NCBI GenBank assembly: GCA_963666315.2
Contig: CAXXHG010000047.1
Coordinates: 32,001-96,000, forward strand
DNA length: 64,000 nt
Direction of reading: 5' to 3'
Origin: Candidatus Binatia bacterium
Lineage (GTDB): Bacteria > Desulfobacterota > Binatia > Bin18
Below the pieces are notes generated by a model. The model saw only the letters and a program-made list of their open reading frames with translations. It had not been told where the DNA came from and ran no database searches. Below, in pieces: positions 1 to 64,000 of this stretch. Position 1 is the first letter of the stretch; each line of letters begins with the position of its first letter. The translations under genes and the position numbers were made by a program.

Positions 1-903
1 TGCGCGAAAACGCATCAAATCAGCCGCTTCAGTCTGGGCGTAGGCGAGCGCGATGGGGAACTGAATCCCTTGGTTTTTGGTGATCGGCCGACCAAAAATC
101 TCTCTCTCGTTGCCGTATTGGACCGCTCTCTTAATAAACCAGCGCGCGTCACCGATGGCTTCGGACGCCACAAGGATACGCTCTGCATTCATGCCGTCGA
201 GAATGTAATAAAAGCCCTTGCCTTCTTCGCCGATCAGGTTTTCTGTCGGGACTTTGAGGTCACGGAAAAAGAGTTGGTTGGTTTCGTGGTTGAGCATGGT
301 GTCGATGGGCCGGACTTCGATCGAGTCGCCTACCTCTCGGAGGTCAACGAGAAAGATGCTCATGCCCAGCGTTTTCTTTTCACTCTGCTCAAATGGCGTG
401 GTCCGAGTCAAGAGCAGCAACATATCGGAGTGCTGTACACGGGACGTGAAGATCTTCCCGCCATTAACAATGTAATAATCGCCTTCTCTGCGGGCCGAGG
501 TGGTAATATGGGTCGTGTCCGAACCCGCGTCCGGCTCGGTCACGCCAAAGGCTTGGAGCCGAAGCCCGCCGCTGGCTATCCTGGGCAGATAGCGCTGTTT
601 TTGCTCGGGGCTGCCATGCCGGAGGAGGGAGCCCATGATGTACATTTGGGCGTGACAGGCTGCGGCATTGCCGCCTGAGCGGTTAATTTCTTCCAGAATG
701 ACGCTGGCTTCGGTGATGCTGAGTCCGGAGCCGCCGTACTCGCTGGGAATCAAGGCGGCCAGCCAGCCGGCCTTGGTCAATGCATCCACAAATGTTTCTG
801 GATACTGATGCTCTTTATCCAGATCGCGCCAGTATGCATCCCCATATTGGCTGCAAAATTTTCGAATCTCATTTCGGATTTCGGGACAGCGTTCCTGTGG
901 CAT
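1..903 (-). CDS. Acyl-CoA dehydrogenase (3' end runs off the window)
   Basis: Translated by hand (absent from the ORF track): MPQERCPEIRNEIRKFC...GWLAALIPSEYGGSG...AFGVTEPDAGSD...VNGGKIFTS...LIGEEGKGFYYILDGMNAERI...REIFGRPITKNQGIQF. AAGGAG-type RBS upstream of ATG at 903. Confidence 0.95.
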   Translation of the reverse strand, partial: MPQERCPEIRNEIRKFCSQYGDAYWRDLDKEHQYPETFVDALTKAGWLAALIPSEYGGSGLSITEASVILEEINRSGGNAAACHAQMYIMGSLLRHGSPEQKQRYLPRIASGGLRLQAFGVTEPDAGSDTTHITTSARREGDYYIVNGGKIFTSRVQHSDMLLLLTRTTPFEQSEKKTLGMSIFLVDLREVGDSIEVRPIDTMLNHETNQLFFRDLKVPTENLIGEEGKGFYYILDGMNAERILVASEAIGDARWFIKRAVQYGNEREIFGRPITKNQGIQFPIALAYAQTEAADLMRFRA

Positions 904-946
904 AATTCCTTCTCCTTAAGGGAGTCTCTTGGATTTCCTCTTATCA

Positions 947-2275
947 TTACGGCCAGAACAGCCGCCGGGCCTCTTTTTTCAACTCCGGGCGAAAGTCTGG
1001 ATGAGCAATGGCCGCCAACTCCTCAGCTCGACGCCGTTGGGACTTCCCGAAGAGCTGGGCCACGCCATATTCAGTCACCACATAATCTGTGAACTGACGT
1101 GGTGAGGTGACAAAACTGCCTTCCTCCATTAGCGGAACAATGCGCGACACCGTGCCTTTCACTGCGGTGGACGGAAAGACCATAATCGAGCGGCCGTTTT
1201 TGGCATACACTGAACCAATGGCATAATCAGGGAAGCCGCCCGAGCCGGTAAACATCTGCGGTCCGAACGAGTCAGCCACAGCCTGACCGGTCAGATCCAT
1301 GCGCAGGGCGTTATTAATCGCGACCATATTGTCGTGGGCCATAATGGTCTGTAAATGGTTCACATACGCGACGCCGTATAGTTCGAAGTGCGGGTTCTGG
1401 TGAACAAAGTCGCGCTCCTCGCGACTAAACGCCACAGCAGTCGCAACGGCTCGGTTTGTATGGAAGGTTTTGTTTTTGCCCGTAAAAATACCGCGTCGGA
1501 CTCGCTCGACCCCACCACGCGGAATGCGCTCGGTATGCCAGCCGAGGTCATTGCGTTCATCGAATATGCCGGCTTGGACCAGGGCTTCACTCGTACTGCC
1601 CGCGCCGACCTCAATCGTGTCTCCATCGCGGATGAGAGGGGCGACATGGGCCGCGATTGTTTTGACGACCTGGCTTAACTCAATATCGGGAAACGGGGGA
1701 CGAAAGGCTTGTGTGTGTGGCGGCTCAACAAGAAAGTCGATTTCACTCACATGGACAAAATTATCTCCACCCGTGCGAATGAAATCCGGGCTGACTTCAG
1801 CGATAACCGTGCATGCCTGCTGTACGAGCTCTTTTTTGTCCCACACGCCACCACCCAGGCTCATAAAGCCATTATGATCGGGTGGTGAAACATCGAGCAG
1901 CACGACGTCTGGGGGGATGGCCTGTGTTCGGCCTTCGTCCAGCGTTTTGAACAGCAGTGCGCTGGGGCATATCCGCTGGTCGCTCCGCTGGTCGGTCACC
2001 ATTTGCCGAATCGGCTTGGGCAAATACGGGCTGGTATACCAGGGTTCAATCTGAAATGCCTCGGCTGCTTCTGGATGATACCAGGCCAGGTCGCCGGCCG
2101 GTGCGCCTATGAGGATGGTCACGCCGGAGAGTTCGTTGAGCCGGTTCGCCAGTGCCCCGGCAATCACGGCTGGGTTTGAGTAAACGGGAATGGTAACCCG
2201 GTCGCCGGATTTGACGACTTGTACGGCTTCTTCAGCCGAGCGTAAACGAGATGAATATTCTTGTTGACTATCCAT
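947..2275 (-). CDS. Acetyl-CoA hydrolase/4-hydroxybutyrate CoA-transferase family protein
   Basis: Motifs SPPDHNGFMSLG, HVSEIDFLVE, GWHTE, AINNALRMDLTGQ, GSGG, SRIVP, DYVVTEYGVA, IAHPDFR. Confidence 0.92.
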   Translation of the reverse strand: MDSQQEYSSRLRSAEEAVQVVKSGDRVTIPVYSNPAVIAGALANRLNELSGVTILIGAPAGDLAWYHPEAAEAFQIEPWYTSPYLPKPIRQMVTDQRSDQRICPSALLFKTLDEGRTQAIPPDVVLLDVSPPDHNGFMSLGGGVWDKKELVQQACTVIAEVSPDFIRTGGDNFVHVSEIDFLVEPPHTQAFRPPFPDIELSQVVKTIAAHVAPLIRDGDTIEVGAGSTSEALVQAGIFDERNDLGWHTERIPRGGVERVRRGIFTGKNKTFHTNRAVATAVAFSREERDFVHQNPHFELYGVAYVNHLQTIMAHDNMVAINNALRMDLTGQAVADSFGPQMFTGSGGFPDYAIGSVYAKNGRSIMVFPSTAVKGTVSRIVPLMEEGSFVTSPRQFTDYVVTEYGVAQLFGKSQRRRAEELAAIAHPDFRPELKKEARRLFWP

Positions 2276-2290
2276 ATGTGGTCTCTCGAC

Positions 2291-3013
2291 TTATTCTCTG
2301 GTGAGGAGGAGATCTGGGGTGATCACTGCCTGGCTGAGCGCCAGGGCATTCACCGTGGCCTTGGAGACGATAACCGCACTAGGATTCTTGTGTACCAAGC
2401 TGTCGGCAAGTTCCCGAACGGTGGGCGAGAGCGCTTCTTTTTTCACGATCCGGTTGAGCAGCCCCAGGGGGAGAAGTTCCTCGGCCTTATACCGGCGACA
2501 GGTGATAATGATTTCCTTTGCGAGAGATGGGCCGACATGGGTAGTCAATAGAGCGGTTGTGTGCGGACTCAGCGGAACCCCAAGATCGACTTCAGGAAAC
2601 CAAAATTCCGCACCCTCCACGGCGATCCGGAAATCACAGCCTAAGACGAGCGCCCAGCCCCCACCAACGGCATAACCGTTGACAGCGGCTATGGTGATTG
2701 GCTCGAGGTGCACGAGTGTTTGTAAGACGCGTCCAACCAGCCGCCCCCGACGCTTTCTGTAGGTCGCGAAGATTCGCTCGCGTTCTTGAGGATCTGTAAT
2801 CCCCTTCGTCTGCGACAAATCAGCCCCAGAACAAAAGGTATTCCCCGTGCCGGTCAAGATAAGGACCCGAACATCTGTATCATCCCGGATTTGATACAGC
2901 AGTCCTTCTAATTCGAGCAGGATCTCCTCGTTCAGCGGGTTGCGTTTTTCTGGGCGGTTGAAGGTCAGCGTGGCAATGCGTCCGTCTTTTTGCAGCACAA
3001 AATGATCTGGCAT
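2291..3013 (-). CDS. Enoyl-CoA hydratase/isomerase (crotonase) family
   Basis: NRPEKRN, FCSGADL, IAAVNGYAVGGG, FPEVDLG. Confidence 0.92.
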   Translation of the reverse strand: MPDHFVLQKDGRIATLTFNRPEKRNPLNEEILLELEGLLYQIRDDTDVRVLILTGTGNTFCSGADLSQTKGITDPQERERIFATYRKRRGRLVGRVLQTLVHLEPITIAAVNGYAVGGGWALVLGCDFRIAVEGAEFWFPEVDLGVPLSPHTTALLTTHVGPSLAKEIIITCRRYKAEELLPLGLLNRIVKKEALSPTVRELADSLVHKNPSAVIVSKATVNALALSQAVITPDLLLTRE

Positions 3014-3200
3014 GGTCTCCCTCCCTCATCTGAACAAAACCTGGACAAAATAAAGCCGGGGAAACAAGTGCCTCATCTAAGCGGATGGTCTTCAGTCTGG
3101 CAAGAGAGTAGGGGCAAAGCATTCCTGCGTGGAATGGGCTATGTTTTCTTGTCTGCTGAGAATGCTGCGCCCCTGCTTAGTGGGAATAAAAGGAGGCTGT

Positions 3201-3971
3201 ATGGATCTCGGACTCGCAAACAGAGTGGCCATGGTGAGTGGCGCAAGTCGCGGTATTGGTCGAGCGATTGCCCTAGGGCTTGCCGCTGAAGGATGTCGGC
3301 TGAGTCTGTGTGCACGGGGGAAAGAGCAGCTCGACAAAACCGCTCAAGAGGTGGGTGAGCGGGGAAGCGTCGTCCTGGCTACGGCTCTCGACGTAACACA
3401 AGAAGCTGAAGCCCGAGCTTGGGTTGAGGAGACGCAGCAACGATTCGGCGGGGTGGATATCCTCATCAACAACGTTGGTGGCTCGCGTCCCGGTGGCAAT
3501 CTGGACGCTACTCGGGGCGATTGGCAAGCCGGCTTTGCCTTGAATTTCTTTTCTGCCCTTGACCTGTGTCGTCTTGTCGTGCCGACCATGCAGAAAAGAC
3601 AGAGTGGCTGCGTGATCAATATTACTTCGATTTACGGCCGCGAGTGGGGCGGGCCTATGACCTATAATGCTGCCAAGGCCGCCCTGATTAGTTTGTCAAA
3701 AGAAATGGCCCGCGAGCTGGCACCACAAGGCATACGCGTGAACAGTGTGGCGCCGGGGTCAATTCTGTTTCCCGGCGGCTCATGGGAACGGCGGCAAAAA
3801 GAAAATCCCGAAGGGATAGCCGCGTTTGTTAAAGCCGAACTTCCAGCCGGACGTTTTGGCACGCCTGAAGAAGTTGCCGATGTGGTCGTCTTTCTGGCCT
3901 CGGAGCGGGCAAACTGGGTCTCTGGGGCATGCCTCAACGTTGATGGCTGTCAGTCTCGATCATTGATTTAA
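3201..3971 (+). CDS. Short-chain dehydrogenase/reductase (FabG-like)
   Basis: SGASRGIG, INNVG, catalytic YNAAK, IRVNSVAPG. AGGAGG RBS before ATG 3201. Confidence 0.93.
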   Translation: MDLGLANRVAMVSGASRGIGRAIALGLAAEGCRLSLCARGKEQLDKTAQEVGERGSVVLATALDVTQEAEARAWVEETQQRFGGVDILINNVGGSRPGGNLDATRGDWQAGFALNFFSALDLCRLVVPTMQKRQSGCVINITSIYGREWGGPMTYNAAKAALISLSKEMARELAPQGIRVNSVAPGSILFPGGSWERRQKENPEGIAAFVKAELPAGRFGTPEEVADVVVFLASERANWVSGACLNVDGCQSRSLI

Positions 3972-4012
3972 ATGGATTTAAATTGACTGAAAGGGAGCAG
4001 CCGGAGGAATAC

Positions 4013-4816
4013 ATGCAAGAACAGTACGAAACCTTAGAACTCCGCCGTGACGGTGGCCTGCTGTGGCTGGTCTTGAACCGGCCCCAAGCGCTGAATGCTA
4101 TGAACGGCCCGTTGGTTGAAGAGCTGCACGACGTACTGGACGAACTCCACGCTGATCACAGAATCCGGGTTGTCATCTTGCGTGGGGCGGGACGCGCGTT
4201 CTGCGCCGGACTCGATCTCAAGCAATCGAGCGTCGGAACTGGAAAAGCTTCCGTAGCCCAAGGTCTACGTGATCAGCGTCGCATCGCTGAGCTGGCGATT
4301 AAAATTCACCGTGCGCCGCAGCCCTTTATTGCCGCCGTTCACGGCCCAGCAGCGGGCGGGGGCTTTGCGCTCGCTTTGGCAAGCGATATTCGCATCGTTG
4401 GTGAGTCTGCGCGCATGAACGCGGCTTTTATCCGCATTGGTCTCTCAGCCTGTGATGTTGGCGTGAGTTATTTCCTGCCGCGCATTGTCGGCTCTTCTGT
4501 TGCGTCTGAATTCTTACTCACCGGAGATTTTATGGACGCCTCGCGTGCGCTGGCAACCGGCCTCGCCTCCCGCGTCGTCCCTGACGCGGAATTAGATCAA
4601 ACGGCAGAAGCGATGGCACGCAATATCCTGCGCAACTCCCCGCTTGGGGTCCGTCTGACAAAGGAGTGTTTGCGCTACTCGGTCGATGCCCCGACGCTTG
4701 AGACCGCCATCGCTATGGAAGATCGAAATCAGATTTTGACGACGCAGACGAACGATGTGAAAGAAGGCATTGCCGCCTTTCTGGAAAAGCGCGATCCGCA
4801 CTATGAGGATGCGTAG
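4013..4816 (+). CDS. Enoyl-CoA hydratase/isomerase family
   Basis: LNRPQALNA, AFCAGLDL, AVHGPAAGGG, EGIAAFLEKR. GGAGG RBS before ATG 4013. Confidence 0.92.
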   Translation: MQEQYETLELRRDGGLLWLVLNRPQALNAMNGPLVEELHDVLDELHADHRIRVVILRGAGRAFCAGLDLKQSSVGTGKASVAQGLRDQRRIAELAIKIHRAPQPFIAAVHGPAAGGGFALALASDIRIVGESARMNAAFIRIGLSACDVGVSYFLPRIVGSSVASEFLLTGDFMDASRALATGLASRVVPDAELDQTAEAMARNILRNSPLGVRLTKECLRYSVDAPTLETAIAMEDRNQILTTQTNDVKEGIAAFLEKRDPHYEDA

Positions 4817-4887
4817 GGCGGACGCCTCCATGGCATGTCCCACAATCGCTGCTATTGTCCTTACGTTGTGACCAAGGCCGGCGGGCC

Positions 4888-5619
4888 CTACTCATACTCG
4901 AATCGATCTATATGATCCCGGCGATCTTGCCGCCGTTGGTGCTGGCCGCGATAGTGTCTGCGCAACTCTTGGGCAAGCGTGCGCGCCTCTTGGGTGGATC
5001 GCTTGATCTCATGCAGTTTTGCGAGGTTGTCCGCTTTCGCCTGTTCGCGAGCGGCCTTGAGATTTTGGTGGATGCGTTCCATACGCTCTTTCAATGCGCG
5101 CAGCTGTCTCCGCTCGGCCTGATGCTGAAGCAGGAACTCTTCGCGTTTATTTCTCAGCTCTTGCTCCAGATCTTCGATTCTGGTTAAGGTGCTGTCCAAG
5201 CGTTGGGCTTGTTCTCTGATAGCAGCCGAGGTGTTTGGATCGTATATCAACCGACGCGCCATTTCCCGTGCCTGCTGCAAACGGCGTTGTCGTTGTCGAG
5301 TACGTTTCTCATCCGACCACCATCTGGGGCGATCGCGTCGTGGCCGCGGCCGGTCGTCTCGGATGTCATCGCGTGGAAACGGGCTGGGGCGCTGCCGCGG
5401 CGCAGTATACGTTGGGTTAGGCCGCTCCAGGTGTTCTTGCGACCCTTGCTGATTTGGCCGATTTTGGGGTGGAATAAAATTTTGGCCTCTGGCTGAGAAG
5501 AATGGGCCGGCGGTCAGGACAGCCAAGATCCCCATGCTGAAAACAATCGAATAGTGCAGATAGTGCGGATAGTGCAGAAAACGCACAAAATAGAGGATCA
5601 CGTGCTTCTTTATCTCCAT
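4888..5619 (-). CDS. Secreted/periplasmic helical coiled-coil protein (Spy/CpxP/CnrX-like position), co-transcribed with the ECF pair
   Basis: Hydrophobic N-terminal segment, then a low-complexity linker and an R/E/Q-rich coiled coil. Overlaps the anti-sigma stop. Confidence 0.55.
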   Translation of the reverse strand: MEIKKHVILYFVRFLHYPHYLHYSIVFSMGILAVLTAGPFFSARGQNFIPPQNRPNQQGSQEHLERPNPTYTAPRQRPSPFPRDDIRDDRPRPRRDRPRWWSDEKRTRQRQRRLQQAREMARRLIYDPNTSAAIREQAQRLDSTLTRIEDLEQELRNKREEFLLQHQAERRQLRALKERMERIHQNLKAAREQAKADNLAKLHEIKRSTQEARTLAQELRRHYRGQHQRRQDRRDHIDRFEYE

Positions 5620-6176
5620 AGGTCCTCTTGACTGTTTTCTTCAAAAATCCAGGCATCCTCTTCCAGCCAGTCAGGAAAAGCCTCTTCTGGAACCTCTCCA
5701 CTCAGCATCCGTGCCCCATCGTCTGGGTCGAGCACGTCGAGTAATGCGTCCATGCTCGCAACTACTTCTTCGGCAGACACCTCAGGTGGGGACTGGAGGG
5801 TGGTGAAATAGAACACAAATGAGGCCGCGCAGGTTGCCAGCATACCCACAGACCATCTGGCCCATGTGGCTGAATTGGTCCCCCTGGTCCAGCCTGTGCC
5901 GCTTCTCATCCATGTGGTTGCCTTGGCCCATACACTGACGGTGGACGCGCTGAGACGTGGATCTTGGAGGCGCAGCCACAGCCGCGTTTCCATCGCAGCA
6001 GTGACGTTCTGCTCGGGCAGCTGCTGGACGCGTTGTCGGTTCTCTTCAAATCGACGCAGTCGCTTCGTACAGGTTGAACAGTGGGCCACATGCCCTTGGA
6101 TCTCCTGTCGCGCATGCGCTGACAGTATATTATCCAGGTAAGGACTCAGCGATTGTTGACACTGACGACAGGTCAT
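5610..6176 (-). CDS. Zinc-binding anti-sigma factor (zf-HC2/ZAS) with one TM helix
   Basis: C...YLD...HVAHCSTC (HxxxCxxC) and a TM segment SVGMLATCAASFVFYF. ATGA overlap with the sigma factor. Confidence 0.85.
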   Translation of the reverse strand: MTCRQCQQSLSPYLDNILSAHARQEIQGHVAHCSTCTKRLRRFEENRQRVQQLPEQNVTAAMETRLWLRLQDPRLSASTVSVWAKATTWMRSGTGWTRGTNSATWARWSVGMLATCAASFVFYFTTLQSPPEVSAEEVVASMDALLDVLDPDDGARMLSGEVPEEAFPDWLEEDAWIFEENSQEDLWR

Positions 6177-6901
6177 GACTGCATCCTCCCTGGACTTTTG
6201 CGTACACTTTCCTGAAGCAGCGCCTTACGCAGCTGCTCGCGTGCGCGTGCGAGGCGCGAGCGAACGGTGCCCAGCGGCACTCGTAATATAGTGGCAATCT
6301 TGTCATACGGTAAGTCCTGATATTCACGTAAAACCAAAATCATTCGCCAGTCTGGAGGGAGACTCTCAAGCGCGCAGCGCACGCGTTCGACATCTTCCTT
6401 AGCTTCAAGCAAAACCGACGCTTCGGGCTGATCCGACGGAGGATCATACGGCGCGTCATTGTCGGGCTCATCGGAGTAATGAGGCTTGAGGCTATCCAAA
6501 GATAACATGCGCCAGCGTCTGCGTCGTCGGAGTTCGTCTAGGGCGAGGTTTGTGGCGATGCGATACAGCCACGAAGCAAAGCCGATCCCCAAGCCTCCGG
6601 AACGGGGCTTGTAGCTGTTTATGTTCTCAATTGCTCGCACAAACGTTTCCTGCCAGAGATCTTCAGCAATGCCTCTATCCTGTACCATTCTGTTCATAAG
6701 ATTCAGTATGACTTTCCCATAGCGCTGCATCAGTAAACCAAAGGCATCCCGTTCACCGGATTTCGCGCGCGTGACAAGCGTGAGATCATCTATTGGTTGA
6801 TCCGACTGGTTGTGGACCGCTGCCGAAATGGACGGATGCGTTTCCTCTTGCGTCAGGTGCTTGGGCAACGCTGATTGTGTGCTTTTCGGTTCTTCACCCA
6901 T
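6173..6901 (-). CDS. ECF (sigma-24/RpoE-like) RNA polymerase sigma factor
   Basis: AEDLWQETF, FASWLYRIATNLALDELRRRRR, LREYQDLPYDKIATIL, GTVRSRLARAR. Confidence 0.95.
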   Translation of the reverse strand: MGEEPKSTQSALPKHLTQEETHPSISAAVHNQSDQPIDDLTLVTRAKSGERDAFGLLMQRYGKVILNLMNRMVQDRGIAEDLWQETFVRAIENINSYKPRSGGLGIGFASWLYRIATNLALDELRRRRRWRMLSLDSLKPHYSDEPDNDAPYDPPSDQPEASVLLEAKEDVERVRCALESLPPDWRMILVLREYQDLPYDKIATILRVPLGTVRSRLARAREQLRKALLQESVRKSPGRMQS

Positions 6902-6927
6902 GCACGTTCCTGCGGATCTAGAAGAAA

Positions 6928-6953
6928 AAACGTCTTACAACAGGAAAGGTTCC
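6928..6953 (-). promoter_or_regulatory. Putative ECF autoregulatory promoter
   Basis: Minus strand reads GGAACC-N16-GTTT about 27 nt upstream of the sigma start, matching the GGAAC/GTT ECF consensus. Confidence 0.65.
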
Positions 6954-6977
6954 GTATCGGGGCTATTCGGCCGGGAC

Positions 6978-7640
6978 CTATCCGGCAAGGATGTGTGGCA
7001 GCTCAACAACACTAGACAAAATATAGTCGGCCTGTTCTTCCTGGAGGACGGTGTTGGTGCTCGTGCCTGTCAGCACGCCCACCGTGCGTACGCCAGCGGC
7101 CTTGCCTGCCCGAATATCAATCGGTGAGTCGCCAATATAGATGGTTTCGGACGGATCGAGAGCGAGCTGCTGCAGGCATTTGAGCACCGGTTCCGGGTCG
7201 GGTTTGCAGTTCTCCACATCTTCGCGCCCAACAATGCCGCTGAAGAGGTGCCGGACTCCCCAACTATCGAGAAAGGGCAGGGCGCGTCCGGACGAGGTCG
7301 CGATGCCGAGCTGAAATCCTTGTTGATGCAGGCTGTGGAGTAATGTGAGACTGCCCGGAATGGCTTGTGTCTCTTCGTGGTAGCGGCGTAACCATTCATC
7401 CATGCGGCTATCGACAATCTGTTTGAGTGTTCCGGCAGGGTCGGGATGATCAGGCGGAAAGAGCTTCTCCAGCGGCGACTCATCGCCCGCCCGCATGAAG
7501 GCATATACCCGATCTCTGGAAACCGGAGGGAGATCCGCTAGCGTAAGAACTTCCAGTGCGATTTCGTAGAAGAATTCGACTGAGCTGGCGAGCGTTCCGT
7601 CGACATCAAAGATAATGCCTTTGACCCCCAAATCACTCAT
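6978..7640 (-). CDS. HAD-superfamily hydrolase (phosphoglycolate phosphatase-like)
   Basis: FDVDGTL, ATS, KPDPE, IGDSPIDI. Confidence 0.92.
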   Translation of the reverse strand: MSDLGVKGIIFDVDGTLASSVEFFYEIALEVLTLADLPPVSRDRVYAFMRAGDESPLEKLFPPDHPDPAGTLKQIVDSRMDEWLRRYHEETQAIPGSLTLLHSLHQQGFQLGIATSSGRALPFLDSWGVRHLFSGIVGREDVENCKPDPEPVLKCLQQLALDPSETIYIGDSPIDIRAGKAAGVRTVGVLTGTSTNTVLQEEQADYILSSVVELPHILAG

Positions 7641-8233
7641 GCAGTGAGTTGACTCCAGACCTGCTGAATTTGGTGTTTCAGGTCTTCTAGCGAGCCGTCA
7701 TTGTGGATCACGACTGTGGCGTGCTTGAGGCGCTCTTGGTTTGAAAGCTGGTTGGCGATACGGGCTTCGGTATCTTTGGCCGCCATCCCGCGCTGCTCGG
7801 CGACACGCTCAATAACAGCGCTTTTGTCAGTCACGACCACCCAGACCTCGTCAGTGAGGGGGAGCCAGTTGGCTTCAATCAGAATGGCCGCCTCGACCAC
7901 AATCGGCGCGGTGTAGCCTTCGTCGCGCTTGGCTTGGATGCGCTGCTCGATTTCTGTGAACATAATCGGATGGACGATAGTGTTGAGCTGCGTGAGAGCA
8001 GCAGCGCTGCTAAAGACAATAGCCCCAAGCTTCTTGCGATCAATGGTTTGGTCTTCAGCCAAGATGTCTTGTCCAAAGGCTGCGCTGACCTGCTGCCAGG
8101 CGGCTTTGCCGGGCAGATAGATTTCGTGGCCGACTGTATCTGCATCAATCACAAACGCGCCAAGATCGGCCACGATTTGAGACACAGTGCTTTTACCTGA
8201 ACCAATGCCGCCGGTGAGTCCAATTGTTCTCAT
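7637..8233 (-). CDS. coaE: Dephospho-CoA kinase
   Basis: IGLTGGIGSGKSTV, IDAD, IDRKKLG, IVHP, RIANQ. Confidence 0.96.
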   Translation of the reverse strand: MRTIGLTGGIGSGKSTVSQIVADLGAFVIDADTVGHEIYLPGKAAWQQVSAAFGQDILAEDQTIDRKKLGAIVFSSAAALTQLNTIVHPIMFTEIEQRIQAKRDEGYTAPIVVEAAILIEANWLPLTDEVWVVVTDKSAVIERVAEQRGMAAKDTEARIANQLSNQERLKHATVVIHNDGSLEDLKHQIQQVWSQLTA

Positions 8234-8361
8234 GTGAGTACTGCCTTGTGTTGGGTCTTGCAGGTTGTGTCAGAGATAACCAGCCGCTGCAAGGGGAAAG
8301 CTGGGTTCTCTCTTGATAGGGCACATGTTATCACAACGAGCGAACGCTGCAGGGAGGACCC

Positions 8362-9111
8362 ATGCCATACGCTGAAGTGCGCGGAACGAAATTGTATTAC
8401 GAAGACCTCGGAGAAGGCCCGCCCGTCCTCTTGTTGCCTGGAGCGCTCGGAACCGGTCAATCGGATCTTGGCCCGCAACTGGAAGCGCTGCCGCAACGCG
8501 GGGTACGCGTGATTGCTCCCGACCCGCGTGGCTACGGGAACTCACGCCCCCCGGCGCGTGAGTTCCCGATCGACTTTTACCAGCAAGACGCACACGATTT
8601 TGCGGCCCTGATGGAGTCGATAGACTGCCCAACCTACGCTGTTGGAGGCTGGAGCGATGGCGCGATTATAAGCATGCTGCTCACCTTGGCCTACCCACAG
8701 CAAGTGACCAAGATGGCCATCTGGGGCGGCAATGCGTATATCTCGCAGGAAGATATTGTGGCTTACGAGAAAACGCGCTCCATCTCAGACTGGTCACCTC
8801 GTATGGCCGCACCGATGCAGGCTCTCTACGGAGATGATTTCCAAGATCTGTGGTCCGGCTGGTGCGATGCTCAGCAGGCCATCCTCAAAGCGAGTGGAGA
8901 CTTGTGTCGCGAGCGTGTGTCTGGTATCGCCTGCCCGACTTTTCTTATGCACGGCGGAAAAGATCCGTTGGTCCCCCTCTTTCACGCCCATTTTTTGCAG
9001 CAGGAGATCGCCGGCTCACGACTGCACGTCTTTCCGGATGGCAAACATAATATCCATCTCGCCTATGCAGACCAGTTCAACGACATTTTAGTTGAATTCC
9101 TGCAGTCATAA
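8362..9111 (+). CDS. Alpha/beta hydrolase, BPHL (valacyclovir hydrolase)-like
   Basis: LLLPGALG, DPRGYGNSRPP, nucleophile GWSDG, HGGKDPLVP, GKHNIHL. Confidence 0.88.
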   Translation: MPYAEVRGTKLYYEDLGEGPPVLLLPGALGTGQSDLGPQLEALPQRGVRVIAPDPRGYGNSRPPAREFPIDFYQQDAHDFAALMESIDCPTYAVGGWSDGAIISMLLTLAYPQQVTKMAIWGGNAYISQEDIVAYEKTRSISDWSPRMAAPMQALYGDDFQDLWSGWCDAQQAILKASGDLCRERVSGIACPTFLMHGGKDPLVPLFHAHFLQQEIAGSRLHVFPDGKHNIHLAYADQFNDILVEFLQS

Positions 9112-9137
9112 GTATTGGACAGGAAGAGGAGCATGAT

Positions 9138-9749
9138 ATGCCGAAAGTCGAATTTTTTTACGATTACTCGAGTCCGTGGACGTATCTCGCGTTTGCGAAG
9201 ATTGATGGTCTGTGCCAAAAATACGGCGCCGAACTGGAATGGCGTCCGTTTCTTGTTGGTGGCGTGTTCAATACCGTCAATCCTTCGGTCTATGAGTTCC
9301 GGGAAAAGGGTGTCCCTGCCAAACAGAACTATATGGCTAAAGACATGCGTGACTGGGCTCGCTACTACGGCCTGAGCATCAAAATGCCGCCGTCTGTTTT
9401 TCCGGTCAATTCAATCAAGGCCCTGCGTGGGGCTCTCGTCGCGCTCGGACATCCTGGCAAGTTCTTGCCCTATAGTTACCGCGTGTTTGAAACGTATTGG
9501 GGCGAGGATCAAGACATTAGCCAAGACGACGTGCTGCAGAAGATCGTAGATCGCGTCGGTCTTGATACCGACGAGTACTTCGACAAGATTAAACGCCAGA
9601 ACTATAAAGATCAGATTCGCGCCAACACCGATGAGGTCATTAAACGTGGTGGGTTCGGCACGCCGACTATCTTTGTCAATAGCGACTCAATGTTCTTTGG
9701 AAATGATCGGCTGGTGTTGGTTGAGGAAGAATTGAAGAGGACTGGTTAG
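9138..9749 (+). CDS. 2-hydroxychromene-2-carboxylate isomerase / kappa-class GST (DsbA-like)
   Basis: FFYDYSSPWTY, FPVNS, GGFGTPT, FFGNDRL. Confidence 0.9.
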   Translation: MPKVEFFYDYSSPWTYLAFAKIDGLCQKYGAELEWRPFLVGGVFNTVNPSVYEFREKGVPAKQNYMAKDMRDWARYYGLSIKMPPSVFPVNSIKALRGALVALGHPGKFLPYSYRVFETYWGEDQDISQDDVLQKIVDRVGLDTDEYFDKIKRQNYKDQIRANTDEVIKRGGFGTPTIFVNSDSMFFGNDRLVLVEEELKRTG

Positions 9750-9841
9750 GGGATGGGGGATGGGAGTTAGGGTACAGGGAAGAAGAATGCCATAAGTGGC
9801 AAGGCCGCCTGTGGCAACTCTCACCCCCTAACTCCTAATTC
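9750..9841. repeat. Heptamer-type G-rich/C-rich inverted arms between convergent genes (likely hairpin/terminator)
   Basis: ggggatgggggatgggagttaggg ... ccccctaactcctaa. Same style recurs at 16125-16220. Confidence 0.45.
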
Positions 9842-10195
9842 TTACCCATCCCAGCCCCATTTTTGCTTATTGGCAGTGATTTCGTCCGAGGTTGGATGTT
9901 CTATCTTCTCGAGCTCGGCGACTTCGAAGTTATCCATGTCGTCGACCATCGCGTAGTTGAGTGGTGTATCCTCGGTAAAAACATCCGGCACCGCAACTTC
10001 CTCAAAAATAGCCTGCCATGGACATTCTGGTTCACATGCCCCGCAGTCAATACATTCGTCTGGGTGAATATAGAGCTGTTTGGGAAACCGTTCCGCATCT
10101 TCGCCCGTATATTTGTAGATACAGTCTACCGGACACACCGCCACACATCCTGTGTCAACACAATCCCGGCACAACCTGGTGATGATGTAGGTCAT
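9842..10195 (-). CDS. Dicluster (7Fe/8Fe, FdxA-like) ferredoxin
   Basis: MTYII...[17 protein letters not shown]...[30 protein letters not shown] supports the start at 10195. Confidence 0.93.
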
Positions 10196-10372
10196 CGTCG
10201 TCCTCCTTGCTTCATATCCAACATGCTCTGTGTACGGAGAAAGACCGGTCAGCTCCGTGAGCCCCCCTGTGCTATCGCATCGCTTCAGGAAGGTCAATTC
10301 CGGATGGCAGGAAGAAAACCTGTGGGTTTTCGGCGAGAAGCTGCCTCCCTCAGAGGGAAGCCTGAGGGATCT

Positions 10373-11206
10373 CTAGGAGCCGTGGCGCTTGCCCACCGAA
10401 ATCTTGAGCTCGCTAATAATGAGCGGGCCACGGTGGGAAAAGAGAGTGATATCGTCCGGCAGTACAGTATCCTGAAGGTGCAGAATCAGACGCATGCGTT
10501 CGGCTTGTTCTCGGCTTATGGAGGTAGTGCGAGAATTGAGACGCGCGGCTAAGCTCGATTGGCTTCGGCCTGCGGGTTGCCTGGTTGCTATGGTTGCTTC
10601 GGAAAAAGAGTAGGTCTTTTCCGCCGTCCGAATAGAGATGAGATGCCGGAGCCGCTCATGTTGGCGTGAGTCCGTAAGATCGAAGACCAAGGTGTCTCCT
10701 TGCGGACTGATTTGTCGCGCCACAGTCCGCATCAAAGCATGGTCTTGTTCAACTGCGGACAAGTGCTGGTAAGCCAGAATCCAGGCACTCAGGGGGAGGG
10801 CGACGACCAGAAAGGTGACAACGGTCCTACGCGAGAACAGCAGTGGAACGGTGAGACGGCTGCCGAAGTCTTGTAGGACAAGGTAAATGCCGATCGGTAC
10901 GGCCACCGCTGCAACGCCCAGGCCGAAAACAGTTGGACCGCTCAAGCGTCCCTCTATACTCAGAACGATCAACGATAAAACTGAAAAGAGAACAGCCGTA
11001 AAGAAAGAAAACGTGAGGCGCTGAGCGAGGTTATCATACAAGACGAGGGATATGCTGATTGCCAGAACGAGTGCAAGGAAAGGGGCCAAAAGGAGACCGT
11101 CTCGGTATACGGTCCCAATAGACCACGAAATACTTGTTGCTCCAATTCCTCCCGCCGCCACCCCCCACCCCATCCCGAGGAGTCGAGTTGCGTTGCGCGT
11201 AGGCAT
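10373..11206 (-). CDS. Hypothetical membrane protein (about 5 TM plus soluble C-terminal domain)
   Basis: Long hydrophobic segments in the N-terminal half; no recognisable motif. Confidence 0.6.
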   Translation of the reverse strand: MPTRNATRLLGMGWGVAAGGIGATSISWSIGTVYRDGLLLAPFLALVLAISISLVLYDNLAQRLTFSFFTAVLFSVLSLIVLSIEGRLSGPTVFGLGVAAVAVPIGIYLVLQDFGSRLTVPLLFSRRTVVTFLVVALPLSAWILAYQHLSAVEQDHALMRTVARQISPQGDTLVFDLTDSRQHERLRHLISIRTAEKTYSFSEATIATRQPAGRSQSSLAARLNSRTTSISREQAERMRLILHLQDTVLPDDITLFSHRGPLIISELKISVGKRHGS

Positions 11207-11490
11207 TTCTTGTTGGCCTTCCTTGTTTCCATCCTAGTCTGGTTTTTACTGCCGACGCAAACATTACCATTTGGGAGTGGATTGCTGAGGAGTACCAAAA
11301 AAGACTATTGGAAGGCGCCTGTCTTTGGAAAAGAGGAAACGCATATACGGAAACCTACTCATGGCTTCCACACAAAAATATCCCATTACTGTTTTTCGTC
11401 CAGATGAAAGTCCAATTGCTCAAAACAGTGTAAAAACCACTCCCCCTACCGACTATAATCCCCAGCAAAATCAACACAGCTCTTTACGCC

Positions 11491-11520
11491 AAGTGCTCAA
11501 AACAGTTATTTTGAGCACTT
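11491..11520. repeat. Perfect 12-bp inverted repeat (terminator or REP-like)
   Basis: aagtgctcaaaa-cagtta-ttttgagcactt just downstream of the GFA gene. Partial direct copy tgctcaaaacagt at 11417-11429. Confidence 0.7.
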
Positions 11521-11537
11521 CAGAGCTGCACGGGACG

Positions 11538-11993
11538 TTAGCCTCCCGAGGCTAAGAGCGCCTGGACTTCCTCGTCCGTCGACCGGGTCTCGAATTGAGG
11601 GATATCTGGATGCAGGATATCCCACGGATGGGCACTGGACGTCCAGCCCTCCATCACAGGCTCCAGCCCGCTAGGGTCGTCCAGGCTGGCCACACTCAAC
11701 ATCCTGAACTCGGGAACCGCGTCAGCTTTGGCCCCGAGCGGCAACCCACAGTCAGGACAGAAGCTACGGTAGACGGTGTTCCCACTAAAGCCCTTGACGC
11801 CATAATACTTCGGCTCGCCTTTGGTAAAAGTCAGCGCTGGAACCGGGACCCACACATTGGTGGCAAAAGCGCTCCCAGAGGCCCGTTGGCAATCCTGACA
11901 ATGGCATTTCACCATAAACAGAGGCGCCGCTGAACGTTCATAGCGAATCGCCCCACAGCCGCAACCGCCAGTGAATGGAACAGAGATAGCCAT
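11538..11993 (-). CDS. GFA/CENP-V family zinc protein
   Basis: TGGCGCGAIRY, CHCQDCQR, RSFCPDCG. Confidence 0.92.
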   Translation of the reverse strand: MAISVPFTGGCGCGAIRYERSAAPLFMVKCHCQDCQRASGSAFATNVWVPVPALTFTKGEPKYYGVKGFSGNTVYRSFCPDCGLPLGAKADAVPEFRMLSVASLDDPSGLEPVMEGWTSSAHPWDILHPDIPQFETRSTDEEVQALLASGG

Positions 11994-12080
11994 TAGCGAA
12001 TCCTCCTCTTTGTTCTCGCCGTATCACTTTGGGCTGCGCGAAAAAAGAGTTTGGGGTTGCCGTAGTCGGTCGATACATGC

Positions 12081-12945
12081 TCAAATGAACTCGCGAATCA
12101 AATTCCGACGAAGCTATTCCAGATTCTTCGCGAAATCCGGACCACCCTCGGTGGAGAAGACCGCTGTGGTGATGCCTGCATCAATAAGGTCCGCGAGCTT
12201 CTCCCGGCATCGTTGCGGACTGCCGGCCAGGGTGAGCCCATCTACCATGGCCGCACTCACCATGTCGGGTCGCACCTCACCGTGCGCGTAGCTCTGGCGA
12301 ATCACGCTGACGTCCTTGGGAGTGAGGCCGAAGTTTGTGAATATCGGCAGTTCCGGCTGATTCGCAAACGAGCCGAGGACCGTCGTAATCAATGGCTTGA
12401 TGGATTCGCGAGCCGCCTGGTCATCATCTGCGACCGCCGTGAAAATGAAGGAGCTGTAGTCGAAGTCGGAGAGGTTGCGGCCAGCCCGCTCGCCTCCGAT
12501 GCGAATGCGCTCAATGGCCCGGCTAACTGCCTCTGCTCCGAAGCCGAAGGGCAGCCATCCATCAGCAACCTCGCCCGTGAGTTCCAGCGTCTTGGGGGAG
12601 GTTGCGCCCAGATAGATGGGCACCTCAGCGCGGAGCGGCTCCAAATAGAAGCGCATGCCCGCACCAGCGCGAAAAACACGGCCCTGATATTCCACCTGCT
12701 CCTCAATCCACAGCCTGACACTTGCGCCAAGGCCAAGGATGGCGCGCCCACCGGAGAGCTGGTCGAGCGCGGCCAGTTCCATCGCAATGAGCACGGGGTG
12801 ACGCGTGAAGGGATTAATGACGCCAGTGCCGATTTTGATTGTGCTGGTCGTAGCCGCGATAGCGGCACAGGAGCTGAAGGCTCCCGGAAAGGCATAGTCC
12901 TCCGGCACCCCGAAACTGTTGAAGCCCAACTGCTCAAAACAGTAC
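12081..12945 (-). pseudogene. Degraded LLM-class flavin/F420-dependent oxidoreductase (Mer-like)
   Basis: IKIGTGVINPFTRHP and GGRAILGLG motifs are present. No proper N-terminus, an apparent internal deletion (WIEEQ joined directly to VEYQG), and a TAG at 12114-12116 shortly before a plausible natural end (LRRNLIREFI*). Confidence 0.7.
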
Positions 12946-12999
12946 AAAACTCCCCTCCGCCAACGCCCATAATCCACAGTAAACTCAAGACTACTCTTT

Positions 13000-15165
13000 T
13001 CACCTGCATGGGCCGTGCGCACGATGATAGTCGGTCACGAGACAGAGGGCGCGCGCTGCCCGCTCGTGTGTGGGCATGGTAGCGATCCTACGTGCATGAA
13101 ATTGAGAACGCGCTTCAAGGAGTTCCGCTTCGCGGGCAAAAGGTTGGAGTACAACGAAAAAGGGTTTGGCTGAACGTGCCGCAAAACCACTCAGAGTATC
13201 TAACAAAGAGGTGAGTATCTCAGGTCGCGCTTGCCATTGTCCGGCAACCAAACCGGCCCCGGTATCCATAACTATAGCGTCAATATTGGGATCACGATCA
13301 AGGATGGACAGGAGTCGAGCCAGGGTGTCTGTCATCTGGCCCATGCCGATGGTATGGCCGGAGTCGAGTGGATTACGAAAACTACCGCCTATCACACTAA
13401 AGAACGAAGAGAGTTCTTTGTAGGACGTGTCGCTGAGGAGGGGGACGCGCAGGCCCGCGTGCTCAAACGCATCCGTCATAGTCACCGACGGCCCGCCGGT
13501 CATGGCAACCAGGCCGACCCCATCTCCGGTTGTGGGGTTTACAAACTGCAGGAGCTTGATGACGTCGAGCAGTTCATCAAAACTGCCGGCGGGAATCGCG
13601 CCGGCCTGACGGACCATAGCGTTCCACACTGCAGCGGGGACTGCCAGCGAGCCCGTGTGGGATGAGATCGCCCGCTGGCCGGCTTCGCTCTGCCCGCCTT
13701 TCCAAACCACAACAGGCTTTTTGGGCGTGACCTGTCGCAGCAAAGAGAAAAAACGGCGGCCTGCGCGTATGCCTTCGAGATACATGCCAATGATCCGGGT
13801 CTCTTCGTCATGGGCGAGATAATCGAGGTAATCACTCGCGTCGAGGACTGCGGCATTCCCAAAGCTGACAGCTTTACTAATCTTGAGTCCGTGGTTGGGG
13901 GCGGCCAGGCTAAAGGTGATGGTATGCGTACCGCTCTGACCAATAAAGCCGACCGTGCCGGGCTCGCCGGCCGGCAAGTCTGGATAATTGCGTAACCCGA
14001 TCTTGGGATTATAGAGTCCCATACAGTTCGGGCCGATGAGGGCGAGTCCGGCTTCCTGCGCTGTCTGGGTGACCAGCTGTTCCAGGCGTTGCCCCTCTTC
14101 ATCTTTTACTTCAGAGAAACCGGAGGTAAAGAGCATCACGCCAGAGACCTTTTTGGCTGCACAGTCGGCTACTATCCGAGGCGCAATCTGGCGTGGGACT
14201 GCAGTCATGACATAGTCAATGTCTTCCGGGATGGCATCCAAGCTTGGATAATTATCGATCCCTAAAGCCGTGATGCCGGGGATTTCACGCTCATCGATCT
14301 GTACCGAATAGACCTTGCCTTGGAAGGTGCTCTGGCTGCGCAGCCACAGGTAATTCATCGCGCGTTTATCGCCAATTACGGCAACCGCTTTGGGGTTAAA
14401 CGCCCGGTCCAACGAGGCCCGCGTTGTTGCAGAGAGCGGACGAGGAGCAGCCAGCGGCCCTGTAGAACGAATAACGACCCGCGCATCAACGGCGAGGCAG
14501 CCGTCGGCATAGGCGAAAATGGGATTAAGGTCGAGTTCCTGAACATCGGGCTGGGCTTCGGCCAAGGCCGAAAGCGCGAGCAGAGTCTGTTCCAAGGCGG
14601 TGAGGTCAACGGCGGCTTGGCCACGATGTCCGGTTAACGACGGGAGTCCGGTGACCTCACGAATCATTGTACGGGCATCGTATTGGTTGAGTGGAACTAA
14701 ACGAAAGGCGACATCCTTGAGAACCTCTACATGTACACCGCCCAAGCCGAACATCACGAGTGGGCCGAACTGTGCATCAGTCGTCAGACCGATGATGACT
14801 TCGACCCCAGGCTGGGCCATGGGCTGAACGGATACACCGTCGAGGATCGCGTTGGGTTGCGCTTTTTGCACGCTCTGCGTGATTGCAGCAAATCCGTCGC
14901 GGACCACATCCTCTGAAGTCAGATTCAGTTGAACACCGCCCACATCGCTCTTATGCGCAACGTCAGGTGAGCAGACTTTGAGCGCCACAGGGAACCCCAC
15001 GTCGCGGGCTATCGATATCGCCTCTTCTGCCGTCCGCGCCAACTCCGTGCGCACAACGGATATGCCTGCCGCTTGAACGAGCGCCTTCGCTTCGACTTCG
15101 GTGAGCAAGGTGCGACCCCGAGCCTTTGTCTGTTGAATGAGCGCGTATACGTCGGTGTTGGCCAT
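13000..15165 (-). CDS. ADP-forming acetate/acyl-CoA ligase, fused beta(ATP-grasp)-alpha(CoA-binding) order
   Basis: HKSDVGGV, FGPLVMFGLGG, ELDLNP, then GPNCMG, QSG, SFGN, SHTGSLA (phospho-His motif). Confidence 0.92.
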   Translation of the reverse strand: MANTDVYALIQQTKARGRTLLTEVEAKALVQAAGISVVRTELARTAEEAISIARDVGFPVALKVCSPDVAHKSDVGGVQLNLTSEDVVRDGFAAITQSVQKAQPNAILDGVSVQPMAQPGVEVIIGLTTDAQFGPLVMFGLGGVHVEVLKDVAFRLVPLNQYDARTMIREVTGLPSLTGHRGQAAVDLTALEQTLLALSALAEAQPDVQELDLNPIFAYADGCLAVDARVVIRSTGPLAAPRPLSATTRASLDRAFNPKAVAVIGDKRAMNYLWLRSQSTFQGKVYSVQIDEREIPGITALGIDNYPSLDAIPEDIDYVMTAVPRQIAPRIVADCAAKKVSGVMLFTSGFSEVKDEEGQRLEQLVTQTAQEAGLALIGPNCMGLYNPKIGLRNYPDLPAGEPGTVGFIGQSGTHTITFSLAAPNHGLKISKAVSFGNAAVLDASDYLDYLAHDEETRIIGMYLEGIRAGRRFFSLLRQVTPKKPVVVWKGGQSEAGQRAISSHTGSLAVPAAVWNAMVRQAGAIPAGSFDELLDVIKLLQFVNPTTGDGVGLVAMTGGPSVTMTDAFEHAGLRVPLLSDTSYKELSSFFSVIGGSFRNPLDSGHTIGMGQMTDTLARLLSILDRDPNIDAIVMDTGAGLVAGQWQARPEILTSLLDTLSGFAARSAKPFFVVLQPFAREAELLEARSQFHARRIATMPTHERAARALCLVTDYHRAHGPCR

Positions 15166-15237
15166 AGTTATCCCTCCTCATACGGTCGAGCCCCTTTTAT
15201 CCGAGTGTGTGTTGACGAGCAATCTTATAGGTGTGGA

Positions 15238-15423
15238 GTTGAGATGTTTGGTTGCGCTCAACATGACACCGTGAAACCGTTATTTGGATAGCCTCGTAGA
15301 GAGAGAACGGGGCCAGAGTACTCTGTCAGGGGTCACGTGAGAGGTCTGTCATGCTGAGCCGGCGCCCTCCAACTGCGCTCAGGACGAAGAGATTCTTCGT
15401 CGCATGGCTCCTCAGAATGGCAC
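15238..15423. repeat. Degenerate REP/BIME-like repeats (gtcatgctgag...gagattcttcg...ctcagaatg family)
   Basis: gagatgtttggttgcgctcaacatgac and gtcatgctgagc...gagattcttcgtcgc...ctcagaatggca. Related to 47397-47493 and 51043-51097. Confidence 0.6.
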
Positions 15424-15441
15424 GTATCGAAAGTGGCGACG

Positions 15442-16116
15442 CTATGTTAATTTTTGCTCGACCTGTTTCCGCAAGGCGTCGATTTCGTCACGCAAGGTTT
15501 GGAGCTGCGTAGCGAGTGTCCCCTCGACCGCTTCTTGAACAAACTTCTCAATATATTTGCCCTGCATATCGCCTTCGATATTGACCCGATCGCCAGGTTT
15601 TCTGCGATGCAGTGTGGTGACTTCGTGGGTGTGGGGAATAATCGCGCAGGTAAATTCCGTGGGCTTGCAGTGAAACACCGTCAAGCTGATACCATCCACT
15701 GCCACTGAGCCTTTTTCTACAAGATAGCGGCTTAATTCGGTCGGAATAACAAAGGTATAAAGAAACGAATCGCCTTCCGGCTGGATGGATTGGACCTGGC
15801 CGACTCCATCAACATGCCCGAATACCAGATGGCCCGACAGCCGGTCATCAAGACGGAGCGAACGTTCCAGGTTGACGTTATCGCCGATGTGTAAGTCACC
15901 CAAATTGGTACGCCGCAGTGACTCAGCTGATACATCAAAGCTCAGTTCACCCTCGCCTGTGCGCGTCACCGTGAGACAGGTGCCGTTGGTGCAGATGCTC
16001 TCGCCTATGCTGACTTCTTGGCCCGGAATACTCGCTCGCAGTGTCAGACGTACACCCTCGACGATAGTGTCAATCTTAGTGATCGTCCCTGTGGTTTCGA
16101 TAACGCCACTAAACAT
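15442..16116 (-). CDS. ribE: Riboflavin synthase alpha chain
   Basis: MFSGVIE (MFTG-like), ESICTNGTCLTV, VNLERSL, GHLVFGHVDG, KGSVAVDGISLTV, IIPHT. Confidence 0.96.
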   Translation of the reverse strand: MFSGVIETTGTITKIDTIVEGVRLTLRASIPGQEVSIGESICTNGTCLTVTRTGEGELSFDVSAESLRRTNLGDLHIGDNVNLERSLRLDDRLSGHLVFGHVDGVGQVQSIQPEGDSFLYTFVIPTELSRYLVEKGSVAVDGISLTVFHCKPTEFTCAIIPHTHEVTTLHRRKPGDRVNIEGDMQGKYIEKFVQEAVEGTLATQLQTLRDEIDALRKQVEQKLT

Positions 16117-16124
16117 AATGCCTC

Positions 16125-16220
16125 GGAGGGATTGGGGGCTGGGGGAAAGATTCAGGTAAGAAAAGCTTAACGGCCCCTCCTTTTTATCAGACCCCTAATC
16201 CCTATTCCCCAGCCCCTTTT
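16125..16220. repeat. Heptamer tandem arms forming an inverted repeat
   Basis: gggattgggggctggggga ... cccctaatccctattccccagcccc. Confidence 0.5.
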
Positions 16221-16221
16221 C

Positions 16222-16830
16222 CTAACCTGCAGCTTGGACGCTAGGTCGTTCTTTGAGCCGGCTGAGCCATGCTTCAAGTTTAGGGTGCGGGATTTCAACC
16301 TTCAGCGTGGGAAAGAGTAGAGCCCAGGAAACATACGGAATGTCCGCCATGGTAAACGTTGAGTCGAGCAGATAGTCGTTATTTCCCAGCTCGTTGGCAA
16401 TGTGATTAAAACAGGCATGCAGGTCTGCCGCTGCAGTGTTGACGACTTCCTGGTCAGCCGTAACGCCTTGCATGGGTTTGAGCAGCAGCTCTCCGACCAG
16501 CGTTGTAACTGCGCTTTCATAGGGATTATCGCCGTAATGCATCAGAACCCGTGCACGCGCCCGCTGTCCCGAATCTGCGGGGAGCAGCGCTGGGTCTGGG
16601 TAGGCGTCGTTCAAATATTCCATGATGACGGTGGACTCGTAGACTGTTGTTCCGTTGTCTTGCAGTGCTGGAACTTTTCCGTACGGATTGATAGCCAAAT
16701 ACTCCGGCGTTTTCTGCTCGCCCTTGGTGATATCAATACTGATTTTTTCGTACTGGAGGCCTTTCTCTGCGAGCACGATGCGGACCTTGCGTACTCGTGG
16801 CGATAGAGGGAAATCATACAGCTTCATCAT
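16222..16830 (-). CDS. Glutathione S-transferase
   Basis: SPRVRKVRI, EYLAINPYGKVPAL, YESTVIMEYL, FTMADI. Confidence 0.93.
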   Translation of the reverse strand: MMKLYDFPLSPRVRKVRIVLAEKGLQYEKISIDITKGEQKTPEYLAINPYGKVPALQDNGTTVYESTVIMEYLNDAYPDPALLPADSGQRARARVLMHYGDNPYESAVTTLVGELLLKPMQGVTADQEVVNTAAADLHACFNHIANELGNNDYLLDSTFTMADIPYVSWALLFPTLKVEIPHPKLEAWLSRLKERPSVQAAG

Positions 16831-16985
16831 TCGGTGTCCTCCAATGACGGCCCTTGGTTCGCTTTTTCTTGTTCCTTTTTCTTGAGTTTTTCGAGCAGCT
16901 CGCGATCTCGTTTGGCAAAGTATTGATCTTCGTCAGCTTTGCCCTTGTCCCGAATTTTATTGCTGAGGTGGTCCTTATCGTCCAT
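16827..16985 (-). CDS. 52-aa IF1/IATP-like helical protein (internal start inside the PGPGW ORF)
   Basis: AGGAG 7 nt upstream of ATG 16985. MDDKDHLSNKIRDKGKADEDQYFAKRDRELLEKLKKK resembles the IF1 inhibitory motif AEEERYF...EQLAALK. Confidence 0.6.
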   Translation of the reverse strand: MDDKDHLSNKIRDKGKADEDQYFAKRDRELLEKLKKKEQEKANQGPSLEDTE

Positions 16986-17261
16986 CAGTTTACTCCTGCT
17001 ACCCTGCTGCTCCTGCTGTTTTTTTGACTTTAGACGGTTCATAAGACGGTTCATAAAATCCTGGGCCTTTTGTTTCAGAAAAATGTGCCACCTGACTGCC
17101 CATTTGAAATCTCGACTGAGAATCCCAAAACTCAAAACAACCAGCACAATGCCCGGACCAGGAACGCCAGGCAGGCTGAGAAAGAGGCCGGCAAGGAGGA
17201 GTAGGAATCCAGCGCCGATCCGGCATATGCGCCAGAGCTGACCGCGTGCTGTACGCAGCAT
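16827..17261 (-). CDS. PGPGW-family small membrane protein, read in frame into the IF1-like domain
   Basis: GFLLLLAGLFLSLPGVPGPGIVLVVLSFGILSRDFKWA. Confidence 0.75.
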   Translation of the reverse strand: MLRTARGQLWRICRIGAGFLLLLAGLFLSLPGVPGPGIVLVVLSFGILSRDFKWAVRWHIFLKQKAQDFMNRLMNRLKSKKQQEQQGSRSKLMDDKDHLSNKIRDKGKADEDQYFAKRDRELLEKLKKKEQEKANQGPSLEDTE

Positions 17262-17294
17262 ATTCAGTCAACCTCAGAGTCGGGTCGAGACAGG

Positions 17295-17630
17295 CTAGAG
17301 GTCGTCAAGAATTTTCCCACTGCGTGCTTTATCCACCGTCTCATCAAATTGTGAGCCGAGATCAACACCCATTTCTTTGGCCCGTTTTTTTGCCCACAGG
17401 CCAACGTTGCGAGAGTCGCGATAAAATGATTCATCCCGCGGAGCACCGGTGTCAAAGGCATTGAGCCGCGCAGCTTCGCCTTGGTGGTATGCAAAACGCG
17501 ATAACAGACGGGTCAAGCGACGACGTTTACAGGACTGACACCGGGGAGACGTTTCAACGTCCGCGCGCTTCATAAAGAGCAGACTTTGCTGCCTCCCACA
17601 CGCTTTACAGTAGTATTCGTAGATCGGCAT
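17295..17630 (-). CDS. FmdB-family zinc-ribbon protein
   Basis: MPIYEYYCKACG...CQSC...RLLSRF. Confidence 0.88.
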   Translation of the reverse strand: MPIYEYYCKACGRQQSLLFMKRADVETSPRCQSCKRRRLTRLLSRFAYHQGEAARLNAFDTGAPRDESFYRDSRNVGLWAKKRAKEMGVDLGSQFDETVDKARSGKILDDL

Positions 17631-17748
17631 GGTACACACACGGCACTCATTTTCCCCTATCACACCTTCTCCAGAGGTGCTATAGAGAAAACGTCTCTCA
17701 CCTTTCTTAAGAAGTGGACGCAGCTGCTGAGGGTCGCGGAGATAGACT

Positions 17749-18531
17749 ATGCGAGTGAGGGAATCCCTGAGCTGGGTCAGGAGAATGCGCTACCTCGACG
17801 GCGACCAACAGTTTCCACATTTCCCCTGGATGAATTTGGCTCTGGTTGGGATCAATCTGGGCTGTTTCGCCTATGAACTCAGTCTCGGGCCAGCGCTGCA
17901 GCCTTTCCTGACAACCTATGGCTGGATCCCGGAGCAATTTTCTCGCGCCCTCACTCATGGACACATCCCAGTCCTCAGCCCGCTTCTAGTCAGTACCTTC
18001 CTGCACGGTGGCTGGCTTCATTTGCTGGGTAATTTGGTGTGTTTGCTCATCCTTGGGGGAGATGTAGAGCAGCGGCTGGGTGCTGTTCGATACCTGGGCT
18101 TGTATATATGTGGCAGTCTGGTTGCCTTATTGAGCCAGACGGCTGTCGCTCCGTTCTCACCCATGCCGATGATAGGCTCTAGCGGGGCTATTGCCGCAGT
18201 GGCGGGCACCTACTGCATATTCTTTTTTACGCTACAGGACTTTCGAGTTACCCCGCGCCTCTTGTCTGGGCGCATAGAGCGGATCCCTGCCCTGCTTTTC
18301 CTGGTTGGGTGGTTTCTCTTTCATCTGCTTGCCGGTGTCTATGCGCATGCCGTTGATATGGCGCCCTCGTCGTTCTTCGCCCGCGTCGCCTGGGGAGCCC
18401 ATGTAGGCGGTTTCCTGGGTGGCATGCTCTTAGGCCCGCTGCTGTTGGTGCATCAGGCCCGCCGGCGTCGTGGCCCCGTTTTCGGTGACTCACCGCTTGT
18501 GTTTGGTCGACCGAAGTTCCTCCTCCGCTAA
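17749..18531 (+). CDS. Rhomboid intramembrane serine protease
   Basis: FLHGGWLHLLGN, catalytic GSSG and AHVGGF. Confidence 0.92.
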   Translation: MRVRESLSWVRRMRYLDGDQQFPHFPWMNLALVGINLGCFAYELSLGPALQPFLTTYGWIPEQFSRALTHGHIPVLSPLLVSTFLHGGWLHLLGNLVCLLILGGDVEQRLGAVRYLGLYICGSLVALLSQTAVAPFSPMPMIGSSGAIAAVAGTYCIFFFTLQDFRVTPRLLSGRIERIPALLFLVGWFLFHLLAGVYAHAVDMAPSSFFARVAWGAHVGGFLGGMLLGPLLLVHQARRRRGPVFGDSPLVFGRPKFLLR

Positions 18532-18649
18532 CATGCGGTAGCACGCGGTAACATGCAGTGACATGAAAGAACGCCAGAGTCGATTCTGCGGCTAGGGCGG
18601 TGCGTATCGCATGCCCGAATCTGGCGAGGGGAATGAGTTCTTCAGTTCG

Positions 18650-19138
18650 TCAGTTCAATTGGGCAGACAGCGCCGCAAGGGTACGTCGTGCGGTAAGCGA
18701 GCGGGGTTCGACTTCCAGGGCCCGACCAAATTCACGCGCCGCTGTGAGCAGATCCCCTTTTGCAAGAGCAATCCGACCGAGGTTGAGGTGTGGATAGTGA
18801 CGGCTCTCATAATGCGTTGCCGTGAGGGCACGCTCTAGCCACGGCACGGCGTCGTCAAGCTTCCCCATCCTCATCAGGTAGAGGCCAATATCATTATACG
18901 GATTCCCAAATTCAGGATCGATCGCAATAGCATGCCGACACTCTTCAATTGCGTTTTCGTACCGCTGCAGGAAACCATATGTCCAACCCAGGAAGGTATG
19001 GGCTTCGGCAGTCGGATGGAGTTGGACCGACTCCTGATAGCAACGCATTGCGTCTCCCAACTCTCCCTGCAGCTGCGCTTGGTGTCCTTTTCGAAAAAGT
19101 TCCGAAGCTTTTTTCGTCCGTTCTTTTGTTGTTTCCAT
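18650..19138 (-). CDS. Tetratricopeptide repeat protein
   Basis: PTAEAHTFLGW, AIAIDPEFGNPYNDIG, PHLNLG. Confidence 0.88.
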   Translation of the reverse strand: METTKERTKKASELFRKGHQAQLQGELGDAMRCYQESVQLHPTAEAHTFLGWTYGFLQRYENAIEECRHAIAIDPEFGNPYNDIGLYLMRMGKLDDAVPWLERALTATHYESRHYPHLNLGRIALAKGDLLTAAREFGRALEVEPRSLTARRTLAALSAQLN

Positions 19139-19223
19139 ACGCTGTACTCCAGTTATCTGGGTTACGGGCAGTTACCTGCGTTACAGAAAAGATGCGTATG
19201 ATTCTTGAGATGTCAAGTCGAGG

Positions 19224-19964
19224 TCAAGTCAAAGAAGAAGTTTGTGGCGTTGTTGCATGCAGGTAAAAAGAGAACAGGGTGTAATAGAGTGGATAGTATA
19301 AGGAGGCAGCGACGAGCCACGGACGGGGATGAGGGAACTGGGCTAAGAGCACGAGCAGGACAACGCCCCAGCCGGCTCCGAGGGTATTCGTCAGCAGGCG
19401 CAGCCGAACCGTGCGGGTTGGGTAAATATAACGAATAGGAATAAACACGAATACCGCAAGAACGCAGATCAGGCTCGCGTTGATCCAGACTGGTGTCCCT
19501 CCTGCGTAGAGATAGAAAGCCAAGATATTCCAATATGACGGAAAGCCGGTGAAAAAGAAGTCTGGCGTTTTCGCCTCGGCCTGACAAAAGCCAAAGGCGC
19601 TGGCAAAGAGTGGAGCGGCGACAAAAACAAGGGTGCCTGTAGCAGGGAGTAAATCGAACTCATGCAGAAAAACAACCGGGACAATGACATAGGTGAAATA
19701 ATCAACAATGTCATCGAGCTTTGCTCCGTCGACCCACGGGAGTACCCGTTTGACCTGAACCGCCCTAGCCAGGGTGCCATCCGTGGCATCAATCAGTACG
19801 GCCACGAACATCCAGACAAACGCCAGCCACGCATTGCCGACAAAGATGGCCTGGAGGGAAAGAAACCCGGCAATAAGACCGGATGCAGTGTAGGAGTGGA
19901 CCGCCCAAGCCGCTACACGCATCATCCAATGCTTGCAATGCGAGTGAGCTGTCTCATCCTTCAC
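19224..19964 (-). CDS. pcs: Phosphatidylcholine synthase / CDP-alcohol phosphatidyltransferase
   Basis: AWAVHSYTASG, DATDGTLAR, DGAKLDDIVDYFTYV, FTGFPSYWN. GTG start immediately after the VOC gene stop. Confidence 0.82.
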   Translation of the reverse strand: MKDETAHSHCKHWMMRVAAWAVHSYTASGLIAGFLSLQAIFVGNAWLAFVWMFVAVLIDATDGTLARAVQVKRVLPWVDGAKLDDIVDYFTYVIVPVVFLHEFDLLPATGTLVFVAAPLFASAFGFCQAEAKTPDFFFTGFPSYWNILAFYLYAGGTPVWINASLICVLAVFVFIPIRYIYPTRTVRLRLLTNTLGAGWGVVLLVLLAQFPHPRPWLVAASLYYPLYYTLFSFYLHATTPQTSSLT

Positions 19965-19965
19965 T

Positions 19966-20391
19966 TCAGGTGAGGCGCTGTGGGCTGAGGGTGGGCTCAT
20001 AGAGAATTTGGATGAGATTGCCATCCGGATCCGTACAATACAGGGAGCGGCTGCCATCACGATGCGTTCGCGGCGGTTGCACGACAGGCACACGGCGTGT
20101 CTCCAAGGTTGCAGCTGCCTGATCAACATCTTCCGGATGAGGGACAATAAAGCCGAGGTGATCGAGGCGTTGTCCGTGTTGAACGATTGCATCGGCAGCC
20201 CGATGCAGCGCCAGATTGTCACAGCCTGAGGACAGATAGGCATTGTCGGGATCCGGCTGCCAGACAATCTGCATGCCAAATAGGCTGGTGTAGAACTCAA
20301 CCGCAGCACCAACATCGGTCACATTCAAGGCCAGGTGGCGTAAGCCGGAATTCGGAATTGCTGCTTGCGCAAGCATGCTTGCTGTCCTCAA
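19966..20391 (-). CDS. VOC/glyoxalase family protein
   Basis: GLRHLALNV, LDHLGF, HRDGSRSLYCTDPDGNLIQ. Confidence 0.9.
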   Translation of the reverse strand: MRTASMLAQAAIPNSGLRHLALNVTDVGAAVEFYTSLFGMQIVWQPDPDNAYLSSGCDNLALHRAADAIVQHGQRLDHLGFIVPHPEDVDQAAATLETRRVPVVQPPRTHRDGSRSLYCTDPDGNLIQILYEPTLSPQRLT

Positions 20392-20442
20392 AAACTGTGC
20401 AGGCTATTCTGGCAAATTCGATCGGCGTTGGATAGAGCACAA

Positions 20443-21622
20443 CTAGGATTTTTTCAGAAGCAGGTAGAGCTCTCCGCTTTGGGCCATGAGGCCGGCTTCT
20501 GGCTGTGGACCACTGCCCCAATAGATATCCGCGCGTCTTGGCCCGGTAATGGCCGCTCCACGATCCTGGAGTGCTACGAACCGAGAGAATGATTGCCAAG
20601 AGACCTGCTCGTTGCCGTTGAGTTGTGGCTTTTTGGTCACAATGAAGCCGACGGCGCCAGGCGGATACCAGCCGGGATCCGTCGCGATGGAGCGACCCGG
20701 AGTGAGGCGGACGCCTAAACTCCCGAGGGGACCTTCAGAGACAACGCGAAAGAAAATATAGCGTGGATTATGGAAAAGGATCTGATCCCGTTCAGTTGGA
20801 TGCCTGCGCAAGTAGCGACGAATTGCTTGGGCAGAGGCCTCCCCGGGTCCAAGCTTGCCCTGCTTGACGAGACGCTTACCAATACTGCGATACGGCAAGC
20901 CGTTTGAGGCGGCATAGCCGATCCGAAACCAGGTGCCATCGGGCAGACGAATTTTTCCTGAGCCTTGGATATGGAGGAAAAAACGCTCAATCGGACTATC
21001 AAGCCAGACGAGCTCTTTATATTGATGGGCCAGAATCCCTTGCCCATCAATCTGGGCACGAGAAAAATAGGGCACGAGTTTCCCATTTGCGACGCGGCCA
21101 TACACTTTCTCCTCAAATGGGCGAGACGCAAATTGAGCAGCATCAACCTCGACCAGGTCCGTGGGACGACGGTACACGGCATAGCGGTAGCGTGCGGTCC
21201 GAATAAAACTGCCGCGCAGCTCAGGCTCATGATAGCCGGTGAAGAGAACCGACGCTGTGGCTCGATACAGATCGAAATCGCGCTGTAGCGTTGCAGTCCA
21301 ATCGCCGGGCTGATTGAGCAGGGCGAGGAATGCGGTGAGGCTGTCGCGCAGCCCTAGCTATACTAATGCGTTTCCGTCCAAATGCCACAGTCTGAGTCCC
21401 CGGCTTATGCTCAAGCGCCGCTATGCTTTGGCACAGAACGGCTTGCAGCGACTGCCGGTCAAGATCATCAACCAAAGGCGGAATCTGATGTGCCGGAACG
21501 CGTGTAAGAACGGGCTGGGCGTGACTAGACGGAACAAAAAAGAGAAGAGGGGAAAAGCAAACCAATACAAGCGACAGGGAAAGCGACCGGACAAGCATCC
21601 GGGCGAGCGTACGACGCATCAT
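20443..21622 (-). pseudogene. mltA: Membrane-bound lytic murein transglycosylase A, frameshifted
   Basis: Signal-peptide N-terminus in one frame. After an extra G at about 21352 the other frame gives LRDSL...LFTGYHEP...FFLHIQGSG...RSIATDP...QDRGAAITGPRRADIYWG. Confidence 0.88.
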
Positions 21623-21711
21623 GCTCAGCTGCCCCACATTTCCCACTCTCCACCTCTGCGATATAGGCAAAAGGATACTTTATGTCTGACCGTATTGCTC
21701 ACGGCGTGTTG

Positions 21712-22890
21712 TCAGGCCACGTACACTTCTTGGGCAGCACGTAGGCCTGCCCCGGTAGGACATCTATGTCCCTGTTTTTGCAGCACGGCCTCAAGCGCAC
21801 TCAAGACCAGGAGGACATTCCTCCGGGTGCTGGACTCGCCCATCAGGCCGATACGCCACACTTTTCCTTTGAACGCGCCTAACCCGGCCCCAATCTCAAT
21901 ATTATACACTGCCAAGAGTTGCTGTCGGACCGCGCCGTCGTCTATCCCGTCAGGAATCGTGACGCTATTAAGCATCCACAAGCGACGGCCTTCTTGAGCG
22001 GCAAGCTGCATGCCCAGCGCGTCCAACCCGGCAGTTAATGCGAGATGATTACGCTCGTGGCGACGAAAGCGTGCTTCCAGTCCTTCTTCTTGGACAAGGC
22101 GCAAGGCTTCTACTAGCGCATAATTCATGGAGATGGGAGCAGCGTGATGATAGACGCGCTCTTCGCCCCAATATTTTTCTAGCAGGGTCAGATCCAGATA
22201 CCAGCTCTGGACTTTCTGTGTCCGGCTGCGGAGAACGTCTTGCGCGGCGGGGCTAAACGTGATCGGCGACAGTCCCGGTGGACAGCTCAGGCATTTCTGG
22301 GTGCCGCTATAACACGCGTCAATTTTCCAATCGTCTACTTTGAGGGGGCAGCCGCCAAGCGACGTGACCGCATCAACCAGTAACAGCGCCCCGGCTTGAT
22401 GCACAAGCGCAGAAATCTCTGCTAACGGCTGCCACGCCCCTGTTGAGGTCTCGGCATGGACCACGGCAACCAGTTTTGGGTGCGGGCATTGTGTGAGCGC
22501 ACTGCGCACATCGTCTGGAGTGAAGACCCGGCCCCACGGGGCTTCCATAATGACCGGTTTCCCACCACACCGTTCCACCACATCAACCATACGCGTGCCA
22601 AACACACCGTTGACACCAATAATGACTTCATCTCCCGGCTCGACGAGATTGACAAAGCAGGTTTCCATCCCTGCGCTGCCCGTCCCGGATATTGGGAGGG
22701 TAAGGGGATTGGTGGTTTGAAACACAGACCGGAGCAAGGTCTTGGTCTCTTCCATGAGCCGAATAAACTCCGGGTCGAGATGGCCAACTAAAGGTGTGGA
22801 CAGGGCGCGCAGCACCCGAGGATGGATATTGCTCGGGCCGGGGCCAAGCAGGACGCGGGCCGGCAGGGACGGCTCAGTACAGTTTTCCAT
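21712..22890 (-). CDS. Alanine/serine-glyoxylate aminotransferase (class V PLP enzyme)
   Basis: LLGPGPS, SGTGSAGME, VHAETSTG, VDAVTSLGG, YSGTQKCLSCPPG, WRIGLMG. Confidence 0.95.
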   Translation of the reverse strand: MENCTEPSLPARVLLGPGPSNIHPRVLRALSTPLVGHLDPEFIRLMEETKTLLRSVFQTTNPLTLPISGTGSAGMETCFVNLVEPGDEVIIGVNGVFGTRMVDVVERCGGKPVIMEAPWGRVFTPDDVRSALTQCPHPKLVAVVHAETSTGAWQPLAEISALVHQAGALLLVDAVTSLGGCPLKVDDWKIDACYSGTQKCLSCPPGLSPITFSPAAQDVLRSRTQKVQSWYLDLTLLEKYWGEERVYHHAAPISMNYALVEALRLVQEEGLEARFRRHERNHLALTAGLDALGMQLAAQEGRRLWMLNSVTIPDGIDDGAVRQQLLAVYNIEIGAGLGAFKGKVWRIGLMGESSTRRNVLLVLSALEAVLQKQGHRCPTGAGLRAAQEVYVA

Positions 22891-23162
22891 ACCACTCCTC
22901 CTCTTTCGCTGTTCCGCACCGGCTACCAAAAAGGAGCCGCCGGCTGCAGAGAAATATACATCACGTTACCATGCCCGGTTAGACTGGAAAAGTGATACTG
23001 GAAAAGTCAGGCTGAGCGGTAACGGAGAACCCTAATCTCTGTGTTTTTGTATGGTGGAAAAAGTTTTGCCGCCAGGCAGACAGCGGCGGAGTTTTTTGTT
23101 ACAACGCTGACACACACGATTGCCTTTGAAGGGCCGCACGTATGGGAGGGGAGAGGGGCGCA

Positions 23163-24076
23163 ATGACCGTGACGATCCGCCGCATGCAAGAGGGCGATAT
23201 CCCACGGGTTGGAGCAATCATGGTGAACGCCTTCTTGGAGCAATCATGGTGAACGCCTTCAATGATGTCTTCCGCCGGCATGGCTATCCCGAACCATTTC
23301 CCTCGCCTGAAGTCGGAACCTCGCTTGCCTGTGGTTATCTGAGTTTGGAGCCTGAGCAGTGTTTCACCGCTAGTCTTAATGGACAGGTTGTGGGGTCAGG
23401 CTTCCTCCATCTCCGCAGGGACTCGGGCGGTATTGGTCCCATTACGGTTGATCCCACATGTCAAACGAAAGGTATTGGCCGAGCAATCATGCAGGCCGTG
23501 ATTGATGCCGGGAGCCAGTGCCGGTCGCTCCGACTCGTGCAAGACGCGTTTAATGTGGTGTCCTTCCCGCTGTACACGAAACTTGGTTTTGTAGTGCGTG
23601 GGACTGCGGCTTCCCTGGTTGGGCATGACATCCATGCCGCACGAGCAGCGAGTGTCGAGATCCGAGAGTGGAAGGCGCAGGATATCGGCACGCTGGCTGC
23701 GCTCGATACGACACTGACCGGCATCGAGCGTGTACAAGATTTCCGTTATTTCCTCGACCAGCCGCTTCAGCTGATTGGCTTCGTCGCAGGGAAACCGGCA
23801 GGCTATCTCTGTTTCCTTCGAACCGGGGCTGGGACGTTTCTCGGACCTGCGGCTGCGACGGAGCAATCGGTCTTACGAGAACTGATTCTCAGAGCCGCCG
23901 AGCTTGAGCAAGGCAAGGCTCTGCGGATGCGTTTCCCTACGCGCCATGCGGAACTTTTGCAAGAGTTGCTAGCCCTGGGTTTTCAAGTCGAGAGCCTGCA
24001 AACGTATATGGTCCGGGGGCCATGGGAGGTACCGCCCGGGGTCGATCTCTTGGCGCTCTTCCCTGAGGCGCTGTAG
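23163..24076 (+). pseudogene. Two-domain GNAT N-acetyltransferase interrupted by a 26-bp tandem duplication
   Basis: MTVTIRRMQEGDIPRVGAIMVNAF is followed by a duplicated ttggagcaatcatggtgaacgccttc (23209-23260). The downstream frame has VDPTCQTKGIGR and LYTKLGF. Confidence 0.82.
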
Positions 24077-24095
24077 CGGGAAAGGAGAAGGGAGT

Positions 24096-25148
24096 ATGCC
24101 CACGCTGAACGGAACCGACCTCGGACTCCTGCCCACGATGGGCGTCGGCTCCTACGCTTCCCCGTCTTGGCTGATTGCGATGCGAAGGGCACTCCGAGCC
24201 GGGGAGGCCGGACCGGCTGATATGGAAGAAACCATTCAGGACGCGGTGAAAATGGCCGTATGGGATCAAGAAGAAGCCGGCCTGGATGTGCTGACTGACG
24301 GTGAAATCCGGCGCCAGCGTTTTCTGTGGAATGTCGTTGAAAAACTCTCGGGTCTCAATATGGTCCGCGCTCCGCGCAAGCTTGGAGTCGTCAGCTATGA
24401 TAGTGCGCCGCGCTTCGAAACAACACAGCGCGTGGGCGCACCGGATGGATTCGGGCTGGCTGACGAGTTTTCGTATGTCCGAACGTTGACGGATAAGCCG
24501 CTCAAAGTGTGTTGCCCCGGTCCGCTTACGATTGCCCTGCCCATTACGCTGAAAGACGGTTACCCGCAGGGTGACTATATGCCCTTGCTATACGATTTAG
24601 CGGAGTTGGTAAATACAGAATTGCGGGCTGTTGTGGCAGCGGGCGCAACCTTAATTCAGCTGGACGAACCGTCGGCTGCGGGCCGGGAGCCAACCGTGTC
24701 GGTGGAAGAAACGGTGAGGCTCTTTAACAAGACTGTCGAAGGCATTGAGGCCAAAATTGCGCTCCATATTTGTTTTGGGAATAATCAGTGTCGGCCCGCG
24801 ATGAAGCGGACGTATGCCCCCCTGTTCCCAGGCATTCTGGAGGTCAAGGCGGATCAATTTGTCCTGGAATTTGCCAATCGTGAAATGGCAGAGCTTGCGC
24901 TGTGGAACCAATACGGCGATGGGCGTGAGTTGGCGGCTGGGGTGATCGATGTGAAGTCCATGTACCTGGAGACGGCGGAGGATGTAGCCGAGCGCATTCG
25001 TCTTGTTCTTGAACATGTCAATCCGGAAAAACTCTATCTGACCTGTGACTGCGGATTCTCTGCGTCGTCCCGGAATTTATCCCGGGCCAAGCTGGGCGCA
25101 CTTGTGCAAGGCGCCCGGATTGTCCGACGCGAGTTGCAAGAGTTGTGA
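24096..25148 (+). CDS. Cobalamin-independent methionine synthase II family (MetE C-terminal domain only)
   Basis: VGSY, LTDGEIRR, PGPLT, IQLDEP, zinc ligands HICFGN and CDCG. Confidence 0.9.
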   Translation: MPTLNGTDLGLLPTMGVGSYASPSWLIAMRRALRAGEAGPADMEETIQDAVKMAVWDQEEAGLDVLTDGEIRRQRFLWNVVEKLSGLNMVRAPRKLGVVSYDSAPRFETTQRVGAPDGFGLADEFSYVRTLTDKPLKVCCPGPLTIALPITLKDGYPQGDYMPLLYDLAELVNTELRAVVAAGATLIQLDEPSAAGREPTVSVEETVRLFNKTVEGIEAKIALHICFGNNQCRPAMKRTYAPLFPGILEVKADQFVLEFANREMAELALWNQYGDGRELAAGVIDVKSMYLETAEDVAERIRLVLEHVNPEKLYLTCDCGFSASSRNLSRAKLGALVQGARIVRRELQEL

Positions 25149-25657
25149 GAGTTGATATGGAGCGTAAATCGTCTCAACGGTTTGTCCCCTCCCTACCTGC
25201 TCCCCCAGCCTGGGATGAGGAATGGCCGGACGATGAGCCTGGGCAAGAGGTGCGAGAGGACGCCCCCGTGCCTACCCCTCAGGTGACGCTGGGCACGTGC
25301 GAGATCTGGTGCATCAGTCCGGAAGGCTACGAGTGCCGCCTAGAGATGCCGGTCGATGGGGCGGGTGGCATGGCCGCCGTCTTGGTAGAGTTAGAGGCCA
25401 TGGGTTTTACTCCACGCCAGCCAAAAGCCAAGTCTGCACCACAACCGCGGCAACAGCCACGGCCACAACAGCAGCCACGGCCACAACAGCAGCACATTCC
25501 AGCCCCTCCTCCAACTGAACCCAGCCCGCTGTGGTGCGATGATCACGGCTGCGAGTTCAGGCTCTTTCGCAAAAACGGACGGAGCTGGTGGGCCCACTAC
25601 GACGAAGCCGGCAGCCGTTGGTGTAACTCTCCGCTTCCTGTGCGGGGAGGGTCTTAG
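25145..25657 (+). CDS. Hypothetical protein with a Q/P-rich linker and C-terminal CxxH...H...C putative zinc finger (phage/ICE-like)
   Basis: SPEGYECRL, QPRQQPRPQQQPRPQQQ, WCDDHGC...KNGRSWWAH...RWC. Confidence 0.6.
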   Translation: MRVDMERKSSQRFVPSLPAPPAWDEEWPDDEPGQEVREDAPVPTPQVTLGTCEIWCISPEGYECRLEMPVDGAGGMAAVLVELEAMGFTPRQPKAKSAPQPRQQPRPQQQPRPQQQHIPAPPPTEPSPLWCDDHGCEFRLFRKNGRSWWAHYDEAGSRWCNSPLPVRGGS

Positions 25658-26668
25658 GACTTGCTACTCCTCCTCAAGCAGTCAACTGAGTGGTTGCAGT
25701 CTCTCTGGTAGGCTTATCGACAACTATTGCCAGGGAATTGGACCAGTTGGCGCGAAAAGGCAAGCGAGACTCCCCCCCTTAGGTCATGTAGTATCACGTT
25801 ATATGAGGGTCGTTGCGCCGGCTTTCGCCCCTGCTGCGTCCTGCCGCGACCTCTCCGGCGCCCTGTCCCAAAAGCCCTGCTGTAACTTGATTGGGAAGCA
25901 ACAAGCGGCTCTAAACTGAGGTGAAAAAGAGCACCCTGGAACTCCAGAAAGAGCGCGAGTCAAACAACCATCAGCTCAAAGAGCTCTAGAAGAGAAGAGT
26001 TTGACAATGTCTTGAATTTCTCCTTTCTCTTGCCCGTCTGAATATATGGAAGGTGCCTGCTTCCTTCCCCCTCTGTGGAGGGGTTTTCATCTCACCCCTC
26101 CGCCCAGGTGCAAACCGGCGGGCAGGGTGGATCTCCTTTCCTCTGCCCGCCGGAAAATCATTAACTATTATGGGAAAGAAAGACATCGAAAGGTTGACCA
26201 ATAGAAGCCAGCGCATTGGATTTGCAGGCACGACCTAGAAGAGAAGAGCGAGCCTACTCCACCCGCTCGTCCACAACCAGTAACCGCATCACTTTCGCGC
26301 AGTCTCGCGCGGCCTGATACGCCTCTTCCTTCGCTGCCGTATCTGTGGCCGGGTTGGAGGATGGCATAGGAGCAGGTCGCTCCTCCACCTCTTGCACCTC
26401 TTGCGTCCCGACAAGAATTCGGGAAAGACAACAGTATGGCAAGCCAAGAGAGGATACTCAAAAGGTGGGTGGGCTATCCGGAGCGCTGGCAACAGTTGTG
26501 GGAAACCTGTCAGCACGGCGGAGGGCGGTATAAGCGCGGCCTATTTGTCTTGGACGGGAAGGGCAACAAACAATCGCGACCCAAGACTCAGCAGCAGGGA
26601 ACTATCGAGCTGCTGAAAAGCGCACCCACAGGCTCTTTGTCGTAACGGGCCATTGTTTGCCGTCAACG

Positions 26669-27484
26669 TTATAAACGTTCTGCCAATTTTAGCAGCGCTC
26701 TGGCCGCAGCTTTGCGCAGGCTGGGGTCAGCGCCGCCAGAAGCTGCTTGCAGCGCTTCGAGGACTGCCGGATCCGAATCTCCGATCTGACCCAGTGTGAC
26801 TGCAGTCGAACGCCGAACGCCCATATCTGGATCATTTAATAAGAGTCGGAGGATGGTCTCACGGACCGTTATACTCGTGAGTTGGAGCTTGCCGAGGCAA
26901 GACAGTCCTCCCAATCGGACCATAGCATCTGCGTCGTTCAGGCTGGCGAGATAGGCTGCCTGCGCCTCGTGACCGGTCTGTCCAAGATCGCGCAGACAGT
27001 ACAGGGCCATACGACGTTGGACGGCATTGTCAGCGTAGACGAGATGAACCAGTGCCGAGACAACCGCCTGACGATGCTGGTCTGCTAAGTGCAAGAGCGC
27101 AGTTGCGGCGGCCCAGCGCAGGTCACTTTCCTGGTGGCCGAGATTTTCAATCAGGATGGGCAGCGGAGCAGGACTGGAGAGTTCAAGCTGTGACAGGGTA
27201 AATGCGGCTGTCCAGCGGACACGGGAATCCGGATCAGACAATGTGTGTGTCAGGACTGTAAAGATTTCAGGCTGGTGTGGGGCGAAACGGATCAGTTGGG
27301 CCGCCGCAGCACGTTGCACGTTTTTTTGATTGTGACCCAGACACTGCAGAAGACTACGACAGATATCTGGTGCAAGCGGAGTCTGAGGAGTCTTATGGTC
27401 GTGTTCTCCGAGCGCGCTGAGCGCTGAGAGACGTATGTGGATATCGTTTGAAAGCAGGTCTGTGGCGATTTGAGACAGGTTCAT
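26669..27484 (-). CDS. HEAT-repeat protein
   Basis: Repeated units such as LSDPDSRVRWTAAFTL, LNDADAMVRLGGL, NDPDMGVRRSTAVTLGQI, DPSLRKAAARAL. Confidence 0.88.
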   Translation of the reverse strand: MNLSQIATDLLSNDIHIRLSALSALGEHDHKTPQTPLAPDICRSLLQCLGHNQKNVQRAAAAQLIRFAPHQPEIFTVLTHTLSDPDSRVRWTAAFTLSQLELSSPAPLPILIENLGHQESDLRWAAATALLHLADQHRQAVVSALVHLVYADNAVQRRMALYCLRDLGQTGHEAQAAYLASLNDADAMVRLGGLSCLGKLQLTSITVRETILRLLLNDPDMGVRRSTAVTLGQIGDSDPAVLEALQAASGGADPSLRKAAARALLKLAERL

Positions 27485-28602
27485 TGATCCGCTAGGCCCT
27501 TCAAAATAACATCCGGCAGTGTCTCCAGCTTCCCGACTCCAAGCAGATAATGCTCCGGCTGAAGAAACGTACGATCAATAACTTTCCAAAGAGATTCTTT
27601 CTCAAGCCGACACTTTTGAAGATTGTATTCCAGTGCGCTAATACCTGCCGGGTTGGCAATACAGTCGCCTGAGAACTGGACTTCGCCGATTACGTTTTCT
27701 GGAGTGACTGAGAAACGGATTTGCAATTGTCCGAGGGGAGTTGCCGTTGTCGCAACACAAGAGAGATCAGATCGGACTGAGCGTTCTTCCAGCCAGCGGG
27801 CCGCCGATTTTTTCTGAGTAAGAGATTCTATGGCTCGCTGCTCAGCTGCGCTGAGGTCCTGATCGTTCAGCTCCAAACTAAACTGGCCGAACTGCTGAGC
27901 AAAACCGCTACGGAGTAAATCTATTACTTGCGGTATGGAAGCGGCCTTGCCTCCTGTGTTTTCCAAATTGGCTATTTGGTCTGGCATAAAGAGCTGACAT
28001 GGCAGCGTCCCGTGCGGATCGACCCGATCGAGCAAGTGGGGCAGCAGGCTCATATCCCGTTGGACAAACAGCCCGCCTTCGAATAACAATGCACCGTTAT
28101 CCTCGGTCACAAACGAAATCCAGCCAACGGGTAGCCGACGGATAGTGAGAAAATCACGACCGGGATAAAAGACCTCGACGCCGTTTGTTTTGAGGCCGTG
28201 TAAGACTCCGCGTACGTAGCGATTGAGAATCTGAAACGGGGCGAGGTGATACGGATCGTCAGAGAATAAAGCTGAACGATGGGGGAGGATCAGAGAGAAT
28301 TGGACGAATCCGTGACCGCTGGGAAAAACGCGCCCGCCAGTCAGACGGCGAGTCGTGCTGATCGTTGTGTTTTCGGCGAAGGCGTCGATTGCGTGATAGC
28401 GGCCAAGCAGAACGACATCGCCTGGATACGTATACAGGCGTAAGATCGGCGTCCGCGTGCTGCCTATCGTTTGGAGAAAATACTGATCGATCGCCACACT
28501 CTGGGCCGGAGAAAGATCGAATTGTGTCAAAAAACGGGTCTGCATCAGCACGCAGCATAAGCGAGGGAAAGGAAGCCAGCAAGAGTTCGCTGCAAGGGAC
28601 AA
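27481..28602 (-). CDS. Lipoate-protein ligase A-like protein (divergent), with C-terminal LplA-type domain
   Basis: LRLY, VLLGRYH, RRLTGG, and C-terminal IGEVQFSGD. The canonical K of the KxxG motif is not evident. Confidence 0.75.
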   Translation of the reverse strand: MSLAANSCWLPFPRLCCVLMQTRFLTQFDLSPAQSVAIDQYFLQTIGSTRTPILRLYTYPGDVVLLGRYHAIDAFAENTTISTTRRLTGGRVFPSGHGFVQFSLILPHRSALFSDDPYHLAPFQILNRYVRGVLHGLKTNGVEVFYPGRDFLTIRRLPVGWISFVTEDNGALLFEGGLFVQRDMSLLPHLLDRVDPHGTLPCQLFMPDQIANLENTGGKAASIPQVIDLLRSGFAQQFGQFSLELNDQDLSAAEQRAIESLTQKKSAARWLEERSVRSDLSCVATTATPLGQLQIRFSVTPENVIGEVQFSGDCIANPAGISALEYNLQKCRLEKESLWKVIDRTFLQPEHYLLGVGKLETLPDVILKGLADQ

Positions 28603-28648
28603 AGGGTTCCATTGCTTTACCCCTCATCGTTCGGGTAAGATTCGTGAC

Positions 28649-29812
28649 GTGGAAGATCTCTGGGAACGTGCTGAAGAAATTTTAGCCTCCGGCAAACCGT
28701 TTGTTTTAGCCACCATTATCCGTACACGTGGATCAGTCCCACGTGAAGTTGGCGCCAAAATGGTCATCCCGCCCGACGGACAGCCGTTTGGAACCATTGG
28801 TGGCGGGTGTGGGGAAGGCGAAGTCCTGCGCCGCGCCTATCCAGTTCTCGACCAAAACCTGCCGCCGCGTATTGTCCAGGTTGATCTCACGGGCGATTTC
28901 GACCAGGACGAAATCCAGGTCTGTGGTGGTTTGATGGACGTCGCCCTCGATCTGTGGCAGCCGGATGAACATCGCGAACTCGCCCGGACGTTGGCCCAGG
29001 CTGCCCATGCTCGTCGTCCGGTGGCTTTGGTGACGGCGCTCAATGCTGTCCGTGATGTACGACCCGGAACAAAAAGCTGTCTGTCTCTCGACCCAAGTGG
29101 CGCGTCTCTCTCACCAGATGTCCCAATTGCACAGGAAACAGTCGAAATTTTTTCTGCGTCAGTTTCTGCCGGGAAACCACAACTCTTTGCCGTCGCACCA
29201 AACGGTGAAGTATTTGAAGACGCTCTAGCTCGTAAGGAAGACTGGCCGCGCGTTTTTGTGGATGTCCAGGCCGGGCTGCAGACCTTACTCATCGTTGGTG
29301 CGGGCCACATTGCTCAGCCGTTATGTGAAATAGGTTCCATGCTGGGCTTTCATACTGTCGTGGTGGACGACCGCTGGGCGTTTGCCAATCGTGAACGCTT
29401 TCCCCGCGCGGCAGACATTCGAGTCGGGCCGTATGATGACGTGCTCAACAGCCTCGATATTAACGACCAGACTATGGCCGTTGTTGTGACGCGTGGGCAT
29501 GTGTGGGATGAAGCCGCGGTCAAGATCGTGCTCAAAAAGAAACCGGCCTATATCGGTATGATCGGGAGTCGGCGCCGGGCAAAGCAGACGCTCGAACGCC
29601 TGGTTGAACAGGGCTATAGCCCGGAAGACCTGAGCCGGGTGCATACGCCCTTGGGACTCGATATTGCGGCCGAAACCCCAGCTGAGATTGCGGTTGCGAT
29701 TGCTGCTGAGATTGTACGCGCGCGTCGCAACGGTCCGGCTGATACGCTCTCGTTGGCAGCCAAGGCTCGTCCCAGCGGGTCGCTCAAGTTCACGGGCTCT
29801 CACCGTTCATGA
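28649..29812 (+). CDS. xdhC: XdhC/CoxI Mo-cofactor sulfuration/insertion chaperone
   Basis: GSVPREVGAKM, GTIGGGCGE, CGG, VGAGHIA, VVTRGH, YIGMIGSRRR, PLGLDIAAETPAEIA. Confidence 0.93.
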   Translation: MEDLWERAEEILASGKPFVLATIIRTRGSVPREVGAKMVIPPDGQPFGTIGGGCGEGEVLRRAYPVLDQNLPPRIVQVDLTGDFDQDEIQVCGGLMDVALDLWQPDEHRELARTLAQAAHARRPVALVTALNAVRDVRPGTKSCLSLDPSGASLSPDVPIAQETVEIFSASVSAGKPQLFAVAPNGEVFEDALARKEDWPRVFVDVQAGLQTLLIVGAGHIAQPLCEIGSMLGFHTVVVDDRWAFANRERFPRAADIRVGPYDDVLNSLDINDQTMAVVVTRGHVWDEAAVKIVLKKKPAYIGMIGSRRRAKQTLERLVEQGYSPEDLSRVHTPLGLDIAAETPAEIAVAIAAEIVRARRNGPADTLSLAAKARPSGSLKFTGSHRS

Positions 29813-30423
29813 TCTCCGGTATTGTCCTGGCGGCTGGTGAGTCGCGGCGTATGGGCTCGCCCAAAGCGCTGCTCGACTACCAGGGACGGACCTTTATTGA
29901 GAATATCTGTGATGCATTTGTGACTGCTGGAGTAGACGAATTGATCGTGGTTCTCGGAGCGCATGAACATGAGGAGAAAATCCGCGCCGCCGTGCCGGAC
30001 CATCGTATGCTCCAGGTTACGCTGAATCCACGCCATCGACTTGGGCAATTATCGTCGCTCATGGCCGGCATTCATGCCCTGTCGTCCGAAAGCGAGGCGG
30101 CGGTTGTGAATCTGGTGGACCATCCTCTGGTGAAGGCAGAGACGATACAAGCGCTTATATCGTCATTTCGCGCAGACCCACTGCCCATTATTATCGCGTC
30201 GTATCAAGGCCGACGGGGACATCCGGTCCTATTCTCTAGTCTCGTATATGAAGAAATTCTGGCCGTACCGCTGGATCAAGGCGCCAAAGTAGTTGTCAGA
30301 AAAGACCCCGATCGCGTCCGTGAAGTCTGCCTCGACGATCCGGGTATCCGAGCTGATATTGATACTCCCCAAGCATACGCCCAGTGGGTGGATGTCACAA
30401 AAAAACAGCACGGGAATCACTGA
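29809..30423 (+). CDS. mocA: Molybdenum cofactor cytidylyltransferase
   Basis: VLAAGESRRMGSPKALL, LVDHP, GRRGHPVLF, DQGAK, DIDTP; lies in an xdh cluster. Confidence 0.85.
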   Translation: MISGIVLAAGESRRMGSPKALLDYQGRTFIENICDAFVTAGVDELIVVLGAHEHEEKIRAAVPDHRMLQVTLNPRHRLGQLSSLMAGIHALSSESEAAVVNLVDHPLVKAETIQALISSFRADPLPIIIASYQGRRGHPVLFSSLVYEEILAVPLDQGAKVVVRKDPDRVREVCLDDPGIRADIDTPQAYAQWVDVTKKQHGNH

Positions 30424-30533
30424 GAATCCTTGTGAGAACCCTTGCACTCCCCGGCGCTTTTATATAAAGATTCAGGAGTCTACGAGAGATAAATAGATTT
30501 CCCAATGCGGATTATTAGGAAAAGGAGGAGACC

Positions 30534-31403
30534 TTGCACGAACTGACGTATGAAGCGCCGACTTCGCTCGATCAGGCCATCAGTCTGTTGGCTGCGGCGG
30601 GTGAAAATGGGCGTCTGTTAGCTGGAGGCACGGATCTGATTATCCAGATGCGTGCTGGCGTACGACAACCGGGACAGGTGATAGACGCCAAAAAGATCCC
30701 AGAACTCCAAACGCTGTCCTTTGACGCCCAGAATGGACTCCGTCTCGGGGCTGCACTGGCCTGCTGTAAGATCATCGAAGATGCAACCGTGCAGCAGCAA
30801 TATCCGGGGCTGGTTGAGGCCTCTGGCCTCATTGGTTCCGACCAAATTCTCGCCCGGGCATCGGTTGGCGGAAATGTGTGTAATGGATCGCCCGCAGCGG
30901 ATACAACCCCGGCGCTGATAGCCCTAAGCGCCGTGTGCCATATAGCCGGACCCAATGGGACCCGTGACGTTCCGGTTGAAGATTTTGTGACCGCTCCCGG
31001 CCAAACGGTGCTTGCACCCAATGAACTCCTCGTAGAACTTCGGATTCCCGCGCTGCAAGGAAAGGCGGCTGATTGTTATCAACGTTTTATTCCCCGCAAT
31101 GAAATGGATATTGCCGTCGTCGGCGTAGGTTCCTGTGTTGCCCTTGATGGAGACATCTGTACGGCCGCGCGCATTGGTCTGGGTGCGGTTGCCGCACGCC
31201 CCCTCTTTGCCAAAGAGGTAGGAGATTCCCTGGTGGGCAAGCCGTTGAATGACGAGACTATAGCTGCGGCGGCAAAGCTTGCTCAGCAAGCGGCCTCGCC
31301 CATTGACGATATGCGCGGCACGGCGGAGTTTCGGACCCATCTGGTCGGCGTCCTCACCCGGCGCACCCTGAAGGAAGCGGCCGCACGCGCTCGCGCACGG
31401 TAG
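30534..31403 (+). CDS. Xanthine dehydrogenase family FAD-binding (medium) subunit
   Basis: LAGGTDL, IGSDQI, ASVGGNVCNGSPAAD, PIDDMRGTAEFR. Confidence 0.94.
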   Translation: MHELTYEAPTSLDQAISLLAAAGENGRLLAGGTDLIIQMRAGVRQPGQVIDAKKIPELQTLSFDAQNGLRLGAALACCKIIEDATVQQQYPGLVEASGLIGSDQILARASVGGNVCNGSPAADTTPALIALSAVCHIAGPNGTRDVPVEDFVTAPGQTVLAPNELLVELRIPALQGKAADCYQRFIPRNEMDIAVVGVGSCVALDGDICTAARIGLGAVAARPLFAKEVGDSLVGKPLNDETIAAAAKLAQQAASPIDDMRGTAEFRTHLVGVLTRRTLKEAAARARAR

Positions 31404-31482
31404 TAGTGCGTACGTGCCCGACGATAGTGCCACGCGCACGATAGCCATATTCTAGTGATGTTTTGGGGAAGGCAGGAAAAGC

Positions 31483-31959
31483 ATGAAGAAAGTACATGTT
31501 CAAATAACTTTAAATGGAGAAGAGACCGAGTTTTTGTGTGAACCGCGTCAGAGTTTGCTCGAAGTGTTGCGTGACGTCCTCGGCTATACGGGCACAAAAG
31601 AGGGCTGTCTGACGGGCGACTGTGGCGCGTGTAGCGTCATCATGGACGGCCGGCCCATCGACTCGTGTCTCGTACTTGGGATCGAGGCGGAAGGCAAAGA
31701 GATTACGACCGTGGAAGGCTTGGCTGACGGAGATACGCTGCATCCGCTGCAAAAGAAGTTTCTTGAGCATGCGGCTCTCCAGTGCGGGATCTGTACGCCT
31801 GGCTTTCTGGTCACGTCCAAGGCGCTGCTCGACCGTAATCCCAATCCCACCGAACACGAAATACGTTACGCCCTGGCCGGCAATCTCTGCCGCTGCACAG
31901 GCTATGACAAAATTGTGAGAGCGGTCCAGGATGCCGCTTCTCAGATGCAAGGGAGGTAA
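31483..31959 (+). CDS. Xanthine dehydrogenase family 2x[2Fe-2S] (small) subunit
   Basis: GTKEGCLTGDCGACSV, QCGICTPG, GNLCRCTGY. Confidence 0.95.
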   Translation: MKKVHVQITLNGEETEFLCEPRQSLLEVLRDVLGYTGTKEGCLTGDCGACSVIMDGRPIDSCLVLGIEAEGKEITTVEGLADGDTLHPLQKKFLEHAALQCGICTPGFLVTSKALLDRNPNPTEHEIRYALAGNLCRCTGYDKIVRAVQDAASQMQGR

Positions 31960-31961
31960 TT

Positions 31962-34232
31962 ATGGCAGCCCGGCAAGAACACAAGTTTAAGGTCATTGGG
32001 ACGCGTCCGATTCGACATGACGGCGTTGATAAGGTCACGGGTCGCGCGCAGTACGGGGCCGACATCGATCTGGCCGGCCTCCTGCACGGTAAAACTCTGC
32101 GCAGCTCACATGCCCACGCCAATATTAAATCAATCGATACCTCAGCCGCAGAGGCGCTGTCTGGAGTGAAGGCGGTCATTACTGCTCAGGATTTTCCGAA
32201 TATCGAACCGGGCATGGCCCAAATGGGTGAGCTGCCGGTCAACCCGCAACATATGTCTTTGAACTGCATCGCCCGGGACAAGGTCCTGTACGACGGCCAT
32301 GTTGTGGCTGCGGTTGTGGCGACGAGCCCACATATTGCTGAGGAAGCACTCAAACTGATCAAGGTTGACTATGAGGTGCTGCCTCATGTGCAGAACGTTA
32401 TGGACGCCATGAATGATGATGCCCCCATCCTCTTACCTGGATTAGGAAAAGGGGACGATGGGGAGCCGAAAGACACCAATGTTGCCAACCATGTGCAGTT
32501 CGAACGGGGCGATATTGCTGCCGGGTTTGCGGCGGCTGAGGTCATAGTTGAGCGCGAATTTGATACCTCCATGGTCCACCAGGGCTATATCGAGCCCCAT
32601 AACTCGGTGGCCCAATACAGTTCGGACGGGCAAAGCACGATTTGGGTGAGCACCCAGGGCGCGTTCACGGCCCGGGATCAAACAGCCATGGTTCTTGACA
32701 TGCCAGCCAGCAAAATTAAGGTCGTTCCGGCGGAAATCGGTGGTGGTTTTGGCGGCAAGATTCCCATCTACTTTGAACCTATTTCCCTGATACTATCCAA
32801 AAAAACAGGCAAGCCGGTCAAGATGGTCATGAGCCGGGCTGAGGTGCTCAAAGCCACCGGGCCGACTCCGGGTTCACATATCAGGGTGAAGATGGGCGCG
32901 GATAAGGACGGAAAGATCACGGCTGCCGAAGTCTGGATGGCGTATGAAGCGGGTGGATTCCCTGGCTCCCCGGTTGGCGCGGGATGTATGACGATTATCA
33001 CCCCGTATGACATTGAGAACCTCAAAATCGATGGCTATGACGTGTTGGTCAACAAGCCCAAAACAGCAGCCTACAGGGCTCCAGGGTCAACAAATGCAGC
33101 CATGGGCTCAGAGACCGTTATCGATGAGCTAGCCGAAAAGCTGGGGATAGATCCGCTTGAATTCCGGCGCATCAATGGGGCCAAAGAGGGCACGGCCCAA
33201 GCGGCCGGCCCAAAATTTGGACGGATCGGCTATCTCGAAACGGTTGAGGCGGCCAAGACCAGTGACCACTTTAAGTCCGAGTTGCCCCAAGTCGAAGGCC
33301 GGCGGGTTGGTCGTGGTGTGGCATCGGGTTTTTGGTTCAACGCAGGTTTTCAGTCCAGCGCGACTGTGGCGATTAATAGTGACGGTACGGCCAATGTGGT
33401 AACCGGTTCGATCGATATTGGTGGCACGCGGGCGTCGTGCGCCATGATTGCGGCTGAGGTTTTGGGTCTGACCGCAGAAGAAGTGCACCCCGTTGTGGCG
33501 GATACCGAGTCCATTGGTCATACCGATATGACCGGTGGCAGCCGGGTGACCTTTGCCACCGGGACTGCGGTATACGATGCGGCTCAGGATGTGCTCAGTC
33601 AGCTGAAAGAGCGTGCTGCGAAATCTTGGAAGGTCGAAACTGATCAAGTCACGTTTCAAGATGGCGTGTTCACCTGTACCACGAACGGCAACGAGTCCAT
33701 GACCCTCAAAGAACTCTCGGGCAAACTGCCGCGTACGGGTGGGCCGGTCATGGGCCGGGCGTCGGTCAACCCGCGTGGCGTTGGTCCTGCCTTTGCCACC
33801 CATGTGGTGGACGTCGCGGTTGATGAAGAGACCGGCAAGGTCGATATTCTTCGCTATACGGCGGTCCAGGATGTCGGTACTGCTATTCATCCGAGTTATG
33901 TTGAAGGCCAGATGCAGGGTGGTGTGGCCCAAGGCATCGGCTGGGCGCTCAACGAAGAATACGTCTACGGTGATGACGGCAGGCTGCAGAACGCGGGTTT
34001 TCTGGACTATCGGATGCCGACTTGCCTGGACCTGCCCATGATCGAAACCGTGCTGGTCGAGGTTCCTAACCCGGGCCATCCGGTCGGCGTGCGTGGTGTG
34101 GGCGAGGTGCCTATCATCCCACCGCCCGCAGCTATCGCCAACGCGATCTACAGCGCGACCGGGGTCCGTATGGCCGATCTGCCGATGTCGCCGCCCCGGC
34201 TGTGCAAGGCGATCTTGGAGAAAAACGGATAA
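31962..34232 (+). CDS. Xanthine dehydrogenase family molybdopterin-binding large subunit (paralog L1)
   Basis: KVTGRAQY, HQGYIEPH, GGGFGGK, AYRAPG, GGSR, GQMQGG, GVGEVP. Confidence 0.95.
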   Translation: MAARQEHKFKVIGTRPIRHDGVDKVTGRAQYGADIDLAGLLHGKTLRSSHAHANIKSIDTSAAEALSGVKAVITAQDFPNIEPGMAQMGELPVNPQHMSLNCIARDKVLYDGHVVAAVVATSPHIAEEALKLIKVDYEVLPHVQNVMDAMNDDAPILLPGLGKGDDGEPKDTNVANHVQFERGDIAAGFAAAEVIVEREFDTSMVHQGYIEPHNSVAQYSSDGQSTIWVSTQGAFTARDQTAMVLDMPASKIKVVPAEIGGGFGGKIPIYFEPISLILSKKTGKPVKMVMSRAEVLKATGPTPGSHIRVKMGADKDGKITAAEVWMAYEAGGFPGSPVGAGCMTIITPYDIENLKIDGYDVLVNKPKTAAYRAPGSTNAAMGSETVIDELAEKLGIDPLEFRRINGAKEGTAQAAGPKFGRIGYLETVEAAKTSDHFKSELPQVEGRRVGRGVASGFWFNAGFQSSATVAINSDGTANVVTGSIDIGGTRASCAMIAAEVLGLTAEEVHPVVADTESIGHTDMTGGSRVTFATGTAVYDAAQDVLSQLKERAAKSWKVETDQVTFQDGVFTCTTNGNESMTLKELSGKLPRTGGPVMGRASVNPRGVGPAFATHVVDVAVDEETGKVDILRYTAVQDVGTAIHPSYVEGQMQGGVAQGIGWALNEEYVYGDDGRLQNAGFLDYRMPTCLDLPMIETVLVEVPNPGHPVGVRGVGEVPIIPPPAAIANAIYSATGVRMADLPMSPPRLCKAILEKNG

Positions 34233-34239
34233 ACACTCT

Positions 34240-34267
34240 GTAGGAGCAATGCATGCATTGCTCCTAC
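34240..34267. repeat. Perfect 28-bp GTAG-type REP palindrome
   Basis: gtaggagcaatgcatgcattgctcctac equals its own reverse complement. Confidence 0.8.
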
Positions 34268-34281
34268 TCCACACAGTATCC

Positions 34282-34545
34282 ATGACAACTGTCTTTATTC
34301 CCTCACTCCTGCGCAAACTGACCGGTGGAAAAGACCGGACAACTGCGCGCGGGGCAACGGTGAGAGAAATTATTGAAGACCTCGAACGCCAGTTCCCTGG
34401 GTTTCGTGACCGCGTGATCGAGAACGGTGACCTGACCGGCTCCATTGCTGTATCCGTCAACGGAGAAATTAGTGCCGAAGGGCTACACGAGGCGGTCCCG
34501 GATGAAAGCGAAATCCATTTTGTGCCGGCCATCGGGGGCGGATGA
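34282..34545 (+). CDS. MoaD/ThiS ubiquitin-like sulfur carrier
   Basis: MTTVFIPSLLRKLTGG...GATVREII...VSVNGE...FVPAIGGG with C-terminal GG. Confidence 0.88.
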   Translation: MTTVFIPSLLRKLTGGKDRTTARGATVREIIEDLERQFPGFRDRVIENGDLTGSIAVSVNGEISAEGLHEAVPDESEIHFVPAIGGG

Positions 34546-34620
34546 ATACGACGTAAAGACGACGGTTGAACGGGGAAGGGTAGACAGTGCTCTTCCCCGT
34601 TTTTGTGTAGGGGAGGAAGT

Positions 34621-36903
34621 ATGGAGTCGGACCAAAAGCATCAATTCAAAGTGATCGGAACCCGTCCGATTCGGCATGACGGCGTTGATAAAGTTACGGG
34701 CAGAGCCAGATATGGCGCAGATATCACGCTCCCCGGTCTGTTGCACGGAAAAGTGTTACGCAGTCCCCACGCGCACGCGCATATCAAATCTATTGATACA
34801 TCTGCGGCTGAAGCCCTGCCTGGCGTCAAAGTTGTCATTACGGGAGCCGACTTCCCCGATATCGCACCTGGCATGCTGCAAATAGGCGAGAATTTTGTCA
34901 ATCCGCGCCACTTAGCGTTTAATATCATGGCCCGAGACAAGGTCTTATACGATGGACATGCGGTCGCAGCAGTCGCGGCAACGAACCCGCATATTGCCGA
35001 GGAGGCACTGAAGCGCATTGAGGTGGAGTATGAACCACTGCCCTTTGTGCAAAACGTGCTTGAGGCCATGCAGGACGATGCGGTTATCCTGCATGCCGAC
35101 TTACGGACAGGCGGAATCGATACAGGCAAGGACAAAGAGACTAATGTCGCGCATCACGTCCAGTTTTCTCGGGGTGAGCTCGAAGCCGGCTTTGCTGCAG
35201 CTGGGGTCGTAATAGAGCGCACGTTCAATACGACGATGGTTCATCAGGGCTATATCGAGCCGCATAATGCGGTTGCCCAGTACAATCAAGACGGTCGAGC
35301 CACGGTCTGGGTCAGTACCCAGGGGCCGTTTGCCGTGCGCGAATTGTGCGCCACGATGCTCCACATGAAGCCGGGCGATATCAAAGTCGAGCCGGCTGAG
35401 ATTGGCGGTGGCTTTGGTGGCAAGACGACTGTCTATTTAGAACCCTTGGCGCTGCTCATGGCCAAGATAACAGGTCGTCCGGTCAAAATGGTTATGTCCC
35501 GAAGTGAAGTCCTGCGCGCCACTGGTCCAACGCCGGGATCGCATATTCGGGTCAAAATCGGGGCGAACACCGCTGGTAAAATCACCGCTGCTGAACTGCA
35601 GCTGTCGTTTGAGGCCGGCGCGTTTCCCGGTTCGCCTGTTGCCGCTGGCTGTATGACCGTCCTTGCTCCGTACGACTTAGAAAACTTCCAGGTCGACGGC
35701 TATGATGTTGTTCTCAACAAGCCGAAGACGTGTGCCTACCGTGCGCCTGGCGCTACGAATCCGGCTATGGCGGCGGAAACCGTAATTGATGAGATCGCGG
35801 AAAAGCTCAATATTGATCCGCTGGAATTTCGGCGTATTAATGGAGCACGAGAAGGAACGTCTCAACCTGCAGGGCCCAAATTCAAACGGATCGGCTATCT
35901 CGAAACCATCGACGCAATCGAGAACAGCGCTCACTATCAGTCGCCGGTGCCACGGGCCGAAAACGGGAAACTCCGCGGTCGGGGGGTCGCGTCAGGCTTT
36001 TGGTTTAATGCCGCATTTCAGTCCAGTGCGACGGTGAGTATTAACACCGATGGAACGGCCAACGTTGTCACTGGCTCGCCCGATATTGGCGGCAGTCGTG
36101 TCTCGTGTGCCATGATTGCGGCGGAGGTATTGGGACTGACGGCAGAAGAAATCCATCCCGTTGTTGCGGATACGGAATCTATCGGTCATACGGATACGAC
36201 GGGCGGCAGCCGGGTGACATTTGCGACCGGCTGGGCGGTATATCAAGCCGCCCAAGATGCCATCGAGCAACTCAAGCAGCGGGCGGCGACCATGTGGAAG
36301 GTCAAACCCGAAGAGGTTGTGTATCAAGATGGGAGGCTGTCGTGTACGAGTAACGGGCATGAATCCATGGGCTTAAAAGAGCTCGCGCCAAAGTTCCCAC
36401 GAGCCGGAGGGCCCGTCATGGGCCGGGCGTCCGTCCGTCCGCGTGGTGTTGGTCCGGCCTTTGCCGCGCACGTCGTGGATGTGGAAGTCGATCCCGAAAC
36501 CGGGAAAGTGGACATCCTGCGCTATACCGCGGCGCAAGATGTCGGCAAAGCCGTTCACCCTAGCTATGTCGAAGGCCAGATTCAGGGTGGTGTGGCCCAA
36601 GGCGTCGGCTGGGCGCTGAATGAAGAGTATTACTACGCCGAAGACGGCACGCTGCGCAACACGGGTTTTCTGGATTACCGTATGCCGACGTGTCTTGATC
36701 TGCCTATGATCGAAACCATCTTGGTTGAAGTCGCTAACCCAGGTCATCCGTTCGGGATTCGTGGTGTAGGCGAAGTACCGATCATCCCACCGCCGGCGGC
36801 GATTGCAAACGCGATCTACAGCGCGACCGGGGTACGCATGACCGAACTCCCCATGTCACCCGCCAAAGTGGCCAAAGCGATTCTGGACAAGAATGCGAGG
36901 TAG
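34621..36903 (+). CDS. Xanthine dehydrogenase family molybdopterin-binding large subunit (paralog L2)
   Basis: Colinear with L1 throughout; AYRAPG and GVGEVP. GGAGG RBS before ATG 34621. Confidence 0.95.
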   Translation: MESDQKHQFKVIGTRPIRHDGVDKVTGRARYGADITLPGLLHGKVLRSPHAHAHIKSIDTSAAEALPGVKVVITGADFPDIAPGMLQIGENFVNPRHLAFNIMARDKVLYDGHAVAAVAATNPHIAEEALKRIEVEYEPLPFVQNVLEAMQDDAVILHADLRTGGIDTGKDKETNVAHHVQFSRGELEAGFAAAGVVIERTFNTTMVHQGYIEPHNAVAQYNQDGRATVWVSTQGPFAVRELCATMLHMKPGDIKVEPAEIGGGFGGKTTVYLEPLALLMAKITGRPVKMVMSRSEVLRATGPTPGSHIRVKIGANTAGKITAAELQLSFEAGAFPGSPVAAGCMTVLAPYDLENFQVDGYDVVLNKPKTCAYRAPGATNPAMAAETVIDEIAEKLNIDPLEFRRINGAREGTSQPAGPKFKRIGYLETIDAIENSAHYQSPVPRAENGKLRGRGVASGFWFNAAFQSSATVSINTDGTANVVTGSPDIGGSRVSCAMIAAEVLGLTAEEIHPVVADTESIGHTDTTGGSRVTFATGWAVYQAAQDAIEQLKQRAATMWKVKPEEVVYQDGRLSCTSNGHESMGLKELAPKFPRAGGPVMGRASVRPRGVGPAFAAHVVDVEVDPETGKVDILRYTAAQDVGKAVHPSYVEGQIQGGVAQGVGWALNEEYYYAEDGTLRNTGFLDYRMPTCLDLPMIETILVEVANPGHPFGIRGVGEVPIIPPPAAIANAIYSATGVRMTELPMSPAKVAKAILDKNAR

Positions 36904-36914
36904 AGAAGATGACC

Positions 36915-37111
36915 GTAGGGACGAGGTTCCCTCGTACTTGTCCCAATTTGAGTGGAATGAGCTGTCTGAGGAGGAACGGAGTGGCAGCGCCAGCGAGCTT
37001 CTCCCCTCTTGGGAGGGGTGCAGCGTAGCGGCGGGGTGGGTTTCGGGCCGGTCCGGGAACCCACCCCGGCCGCCGACCTGTAGTTGGACGGCCACCCCTC
37101 CAAGGAGGGGA
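36915..37111. repeat. REP cluster: GTAG REP plus a long 'cccctc..gagggg/ggggtggg' palindromic element
   Basis: gtagggacgaggttccctcgtac (36915-36937). ctcccctcttgggaggggtg...ggggtgggttt...aacccaccccggccgccgacc...cacccctccaaggagggga (37001-37111). Related copy at 62364-62419. Confidence 0.75.
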
Positions 37112-37193
37112 CAGAACGCTGAGTAACCCGACTAAGGCTTAAGTTGTGACTGATGGGTGACCTCGCCCCTACATATGTCTTGATTGAAAAATA

Positions 37194-38027
37194 ATGCCCC
37201 GACCCCATTCCCACTTTGTCACCATCAACGATCTACGTCTGCACTACCTCGATTGGGGTACGGCGGGAAAACCCGCATTGATTCTGTGTCACGGTGGCTC
37301 GGCCTATGCCCGCTGGTGGGATTTTATTGCTCCCGTCTTTGCCGAGGAATTTCACGTCTTCACTCCGGATTGGCGCGGCCACGGTGAGAGTCAACATGCA
37401 AAACCGCCGGCCTATAGCACGCGGCATTACATTGACGATCTGCATCAACTCGTCAGCCATCTTGGTATCGAACATCCCATCCTCCTCGGGCACTCAATGG
37501 GCGGGCATAATGCGCTTATTTATGCCACGCAACATGCTGAGGAACTCAGCGCCTTGATCTTGGTTGATATCGAACCAGGCTATCCTGAGGCCGCCGTCAC
37601 ATTGCTGCATCGAATGGGTGAAAAGCCGGCCAAGGTGTTTGACTCTTTTCAGGAGGCCATAGCCCGTTTTCGCGTATTTCCCCGTGCGTCTTTAGTCTCG
37701 GTTGATAAGCTGCGCTATCTCGCCTCTTTTGCTTTTAAGGAGCTGCCTGACGGGAAATGGACGTCTAAATTTGATCGGCGCACACTCTTTCGGGAGCCTA
37801 TAAACGGCTGGCCTTTGTTGGCTCGTATTCGCTGCCCCACACTCATTGTGAAGGCCGCGTACAGCCCGGTACTCACCCCACAAAAACTGGAGCGCATGTG
37901 CGCGGGCTTACCCAATAGTCGCTGGGCCGAGGTGCCTGACACATATCATCATGTGATGCTGGATAATCCGGACGGGTTTATCGAGATCGTACAGAGATTT
38001 CTGCGCGATCTGCATCATCATGCGTAA
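37194..38027 (+). CDS. Alpha/beta fold hydrolase
   Basis: LHYLDWG, CHGG, PDWRGHGES, GHSMGG, HHVMLDNP. Confidence 0.92.
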   Translation: MPRPHSHFVTINDLRLHYLDWGTAGKPALILCHGGSAYARWWDFIAPVFAEEFHVFTPDWRGHGESQHAKPPAYSTRHYIDDLHQLVSHLGIEHPILLGHSMGGHNALIYATQHAEELSALILVDIEPGYPEAAVTLLHRMGEKPAKVFDSFQEAIARFRVFPRASLVSVDKLRYLASFAFKELPDGKWTSKFDRRTLFREPINGWPLLARIRCPTLIVKAAYSPVLTPQKLERMCAGLPNSRWAEVPDTYHHVMLDNPDGFIEIVQRFLRDLHHHA

Positions 38028-38203
38028 GGCATAATGCGCAAGAAAAAAAGCATGCTGCTGCGTACGCAGTGATTTCTCTGTAGAAAAAACGACCCCTCTG
38101 ACAGATCCACCTGCGCCACTTTTTTGCGGCGGTTCTAGGCCGGCTACTTTTAGCGTAACGGAGGCCCATCTGGATCCGAAGACGGACCACTCGGGCGAGA
38201 CTC

Positions 38204-38545
38204 TCACGCTTTTTCTGCGCTCTCTTCGGCTTCCCACTTATCCGCCTGGCCCTTTTCCAATCGGGCGCGCTCAAACCGCTGCCGATGGACTTCCCGCCAG
38301 TGAAAGGATTGGGGTGGCTGGAGCTGGCGTTCAAGACTCTGAATCAGTGACTCTTTGCGGTCTGAACGACCAAAGCAGTGCTCGCCCAGCCACATCTCCC
38401 AACCGGGCCGCTTTTTCCCGTCAGGGCCGGTAATATTACAGCGGACAAAGTGGGGTTTTTGCGCGACTGTGGGTTTTGGGATAAGCGCATCTTCGGTTTC
38501 TTCAGGCGTTTTCTTGAGCTGCTGCATCACACGTCCTCCCCTCAC
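38204..38545 (-). CDS. Hypothetical small protein
   Basis: Clean ORF coupled to the Nudix stop; core FVRCNITGPDG...GWEMWLGEHCFGRSD. An alternative ATG follows a GGAGG RBS. Confidence 0.6.
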   Translation of the reverse strand: MRGGRVMQQLKKTPEETEDALIPKPTVAQKPHFVRCNITGPDGKKRPGWEMWLGEHCFGRSDRKESLIQSLERQLQPPQSFHWREVHRQRFERARLEKGQADKWEAEESAEKA

Positions 38546-39135
38546 GACTCGTTAATGAGTTCCAGAAATCCCCGCAGCATGCGGTAAGTGAGGCCCCAGA
38601 TAGTTTTTCCTCCATAGAGCAAGGCTGGGACTTGAATCGTCGATCCGTCCGGAAGATCCCGTTTCACGATCCGTTCAACATCTTCTTGCTGCATAAACGA
38701 CAGCGGCACCCAAATAATGTCCTGTACCTCAACCGGATCAGGGATAGGTCTTGCTTCCCCAGACACGAGATAGACAAAAGGGGCAACGACCATGCCCGTA
38801 TTTTTCCCACGAGCCGTGGCTTGCACCTCGGCAAGACGACCGAGGTATTCGGCCTGAGCATTGAGATTGATGCCGACTTCTTCGTGTGTCTCCCGTTCGA
38901 TTGTGACGAGCAGGTCAGGATCCTCGGGTTCATGCCGGCCGCCCGGAAAGGCCATGTGCCCCGACCACGGGTCTTGTGGATGGTGGGCGCGATGGATGAA
39001 GAGAACGTGCAAGTCCTCGGGCTGTGGTTGTAGGAGCAGCGCGACTGCGGCGCGCATGGGTGATTCAATATCAATGGGAGCTGGGCTGTGGTGGGAAAGC
39101 CGATCACGGATATGCAGGATTTTATTGTCGATCAT
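38542..39135 (-). CDS. Nudix CoA pyrophosphatase (NudL-like)
   Basis: AAVALLL, DPWSGHMAFPGG, RETHEEVG, IWGLT. Confidence 0.92.
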   Translation of the reverse strand: MIDNKILHIRDRLSHHSPAPIDIESPMRAAVALLLQPQPEDLHVLFIHRAHHPQDPWSGHMAFPGGRHEPEDPDLLVTIERETHEEVGINLNAQAEYLGRLAEVQATARGKNTGMVVAPFVYLVSGEARPIPDPVEVQDIIWVPLSFMQQEDVERIVKRDLPDGSTIQVPALLYGGKTIWGLTYRMLRGFLELINES

Positions 39136-39317
39136 AGTACGGGTTAGGTCCTACTATAGCCCAATTCCCGAGGCAGAGGAATCCTGTTTTTCTCATCTTT
39201 CCCATCAACGCGGCAGGCTCACGCGGGAAAAAGGGAAGCGCGAAAAATAGCCCGACAGGAGGGTGAACTACACGGAGTGGGAGACTTAGGGAGATGACAG
39301 AACGTGGAGTTACAACG

Positions 39318-39554
39318 TCACTGACGCGAAGTTTCTTCTTGGTTCGCCTCTTTAACGGCGTCGAGAACAGCGTTGGCCTGTTGGACATAGATTTGGACTT
39401 CGAGGATCTGATTCAGCAGGCGGCCGATATATGCCCGGGCCTCTTCGGTTTGGGGGCCCAGTCCTTTGACGAGCTGTGTGGCCGAACCAATCCCCTCGGT
39501 TGCCTGGGTAACGGCATTTTCTATTTCTCCGAAGGATTCTGAATCAATAATCAT
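39318..39554 (-). CDS. Small all-helical hypothetical protein (78 aa)
   Basis: MIIDSESFGEIENAVTQATEG... with GGAG/GAGG RBS and a candidate promoter TTGACG-N18-TACACT (39617-39646). Confidence 0.6.
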   Translation of the reverse strand: MIIDSESFGEIENAVTQATEGIGSATQLVKGLGPQTEEARAYIGRLLNQILEVQIYVQQANAVLDAVKEANQEETSRQ

Positions 39555-39734
39555 TCTGTCCCTCTCCGACCGCCTCCACCTCGCACCTCCCTCAGTCGAT
39601 CTATATTTCCCGCAATAGTGTATAGAGAGAACTCCCCCTCCGTCAATCCGGCATGCATCCGGTAAGAACAACCCGCCGGCCACATCCGAACAAAGGGGAA
39701 AATGTATTCGACCGACATATTTGATTTTGCCCAG

Positions 39735-39749
39735 TGTCAATATTCTGAC
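39735..39749. promoter_or_regulatory. Putative enhancer-binding-protein UAS
   Basis: tGTCA-atattc-TGAC palindrome about 110 bp upstream of a sigma54 box, separated from it by an AT-rich (IHF-like) tract. Confidence 0.45.
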
Positions 39750-39855
39750 CCTAAGGAAAAAAATTCGACTCCTCAAGGAACCCCGATTTTGTCCGGCTTT
39801 TTTCTTAAAGGAATGAATTCTCTTATTTCCATTTTTTGAGATAGTCGGTGCAAAT

Positions 39856-39872
39856 TCGGCACGCATATTGCT
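39856..39872 (+). promoter_or_regulatory. Sigma-54 (-24/-12) promoter
   Basis: tcGGCACGcataTTGCt matches TGGCACG-N4-TTGC, about 36 nt upstream of ATG 39909. Confidence 0.75.
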
Positions 39873-39908
39873 TCTTCTCCTAATTGATTTCTAAGTGGAG
39901 GGATAGCA

Positions 39909-40127
39909 ATGGTTGATCGCTCTCGTACCGGAGCACGGTGTTATACCCTACGACGGATCAATTCGGTGAAAGGGCTCTTACCCCGTGAGACCTATGGAAC
40001 GTTGCGTTACGAGGAAGAAAACTTAGGCCGCCGCCTCGTGTTCGTAGATTGGGATAACGGCATGAACGTGCCTGTCTTTCCTGATGAAGTGGAAATTCTT
40101 GAAACCGAGACTGCCACGACTGCATAA
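39909..40127 (+). CDS. Small hypothetical protein (72 aa, beta-rich/SH3-like appearance)
   Basis: GGAGG RBS; GTLRYEEENLGRRLVFVDWDNGMNVPVFPDEVEI. Confidence 0.72.
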   Translation: MVDRSRTGARCYTLRRINSVKGLLPRETYGTLRYEEENLGRRLVFVDWDNGMNVPVFPDEVEILETETATTA

Positions 40128-40256
40128 AATGTCTGTGCAGGTCCTTTGGACTATCCTTATTTTTCAAGCACGTGCTTGATGCTGTACAATGCCCCACGGG
40201 CTGAGCACGTGCTACTCGGATACACGGACGCTGCACGACAAACCTGGAGGCGAACA

Positions 40257-40472
40257 ATGCAAGTCCCAGACGAACAAGACCGGGTGACCTGTCCAGACAG
40301 CCATACAGACAAACCCTGGAGGCCGGAGAAAGTCTTTGAGGCACGTGGGCCAAATGGAAAGAGCCAGCGCCAGGGCATTCTCGGTAAACACCGCCACGGT
40401 TTTCTTGGCCAAGAATGTCCTTGGTCCGGTCCATCTGTTCCTGTCACACGTATTGACAAAAAAGAGTCCTAG
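40257..40472 (+). CDS. Small hypothetical protein (71 aa) with possible Cys/His metal site
   Basis: GGAGG 6 nt before ATG 40257; VTCPDSH...KHRH...ECPWSG. Confidence 0.55.
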   Translation: MQVPDEQDRVTCPDSHTDKPWRPEKVFEARGPNGKSQRQGILGKHRHGFLGQECPWSGPSVPVTRIDKKES

Positions 40473-40476
40473 TCGA

Positions 40477-41469
40477 TTAGGGAGCACATGCCTGGACTGC
40501 TTCCAGGACATGTTGTTTCCCCGTAGGCCCTTCACTCACCGGAAAAATAACCGGATGCCCTATGCCTGACTGGCGATAGGCTTCCACACGCTCTCGGCAT
40601 TCAGCCGGCGTCCCAGCAATACTGAGGGTCTCAATCAGTACATCCGGGACAAGCTGGACAGCCTTTTCTTTATCACCCTGCTTCCAGGCTTCCCGAATCG
40701 CACGCGCTTCGTCCGAAAATCCTTGCTCCGCCATTGAGCGATTATAGCGAGGAAAGAATCCGCCGTAGAAAGCGATCAGAGGGCGTATGCGCGCCATTGC
40801 TGCCTTACGGTCTTGGGCAATACTCATAGGCAGAAGCAAGACAATGTCGATATCTTCTACACGGCGTCCCGCTCGCTTGGCGCCGATCGCGAGGTTTTCG
40901 GCTGCGCGTCTGCCTGCTTCAGGCGCACTCCAGACCAGAATGGTCCCCTGTGCGATCTCACCGCAGGTTTGCAGCATCTGTGGAAAAACGGCCGAAAGAT
41001 AGATCGGAATCTCTTTGCGGGCAGGTTGAAACCAGAGGTCGAAATGTTCAATCGTCAGGACTTCTCCCTGGTACGATACCTCCCCTTCGCGCAGCAGCGT
41101 GCGGATAATTGCAACGGTTTCCCGCATGCGCTGTACGGGCTGACCATAGGGAATGCTATGTTCAGGTTCAACCTGGACTTTGTGGCTCGAGCCTAGACCC
41201 AAAATGAAACGCTGCTGAGAATAATAATCAACACACGCGGCTGCCATGGCAATCGTGGGCGCACTGCGCACGAAAATGCTGCTAATACTGGTCCCGAGTA
41301 GAATGCGATGTGTTGCCAAAGCGCACGCTGTTAGGATAGAGAATTGATCTCCGCCGTGGCCTTCCGCAAACCAGGCAGATTCATAACCCAGGTCTTCCGC
41401 ATGTTTGACACAGTCAACAATATCTGTTGGAGACATACCACCAGCCAGAGCGAGACCAATACGAGCCAT
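40477..41469 (-). CDS. LLM-class flavin/F420-dependent oxidoreductase
   Basis: LGYESAWFAE, LGTSI, RFILGLGSSH, IPIYLSA, IAGTPAEC. Candidate promoter TTGACG-N17-GAGAAT at 41509-41537. Confidence 0.92.
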   Translation of the reverse strand: MARIGLALAGGMSPTDIVDCVKHAEDLGYESAWFAEGHGGDQFSILTACALATHRILLGTSISSIFVRSAPTIAMAAACVDYYSQQRFILGLGSSHKVQVEPEHSIPYGQPVQRMRETVAIIRTLLREGEVSYQGEVLTIEHFDLWFQPARKEIPIYLSAVFPQMLQTCGEIAQGTILVWSAPEAGRRAAENLAIGAKRAGRRVEDIDIVLLLPMSIAQDRKAAMARIRPLIAFYGGFFPRYNRSMAEQGFSDEARAIREAWKQGDKEKAVQLVPDVLIETLSIAGTPAECRERVEAYRQSGIGHPVIFPVSEGPTGKQHVLEAVQACAP

Positions 41470-41632
41470 ATTTGTTCTCCTTTATAACGTAGAAATATGA
41501 GGCAAGGCATTCTCGACTGGATCTACGCCAGCGTCAAGTCAGCGAGCTAAGAGAGAGGACTGCAGATGTCTGGACTTCCTTCAAGATGGGCAGCAAGATA
41601 GGGAACTCTCATATTTCGCTACAAGGAAGAAT

Positions 41633-42418
41633 ATGTACCCTGTGGGTCGTTCGTATAAGGAGAGGGAGAAAAGTATTCATGTTTTGCCGCTCTCGTTTAA
41701 TGGGGCTGAAAGACTATTGTTCATCAATCGCGTATTCCCCTCCTTCCTCTTATTCTTCTTATTCGGTCTCTTCTATACTTTGCCCGTGTCCGTGGCCAGT
41801 GCGGACGTGCTGTATAGCCTCGAATTCTCTGGTCAGCCTGATGGACCCGCGGAGGAATGGTTAAAACGTCAGGGTTTTATCTTTCGGTTTGATGCGGATG
41901 ATTTACAGCCACGGTTCAAGAACAACCGTTTGGTCTTGCAGACTACTCGAAAAATAGGAGGACTGTTCGAGCTGTCGCTCAACTTGTCCAATGCAAAACG
42001 GCTCCGCATTCATTGGGGGGTAGACCGTTATCCACGCGGAGCGGATTGGGGGAGCGGAGTCACTGCGGTCCCCATTGCGGTGATGACCTCGTTTGGGACA
42101 AAAAAAATAAGCAGCGGGTCATTTATCGTGCCCAACGCCCCGTATTTCGTCGGTCTCTTCTTAGGCGAAAAAGAACAGGCCAGTCAAGTATATACAGGCA
42201 ATTATTACAAAAAGGGCGGACGCTATTTCTGTACGCCGTGTGGCGTGCCGTTGGGACAGGTAGTTGTGACCGAGTTCGACCTGGATCACGCTTTTCGAAC
42301 TCAATTTAACCAAGCCGTCGTTCCTCCGATCAGCCGGCTTGGTCTTCAGATGAATACGAAAGGCACGTCCGGCGGAGCAGCCGCTTTTTTGGAGAAGGTC
42401 GAATATTTGTCAGACTAG
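41633..42418 (+). CDS. Hypothetical exported protein
   Basis: Signal-peptide-like FLLFFLFGLFYTLPVSVASA followed by a beta-rich domain; start uncertain. Confidence 0.65.
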   Translation: MYPVGRSYKEREKSIHVLPLSFNGAERLLFINRVFPSFLLFFLFGLFYTLPVSVASADVLYSLEFSGQPDGPAEEWLKRQGFIFRFDADDLQPRFKNNRLVLQTTRKIGGLFELSLNLSNAKRLRIHWGVDRYPRGADWGSGVTAVPIAVMTSFGTKKISSGSFIVPNAPYFVGLFLGEKEQASQVYTGNYYKKGGRYFCTPCGVPLGQVVVTEFDLDHAFRTQFNQAVVPPISRLGLQMNTKGTSGGAAAFLEKVEYLSD

Positions 42419-42609
42419 TCGGTGCTGTTGAATATAGGCGTGTATTTTGCGTCTGAGTAAATAGCTTATCCTCCTTACTCTTTCTTCCTCCTGCCGTAAG
42501 CGGCGGCAGGGAAAGTGCTCATGAACCCCCTTTATGAGCCTTTCCCGTGCTGTTTCTTCAGATTGCTCAGGCCGGAACCTTGGATCTACGTGGATGAAGA
42601 AGATCTGGT

Positions 42610-43248
42610 CTATGCCGGACCACTCCAATCAAAGGGAATATGCTTGCTGGATTGACCCGCCCAGTCCCACTGAAAGCCGTACGCATCGACCTGATTATCA
42701 ACCGTTTTTCCCCATGTCGCGACTTGGCCCGGACCAACTTCCGATCCCGGTGGGTTGAGTAACTGGACGCGTTTGCCTTTCGGTGTAGTTGGACCAGACA
42801 ATGCCTCAGCAAAGGCTGTGACTTTATTTGGAATCTCAACCTTCCAGGAGGCGAGATCGTCTGCAACTTCAAAGTTGATAGGGACAAACTCAATACCCCG
42901 TACCTCGCCGATGGATTGAGCGAAAGTCCCCATAAATCCGCCAGCCTGACCCGAAAAGATGAGTTCTAAGGCCTCACGCTGTGCCGTGTCGGCTTGCTCA
43001 TCGATGAATAGTCCGAGTGAAATACTCGCCTCCCCAGCCCACACGTTGCCGTCGAAGCTGGCGACCGCAACGACACTCAGCCCATCAAGACGCACGGACC
43101 CGTAGCTGCCTTCTCGAACGTGATAAGCCAGGACTCCTTCGCAGTGATTGTTTGTTGGCGGTTGGGCAAATTCACACGGACAGGCGATATTGCAGCTGCA
43201 CACATCAAACCAGTCACCACGTAGAGTCCAATTTTTGATGTCGGCCAT
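42610..43248 (-). CDS. DUF1326 family protein
   Basis: WTLRGDWFDVCSCNIACPC...PT...C, LDGL, QREAL..IFSG..GG. Confidence 0.88.
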   Translation of the reverse strand: MADIKNWTLRGDWFDVCSCNIACPCEFAQPPTNNHCEGVLAYHVREGSYGSVRLDGLSVVAVASFDGNVWAGEASISLGLFIDEQADTAQREALELIFSGQAGGFMGTFAQSIGEVRGIEFVPINFEVADDLASWKVEIPNKVTAFAEALSGPTTPKGKRVQLLNPPGSEVGPGQVATWGKTVDNQVDAYGFQWDWAGQSSKHIPFDWSGPA

Positions 43249-43299
43249 ATAGCTCTCCTTCCTCCAGATGTAGAGGCGTGATGAGTGCGCATTCTCCAG

Positions 43300-43326
43300 T
43301 GAGCATTCGCCGGAGGCGAATGCTCA
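43300..43326. other. Perfect 12-bp hairpin between the ADH and DUF1326 genes
   Basis: tgagcattcgcc-gga-ggcgaatgctca; no U-tract, so a stabiliser or processing site is possible. Confidence 0.55.
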
Positions 43327-43327
43327 G

Positions 43328-44413
43328 CTAACTCCGCCACGGTTCGACGATAATCTTGGCATGCTGCTCAGGTGAAGCAAGATCTTTAAACGCTTGCGCA
43401 ATTCCCTCAACACCGATCGTGCCGGTGATGAGGGGATCCGCAATGATTTCACCTTCTGCGATATGGCGCAGCGTTGCCGCGTATTCTTCTCCACTATAGC
43501 CCAGGACAAATTGGAGGTTCAGCTCTTTATTGATCCCGAACATCGGCTCAAAGCTGTCTTTCTCCATACATACGCCTACGACAATAATACGGCTACCTTG
43601 GGGCGTGGCAGCCATAATCTGATCAATGACGCCCGGTACACCCACACATTCAAAAATGACTGCCGGCCGCAGGGCAGGGCCGCTAGCCCAGGGTGGCTGG
43701 GCAGGTGCTTGGCTCGGATCGGCCCAGACCGCCGCTTCCCGCCAGCTGGTATACGGCGACTTTTCTGCTGGATCGATAATAATATCCGCCCCTACTTTCT
43801 CGGCAAGCTGACGGCGGCGCGAAGAGAAGTCAGCGGCAACAATCGGATGGATACCTTTCATCCGCAGGGACGAAATAACCGCAAGTCCGACCGGTCCACA
43901 GCCGATCACCAGCGGCACATCGTCCTTCTCCCAGCGTACCTTCTCAACGGCATGCAGACCCACGGCCATAGGTTCGGTCAGGGCAGCCTTTTCGGTCGGG
44001 AGACCATTCGGCACCTCAATTAAGAGGTTTTCCGTCAACCGCATATATTCGCCGTAGCCACCCGGATGCTCGTTCGAATACCCCACCGTTTTGATGCCGC
44101 TTGAGCGCAGGAGGATGGGCATACAGACCGCACGAGTGCCGGTCTTGAGTGTCTTTTGTGTGTCTGGTCCGTAATCGACCACTTCAACGCAAAATTCGTG
44201 ACCCATCACAATCCCGCGACTCAGGTCCATATCAAAAATACCGCCTGAACGTTCTGAGATTGCAACCAGCTTCTCGGTATGCTTGAGGGCGTGGAGATCT
44301 GAGCCGCAAATGCCACAGGCCAGTGTTTTCACTAGCACTTCCCCGGACCCAGGCTCGGGAACGGGAACATCTTCAACCGTGAGTTTATGATCGAACATGA
44401 CCGCAGCACGCAT
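43328..44413 (-). CDS. Zinc-binding (MDR) dehydrogenase
   Basis: CGICGSDLH, MGHEF, AALTEP, GCGPVG, FECVG. Confidence 0.93.
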   Translation of the reverse strand: MRAAVMFDHKLTVEDVPVPEPGSGEVLVKTLACGICGSDLHALKHTEKLVAISERSGGIFDMDLSRGIVMGHEFCVEVVDYGPDTQKTLKTGTRAVCMPILLRSSGIKTVGYSNEHPGGYGEYMRLTENLLIEVPNGLPTEKAALTEPMAVGLHAVEKVRWEKDDVPLVIGCGPVGLAVISSLRMKGIHPIVAADFSSRRRQLAEKVGADIIIDPAEKSPYTSWREAAVWADPSQAPAQPPWASGPALRPAVIFECVGVPGVIDQIMAATPQGSRIIVVGVCMEKDSFEPMFGINKELNLQFVLGYSGEEYAATLRHIAEGEIIADPLITGTIGVEGIAQAFKDLASPEQHAKIIVEPWRS

Positions 44414-44597
44414 AGGCTTTCTCCTTTGTGGTGGTGTGTTCGGCGGCCCAACTATAGGCTATGGGCTCTGCTGCTGTCCAGGCACAGGTGGCAAGAACAG
44501 AGAGAAAGACCAGATAGCAGGACGCCTGCAGAGGCGTCTCTAGTAAAGATGTCTGACGGCTGCTGAAAGACTGACGGAACTGAAAACCTCATCTTGT

Positions 44598-44627
44598 TTG
44601 ACACCTCCCTTCCGGCTGTCATACAGT
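44598..44627 (+). promoter_or_regulatory. Putative sigma70 promoter
   Basis: TTGACA-N18-TACAGT upstream of ATG 44675. Confidence 0.5.
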
Positions 44628-44674
44628 GCCAGCTGTCAGACAGCTGCCGGACCCTTTCGATAAGGAGGATCTCG

Positions 44675-45025
44675 ATGAAAGTGACGCGCGTGTACACCGG
44701 ACCGGACAATCAATCGCATTTTGAAGATATCGATATACCGCTCAAAGACGGAGGCATGATTGGTCAGGTGTCTGAACGAGTCCCAGCAACGGGGGTGATC
44801 TTTCGCCACACCTCGGGCGACTATGATCTTGATTTTCACAACGCTCCGCGCCGCCAGTATGTGGCTATGCTGGACGGCGAGGTCGAGATTGAAGTCGGCG
44901 ATGGCACCAAGCGGATTCTCGGAACGGGAGACATCCTGCTTGCAGAAGATACGACCGGCCAGGGCCATATCAGCCGGGCGGTGAAAGGCAAACCGCGCAA
45001 GTCGCTTTTTATTACGCTGGACTAG
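44675..45025 (+). CDS. Small cupin-fold protein
   Basis: RVYTGPDNQSHFED, FHNAPRRQY, GEVEIEVGDG, LAEDTTGQGH. AAGGAGG RBS. Confidence 0.82.
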   Translation: MKVTRVYTGPDNQSHFEDIDIPLKDGGMIGQVSERVPATGVIFRHTSGDYDLDFHNAPRRQYVAMLDGEVEIEVGDGTKRILGTGDILLAEDTTGQGHISRAVKGKPRKSLFITLD

Positions 45026-45043
45026 AATGAGGGGTGTCTGTGT

Positions 45044-46237
45044 ATGGGCAGCGCGCTGGACGGCATCCGTGTTCTTGATCTCACCCACAACCAAGCCGGC
45101 CCTTCGTGCGCCCAAATCTTGGCCTGGCTTGGTGCCGATGTCATCAAAGTCGAAGAGCCGGGCCGCGGTGATATTGCGCGGGTGAGTCTGAGTGACCGGC
45201 CTGGGACTGACAGCCTGTTTTTTCTGTTTTTTAATGCCAATAAACGTAGCCTGACGCTTAATCTCAAACAGCCGCAGGGCAAAGGGGCCTTTCGCAAACT
45301 GGTCCAGACAGCGGATGTGGTGTTGGAGAATTTCGGTCCTGGCACCATGAAACGGTTGGGGTTTGGCTACGACACGCTCAAACAGCTCAATCCCCGCATT
45401 GTCTACGCTAGTATTAAAGGCTTTGGCTCCTACGGTCCGTATAGTGCGTTCAAGAGCTTTGAGCCGGTCGCCCAAGCAATGGGCGGCTCCATGAGTGTAA
45501 CCGGCTTTCCCGACAATCCGCCAACAGTAACCTGGTCGTGCGTTGGGGACTCCGGTACGGGTATGCACTGTGTGATCGGTATTTTGGCGGCTCTCATGCA
45601 ACGCCATACCAGCGGCGAAGGTCAACAGGTCGAAGTGTCGATGCAAGACGCAGTGGTGAATTTAGTGCGCGTCAGCCTGCGCGATCATCAGCGCACCGGT
45701 AAGCCGGTTGAACGCAACGGCAATCAGCTTGGCTCATTTGTTCCTGCCAACACCTATCGGTGTCATCCCGGCGGAGCCAACGACTATGTGTTTATTATTG
45801 CTCAGCAGCAGATGTGGGAGCCTCTCCTGCGCGCCATAGAGCGCGCAGACCTGATCGGCGATGCTCGCTACCAGAAAGCCGAAGCACGCGTCGAACATGT
45901 GGAGGAGGTGAATGCGTTCATCGAAGAGTGGACGGCGAAAAGACCAAAACACGAGGTCATGCAAATCCTGGCGGACGCAGGGGTGCCGTGCGGCGCGTGC
46001 CAGGATACGGGCGAGGTGTTGAATGACCCGCATTTACGTGCGCGGGAGATGATACTCGACCTGGACCATCCAACCCGGGGGTCCTACACCATGGCGGGCA
46101 ACCCCATCAAGCTGTCGGCCTCAAACGTTCCCATCAAGGCCGCGCCGCTGCTCGGCGCGCACAGCGCAGAAATTTTGACGGAGTTAGGATACGGTGAGGC
46201 TGCCATCGCCGCTATGCGAGAAGCAGGGCTGATCTAG
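45044..46237 (+). CDS. CoA-transferase family III (CaiB/BaiF, formyl-CoA transferase-like)
   Basis: LDGIRVLDL, QAGP, LGADVIKVE, NANKRS, ENFGPG, catalytic GDSGTG, PLLGAH. Confidence 0.93.
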   Translation: MGSALDGIRVLDLTHNQAGPSCAQILAWLGADVIKVEEPGRGDIARVSLSDRPGTDSLFFLFFNANKRSLTLNLKQPQGKGAFRKLVQTADVVLENFGPGTMKRLGFGYDTLKQLNPRIVYASIKGFGSYGPYSAFKSFEPVAQAMGGSMSVTGFPDNPPTVTWSCVGDSGTGMHCVIGILAALMQRHTSGEGQQVEVSMQDAVVNLVRVSLRDHQRTGKPVERNGNQLGSFVPANTYRCHPGGANDYVFIIAQQQMWEPLLRAIERADLIGDARYQKAEARVEHVEEVNAFIEEWTAKRPKHEVMQILADAGVPCGACQDTGEVLNDPHLRAREMILDLDHPTRGSYTMAGNPIKLSASNVPIKAAPLLGAHSAEILTELGYGEAAIAAMREAGLI

Positions 46238-46256
46238 CGCAGTAAAGGAGAGTCTT

Positions 46257-47279
46257 ATGAATGTCGGTTTACTATTCCCCTTTCGGAATCCGCCCAAATG
46301 GCGCAAACCGTTTACACAGTTCTACGCCGAACAGTTGCGCCAGGCGCAGGTGGCTGAGGAACTCGGCTATGACACGATCTGGCTGACCGAGCATCACTTT
46401 GCCGAAGATGGCTACTCGCCTTCGCTGCTGCCTATTGCCGGCGCGCTTGCCGCTATGACGACGCGGATACGGATAGGCACGTTCCTCTTGCTCTTACCTC
46501 TGCACAATGCCGTGCGCATAGGCGAAGATGCTGCGACTGTAGATGTGTTGACCAACGGTCGCTTTGATCTGGGTCTGGGACAAGGCTATTCCCTCTCAGA
46601 GTTTGAGGGCTACGGTATCCCCCGTAAGGAGCGCGCTTCGCTCTTGGAAGAGGGCATTGAGGTGATCAGGGGCATGTGGACCCAAGATCCGTTCTCGCAT
46701 GAGGGTAAACACTATCAACTGAAAAATATTCGTCTTGAGCCCAAACCAGCTCAGACGCCACATCCGCCGGTGTGGATAGGCGCGAATGCACCCAAGGCCG
46801 TCGAGCGGGCGGCTCGACTCGGTTGCCATTTTATGGGAGGAGGGACCTCAGCCGCTCAGGAAGTATATGATTCCGCATTGCGCAGCCATGGTCGTGACCC
46901 CAAAGATTTTCATGCCGCGCAATTGCGTTGGGCCTATGTTGCTCCGACCCACGATCAAGCCTGGGACGACGCCCAAGAGCATCTGCACTATATGCTGACC
47001 TGGTATGGTCGCTGGCTGGCGGAAGCCCAAGACTTTCCAGGCGCTGAACAGTTCAGTCAGTTACCCCCAGTAGCTGAGCTGCGGAACGATCCGGAACAGT
47101 TACTGGCCAGTCCGATGATCGGCACCCCGGAGGAAGTTGGACGTGAGATCGAGCAGTTCACGAAAGACGTACGCACCACGCATCTCGTCCTCGGGATGCA
47201 TCTGCCCGGCCTCGACCCGGCCAAAAGTCAACGCTCGATGGAACTGTTTGCCAAAGAGGTCATACCAGGGTTGCACTAG
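46257..47279 (+). CDS. LLM-class flavin-dependent oxidoreductase
   Basis: AEELGYDTIWLTEHHF, NGRFDLGLGQGY, PKPAQTPHPPVWIG, MELFAKEV. Confidence 0.93.
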   Translation: MNVGLLFPFRNPPKWRKPFTQFYAEQLRQAQVAEELGYDTIWLTEHHFAEDGYSPSLLPIAGALAAMTTRIRIGTFLLLLPLHNAVRIGEDAATVDVLTNGRFDLGLGQGYSLSEFEGYGIPRKERASLLEEGIEVIRGMWTQDPFSHEGKHYQLKNIRLEPKPAQTPHPPVWIGANAPKAVERAARLGCHFMGGGTSAAQEVYDSALRSHGRDPKDFHAAQLRWAYVAPTHDQAWDDAQEHLHYMLTWYGRWLAEAQDFPGAEQFSQLPPVAELRNDPEQLLASPMIGTPEEVGREIEQFTKDVRTTHLVLGMHLPGLDPAKSQRSMELFAKEVIPGLH

Positions 47280-47396
47280 TTGCACTAAGTGAAAAAGGCC
47301 TGTCATTGAACTGGCGTTGGATTGCTCTGTTCGGCAGAAGGGCAGCATGTGGATCGTGCGAAACCGGCTAAAAGTGTGCGTGTCTGCGCGTTCATA

Positions 47397-47493
47397 CCCT
47401 TCGGCTTTACTCAGGACAGGCTTCGACGGGGCTCAGCACGAATAGACCTTGTCCGTCGTCTCTTTGTCCGTTCGCCCTGAGCCTGTCGAAGGG
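47397..47493. repeat. REP-like palindromic element (cccttcg..ctcagg / ccctgagcctgtcgaaggg family)
   Basis: cccttcggctttactcaggacaggcttcgacggggctcagcacgaa ... ccgttcgccctgagcctgtcgaaggg. Confidence 0.65.
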
Positions 47494-47595
47494 AGAACAA
47501 TGGCGACACAACGCACAGATTTAAGGTAGACGCGTTACTAGGGTTCGCCTTGAATCGAGCCAGCCGAAGGAGTACAGAGGCTGAGAGGTCTGGCC

Positions 47596-50500
47596 ATGAC
47601 GTTCGATGAGGTGCTCGGGCGGGTGCAAGACCTGCTGCAACGAGAGAAACGGGTCTCCTACCGGGACTTAAAGCGGCGCTTTGCCCTCGATGACGAATGT
47701 CTGGAAGACCTGAAAGAAGAACTCATCGGCGCGAAGCGGCTCGCGGTCGATGAAGACGGCCGCTTTCTGGTCTGGACGGGCGGAGAGGATATTTTTACGG
47801 AAGCCTCAGCCTCGACTGCTGTCACTGCGCCCAGTGCTCCGCCTACAGCCACTCCCTCGGACCAATCGGTCCCCGCAGGCGAGCGCCGCCAGCTAACTGT
47901 CATGTTCTGTGACCTGGTGGGGTCTAAGGCCTTGTCCGAACAACTCGACCCCGAAGACCACCATGCTGTAGTGCGAGCCTACCAGGATGCCTGCCGTCAA
48001 GTCATTGAACGCTATGAGGGGCATATCGCCCAGTATCTCGGGGATGGCATCCTGGTGTACTTCGGCTACCCAGCGGCGCATGAAGACGATGCCATTCGCG
48101 GGGTCGAAGTGGGGCTGGACATCCTCGCCGCTTTACCAACGCTTGAGCTGGCTCAACCGATCCAAGCGCGCATTGGTCTCCACACCGGCCCGGTCGTCAT
48201 TGGCGCGGTGGGCGGCGGCGAGCATACCGAACAACTGGCCTTAGGGAGACGCCGAACATTGCGGCGCGAGTGCAAGGCAAAGCAGACCCCAACACGGTGG
48301 CCATCAGTGCCGCCACGCACCGACTCGTCCAAGGTTTCTTCGCGTGCGAGGACTTGGGCACGCAGGAGTTGAAGGGTCTGTCCGCTCCGCTCAGGCTCCA
48401 TCAAGTTACAGGCGAAGGGGAGGCGCAGAATCGGTTTGATGTGTCGATCCAGCAGGGCCTCACCCTACTCATCGGCAGAGAAGAAGAAGTGGAGCTGCTC
48501 TTGCGGAGGTGGGAGCGGGCCAAGGCCGGTGACGGGCAAGTGGTCTTGCTCAGCGCGGAGGCAGGTATTGGCAAGTCGCGGCTGGTGCAGGTGCTGCGCG
48601 ATCACAGTGACAACGAACCCCATCTGAGAATCCTGTGTCGCTGCTCGCCATTCTATCAGAACAGTGCGCTCTACCCGGTGATCGACCGTTTGCAGCGCGT
48701 TTTGCGACTCGGCAAAGACGACACCTCAGCCACAAAACTGGCCAAGCTCACGCAGTGGTTAGAACCTGTAGGGATGAATGACGAAGAGAAGACGGCGCTA
48801 TTTGCAGCTCTCCAGTCCATCCCGTTGCCCGACGATCATCCCCGGCTGCCCTACAGTTCCCAGAAGCAAAAAGAGAAGACCCTCCAGGTGCTTGTGACGT
48901 GGCTCCAGAAAACGGCAGAGCAGCAACCCGTCCGCCTGGAGATCGAAGACTTGCACTGGAGTGATCCTTCGACGTTGGAGTTCCTGGGCGTGCTGATGGA
49001 CCAGGTGCCCACTCGCGGATGCTCGTCCTGGTCACCTTCCGGCCCGAATTCACGCCGCCGTGGCCGGGCCAGGCGCATATGCTCTCACTCCAGCTCACCC
49101 GCCTGGCGCAACACCAGATCACCGCCATGGTCGAGCGGGTAGCGGGCAAAGCGTTGCCCGACGAAGTGGTGCAGCAACTGCTGGCTAATTCGGACGGCGT
49201 ACCGCTGTACATCGAGGAGATGACCAAGAATCTGTTGGAATCGGGGCTGCTGACTGAGACGGACGAGCAGTATGAGTTAACCGGCCCGCTGCCGGAAATG
49301 GCCATCTCGTCGTCCTTACAAGATTCTTTTGCCGCGCGCCTCGACCGCCGCGCGCCGGTCCGAGAGCTCGCCCAAATCGGCGCAGTGTTAGGTCGCGACT
49401 TTACCTACGACCTTATCCGCGCCATGTCCCAGATGGCGGACCCGAAGTTACAAGATGGCTTGGGGCAACTGAGTGCAGCGGAAATCCTGTTTCAACGCGG
49501 TGTCCCTCCTGACGCCAACTACACCTTCAAGCATGCGTTGTTGCAAGATGCCGCGTATGAGTCATTACTCAAGAGCCAGCCCAAGCAGTTTCATGCCCAG
49601 ACGGCAAAAGTATTAGAGCAGCAGCTTCCCGAGACAAAAGAGACCCATCCCGAACTGGTGGCCCATCATTACACTGAAGCCAGCCTTGCGGAACAGGCGA
49701 TTCCGTATTGGCAGCAAGCCGGTGAACGAGCCATGCAGCGGTCCGCGAACCAAGAAGCCATCGGCCACCTGACACAGGGGCTTGCGGTGCTCCAGACCCT
49801 GCCGGACACGCCCGAGCGCAGCCAGCGGGAACTCACGCTACAAATCACCCTCGGTGCACCACTGATCGCAACGAAAGGCTATGCCGCTGCGGAGGTCGGC
49901 GAAGTTTATCGGCGCGCACGTGAGCTGTGTGGCCAGCTTGGGGACAGTCCCCAGCTCTTCCCGGTGCTCAACGGACTGTGGGCGTTTTATTTTATTGGAG
50001 CGCAATTGCAGACGGCGCGGGAGCTAGCGGAACAGCTCCTGAGCCTGGCTTACGATGCACCAGACTCGGCCTTAGTGGAGACCCATTGGGCGCTCGGATG
50101 CACGTTGCATGTCCTCGGAGAGCTCCAGTCTTCCCGAACCCATCTGGAGCAGAGCCTCGCCCTGTACGACTTCGAGCAGCACCGCGCCCTGGCTCTTGTG
50201 TATGGACATGACCCAGCGATGAGTAGCCTTGCCTTGGGGTCCTTCGGGCTGTGGCTGCTGGGCTATCCGGACCAAGCCGTGCAAAGAAGTGACGAGGCGG
50301 TCGCGTTAGCCCGGAAATTGGCACACCCCTATAGCTTGTCGTTTACTTTGCACTGGGCTGCTTTCGACCATCTTGTCCGTGGGGAGGTGCAAGCAACCCA
50401 AGAGCGGGTGGAAGAGGTGCTGGCCCTCTCTCGTGAGCAGGAGTTTCCTCTCTTCTTGGCCATGGGGACTTGCTGTTGGGGGTGGGTACTGGCCGCGCGA

Positions 50501-50998
50501 GGACAGATGGATGCGGGGATGATACAGATCCCCCAGGGTCTATCCGCCCTTCAGGCCACGGGGACAGAACTGTTCCGGCCAGATTATCACAGTTTTCTGG
50601 CGGAGGCGCATCAAAAGGCAGGACAGACTGAAGCGGGACTGAGCGCGGCGGCCGAGGCTCTGACAGCAGCAGACAGAACGGGGGAGCGCTGGTACGAGGC
50701 AGAGCTGTATCGACTCAAAGGTGAACTGACCCTTAAAAAGTTACAAGTCGAAAGTCACAGGTCGCAGGTCGAAGAGGAAGCCGAAGAATGTTTTCAGCAG
50801 GCCATCGAAATTGCTCAAAAGCAAGAAGCGAAGTCCTGGGAACTCCGTGCCACTATGAGCTTGGCACGCCTCTGGCAGCAGCAGGGAAAAAAAGAAGAAG
50901 CCAACGACCTTCTTGCCCCAGTCTATGCCTGGTTCACCGAAGGGTTTGACACCAAAGATTTGCTGGAAGCGGAGACGTTACTGAAGGAGTTAGGCTAA
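47596..50998 (+). pseudogene. Class III adenylate/guanylate cyclase - AAA(STAND) ATPase - TPR protein with two frameshifts
   Basis: [16 protein letters not shown] and YLGDG in frame 1; SAEAGIGKSRL and EDLHWSD in frame 2; FKHALLQDAAY and AKSWELRA in frame 3. One-base losses at about 48244-48246 and about 49013. Confidence 0.88.
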
Positions 50999-51042
50999 AG
51001 CGAAGGGTCTCTCTGCCACGTTCGCTGCCTCATCGCCGACGG

Positions 51043-51203
51043 AGAGATTCTTCGCCGGAGTTTATCCTGAACTGAGTCGAAGGGGCTCAGAATGACAGGC
51101 TGATGTAAAACAATTATCAAGGGCTAATCCCGTAGGTCGAGTTAGCGAAGCGTAACCCGACCTCCCACTCAGAGTGAAAAAGCTGACGTAACGCAATTAT
51201 CAA
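51043..51203. repeat. REP cluster with flanking imperfect 22-bp direct repeats
   Basis: gagattcttcg...ctcagaatgac, then GTAG REP gtaggtcgagttagcgaagcgtaacccgacc, bracketed by gctgatgtaaaacaattatcaa (51099-51120) and gctgacgtaacgcaattatcaa (51182-51203). Confidence 0.65.
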
Positions 51204-51308
51204 AGAAGATTTGGTATGAGCAACATGAAGACAAGAATTTTTGGGTGCCTATTTCTGTTGCTTCCACTGGCACACTATGCCTCTGCCACAACAATTCCAT
51301 GAGCCGCC

Positions 51309-51668
51309 TTAGCGGTTTTTCTCTTCCCACTCCCTGAATTCGTCGACCACGCCACCTTGCCACATGGATACACCGGCCCGGTAGGCCGCGCGCGCAATCA
51401 TATGCGCGCCAACCGGAGCGGTGAGAAAGAGAAAGATCAGCACCAGACTTTCTTTAAGACCTGACGACAAACCCAAATAGCGCAGATACAGGAGCGCGGC
51501 GAGAACCAGCCCCGCGACGCCAAATGTGGTGCTTTTCGTCGTGGCGTGCATGCGGGCATACACGTCCTTGAGGCGTAATAGTCCGAAAGAACCGGTCAGA
51601 AGAAAAAATAAGCCGAGCAGTAATAAGAGACTAACGAGTACGTCGAGTATGTAGGGGACTTCCGTCAA
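51309..51668 (-). CDS. mrpG: Mrp Na+/H+ antiporter subunit G
   Basis: GLLRLKDVYARMHATTKSTTFG, FLTAPVGAHMIARAAY. Confidence 0.93.
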   Translation of the reverse strand: MTEVPYILDVLVSLLLLLGLFFLLTGSFGLLRLKDVYARMHATTKSTTFGVAGLVLAALLYLRYLGLSSGLKESLVLIFLFLTAPVGAHMIARAAYRAGVSMWQGGVVDEFREWEEKNR

Positions 51669-51933
51669 TGACTGTTCCTCCGAGTAAGTATTTGGCTGCT
51701 GCCACTGTCGCTAAGAACGACAGAATGGCAAGTACGAGGGCCACATCCATATAGAGCGCGCTCTGAGTGTGAATCGAAAAGACGATAATAGCTGCGACCA
51801 AATTGGTTGAGATATTATCCAAGGCAACCACCCGGTCGGGTATGGTCGGGCCGCGTAGGACTCGGTACGCACTCAGCAATACCGAGAGCGTAATGCCGCA
51901 CAAAACAACAAGTGATACAAAGGGAGTAATCAT
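51631..51933 (-). CDS. mrpF: Mrp antiporter subunit F
   Basis: RGPTIPDRVVALD, YMDVALVLAILSF. Confidence 0.93.
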   Translation of the reverse strand: MITPFVSLVVLCGITLSVLLSAYRVLRGPTIPDRVVALDNISTNLVAAIIVFSIHTQSALYMDVALVLAILSFLATVAAAKYLLGGTVIDGSPLHTRRTR

Positions 51934-52409
51934 TGGGCAATGCGTTGCAGATAGCGTTCAAAACCGTCTCTGATAAGACGTCGTTCTTCCTCGATATCCT
52001 CGACATTAAGGAAGTGAATGAAGAGAAACTTTCGATCCGGTGCGATTTCTACCGACAGCGTGCCCGGGGTGAGGGTGATCATATTCGCCAGCAGGGTAAT
52101 GAGAAAATCGTCCTTCAACTCAAGGGGATAGGCAATAATACCGGATTGAATCGTAAGCTTCGGGGCCAGGACCTGCTTGACGACTGTTATGTTGGCAATC
52201 AGCAATTCTTTGAAAAAGAACGCCGCCAGCTGGAAGCTTAAGCTGACCTGGTGCAGGTAACGACGCTCTTGATGAAAGGAGCGCGGAAAAAAGAGCATGG
52301 CTGCGGTCGCGACCAATGAGCCGATCAGGAACTGGCGTAGCGAGACCTCATTCTGCAACAGGCACCACACCAAGGCGAGAACGATATTGAGCAGAAGTCG
52401 AGTAGCCAT
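51930..52409 (-). CDS. mrpE: Mrp antiporter subunit E
   Basis: LLANMITLTPGTL, FIH. Confidence 0.93.
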   Translation of the reverse strand: MATRLLLNIVLALVWCLLQNEVSLRQFLIGSLVATAAMLFFPRSFHQERRYLHQVSLSFQLAAFFFKELLIANITVVKQVLAPKLTIQSGIIAYPLELKDDFLITLLANMITLTPGTLSVEIAPDRKFLFIHFLNVEDIEEERRLIRDGFERYLQRIAQ

Positions 52410-52414
52410 ATCTT

Positions 52415-53899
52415 TCAATAATCCAAGACCGCAGAGATATAGACCTGCGGATCATACACTTGTTGTGCTGCGGCTTCAGTCACGCTGTATAGGATGCCGG
52501 GAAACAAGCCAATAGCGACAATAAAAAAGACGAGCAATACTATGCCCGGAAACAAGGGTTGGAGCGCCACCGGGCGGCGCTCGCCCTTTTCTTCACCCCA
52601 AAAAATACCGTTCCAAATTTTGAGCATAGAGGCCAATGTCAGCAATCCACCCAGCAGACCAATGCCGACATAGCCGTAGCGGCCGGCCTCCATCCCGGCT
52701 TGCAGCACGATAAACTTGCTAAAGAAGCCGGCCAGAGGTGGCAAGCCGGCCAGGCTGAGTGCAGCCAGCAAGAACAACGCACTGAGAGTCCAGGAATGTG
52801 CCTGTAGACCGCCGACCTCCTTCAAATGGGTGCTGCCTGTCGCTTCCTGAACCACTCCGGCAATCAGGAATAATGCCGATTTGGCCATGACGTAGGGCAC
52901 CATATAGAAGAGCGCTCCAGCCAGGGCGTGGGGAGTAAGCAGGCCGATGCCGAGCATGAGATACCCGATCTGACTGATGATGTGGTAGGACAGAATGCGT
53001 TTCATATCCATTTGTGACAGGGCACCGAAAACGCCAATGAAAATAGTCAGGCCGGCCAGGACCAGTAAGAGTTCGTGGGTAAAGGAGGGCGCATGGCGAA
53101 AGAGCAGGGTGAATGTCCGGAAGATAGCATATACGCCGACCTTGGTCAGAATACCGCCGAAAAACGCGCTCAAGCCTGCCGACGGCTGAAAATACGGACC
53201 GGGCAGCCAAAAAAACAGCGGAAAGATGGCGGCTTTGGTACCAAAGACAAACAGAAACACCATGGCCAGGATGGTCAGCATGGGGTCCAATTCGCCTGAA
53301 GAATTTTGAATCTTGAACGCTAAATCGGCCATATTGAGGGTGCCCATAGTCCGGTAGAGTAGGGCCAGGCCGATAAGAAAAAATGTCGAGGCAACCAAAT
53401 TAATGACTAAATATTTAACAGTCTCACGGAGTTGGCCTGGTTCCGAGCCCAGCGCCAATAGGGCAAAGGAGGCAATGAGTAAGATCTCAAAGAACACAAA
53501 CAGATTGAACAAATCTCCAGTCAGAAACGCACCATTGACACCCATCAGCAGAATAAAAAACAGTGGGTAATAAAAGTGTTCCTGCCGTTCCTTCTCGACC
53601 GTGCGTACTGAGAACAGGATGACTGCGACCGCAACCGTCATGGTCAGGGCGACCATGACCATACTGAGGATATCGGCGACCAGGACGATGCCGTACGGTG
53701 CTGGCCAATTGCCCATGCGCAAGACCACGATCCCGTGCCGCAGCACATACAGTAGCCCTAAGACCGACAGCACCCATAGACCAGCACTGACGGCAAGGCT
53801 CAGCCCGCGCTGCAAGGTGTGCTGCTGACGAAAGGCAGCCAGGAATGCCGCTGTCAGAACGGGACCGATGATGAGGATGACGAAGAGATCCGGCAGCAT
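52415..53899 (-). CDS. mrpD: Mrp antiporter subunit D
   Basis: GNWPAPYGI, TGDLFNLFVFFEI, KAAIFPLFFWLP, LTKVGVY, GLPPLAGF. Confidence 0.95.
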   Translation of the reverse strand: MLPDLFVILIIGPVLTAAFLAAFRQQHTLQRGLSLAVSAGLWVLSVLGLLYVLRHGIVVLRMGNWPAPYGIVLVADILSMVMVALTMTVAVAVILFSVRTVEKERQEHFYYPLFFILLMGVNGAFLTGDLFNLFVFFEILLIASFALLALGSEPGQLRETVKYLVINLVASTFFLIGLALLYRTMGTLNMADLAFKIQNSSGELDPMLTILAMVFLFVFGTKAAIFPLFFWLPGPYFQPSAGLSAFFGGILTKVGVYAIFRTFTLLFRHAPSFTHELLLVLAGLTIFIGVFGALSQMDMKRILSYHIISQIGYLMLGIGLLTPHALAGALFYMVPYVMAKSALFLIAGVVQEATGSTHLKEVGGLQAHSWTLSALFLLAALSLAGLPPLAGFFSKFIVLQAGMEAGRYGYVGIGLLGGLLTLASMLKIWNGIFWGEEKGERRPVALQPLFPGIVLLVFFIVAIGLFPGILYSVTEAAAQQVYDPQVYISAVLDY

Positions 53900-53902
53900 G
53901 GA

Positions 53903-54235
53903 TTACTCTTCCCCTCCAGCTAACTCATCGACACCGTCCGACCCAAACACCTGTCTGGTGCGAAAGGCTAAGACCATGGCAAACGCGGTCATCCCGAAAC
54001 TGATAACAATCGCAGTTAAAACTAAGGCCTGGGGCAACGGGTCAGCGTATGGCGCGTCTGTCGTCAGCAGCGGCGGTCGGCCGCGCTTGAGGCCGCCTGA
54101 AACCATCAAGGCCAGGTTGGCGGCGTGTGAGTAGAGCGATAAGCCTACGATCACACGTAATAAGTGCCGTTGCAGGATTAAATACGTCCCACTTGCGAAC
54201 AGCACGCCAATAACACCGATGATGACAAATTCCAC
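53903..54235 (-). CDS. mrpC: Mrp antiporter subunit C
   Basis: DPLPQALVLTAIVISFG. Confidence 0.95.
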   Translation of the reverse strand: MEFVIIGVIGVLFASGTYLILQRHLLRVIVGLSLYSHAANLALMVSGGLKRGRPPLLTTDAPYADPLPQALVLTAIVISFGMTAFAMVLAFRTRQVFGSDGVDELAGGEE

Positions 54236-54238
54236 GCG

Positions 54239-56998
54239 CTAGTCCTCAGTAATTGTGCGAATAATGCCCAGCGTCGTCCCCAGTACGACGAGATACACGC
54301 CGATGTCGAATCCTATGGCGGTGACAATTTCGACCTCGCCTAAAAGCGGGAGTACAAAATGGCCGATTGCGCTGGTCAGAAAAGGGTGGCCGAAGGCCAA
54401 TGCGCCCAAACCGGTAAAGGCCGCCAGCAGCAGCCCTAAGACGACCATCCGCAACGGATTCCACGGCATTTCATGCACAACGGCTTCAAGGTTAAAGGCC
54501 ATCATCTGAAACGTGATAGCAGCCGCGGTGAGCACGCCGGCAATAAACCCACCGCCTGGTGCGTTATGGCCGCGCAGCAACAGATAAATAGCGAATACGA
54601 GCATGAGGTGCAGAGTCAGCCGCGCAAATGACTGCAGGATGGGGGAAGGAAACGAGACAAGAATCGCACCAAAGGGCCGCGCACCTTTTTCTCCGAGTCG
54701 CACCATGGCAAAGACGGCAAAGACAGCCACGCTGAAGACGGTAATCTCGCCCATGGTGTCAAAGCCACGAAAATCGACCAAGATGACATTCACCACATTC
54801 TGTCCGCCTGCCAGCGCATAGCTATTCGAGAGGTAGTAGGGCGCAATGAGCGAGGGTAGGGATGGACCCATATTGGCGGCACACAGCAGGAGGACAACCA
54901 GCAGGCCGGTCCCGACACTGATCCCAATATTCAACACCCGCGTGCCTAGTGGGGTTGGTCGCGGGTCGATCACAGAAAAATAGCGCAGCACTAGGAGAAA
55001 GAGCACTAAGCTAACTGCTTCGACCAAGATTTGGGTCAGCGCCACGTCTGGTGCGCTAAACAACACAAAGAAAATGGACATAAGAGCGCCGACTAGGCTG
55101 AGCGAGAGGACCAGGACAATGCGCGAATAGACGGTACAGCTCATAATCCCGGCGAAAGCCATGAGTGCGGCAAGGCCGATCTCATAGTATTCGGGCGGAA
55201 CTATGTCCAGTCGAAGTGCGGCAATATCGGTGAAATCGATGCCGTCGAAGAAGTGCCACAGTGGAACACTCAGCCCCATGATGAGTGCAATCAGGAGGTA
55301 GCGTGTATAGTCGGTGACGAGGCCGGTCATGTAGTGCGCGCGCGTCCACTTAAACACATAGCTCAACATATCCAGGCCGTCGTTATACAGACGATTGAAA
55401 GAATAAACCGCCTGACGGTCTCGAGCTGCAGAAAGAAAACGCTGCCGCAACAAAAAAGCCCCGGCGCCAATGCCGACCGTAAGCGCACTCAGGCCCAGCG
55501 CCGGGGTCAGGCCATGCCACACGGCCAAGTGGAGATGCGGGGGAGCGCCGTGAATGATGGTGAAGGCTGGCGTAATCAGGGCTTGTGCCAAACCGGGTAT
55601 AAGCCCAAACAAAACGGCAATCCCGCTGAGGATAAAGATCGGCAAGAGCAAACCCAACGGGGTTGCTCCGGTGTGGCGCTGAGCGTGTTGCTGAGACGCA
55701 GCGCCAGACTGGCCGAAGAAGGTGCCGTGAAAGAAAAGAAAGGAATACAAAAAGGTGAGGCAACTCGCCGCGACCGCCAGGACGGTCAACACTGTTCCCG
55801 CTTCAAGGACGCCCTCATAGAATAATTCCTTGCTGATAAAGCCTCCCAGGGGTGGCAGGCCGGCCATGGACACCGCTGCCAATGTTGCGGCGCCGGCCAC
55901 CAAGGGCATATGCATCCGGAGGCCGCCGAGCTGACGCAGGTCTCGTGTCCCGGTTTCGTGCTCGACTGTCCCCGCTGTCAAAAACAGGGCGCCTTTAAAA
56001 GCGGCATGGTTCACAATGTTGAGTACCGCCGCCAGCAGGGCAATCTCAGTCTGCAGACCGAGCAGCAGCACGATCAGTCCCAATTGACTGACGGTTGAAT
56101 AGGCAAGCAGAGCCTTGAGATCGACCTGTTTGCAGGCCAAAACTCCTCCCCAGGCAAGAGTCACTGCTCCTACACTGATGACGGTGGCAGACCAGACCGG
56201 ATCGTTCGCAAAAAGCGGGGTGAGTCGGGCAATGAGATACAGGCCGGCTTTGACCATAGTAGCCGCATGCAGATACGCGCTGACTGGAGTCGGGGCTTCC
56301 ATGGCGGAGGGCAGCCAAATATGGAAGGGAAACTGAGCTGATTTGGTGAACGCGCCGACCAGAAAACACAGTCCGGCTGCAGTGGAAATCGGAGCTGAAT
56401 CAGCCAGTAAGACGGACAGCTCAAGGGTCCCGTGTTCGGCATATACGAGGAAAACACCGAACATCATCACCAGGCCGCCACTCACCGTGATCCCGAAAGC
56501 CTTACTCGCCCCCTCGCAGGCGGCAGCTCGTTGAGAGCGAAAACCGATCAGCAGAAAAGAAGAGATGCTGGTTAATTCCCAGAAGACGATGAGGAGAATG
56601 AGGTTGTCGGCCAGAACAATGCCCATCATAGCGGCGTTGAACAAGAGCAAGAGCCTGTACAAGCGCGGCAGGGTGGGATCATCGTGCATATAGGCCGCAG
56701 CATAGGCGAATACGAGTACGCCTATGCCCGAAATCAAGCCGGCAAACAGCCAACTCAGACCATCCAAGGCCAGGCTCAGATTGAGTCCTAAGCCGGGTAG
56801 CCAAGGCCACGAGAGCAGCAGTCGATTGCCCTCTTGGACCGTCGTCCAAAGAGCTACGACAATGAGCAGTTGGAGTATCGGGACGAGCGTATAGACCGGA
56901 GCGATACGCTGACGTAGACGTGCCGGCAATGAAACGAGCGAGCCTAATAAGGGGAAGAGAATAAGGCTGACGAGTAGAAACCCAGACACTACACCCAC
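54239..56998 (-). CDS. mrpA: Mrp antiporter subunit A/B fusion (group 2 operon)
   Basis: [67 protein letters not shown], and MrpB part GHNAPGGGF. Confidence 0.95.
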
Positions 56999-57250
56999 AC
57001 CTTCATAAGTACGGATTGCAAAACGGACTTAGCAAGGGCATACGAGGCTCTTCACCTCGCGTAAACTGGAGGGCGAACATAGCTTGCCTCCTCTTGCGTG
57101 TCTAACCCGTCTGCACTAACCAAGCTGTTTGTCATGGGTATCCCATAGTTCATGGATTTTCACTCCTTATCGATTACATTGACAGCTCAAACTTTCACGC
57201 TGGTACCACAACCTTGGGCCGATTCTCTGCAGTAAACAGGAGGTATTGAA

Positions 57251-58096
57251 ATGACCGATCGAACACGCATCGCCAGCTACGGCGAAAACGAGAGCGTCCT
57301 CGTCGACGAAGTGAACGGAAGCAATGGGCTTTTCGTCGTGACGATGAACAATCCACACGAGTTCAACGTACTCACCAGTGGGTTTATGCGTGCGATTGCT
57401 GAAGCCTTTGACGAAATCACTGCCTTGCGCAATTCTGATCCTAATAACGATAAAGTACGCGCTGTGATATTGCGTGCCGAGGGCCGTGCGTTCACCGTTG
57501 GTCTCGATATCGGTAAGCTCGATGAGTATCTGGAAGCGGGCATCACTCCCGCCGGCGATCCGTTTCGGGCGATGTGGGAGTGCCCCTTTCCGATCATTGG
57601 TGCGATCAACGGCCCGGCGGTGACGGGTGGTTTCGAAATCGCATTATGTTGCGATGTCCTTCTTGCCTCAGAACGTGCGGTCTTTATGGACAATCACGCC
57701 AAATACGGCGTACACCCTGGACGTCGCATTTCGCAGCGACTTACCCAGGTCTGCGGTATGAACAACGCCAAGCTTGCAACAATGGCGGCATATCCGATCG
57801 ACGCCCAGCTCGCTTTCAACTGGGGGCTGGTGCAACGTGTATTCGCAACCAACGAAGAACTTGATCGCGAGAGCCTGAATATCGCGCGTCTCATGTCACA
57901 CAACCACCCGGTGATGGTGAAACGCTATAAGGACTTGCTCGAACGCGGGGCGCTCGACAGCTACCGGACCGGCTTGGCATTGGAAGAAAGTTCAGAGCAG
58001 ACCTACTACGGCGACCTCACCGACATGGCGGCGACACTCAAGGACGGAGCGAAAAAATTTCAGGCCATGGTTCGTTGGGTCGCTGAGCGCGATTAG
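57251..58096 (+). CDS. Enoyl-CoA hydratase/isomerase family
   Basis: GRAFTVGLD, IIGAINGPAVTGGFEIALCCD, FMDNHAKYG. AGGAGG RBS. Confidence 0.88.
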   Translation: MTDRTRIASYGENESVLVDEVNGSNGLFVVTMNNPHEFNVLTSGFMRAIAEAFDEITALRNSDPNNDKVRAVILRAEGRAFTVGLDIGKLDEYLEAGITPAGDPFRAMWECPFPIIGAINGPAVTGGFEIALCCDVLLASERAVFMDNHAKYGVHPGRRISQRLTQVCGMNNAKLATMAAYPIDAQLAFNWGLVQRVFATNEELDRESLNIARLMSHNHPVMVKRYKDLLERGALDSYRTGLALEESSEQTYYGDLTDMAATLKDGAKKFQAMVRWVAERD

Positions 58097-58135
58097 TGGA
58101 ATCTGACGTCGAATGGATTGGGTTCTGACTGTCAT

Positions 58136-59002
58136 TTATTGAACACTGAGCATCCACTGCACTGACTTTTTGATAATTTCTGGAAATTGTTTCTTATCAA
58201 TCTTTCCCCATCTACCATGTCCAGGAAAACCCATTCTACATCTTGAAAACTTCCATCTTTTGAACGGATTCTATTTGTCTTTCCCATGAATACCAACACG
58301 CATTCCTAAATGAACCAAATCGATTGAGATTTGAAACCCAGGCAAAGTGATCTCCTGTAAACAAATACTTTGCGTCCCAGAGTAATACGAAATGTCCAAG
58401 CGTATGCCCTGGTGTGAAATGGATTTCACCCAATTCAATCCGATGAGCCTCCTCGCCTTTAAGAATCACCTCTGCATCTTTCTGAACATCCGAGTCTCGT
58501 TCATGAATAATTCTCTTTGCACCGAAGTGTTGGGCATACGGCTGGGCATCGCAAGCATCATCCCTATGCGTCAAAAAAATATATTGAATCCCTCCCATCT
58601 CCTCAAAACTTTTGACCAGTGCCGAGACAAAGCGTGGAGAATCAATTAACCAATTTCCTGAATGAGATTGGATGAAGTAGCTATGAGCGCCATAGGAATT
58701 TCGGTGATTAAAACCATTGATGTACACATTTTTTGCCATCAGCATGGGAAAGGAATTTCTCGCCGAGGTTAAGTCTTTTTTTCTCCCATGCCAATTGAAG
58801 CCGTAGGACAAGCCAGCAGCGCTTGTTTTGCAGCGAACTCATCTTTTGCATTTTGAGGCTGTTTCTTGACAAAGGCATGAGTCCCGCTGTCTCCAAAGAT
58901 CTCAGGAGCATAATGTCGACTCACTCCGCAATTAATGCAGGAGGTATCCACAAAAAAAATTCCTTCCACATTTTCTGATAGAGCTTTCTTGAGATTTGCC
59001 AT
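58136..59002 (-). pseudogene. Low-GC ferredoxin + metallo-beta-lactamase-fold protein with three -1 frameshifts
   Basis: FVDTSCINCGVSR...ALLACPTASIG / LIDSPRF...FLTHRDD...FTPGHT...LFTGDH / DVEWVFPGHGR. Breaks at 58776-58782, 58243-58244 and 58224-58225. Confidence 0.85.
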
Positions 59003-59108
59003 TTCTACCTCGGCGGAGTCTTTTTTTAATTTTGCTACCGTCTATGGTTTTCAGCTATGTCACAGAATTCTCATCATACTGCTAATCCATCTAAAAAGGG
59101 ACATTGGA

Positions 59109-59487
59109 CTAGGCGTAATCATTTCTCTCTTCCGGCGCCTCGGTAAGATATTCGACCAGCTCCCACTCAAAGCCGGCTGCATCATAATAATAGACGCGTT
59201 TGCGATGGGGGTGCGGTTCGACAGGAATACCTTTCTGATATCCTTTCTGTTCTAATCGCTCCGTGACCAGGTCAAAATCTTCAACCACCCAAGCCAGATG
59301 GGTTACGCCGTAGTCTTTGTACGGGCGATGGTCTGATTGCGCGTTTGCGCCCAGGTGAGGCTCCTGCAGGGCGATATAAAACTGATCTGAACCAATATGG
59401 GCCCAGCGGTAACTGCCCGGCGGCGTTTCGTCATGCCGCACCCTAAAAGTCGGCTCGACCGTTGTGAGAAAAGCAATCGCTGCTATA
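59109..59487 (-). pseudogene. VOC family protein lacking its N-terminus
   Basis: AAIAFL...RWAHIG...YIALQEP...GVTHLAWVVEDF...HPHRKRVYYYDAAGFEWELVEY; no start or RBS, abuts the divergent gene. Confidence 0.7.
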
Positions 59488-59495
59488 GTTTGCCC

Positions 59496-59793
59496 ATGGC
59501 ATCGAATACTAACGAGCACATTCTCTTTCGCTTGAAGACCTGCGGACCGCAGACAGCAGAAGCGCTGGCCCAGCATCTCGAAATGACTCAGGTGGGAGCC
59601 CGTCAGCATTTGAATAAGCTGGCTGAACGCGCCTTAGTGACCTACCAGGACGCACGCGAGAACGTTGGCGGGCCAAAGCGCTATTGGTCGATTTCAGAGC
59701 ACGGTCAGAAGCGCTTTCCTGACACGCATGCCCAACTCACGCTAGAATTGATTCACTCAATTCGATCGGTGTTTGACGAGGAGGGTCTTGAGC
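59496..59793 (+). pseudogene. SufR/ArsR-like winged-HTH regulator, C-terminally truncated
   Basis: ILFRLKTCGPQTAEALAQHLEMTQVGARQHL...VGGPKRYW...FPDTHAQLT...FDEEGL, then similarity stops. Confidence 0.75.
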
Positions 59794-59919
59794 GATGCGG
59801 CGGGGGGCGGGAACTACCAGAATCTCATCAATGAGGCCCTCGTGGATCGTATCAAACAGAAATCGGTGCTTGACGCGGTAAGGAAAGTCGTTCGGGTGGA
59901 ATTACATCAGAGTGTGTAG
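59794..59919 (+). pseudogene. C-terminal fragment of a BrnA-family antitoxin
   Basis: Hand translation DAAGGGNYQNLINEALVDRIKQKSVLDAVRKVVRVELHQSV* carries the BrnA-type G.YQ..IN.AL motif. Confidence 0.65.
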
Positions 59920-59938
59920 GGGCGAGGTGTCCTCGCCC
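59916..59938. repeat. GTAG-type REP
   Basis: gtaggggcgaggtgtcctcgccc, similar to 36915-36937. Confidence 0.65.
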
Positions 59939-59958
59939 AGGTGTATGCAATACTCGTA

Positions 59959-62322
59959 TTACCTGGCATTCTCCGCCTCCCGCACCAGCCGAAACAATTT
60001 ATCCGGTGTGATCGGAATTTCGTTGATCTCAATTCCCAAGTGAGACAGCGCATCGGAGACGGCATTGGCGATTGCCGCAGGTGCGCCGATGGTGCCGCCT
60101 TCGCCCATGCCGCGAAAGCCGCCGAGCGTTGTGGGCGACGGCGTTTCAATATGATGCACTTCTATGGGCAGGAGTTCTGAGGCGGTTGGGACGAGGTAGT
60201 CTACCAGTGAGCCGGTCAGGAGTTGGCCTTGTTCGTCGTAGACGACTTCTTCGTACAGCGCCGCGCCGATGCCTTGGGCTACGCCGCCGCGGACCTGGCC
60301 GTCAACAATCAGCGGATTAATAATCCGTCCGCAGTCTTCGACAACGATGTAACGCTGGATTTTTACCGCATAGGTCTCTTTATCCACCTCGACGACGGTA
60401 ACATGTGTGGCGCTGGATGCCGTCCCGAAAAATGGATCGTAGAACCGCGTGACCTCTAGCCCGGGCTCCATATCTTCAGGCAGACGTCGGAGACCGGCGT
60501 AGGCCGTCTTAGCCACCTCACGAAAGGGAAGAGTGCGCTCCGGCTTGTCACACACGAAGACCAGACTGTCTTGCATATCGAGATCGGCCGGGTTGCTTTC
60601 CATCATATGGCCGGCGATTTTGAGCGCTTTCTCCTTGAGCGCCTGGCCCGCGCGTATAGCCGCTCCACCGGCCAACACCGCACTCCGGCTGGCATACGTT
60701 CCTGTGCCGTGGGGGGCGAGAGCCGTGTCCCCACAGATGACGCGCACGTCGTCCAAAGAAACGCCCAGCGCATCCGCGACAACCTGTGCCAAGGCGGTTT
60801 CATGCCCCTGGCCTTGGGGAGCAACGCTGAACGCTGCAGTCACGGTTCCTGACGGATCGACGCGAAGGAAAGCCGCCTCAGTGCCGGTAGAGATGGGCAT
60901 GCCGGGTGAGACGGGAATGGCTGAACCCACACCGGTAAGTTCAATATAGGTCGCAAATCCTATCCCGACCCAGCGACCCTCCGCTCGCGCTTGAATGCGC
61001 CATTGTTTCGTCGTGTAATAATCCAATACTTCCCGCGCTTTTTGCATGCACTCGGTCAGGCTGGCCTGATCCCACACCAGGCCGGACGGTGTTTTGTACG
61101 GGAATTCGTCGGCTTGGATATAATTCTTGAGCCGCAACTCGGCAGCGTCCATATTGAGTTTCCGGGCCGCCCGGTCCATGAGTCCTTCCAGCACGAATGT
61201 CGTGATCGGACGCCCCACGCCACGGTACGGCCCCATGGGTGCTTTACACGTCGCGACTCCTCGATTGCGTCCTCGGTAGTGTGGCATGCGGTACGGGCCC
61301 GACAGAAAGCTAATGGTCTGAATGGGCTCAACCGTCGCCGTCCAGGGATAAATTGAGTAAGCGCCGATATCTGTTGTGACGTCTGCTCTGAGTCCGACAA
61401 TTGTCCCGTCAGCCTGCAGGCCGAGTTCGGCATCAACGACCTCATCCCACGCCTGGGTCGTGGTCATGAGATCTTCGCGTCGGTCGCTGATCCATTTTAT
61501 TGGCCGTTCAAGCCGTCTTGTGACCGCACACAGGGTGATCTCTTCAGGATAGAGGGATGATTTTGCTCCAAAGCCGCCACCCACGTCGGCGGCCACAACA
61601 CGAATACAATGCTCGGGCATATCCAACAGGTCGGCCAAGGCATCTCGGAGCAAGCCTGGACATTGGGTAGCAGAGCGCAGCGTCAGCTCACTCGTGCCGG
61701 TATTGTAGTCGGCTAAGCAGCCCCGATTTTCCATACACACTGCGGCGTGCCGACGGAAGCGAAAGCGCGCGCGGACACGCACCGCCGCCGCCTCTACCGC
61801 TGCATCCACATCGCCTCGGGCAAATTCGCGAGACAAGAGGACGTTGCTGCCTGCGTCTTCATGCAAAACTGGTGCTTCGGGCCGGCTTGCTTCCTCCGCA
61901 TCAGCGACTGCGGGGAGAGGATCATACTCAACAACGATATGCTCTAGCGCATCTTCAGCCAGGTAGCGGCTCTCGGCCACGACGACTGCTACGGCCTCGC
62001 CGACGTGTCTCACCTTATCAATGGCCAGCGGCGGAAAACCGGTCTCTTTATATTCGCGCATCTTTGACGCCGCGCGAACCGGCTTGACCCAGCGCGCAAG
62101 TTCTTTGCCAGTGACCACGGCCACCACGCCCTCCAACGTTTGGGCTGCAGCTGGATCGAGCTGTGTGATACGTGCATGGGCACACGGGCTACGGAGAAAG
62201 GCCGCGTGGAGCATGCCCGGCGGATGATGATCGTCCACATACGCGCCCTGACCGGTCAGGAGGCGCCGGTCCTCCCTGCGTTTGACGCGCGCACCGACTA
62301 TCTTTGGCGTAAACTCTTCCAC
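59959..62322 (-). CDS. CoxL/CutL-like molybdopterin large subunit (not form I CODH)
   Basis: RREDRRLLTG, DVGGGFGAK, active-site loop PYRGVGR, QGQGHET, GTYASRS, GMGEGG. Confidence 0.93.
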   Translation of the reverse strand: MEEFTPKIVGARVKRREDRRLLTGQGAYVDDHHPPGMLHAAFLRSPCAHARITQLDPAAAQTLEGVVAVVTGKELARWVKPVRAASKMREYKETGFPPLAIDKVRHVGEAVAVVVAESRYLAEDALEHIVVEYDPLPAVADAEEASRPEAPVLHEDAGSNVLLSREFARGDVDAAVEAAAVRVRARFRFRRHAAVCMENRGCLADYNTGTSELTLRSATQCPGLLRDALADLLDMPEHCIRVVAADVGGGFGAKSSLYPEEITLCAVTRRLERPIKWISDRREDLMTTTQAWDEVVDAELGLQADGTIVGLRADVTTDIGAYSIYPWTATVEPIQTISFLSGPYRMPHYRGRNRGVATCKAPMGPYRGVGRPITTFVLEGLMDRAARKLNMDAAELRLKNYIQADEFPYKTPSGLVWDQASLTECMQKAREVLDYYTTKQWRIQARAEGRWVGIGFATYIELTGVGSAIPVSPGMPISTGTEAAFLRVDPSGTVTAAFSVAPQGQGHETALAQVVADALGVSLDDVRVICGDTALAPHGTGTYASRSAVLAGGAAIRAGQALKEKALKIAGHMMESNPADLDMQDSLVFVCDKPERTLPFREVAKTAYAGLRRLPEDMEPGLEVTRFYDPFFGTASSATHVTVVEVDKETYAVKIQRYIVVEDCGRIINPLIVDGQVRGGVAQGIGAALYEEVVYDEQGQLLTGSLVDYLVPTASELLPIEVHHIETPSPTTLGGFRGMGEGGTIGAPAAIANAVSDALSHLGIEINEIPITPDKLFRLVREAENAR

Positions 62323-62363
62323 CCTACTTCCTCAGTCCCAGAAATCCGCCCCGTACCAATAAA

Positions 62364-62419
62364 TCCCCTCTCGGGAGGGGTGGCGCGCCCGACCGGAGGT
62401 CGGCGGCCGGGGTGGGTTT
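62364..62419. repeat. Palindromic repeat of the same family as 37001-37111
   Basis: tcccctctcgggaggggtggcg...ggtcggcggccggggtgggttt is near-identical to the reverse complement of 37058-37111. Confidence 0.72.
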
Positions 62420-62436
62420 CTTATCTTGACCCATGC

Positions 62437-62928
62437 TCACCGACCATCCCCACGAGCCCTGAGTTTCTCCGCCGCCGCCTGAATAGCCTGGACTATCCCC
62501 TGATAGCCGGTACAGCGACACAGAACCGCGGATACGCCTGCGCGAATTTCTTCCTCGCTTGGTGTCGGGTTTGTTTGGAGTAGATCGTAGGCTGCCATCA
62601 GCATCCCTGGCGTGCAAAAGCCACACTGGAGTCCGTGGTGTTCCCAAAAGGCTGCTTGGAGTGGATGGAGCTTGCCATCTTCAGCAAGCCCCTCAACCGT
62701 CATCAACTCAGCCCCATTCGCCTGGACCGCCAGCATTAAGCACGAGCGAGCGGATTCACCGTTGACGAGAATAGTACACGCTCCGCAGATGCCATGTTCA
62801 CAGCCCACGTGTGAGCCAGTCAGACCCAGATCTTCACGCAGAAAATCAACCAGCAGTTTGCGCGGTTCAACCTGTCCGCTGTGCACCGTACCGTTGATCG
62901 TAAGCGTGATCTGTCTTCTCTCGCTCAT
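62437..62928 (-). CDS. CoxS/CutS-like 2x[2Fe-2S] subunit
   Basis: GSHVGCEHGICGACT, QCGFCTPG, LCRCTGY. Confidence 0.95.
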   Translation of the reverse strand: MSERRQITLTINGTVHSGQVEPRKLLVDFLREDLGLTGSHVGCEHGICGACTILVNGESARSCLMLAVQANGAELMTVEGLAEDGKLHPLQAAFWEHHGLQCGFCTPGMLMAAYDLLQTNPTPSEEEIRAGVSAVLCRCTGYQGIVQAIQAAAEKLRARGDGR

Positions 62929-63800
62929 GTCTTTCGCTCCCGTCCGCGTTCAATAGCCCGCTTAATCGCGCGGCGAGTCAGCACTTGGGTTAAATGCCGC
63001 CGAAAGTCGGCTGACGCATGGATATCGCTATCAGGTTCGACGAGTTCGGCTGCTTTGGTTGAGGTGCTCTGAATAGCCTGGTCAGTGATTCCCTCTTGCA
63101 TAAGAATGTCTTCTGCTGCGCGTAACCGGATCGGTGTTGGGCCGACTCCAGCAGCAGCCAAACGCGCTGTCCGACACTGTTCGCCATCCGTATCAATTAC
63201 TGCCGCAACTCCGACAACAGCGAAGTCCCCATGCCGCCGGGCAAACTCTTCAAACGCCCAGCCGCTGGTTGGAGGGGAAGGGGAAAAGCGGACTTCAGTT
63301 AAGACTTCGTTCGGTGCGAGTGCAGTGGTGAGATAGCTCACAAAAAACTCTTCAGCGGATAAAATTCTCGTACCGCTTGGTCCCTGAATGACCAATTCAG
63401 CGTCTAAGGCCACTGCCACTGTTGGATACTCTGCTGCAGGATCAGCATGGGCCAGACTCCCGCCTATGGTGCCGCGCGTACGGATGGGGAGATGACCGAC
63501 GAGTGTTGTTGCCTCATACAGGAGCGGAAGCTGGCTGTGAATCAGTTCTGAAAACTCAATCGTTCTCTGCCGGGTTAACGCGCCGATACGGATCTGTCCG
63601 TCTTTTTGCTGAATATATGAAAGGGCCGCCACGCGGTTGACATCGATCAGAGCAGCCGGATAAGTCAGGCGGAAGTTCAACAGCGGCATAAGGCTCTGCC
63701 CGCCCGCCAGCACCTTGGCCTCGTCTCCATAGCGTTGGAGCAGATCCAGCGTCTCTTCGATGCTGGTTGGAGCGTGGTAGTCAAAAGGCGGCGGCTTCAT
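62925..63800 (-). CDS. CoxM/CutM-like FAD-binding subunit
   Basis: MKPPPFDYHAP, LAGGQSLMPLLNFRL, RGTIGGSLAHADPAAE, RRHGDFA. Confidence 0.95.
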   Translation of the reverse strand: MKPPPFDYHAPTSIEETLDLLQRYGDEAKVLAGGQSLMPLLNFRLTYPAALIDVNRVAALSYIQQKDGQIRIGALTRQRTIEFSELIHSQLPLLYEATTLVGHLPIRTRGTIGGSLAHADPAAEYPTVAVALDAELVIQGPSGTRILSAEEFFVSYLTTALAPNEVLTEVRFSPSPPTSGWAFEEFARRHGDFAVVGVAAVIDTDGEQCRTARLAAAGVGPTPIRLRAAEDILMQEGITDQAIQSTSTKAAELVEPDSDIHASADFRRHLTQVLTRRAIKRAIERGRERKT

Positions 63801-64000
63801 CTCTCTGGCTTGTATCCGGCCCGCTGAAGGTGGTAAAGGGTGCGCAGAGATTGAAAAAACGATGACACGCAAAATAGGGCACATTGTAACCTTTTTAACC
63901 TAACTGATGCATTCCATCCGATCGTATATCGCGACGGGGAGCCGCTCTCGTTAGATGACTTTCGATGATATCGACATGGTTATCGCGATAGACGAAACAG

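Follow-up and report, generated by a model that had tools for sequence, protein, structure and literature searches.

A 64,000-nucleotide window of a Candidatus Binatia genome contains a 144-aa open reading frame (ORF) in which the original prediction saw a membrane hairpin followed by a peptide resembling IF1, the mitochondrial inhibitor of ATP hydrolysis. The locus therefore raises the question of whether bacteria could encode an IF1-type helix, and if so what such a helix would act upon. According to a published review, BLAST detects no bacterial IF1 gene except for two suspect hits, and IF1 is regarded there as having been invented by eukaryotes (PMC9317440); our literature search found no account of a bacterial IF1-like helix.

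A strain-level fusion of a conserved gene pair

The proposed division of the ORF into two modules was borne out. Its N-terminal part exceeds the 23.3-bit Pfam cut-off for PGPGW membership and contains a hairpin turn of the P-G-x-P-G-P-G type (read as LPGVPGPG), and a K/Q-rich linker joins it to a helix module that begins at Met93 (the ATG at 16985-16983) and ends in a short acidic tail devoid of histidine (Table 1). A zf-TFIIB zinc ribbon (PF13453, C-x2-C ... C-x2-C) is absent from the ORF, as judged by Pfam search and by reading of the sequence. In an AF2 model of the ORF, helices span residues 3-28, 36-50 and 53-135 with a mean pLDDT of 78, and the IF1-like core is modeled with a pLDDT of ~93. 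Both elements of the predicted internal start, the AGGAG site and the ATG, are present. The 52-aa sequence was also quoted correctly, but the description of it as a hidden, nested peptide does not hold, as it corresponds to an ancestral stand-alone gene that is a member of a large family.

Table 1. Positions in the window of the fused ORF, its parts and its neighbours.
Feature	Position	Strand	Basis or remark
Fused ORF, 144 aa (PGPGW hairpin, linker, helix module)	16827..17261	-	ORF translation
PGPGW two-helix membrane hairpin, residues 17-65	17067..17213	-	PF09656, E 1.7e-9, 37.5 bits
In-frame 12-nt tandem duplication in the linker (MNRL MNRL)	17032..17055	.	read off the sequence
~8 extra bases, CAGCAGGAG-type repeat, exact placement ambiguous	16995..17002	.	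alignment with L003-L005
AGGAG Shine-Dalgarno-like site, 7-nt spacer to internal ATG	16993..16997	-	sequence reading
Ancestral small gene, 52 codons + stop (fusion Met93-Glu144)	16827..16985	-	separate ORF in relatives
IF1-like helix core, peptide residues 11-37	16875..16955	-	IATP PF04568; PDB profile search
Glutathione S-transferase (GST)	16222..16830	-	ATG overlaps small-gene stop (ATGA)
FmdB-type Zn_ribbon_8, upstream; probable start MPIYEYYC, 17630	17295..17663	-	PF09723, 37.2 bits
Riboflavin synthase ribE, downstream	15442..16116	-	Lum_binding, E 2.5e-49

The proposed check of whether relatives encode the two modules separately gave a positive answer: in five genomes of the same genus (G020, G009, G024, G010 and G003), a PGPGW hairpin gene (88-92 aa) and the small gene (49-57 aa) are separate and overlap. 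The AGGAG site is also found upstream of the separate small gene in relatives, and 46 hairpin orthologues of 82-92 aa lack any tail. Alignment of the window strain with the relatives L003-L005 accounts for the fusion by two differences, an 8-nt insertion that shifts the PGPGW frame into the frame of the small gene, and the 12-nt linker duplication, which is missing from three relatives and from a contig of run X4. The X4 contig, from a third study, also leaves out the 8 nt at 16995 and represents the unfused form. Contigs from runs X1 and X2 (two studies, one of which may be the source sample of the window) retain the 8 nt and are identical to the window over 16947-17282. Because contigs from two studies carry the fused sequence, the possibility that the 144-aa ORF is an assembly artefact was rejected. 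Recent insertion of the small gene was also rejected, because in genome G025 this site between PGPGW and GST is occupied by a full-length module-ribbon gene. The small gene is under purifying selection (15 synonymous and 6 non-synonymous differences between G010 and G003, omega 0.04), and the window and G009 copies differ at 4 synonymous and 0 non-synonymous sites. At the level of sequence, these comparisons establish the 144-aa ORF as a strain-level, in-frame fusion of a conserved, translationally coupled gene pair, of which the first member codes for the hairpin and the second for a small cytoplasmic protein that works through its N-terminal helix. A scan of positions 15300-18000 for promoters and terminators returned counts that are not above those of shuffled sequence. 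Separately, a relative's contig from RNA run X15 spans 16852-17000; as an RNA library can hold DNA, the contig is not evidence of expression.

Whether the fusion matters to the cell is a separate question from that of the helix target, and its probability is not additive with those of the readings discussed below. We consider it an even question whether a single strain acquired the fusion recently as a neutral or mildly harmful mutation with no function of its own, in a cell that either still depends on the 52-aa product of the internal start or has lost the function. The fused cluster contains 1 member sequence on 2 contigs, the close strains P0003 and P0004 are unfused at 92-93% identity, as is the X4 contig, the indels are located in a slippage-prone CAG/GAG repeat, and the Shine-Dalgarno (SD) site and ATG are intact, and these points speak for such a mutation. 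However, tethered forms are tolerated elsewhere, as a second, independent fusion is present in P0002 (66% identity) and one relative (P0297) has a GST that carries the module at its N-terminus; the pair is otherwise conserved, and a covalent link between its members could be functional.

An unnamed bacterial helix module and its neighbours

Judged by its profile and single-sequence matches, the 52-aa peptide is a ribbon-less copy of a widespread, unnamed bacterial N-terminal helix module. A profile of the module (A1) was built from 18 members and retrieves 403 clusters at E≤1e-3, a number that falls to 71 at E≤1e-10; it matches the window at E 9.2e-22, a value that is partly circular as the window peptide forms the first row of the profile. 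Independently of the profile, a single-sequence search had already retrieved the zf-TFIIB proteins P0049-P0053 through the tail of the ORF, and the 52-aa query retrieved 9 loci. The usual carrier is a ~110-aa protein in which the N-terminal helix is followed by a zinc ribbon of the zf-TFIIB type and by an amphipathic, basic tail: PF13453 is present in 113 of the 120 best longer matches to the module profile, the module starts at most 10 residues from the N-terminus (134/150 and 114/118 proteins), and 99 of 118 module proteins have a basic tail of the W-L-x-R-F type. The window sub-clade has kept just the helix, followed by an acidic tail; PF13453 was not found over its cut-off in the window's own genome or in any of the five relatives that carry the small gene, and it is present in five of five other genus members.

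The helix is ~40 residues long and has the consensus D-E-K-D-R-L-G-D-K-L-R-D-K-E-K-A-E-E-D-x-Y-F-A-x-R-D-R-E-L-L-E-K-L-K, in which E19 is invariant and A24, F23, D5 and K4 are near-invariant. In the ribbon proteins it is predicted to form a long helix whose placement relative to the ribbon is not confident (pTM 0.35). Other architectures include a USP domain (8 of 60 scanned module matches) and cpYpsA fusions (L051, L052 and, by sequence reading, L053), and a PDB match to 8yoz_A was obtained for the P0074 ribbon (E 2.2e-7). A search of the ESM Atlas returned unnamed clusters alone, with no named cluster, and our literature search found no account of bacterial zf-TFIIB/PF13453 proteins that carry the module and nothing relevant on 8YOZ/7DTL. 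We have high confidence in the gene anatomy and in the assignment of the peptide to this family.

The neighbours that had been noted in the window, an FmdB zinc ribbon, GST and ribE, are indeed all encoded on the minus strand, and the Zn_ribbon_8/GST/ribE gene order is found again in other families of the class; Zn_ribbon_8 occupies the same position in L024 and L059, and L024, L058 and L060 also have ribE downstream of their module gene. The link to a membrane hairpin likewise extends beyond the window, as a PGPGW gene that passes the Pfam cut-off immediately precedes the module gene, on its 5' side, in five of the families within this class (f1, f2, f5 in two genomes, f6 and f11). The conserved neighbours of the module gene are PGPGW, Zn_ribbon_8, ribE and clpB. 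No ATP synthase genes were found among the neighbours in the 21 loci scanned, and the atp operon of this genome is located on a different contig from the module gene.

These gene orders bear on a reading in which the gene anatomy is the same but the helix binds a target other than F1, candidates being the PGPGW hairpin itself and a stress-response machine such as ClpB, FtsH or DnaK. On this reading, the module would resemble IF1 either through shared ancestry with a different use or through the convergence of an amphipathic docking helix. Retention of the PGPGW-module pair in five families and its fusion on at least two occasions would fit this reading, as would the complete lack of atp linkage, the presence of ftsH immediately 3' of the module gene in L063, and the divergent clpB gene that lies beside the module gene in 8 of the 21 loci, from at least seven families. 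A plant protein with an IF1-like helix within complex I, At2g27730, also speaks for it. However, the clpB cases all originate from one class, and inherited gene order may therefore explain the adjacency. The module is also widespread without a PGPGW or clpB neighbour, as in loci of the genus that contain CBS and CoA-transferase genes and in Chromatiaceae loci that contain Mrp, and we found no sequence likeness to known adaptors of ClpB, DnaK or FtsH. We regard a target other than F1 as possible, though less likely than not.

Likeness of the module to IF1

The prediction that the peptide belongs with IF1 can be separated into family membership and residue-level likeness, and the two fared differently. 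Membership in the Pfam IATP family (PF04568, gathering cut-off 25 bits) was not reached, as every score fell below the cut-off: the whole ORF scored 15.4 bits, the 52-aa peptide reached 20.1 bits (E 9.2e-4, profile positions 54-88), and the highest score seen was that of the distant member L063, 22.7 bits (E 1.3e-4). The likeness is nevertheless reproducible. IATP is the best non-ribbon Pfam match of the module, obtained at E≤1 for 17 of 18 members (best 4.8e-4), and even distant members without the N-terminal motif still have IF1 as their top non-ribbon match. When the module profile was compared with the PDB, the first eight matches were all IF1 chains (E 8.2e-4 to 1.2e-2), with module positions 13-41 aligned to IF1 residues 24-52 and IF1 scoring ~50-fold better than the next unrelated family; chains of PsaF, eIF2B and NDUFA13 followed at E 0.1-0.5. 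The JAKMIP coiled-coil and other helical families are also weak Pfam matches.

Eight direct-contact residues of bovine IF1 are named in a passage of PMC3041923: F22, A28, E30, Y33, F34, Q41, L42 and L45. The module was compared with them at an offset of 11 across 268 family members, and for six of the eight the window peptide has the identical residue, as do 81-100% of the members, over a charged helical segment that is aligned at E ~1e-3. Specifically, A28 corresponds to alanine in 81% of members, E30 to glutamate in 100%, Y33 to Y/F/W in 99%, F34 to phenylalanine in 91%, L42 to L/I in 95% and L45 to L/M in 96%. F22 is replaced by L/I/M (L/M in 98%), Q41 by leucine in 87% and, among the other positions, R35 by alanine in 95%, and the charged residues E26, R37, K39, E40 and K46 of IF1 are retained. 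The module is most conserved in an N-terminal part (K4, D5, R6 and G8) that has no counterpart in IF1. On the enzyme side, the organism's beta subunit retains the stretch after DELSEED and, within it, the arginine that is taken to be the partner of IF1 E30.

The contact-residue motif occurs three times in the six-frame translation of the genome (7.36 M residues), as compared to 2, 0, 0, 0 and 0 times in five shuffles, and the motif alone is therefore not beyond chance; when the flanking charged positions are added, it is unique in the genome and absent from all five shuffles. It is the conservation of the IF1-like positions across the 268 family members that exceeds chance. Overall, the sub-threshold but reproducible likeness of the module to IF1 is suggestive. 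That it is an effect of chance or composition, with the helix serving in coiled-coil self-association or as a spacer in a zinc-ribbon protein whose ribbon would bind either nucleic acid or another protein, would agree with the sub-threshold IATP scores, the chance-level motif in one genome, and the matches to JAKMIP, PsaF, eIF2B and NDUFA13. We consider this improbable, as the stand-alone forms (49-57 aa) contain nothing but the helix and are under purifying selection, so that the helix is the functional unit, its invariant and near-invariant residues suggest an interface that is specific and not that of a generic coiled coil, and IF1 stays well ahead of unrelated families in the PDB and on top in distant members.

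A possible brake on F1 and its known counterparts

The preferred reading is that the helix acts on F1. In this mechanism, the helix would work in trans on the cytoplasmic side of the membrane, where the PGPGW hairpin or the amphipathic tail would hold it, and the F1 head of the ATP synthase would be its most specific candidate target. The ribbon, USP or SLOG domains would set the timing of its action. In the fused strain, the free 52-aa form produced from the retained SD and ATG would be the active inhibitor, and the tethered 144-aa form may be inactive, or localised only. Inhibition of F1 by the helix is a plausible hypothesis that we advance tentatively, and as F1 is the weakest link, it sets our confidence in the whole explanation. 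The fuller proposal, that the family carries a bacterial counterpart, and possibly the ancestor, of the IF1 helix, which would form a membrane-held, domain-switched brake on F1Fo hydrolysis within a stress regulon shared with clpB, is one we rate as doubtful. The fused ORF tethers the N-terminus of the helix, unlike IF1 and nearly all family members, which speaks against F1; a free N-terminus near the helix is found in the family and in the small gene of the relatives, and in the 144-aa product it would arise only via the internal start. A passage of PMC10949317 also reports that bacterial F1 is not inhibited by bovine IF1.

If the helix were a brake on F1, this would overturn the view in the literature that bacteria lack inhibitors of the IF1 type. 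Binding to F1 would reveal an unrecognised regulator of ATP synthase in many bacteria, make the origin of IF1 directly testable, and provide a natural peptide scaffold for bacterial F1. If it does not bind F1, what stands is a conserved, uncharacterised pair of PGPGW hairpin and helix proteins linked to clpB and to stress-sensor domains. In that case the pair would offer a first functional handle on the PGPGW family.

Among known systems, IF1 resembles the module in its short N-terminal amphipathic helix, and the module, like IF1, has stand-alone small forms. IF1 differs in its His-rich C-terminal coiled-coil dimerisation tail with a histidine pH switch, whereas the module is bacterial, has an extra N-terminal motif (E-K-D-R-L-G), scores below the IATP threshold, is paired with a PGPGW membrane hairpin and is in most cases joined to a further domain (zinc ribbon, USP or SLOG). 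The zeta subunit is a four-helix-bundle protein, and no likeness to it was found in Pfam searches of the ORF, the peptide and the 18 module members. Zeta (DUF1476) is presented, in passages of two publications, as an inhibitor of bacterial F1 described in alpha-proteobacteria, with an N-terminus described as an IF1 mimic, and its authors term it an analogue of IF1 and not a homologue (PMC10469736; PMC9317440). AtpTheta (atpT), according to a preprint, is a small stand-alone protein that arrests ATP hydrolysis at low energy in cyanobacteria (bioRxiv 10.1101/2021.07.30.454416); it differs from the module in its cyanobacterial origin, and no sequence relation between the two was seen. The zf-TFIIB proteins (PF13453; solved example 8yoz_A) are the usual carriers of the module, but PF13453 does not span the N-terminal helix. 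Lastly, the best single-sequence PDB match of the peptide (E 0.068) is the plant protein At2g27730 (NDUP2; complex I structures 6x89 and 8e73), with which it shares the core A-x-E-x-x-Y-F...L-E-K-L. Unlike the module, At2g27730 is eukaryotic and was deposited as a subunit of complex I, and this type of helix is therefore not tied to F1 alone.

A strain-level fusion and its origin

The 144-residue sequence of the original prediction agrees with our translation, and its two-module reading holds: a PGPGW domain (PF09656) at residues 17-65 exceeds its Pfam cut-off (37.5 bits versus 23.3) and is followed by a K/Q-rich linker and a helical tail. The predicted internal start is also present (AGGAG, a 7-nt spacer and an ATG at 16985, Met93), and gene calls and Pfam place an FmdB-type Zn_ribbon_8 gene, a GST and riboflavin synthase on the same strand, with the GST start ATG overlapping the stop of the fused ORF. 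In an AF2 model built from 36 aligned sequences, the hairpin comprises helices 3-28 and 36-50 and precedes a single long helix (53-135); the Y-F...L-L-E-K-L stretch has a pLDDT of ~93. The unnamed C-terminal half of the Zn_ribbon_8 protein is well kept (D-E-S-F-Y-x-D-S-R-N-V-G-L-W-A-K-K-R-A...), and in three families its gene stays beside the PGPGW gene or the module gene. Downstream of ribE, on the same strand, lies a 721-aa ORF whose sequence resembles ADP-forming acetyl-CoA synthetase.

A search with the whole protein returned 46 tail-less PGPGW orthologues (82-92 aa) and one further fused form (P0002, 135 aa, 66% identity). Matches to the tail further included the N-terminal ends of zf-TFIIB proteins and of one USP protein. 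Relatives do encode the modules apart: among 24 other genomes of the genus that were searched, five (G020, G009, G024, G010 and G003) have the tail as a separate ORF of 49-57 aa. Its start sits within the 3' end of the PGPGW gene in a different frame, and its stop overlaps the GST start at loci L003-L005. With 15 synonymous and 6 non-synonymous differences between G010 and G003 (omega 0.04), and 4 and 0, respectively, between the window and G009, the small gene is evidently under purifying selection. Alignment shows two places where the window is longer than the relatives. At 17032-17055 it carries a 12-nt tandem duplication, in frame, and in a CAGCAGGAG-type repeat near 16995 it has ~8 additional bases, which bring the PGPGW and small-gene frames into register. 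Sequencing runs X1 and X2 belong to different studies, of which one may include the window's source sample. Each has a 336-nt contig that agrees with the window at every base of 16947-17282, on which ground an assembly artefact is rejected as the source of the fusion; a 1049-nt contig from a third study (X4) carries neither the 8-base nor the 12-base addition. The fusion thus exists as DNA and is a variant at the strain level. The small gene keeps its SD and ATG, so the fused strain may still make a free 52-aa product. The chances that the fusion is a neutral strain variant, a question separate from that of the helix's target, are about even.

In G025, from another family of the same order, the gene between PGPGW and GST encodes a 109-aa module-ribbon-tail protein and overlaps the PGPGW stop; since a full-length gene occupies that site, the window's small gene is a descendant of such a gene, shortened in place. 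No PF13453 protein exceeds the cut-off in the window's own genome (92% complete) or in any of the five relatives with the small gene (completeness 65-97%), and all five other genus members tested carry PF13453 on a module gene sited elsewhere. A sequence-pattern search found no module ORF at 16 other PGPGW loci of the genus.

An N-terminal helix family paired with PGPGW

Family scans of its members gave no Pfam or NCBIfam name for the module. Its profile, A1, was built from 18 aligned sequences of the window and relatives, and an exhaustive search with it recovered 403 clusters at E<=1e-3, of which 71 reach E<=1e-10. Of 150 listed representatives, 134 have the module starting within 10 residues of the N-terminus, as do 114 of 118 longer matches; most exceptions inspected show a Met directly ahead of it, which suggests over-extended gene calls. 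Sixty representatives, chosen from the 150 and chiefly the longer ones, were checked for architecture: PF13453 is present in 29 and Usp in 8, one protein having both, and 3 have odd, probably chimeric partners. PF13453 is likewise found in 113 of the 120 best longer matches. Within the phylum, 9 of 201 sampled genomes contain the module, mostly from the window's class. A basic amphipathic C-terminal tail of the type E-G-W-L-x-R-F-x-R-R, which may be a membrane-targeting helix, is present in 99 of the 118 longer matches, and a few proteins combine module and tail without the ribbon. In ribbon proteins the fuller motif is R-E-N-E-G-W-L-x-R-F-x-R-R. The model of a full-length member (L024) shows the ribbon together with two helices, one at 4-51 and one terminal; with a pTM of 0.35, it does not place the N-terminal helix confidently relative to the ribbon.

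Two partners are new. One is a cpYpsA SLOG domain (PF12694, E 1e-56 to 1e-59), to which a shortened module is fused in related Chromatiaceae and Thiohalocapsa records. Pfam confirms the domain in L051 and L052, and it is recognised by eye in L053; an Mrp-type cation/proton antiporter operon begins just downstream of the gene. The other is the downstream GST, whose orthologue in one relative (P0297, 243 aa) carries the module joined in frame at its N-terminus; with the PGPGW fusion, this means that strains differ in which neighbour the small gene has fused to.

Families f1 (the window's sub-clade), f2 (G025), f5 (G028 and G036), f6 (G029) and f11 (G037) each have a PGPGW gene above the Pfam cut-off immediately upstream of the module gene, and in L024, L025 and L031 the PGPGW gene overlaps the start of the module gene. 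Fusions to PGPGW arose at least twice independently, and together with this adjacency they argue that the hairpin and the helix protein act together. A divergent clpB stands beside the module gene or the PGPGW-module pair at 8 of the 21 loci scanned for neighbours, all from the window's class or a record labelled Binatia; it may reflect shared heat-shock control, or only gene order inherited within one class. ftsH is directly downstream of the module gene in L063, and ribE follows it in L024, L058 and L060. None of the 21 loci has an ATP synthase gene among its scanned neighbours; the own genome carries its atp operon on contig C43, apart from the window on C47.

Coordinates of the fused ORF, module genes and neighbours
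Feature	Locus	Position	Strand	Remark
Fused ORF, 144 residues	window	16827-17261	minus	translation
Zn_ribbon_8 gene	window	17295-17663	minus	FmdB-type
Zn_ribbon_8 gene	L024	1196-1528		FmdB-type
Zn_ribbon_8 gene	L059	1682-2017		FmdB-type
721-aa ORF	window	13000-15165	minus	
Ribbon protein with fuller tail motif	L024	1807-2136		
Module-SLOG gene	L051	4458-5063		
Module-SLOG gene	L052	5986-6576		
Module-SLOG gene	L053	5899-6582		
clpB-adjacent module gene	L025, L027, L030, L031, L038, L039, L058	about 1350-1900 each		gaps roughly 150-640 nt
clpB-adjacent module gene	L049	3877-4200		gap in same range
Module gene	L063	1459-1782		
ftsH	L063	1913-2815		

Likeness to IF1 and candidate targets

The hidden IF1-like peptide of the original prediction scores below the 25-bit Pfam cut-off of the IF1 family (IATP, PF04568), as do all the members scored. 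IATP is the top non-ribbon Pfam family for the 52-aa peptide (E 9.2e-4, 20.1 bits) and is matched at E<=1 by 17 of the 18 A1 members; a pair of remote members, in further families of the phylum and without the N-terminal E-K-D-R-L-G motif, give E 1.3e-4 (22.7 bits) and 1.7e-3. The highest score seen, 22.7 bits, belongs to L063. When A1 was searched against 177,635 PDB sequences, eight IF1 chains ranked first (E 8.2e-4 to 1.2e-2), with module positions 13-41 aligned to IF1 residues 24-52, and unrelated families began at E ~0.1. The same module aligns over 44 residues with 7dtl_A ('PSK', 91 aa; E 0.037-0.042), which by eye reads like an IF1 relative and on which our literature search found no paper.

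One study lists F22, A28, E30, Y33, F34, Q41, L42 and L45 as direct contacts of bovine IF1 (PMC3041923). Among 268 members, the positions aligned to F22, A28, E30 and Y33 hold L/M (98%), A (81%), E (100%) and Y/F/W (99%), and those of F34, Q41, L42 and L45 hold F (91%), L (87%), L/I (95%) and L/M (96%), so that six of the eight contacts are identical, one conservative and one different. IF1 E26, R37, K39, E40 and K46 are also matched, whereas R35 and Q41 are not, and nothing in IF1 corresponds to the N-terminal residues that the module conserves best. The own genome's beta subunit retains the segment after DELSEED, which we take to carry the arginine that pairs with IF1 E30; because beta subunits in general share this segment, its presence only shows compatibility with IF1-like docking. 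Several further points count against the IF1 reading: the IF1 helix goes into F1 N-terminus first (2v7q), whereas the N-terminus of the fused product is tethered; the plant IF1-like protein At2g27730 is found in complex I; and the scanned loci show no atp linkage.

We propose that the helix would act in trans at the membrane surface under the regulation of its attached domains, in what the USP and SLOG partners and the clpB neighbourhood suggest may be a stress setting. F1 would be the most specific candidate target, through IF1-like docking onto the beta and alpha C-terminal domains, and we hold this assignment tentatively. A different target, either PGPGW itself or an AAA+ stress machine such as the products of the neighbouring clpB and ftsH, is only slightly less likely. 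A chance likeness, with the helix structural or oligomerising, is less likely again; in its favour, the contact-residue motif alone matches 3 times in the genome's six frames versus 0-2 in shuffles.

The epsilon C-terminal domain is a known bacterial inhibitor of F1. Others are the alphaproteobacterial zeta subunit (PMC10469736, PMC9317440) and cyanobacterial AtpTheta (bioRxiv 10.1101/2021.07.30.454416). One review (PMC9317440) gives no bacterial IF1 gene apart from two suspect BLAST matches. Our literature search turned up no account of an IF1-like helix in bacteria, nor of module-bearing zf-TFIIB ribbon proteins. The window contributes the pairing and fusions of the module with PGPGW, the in-place loss of the ribbon and the clpB context.
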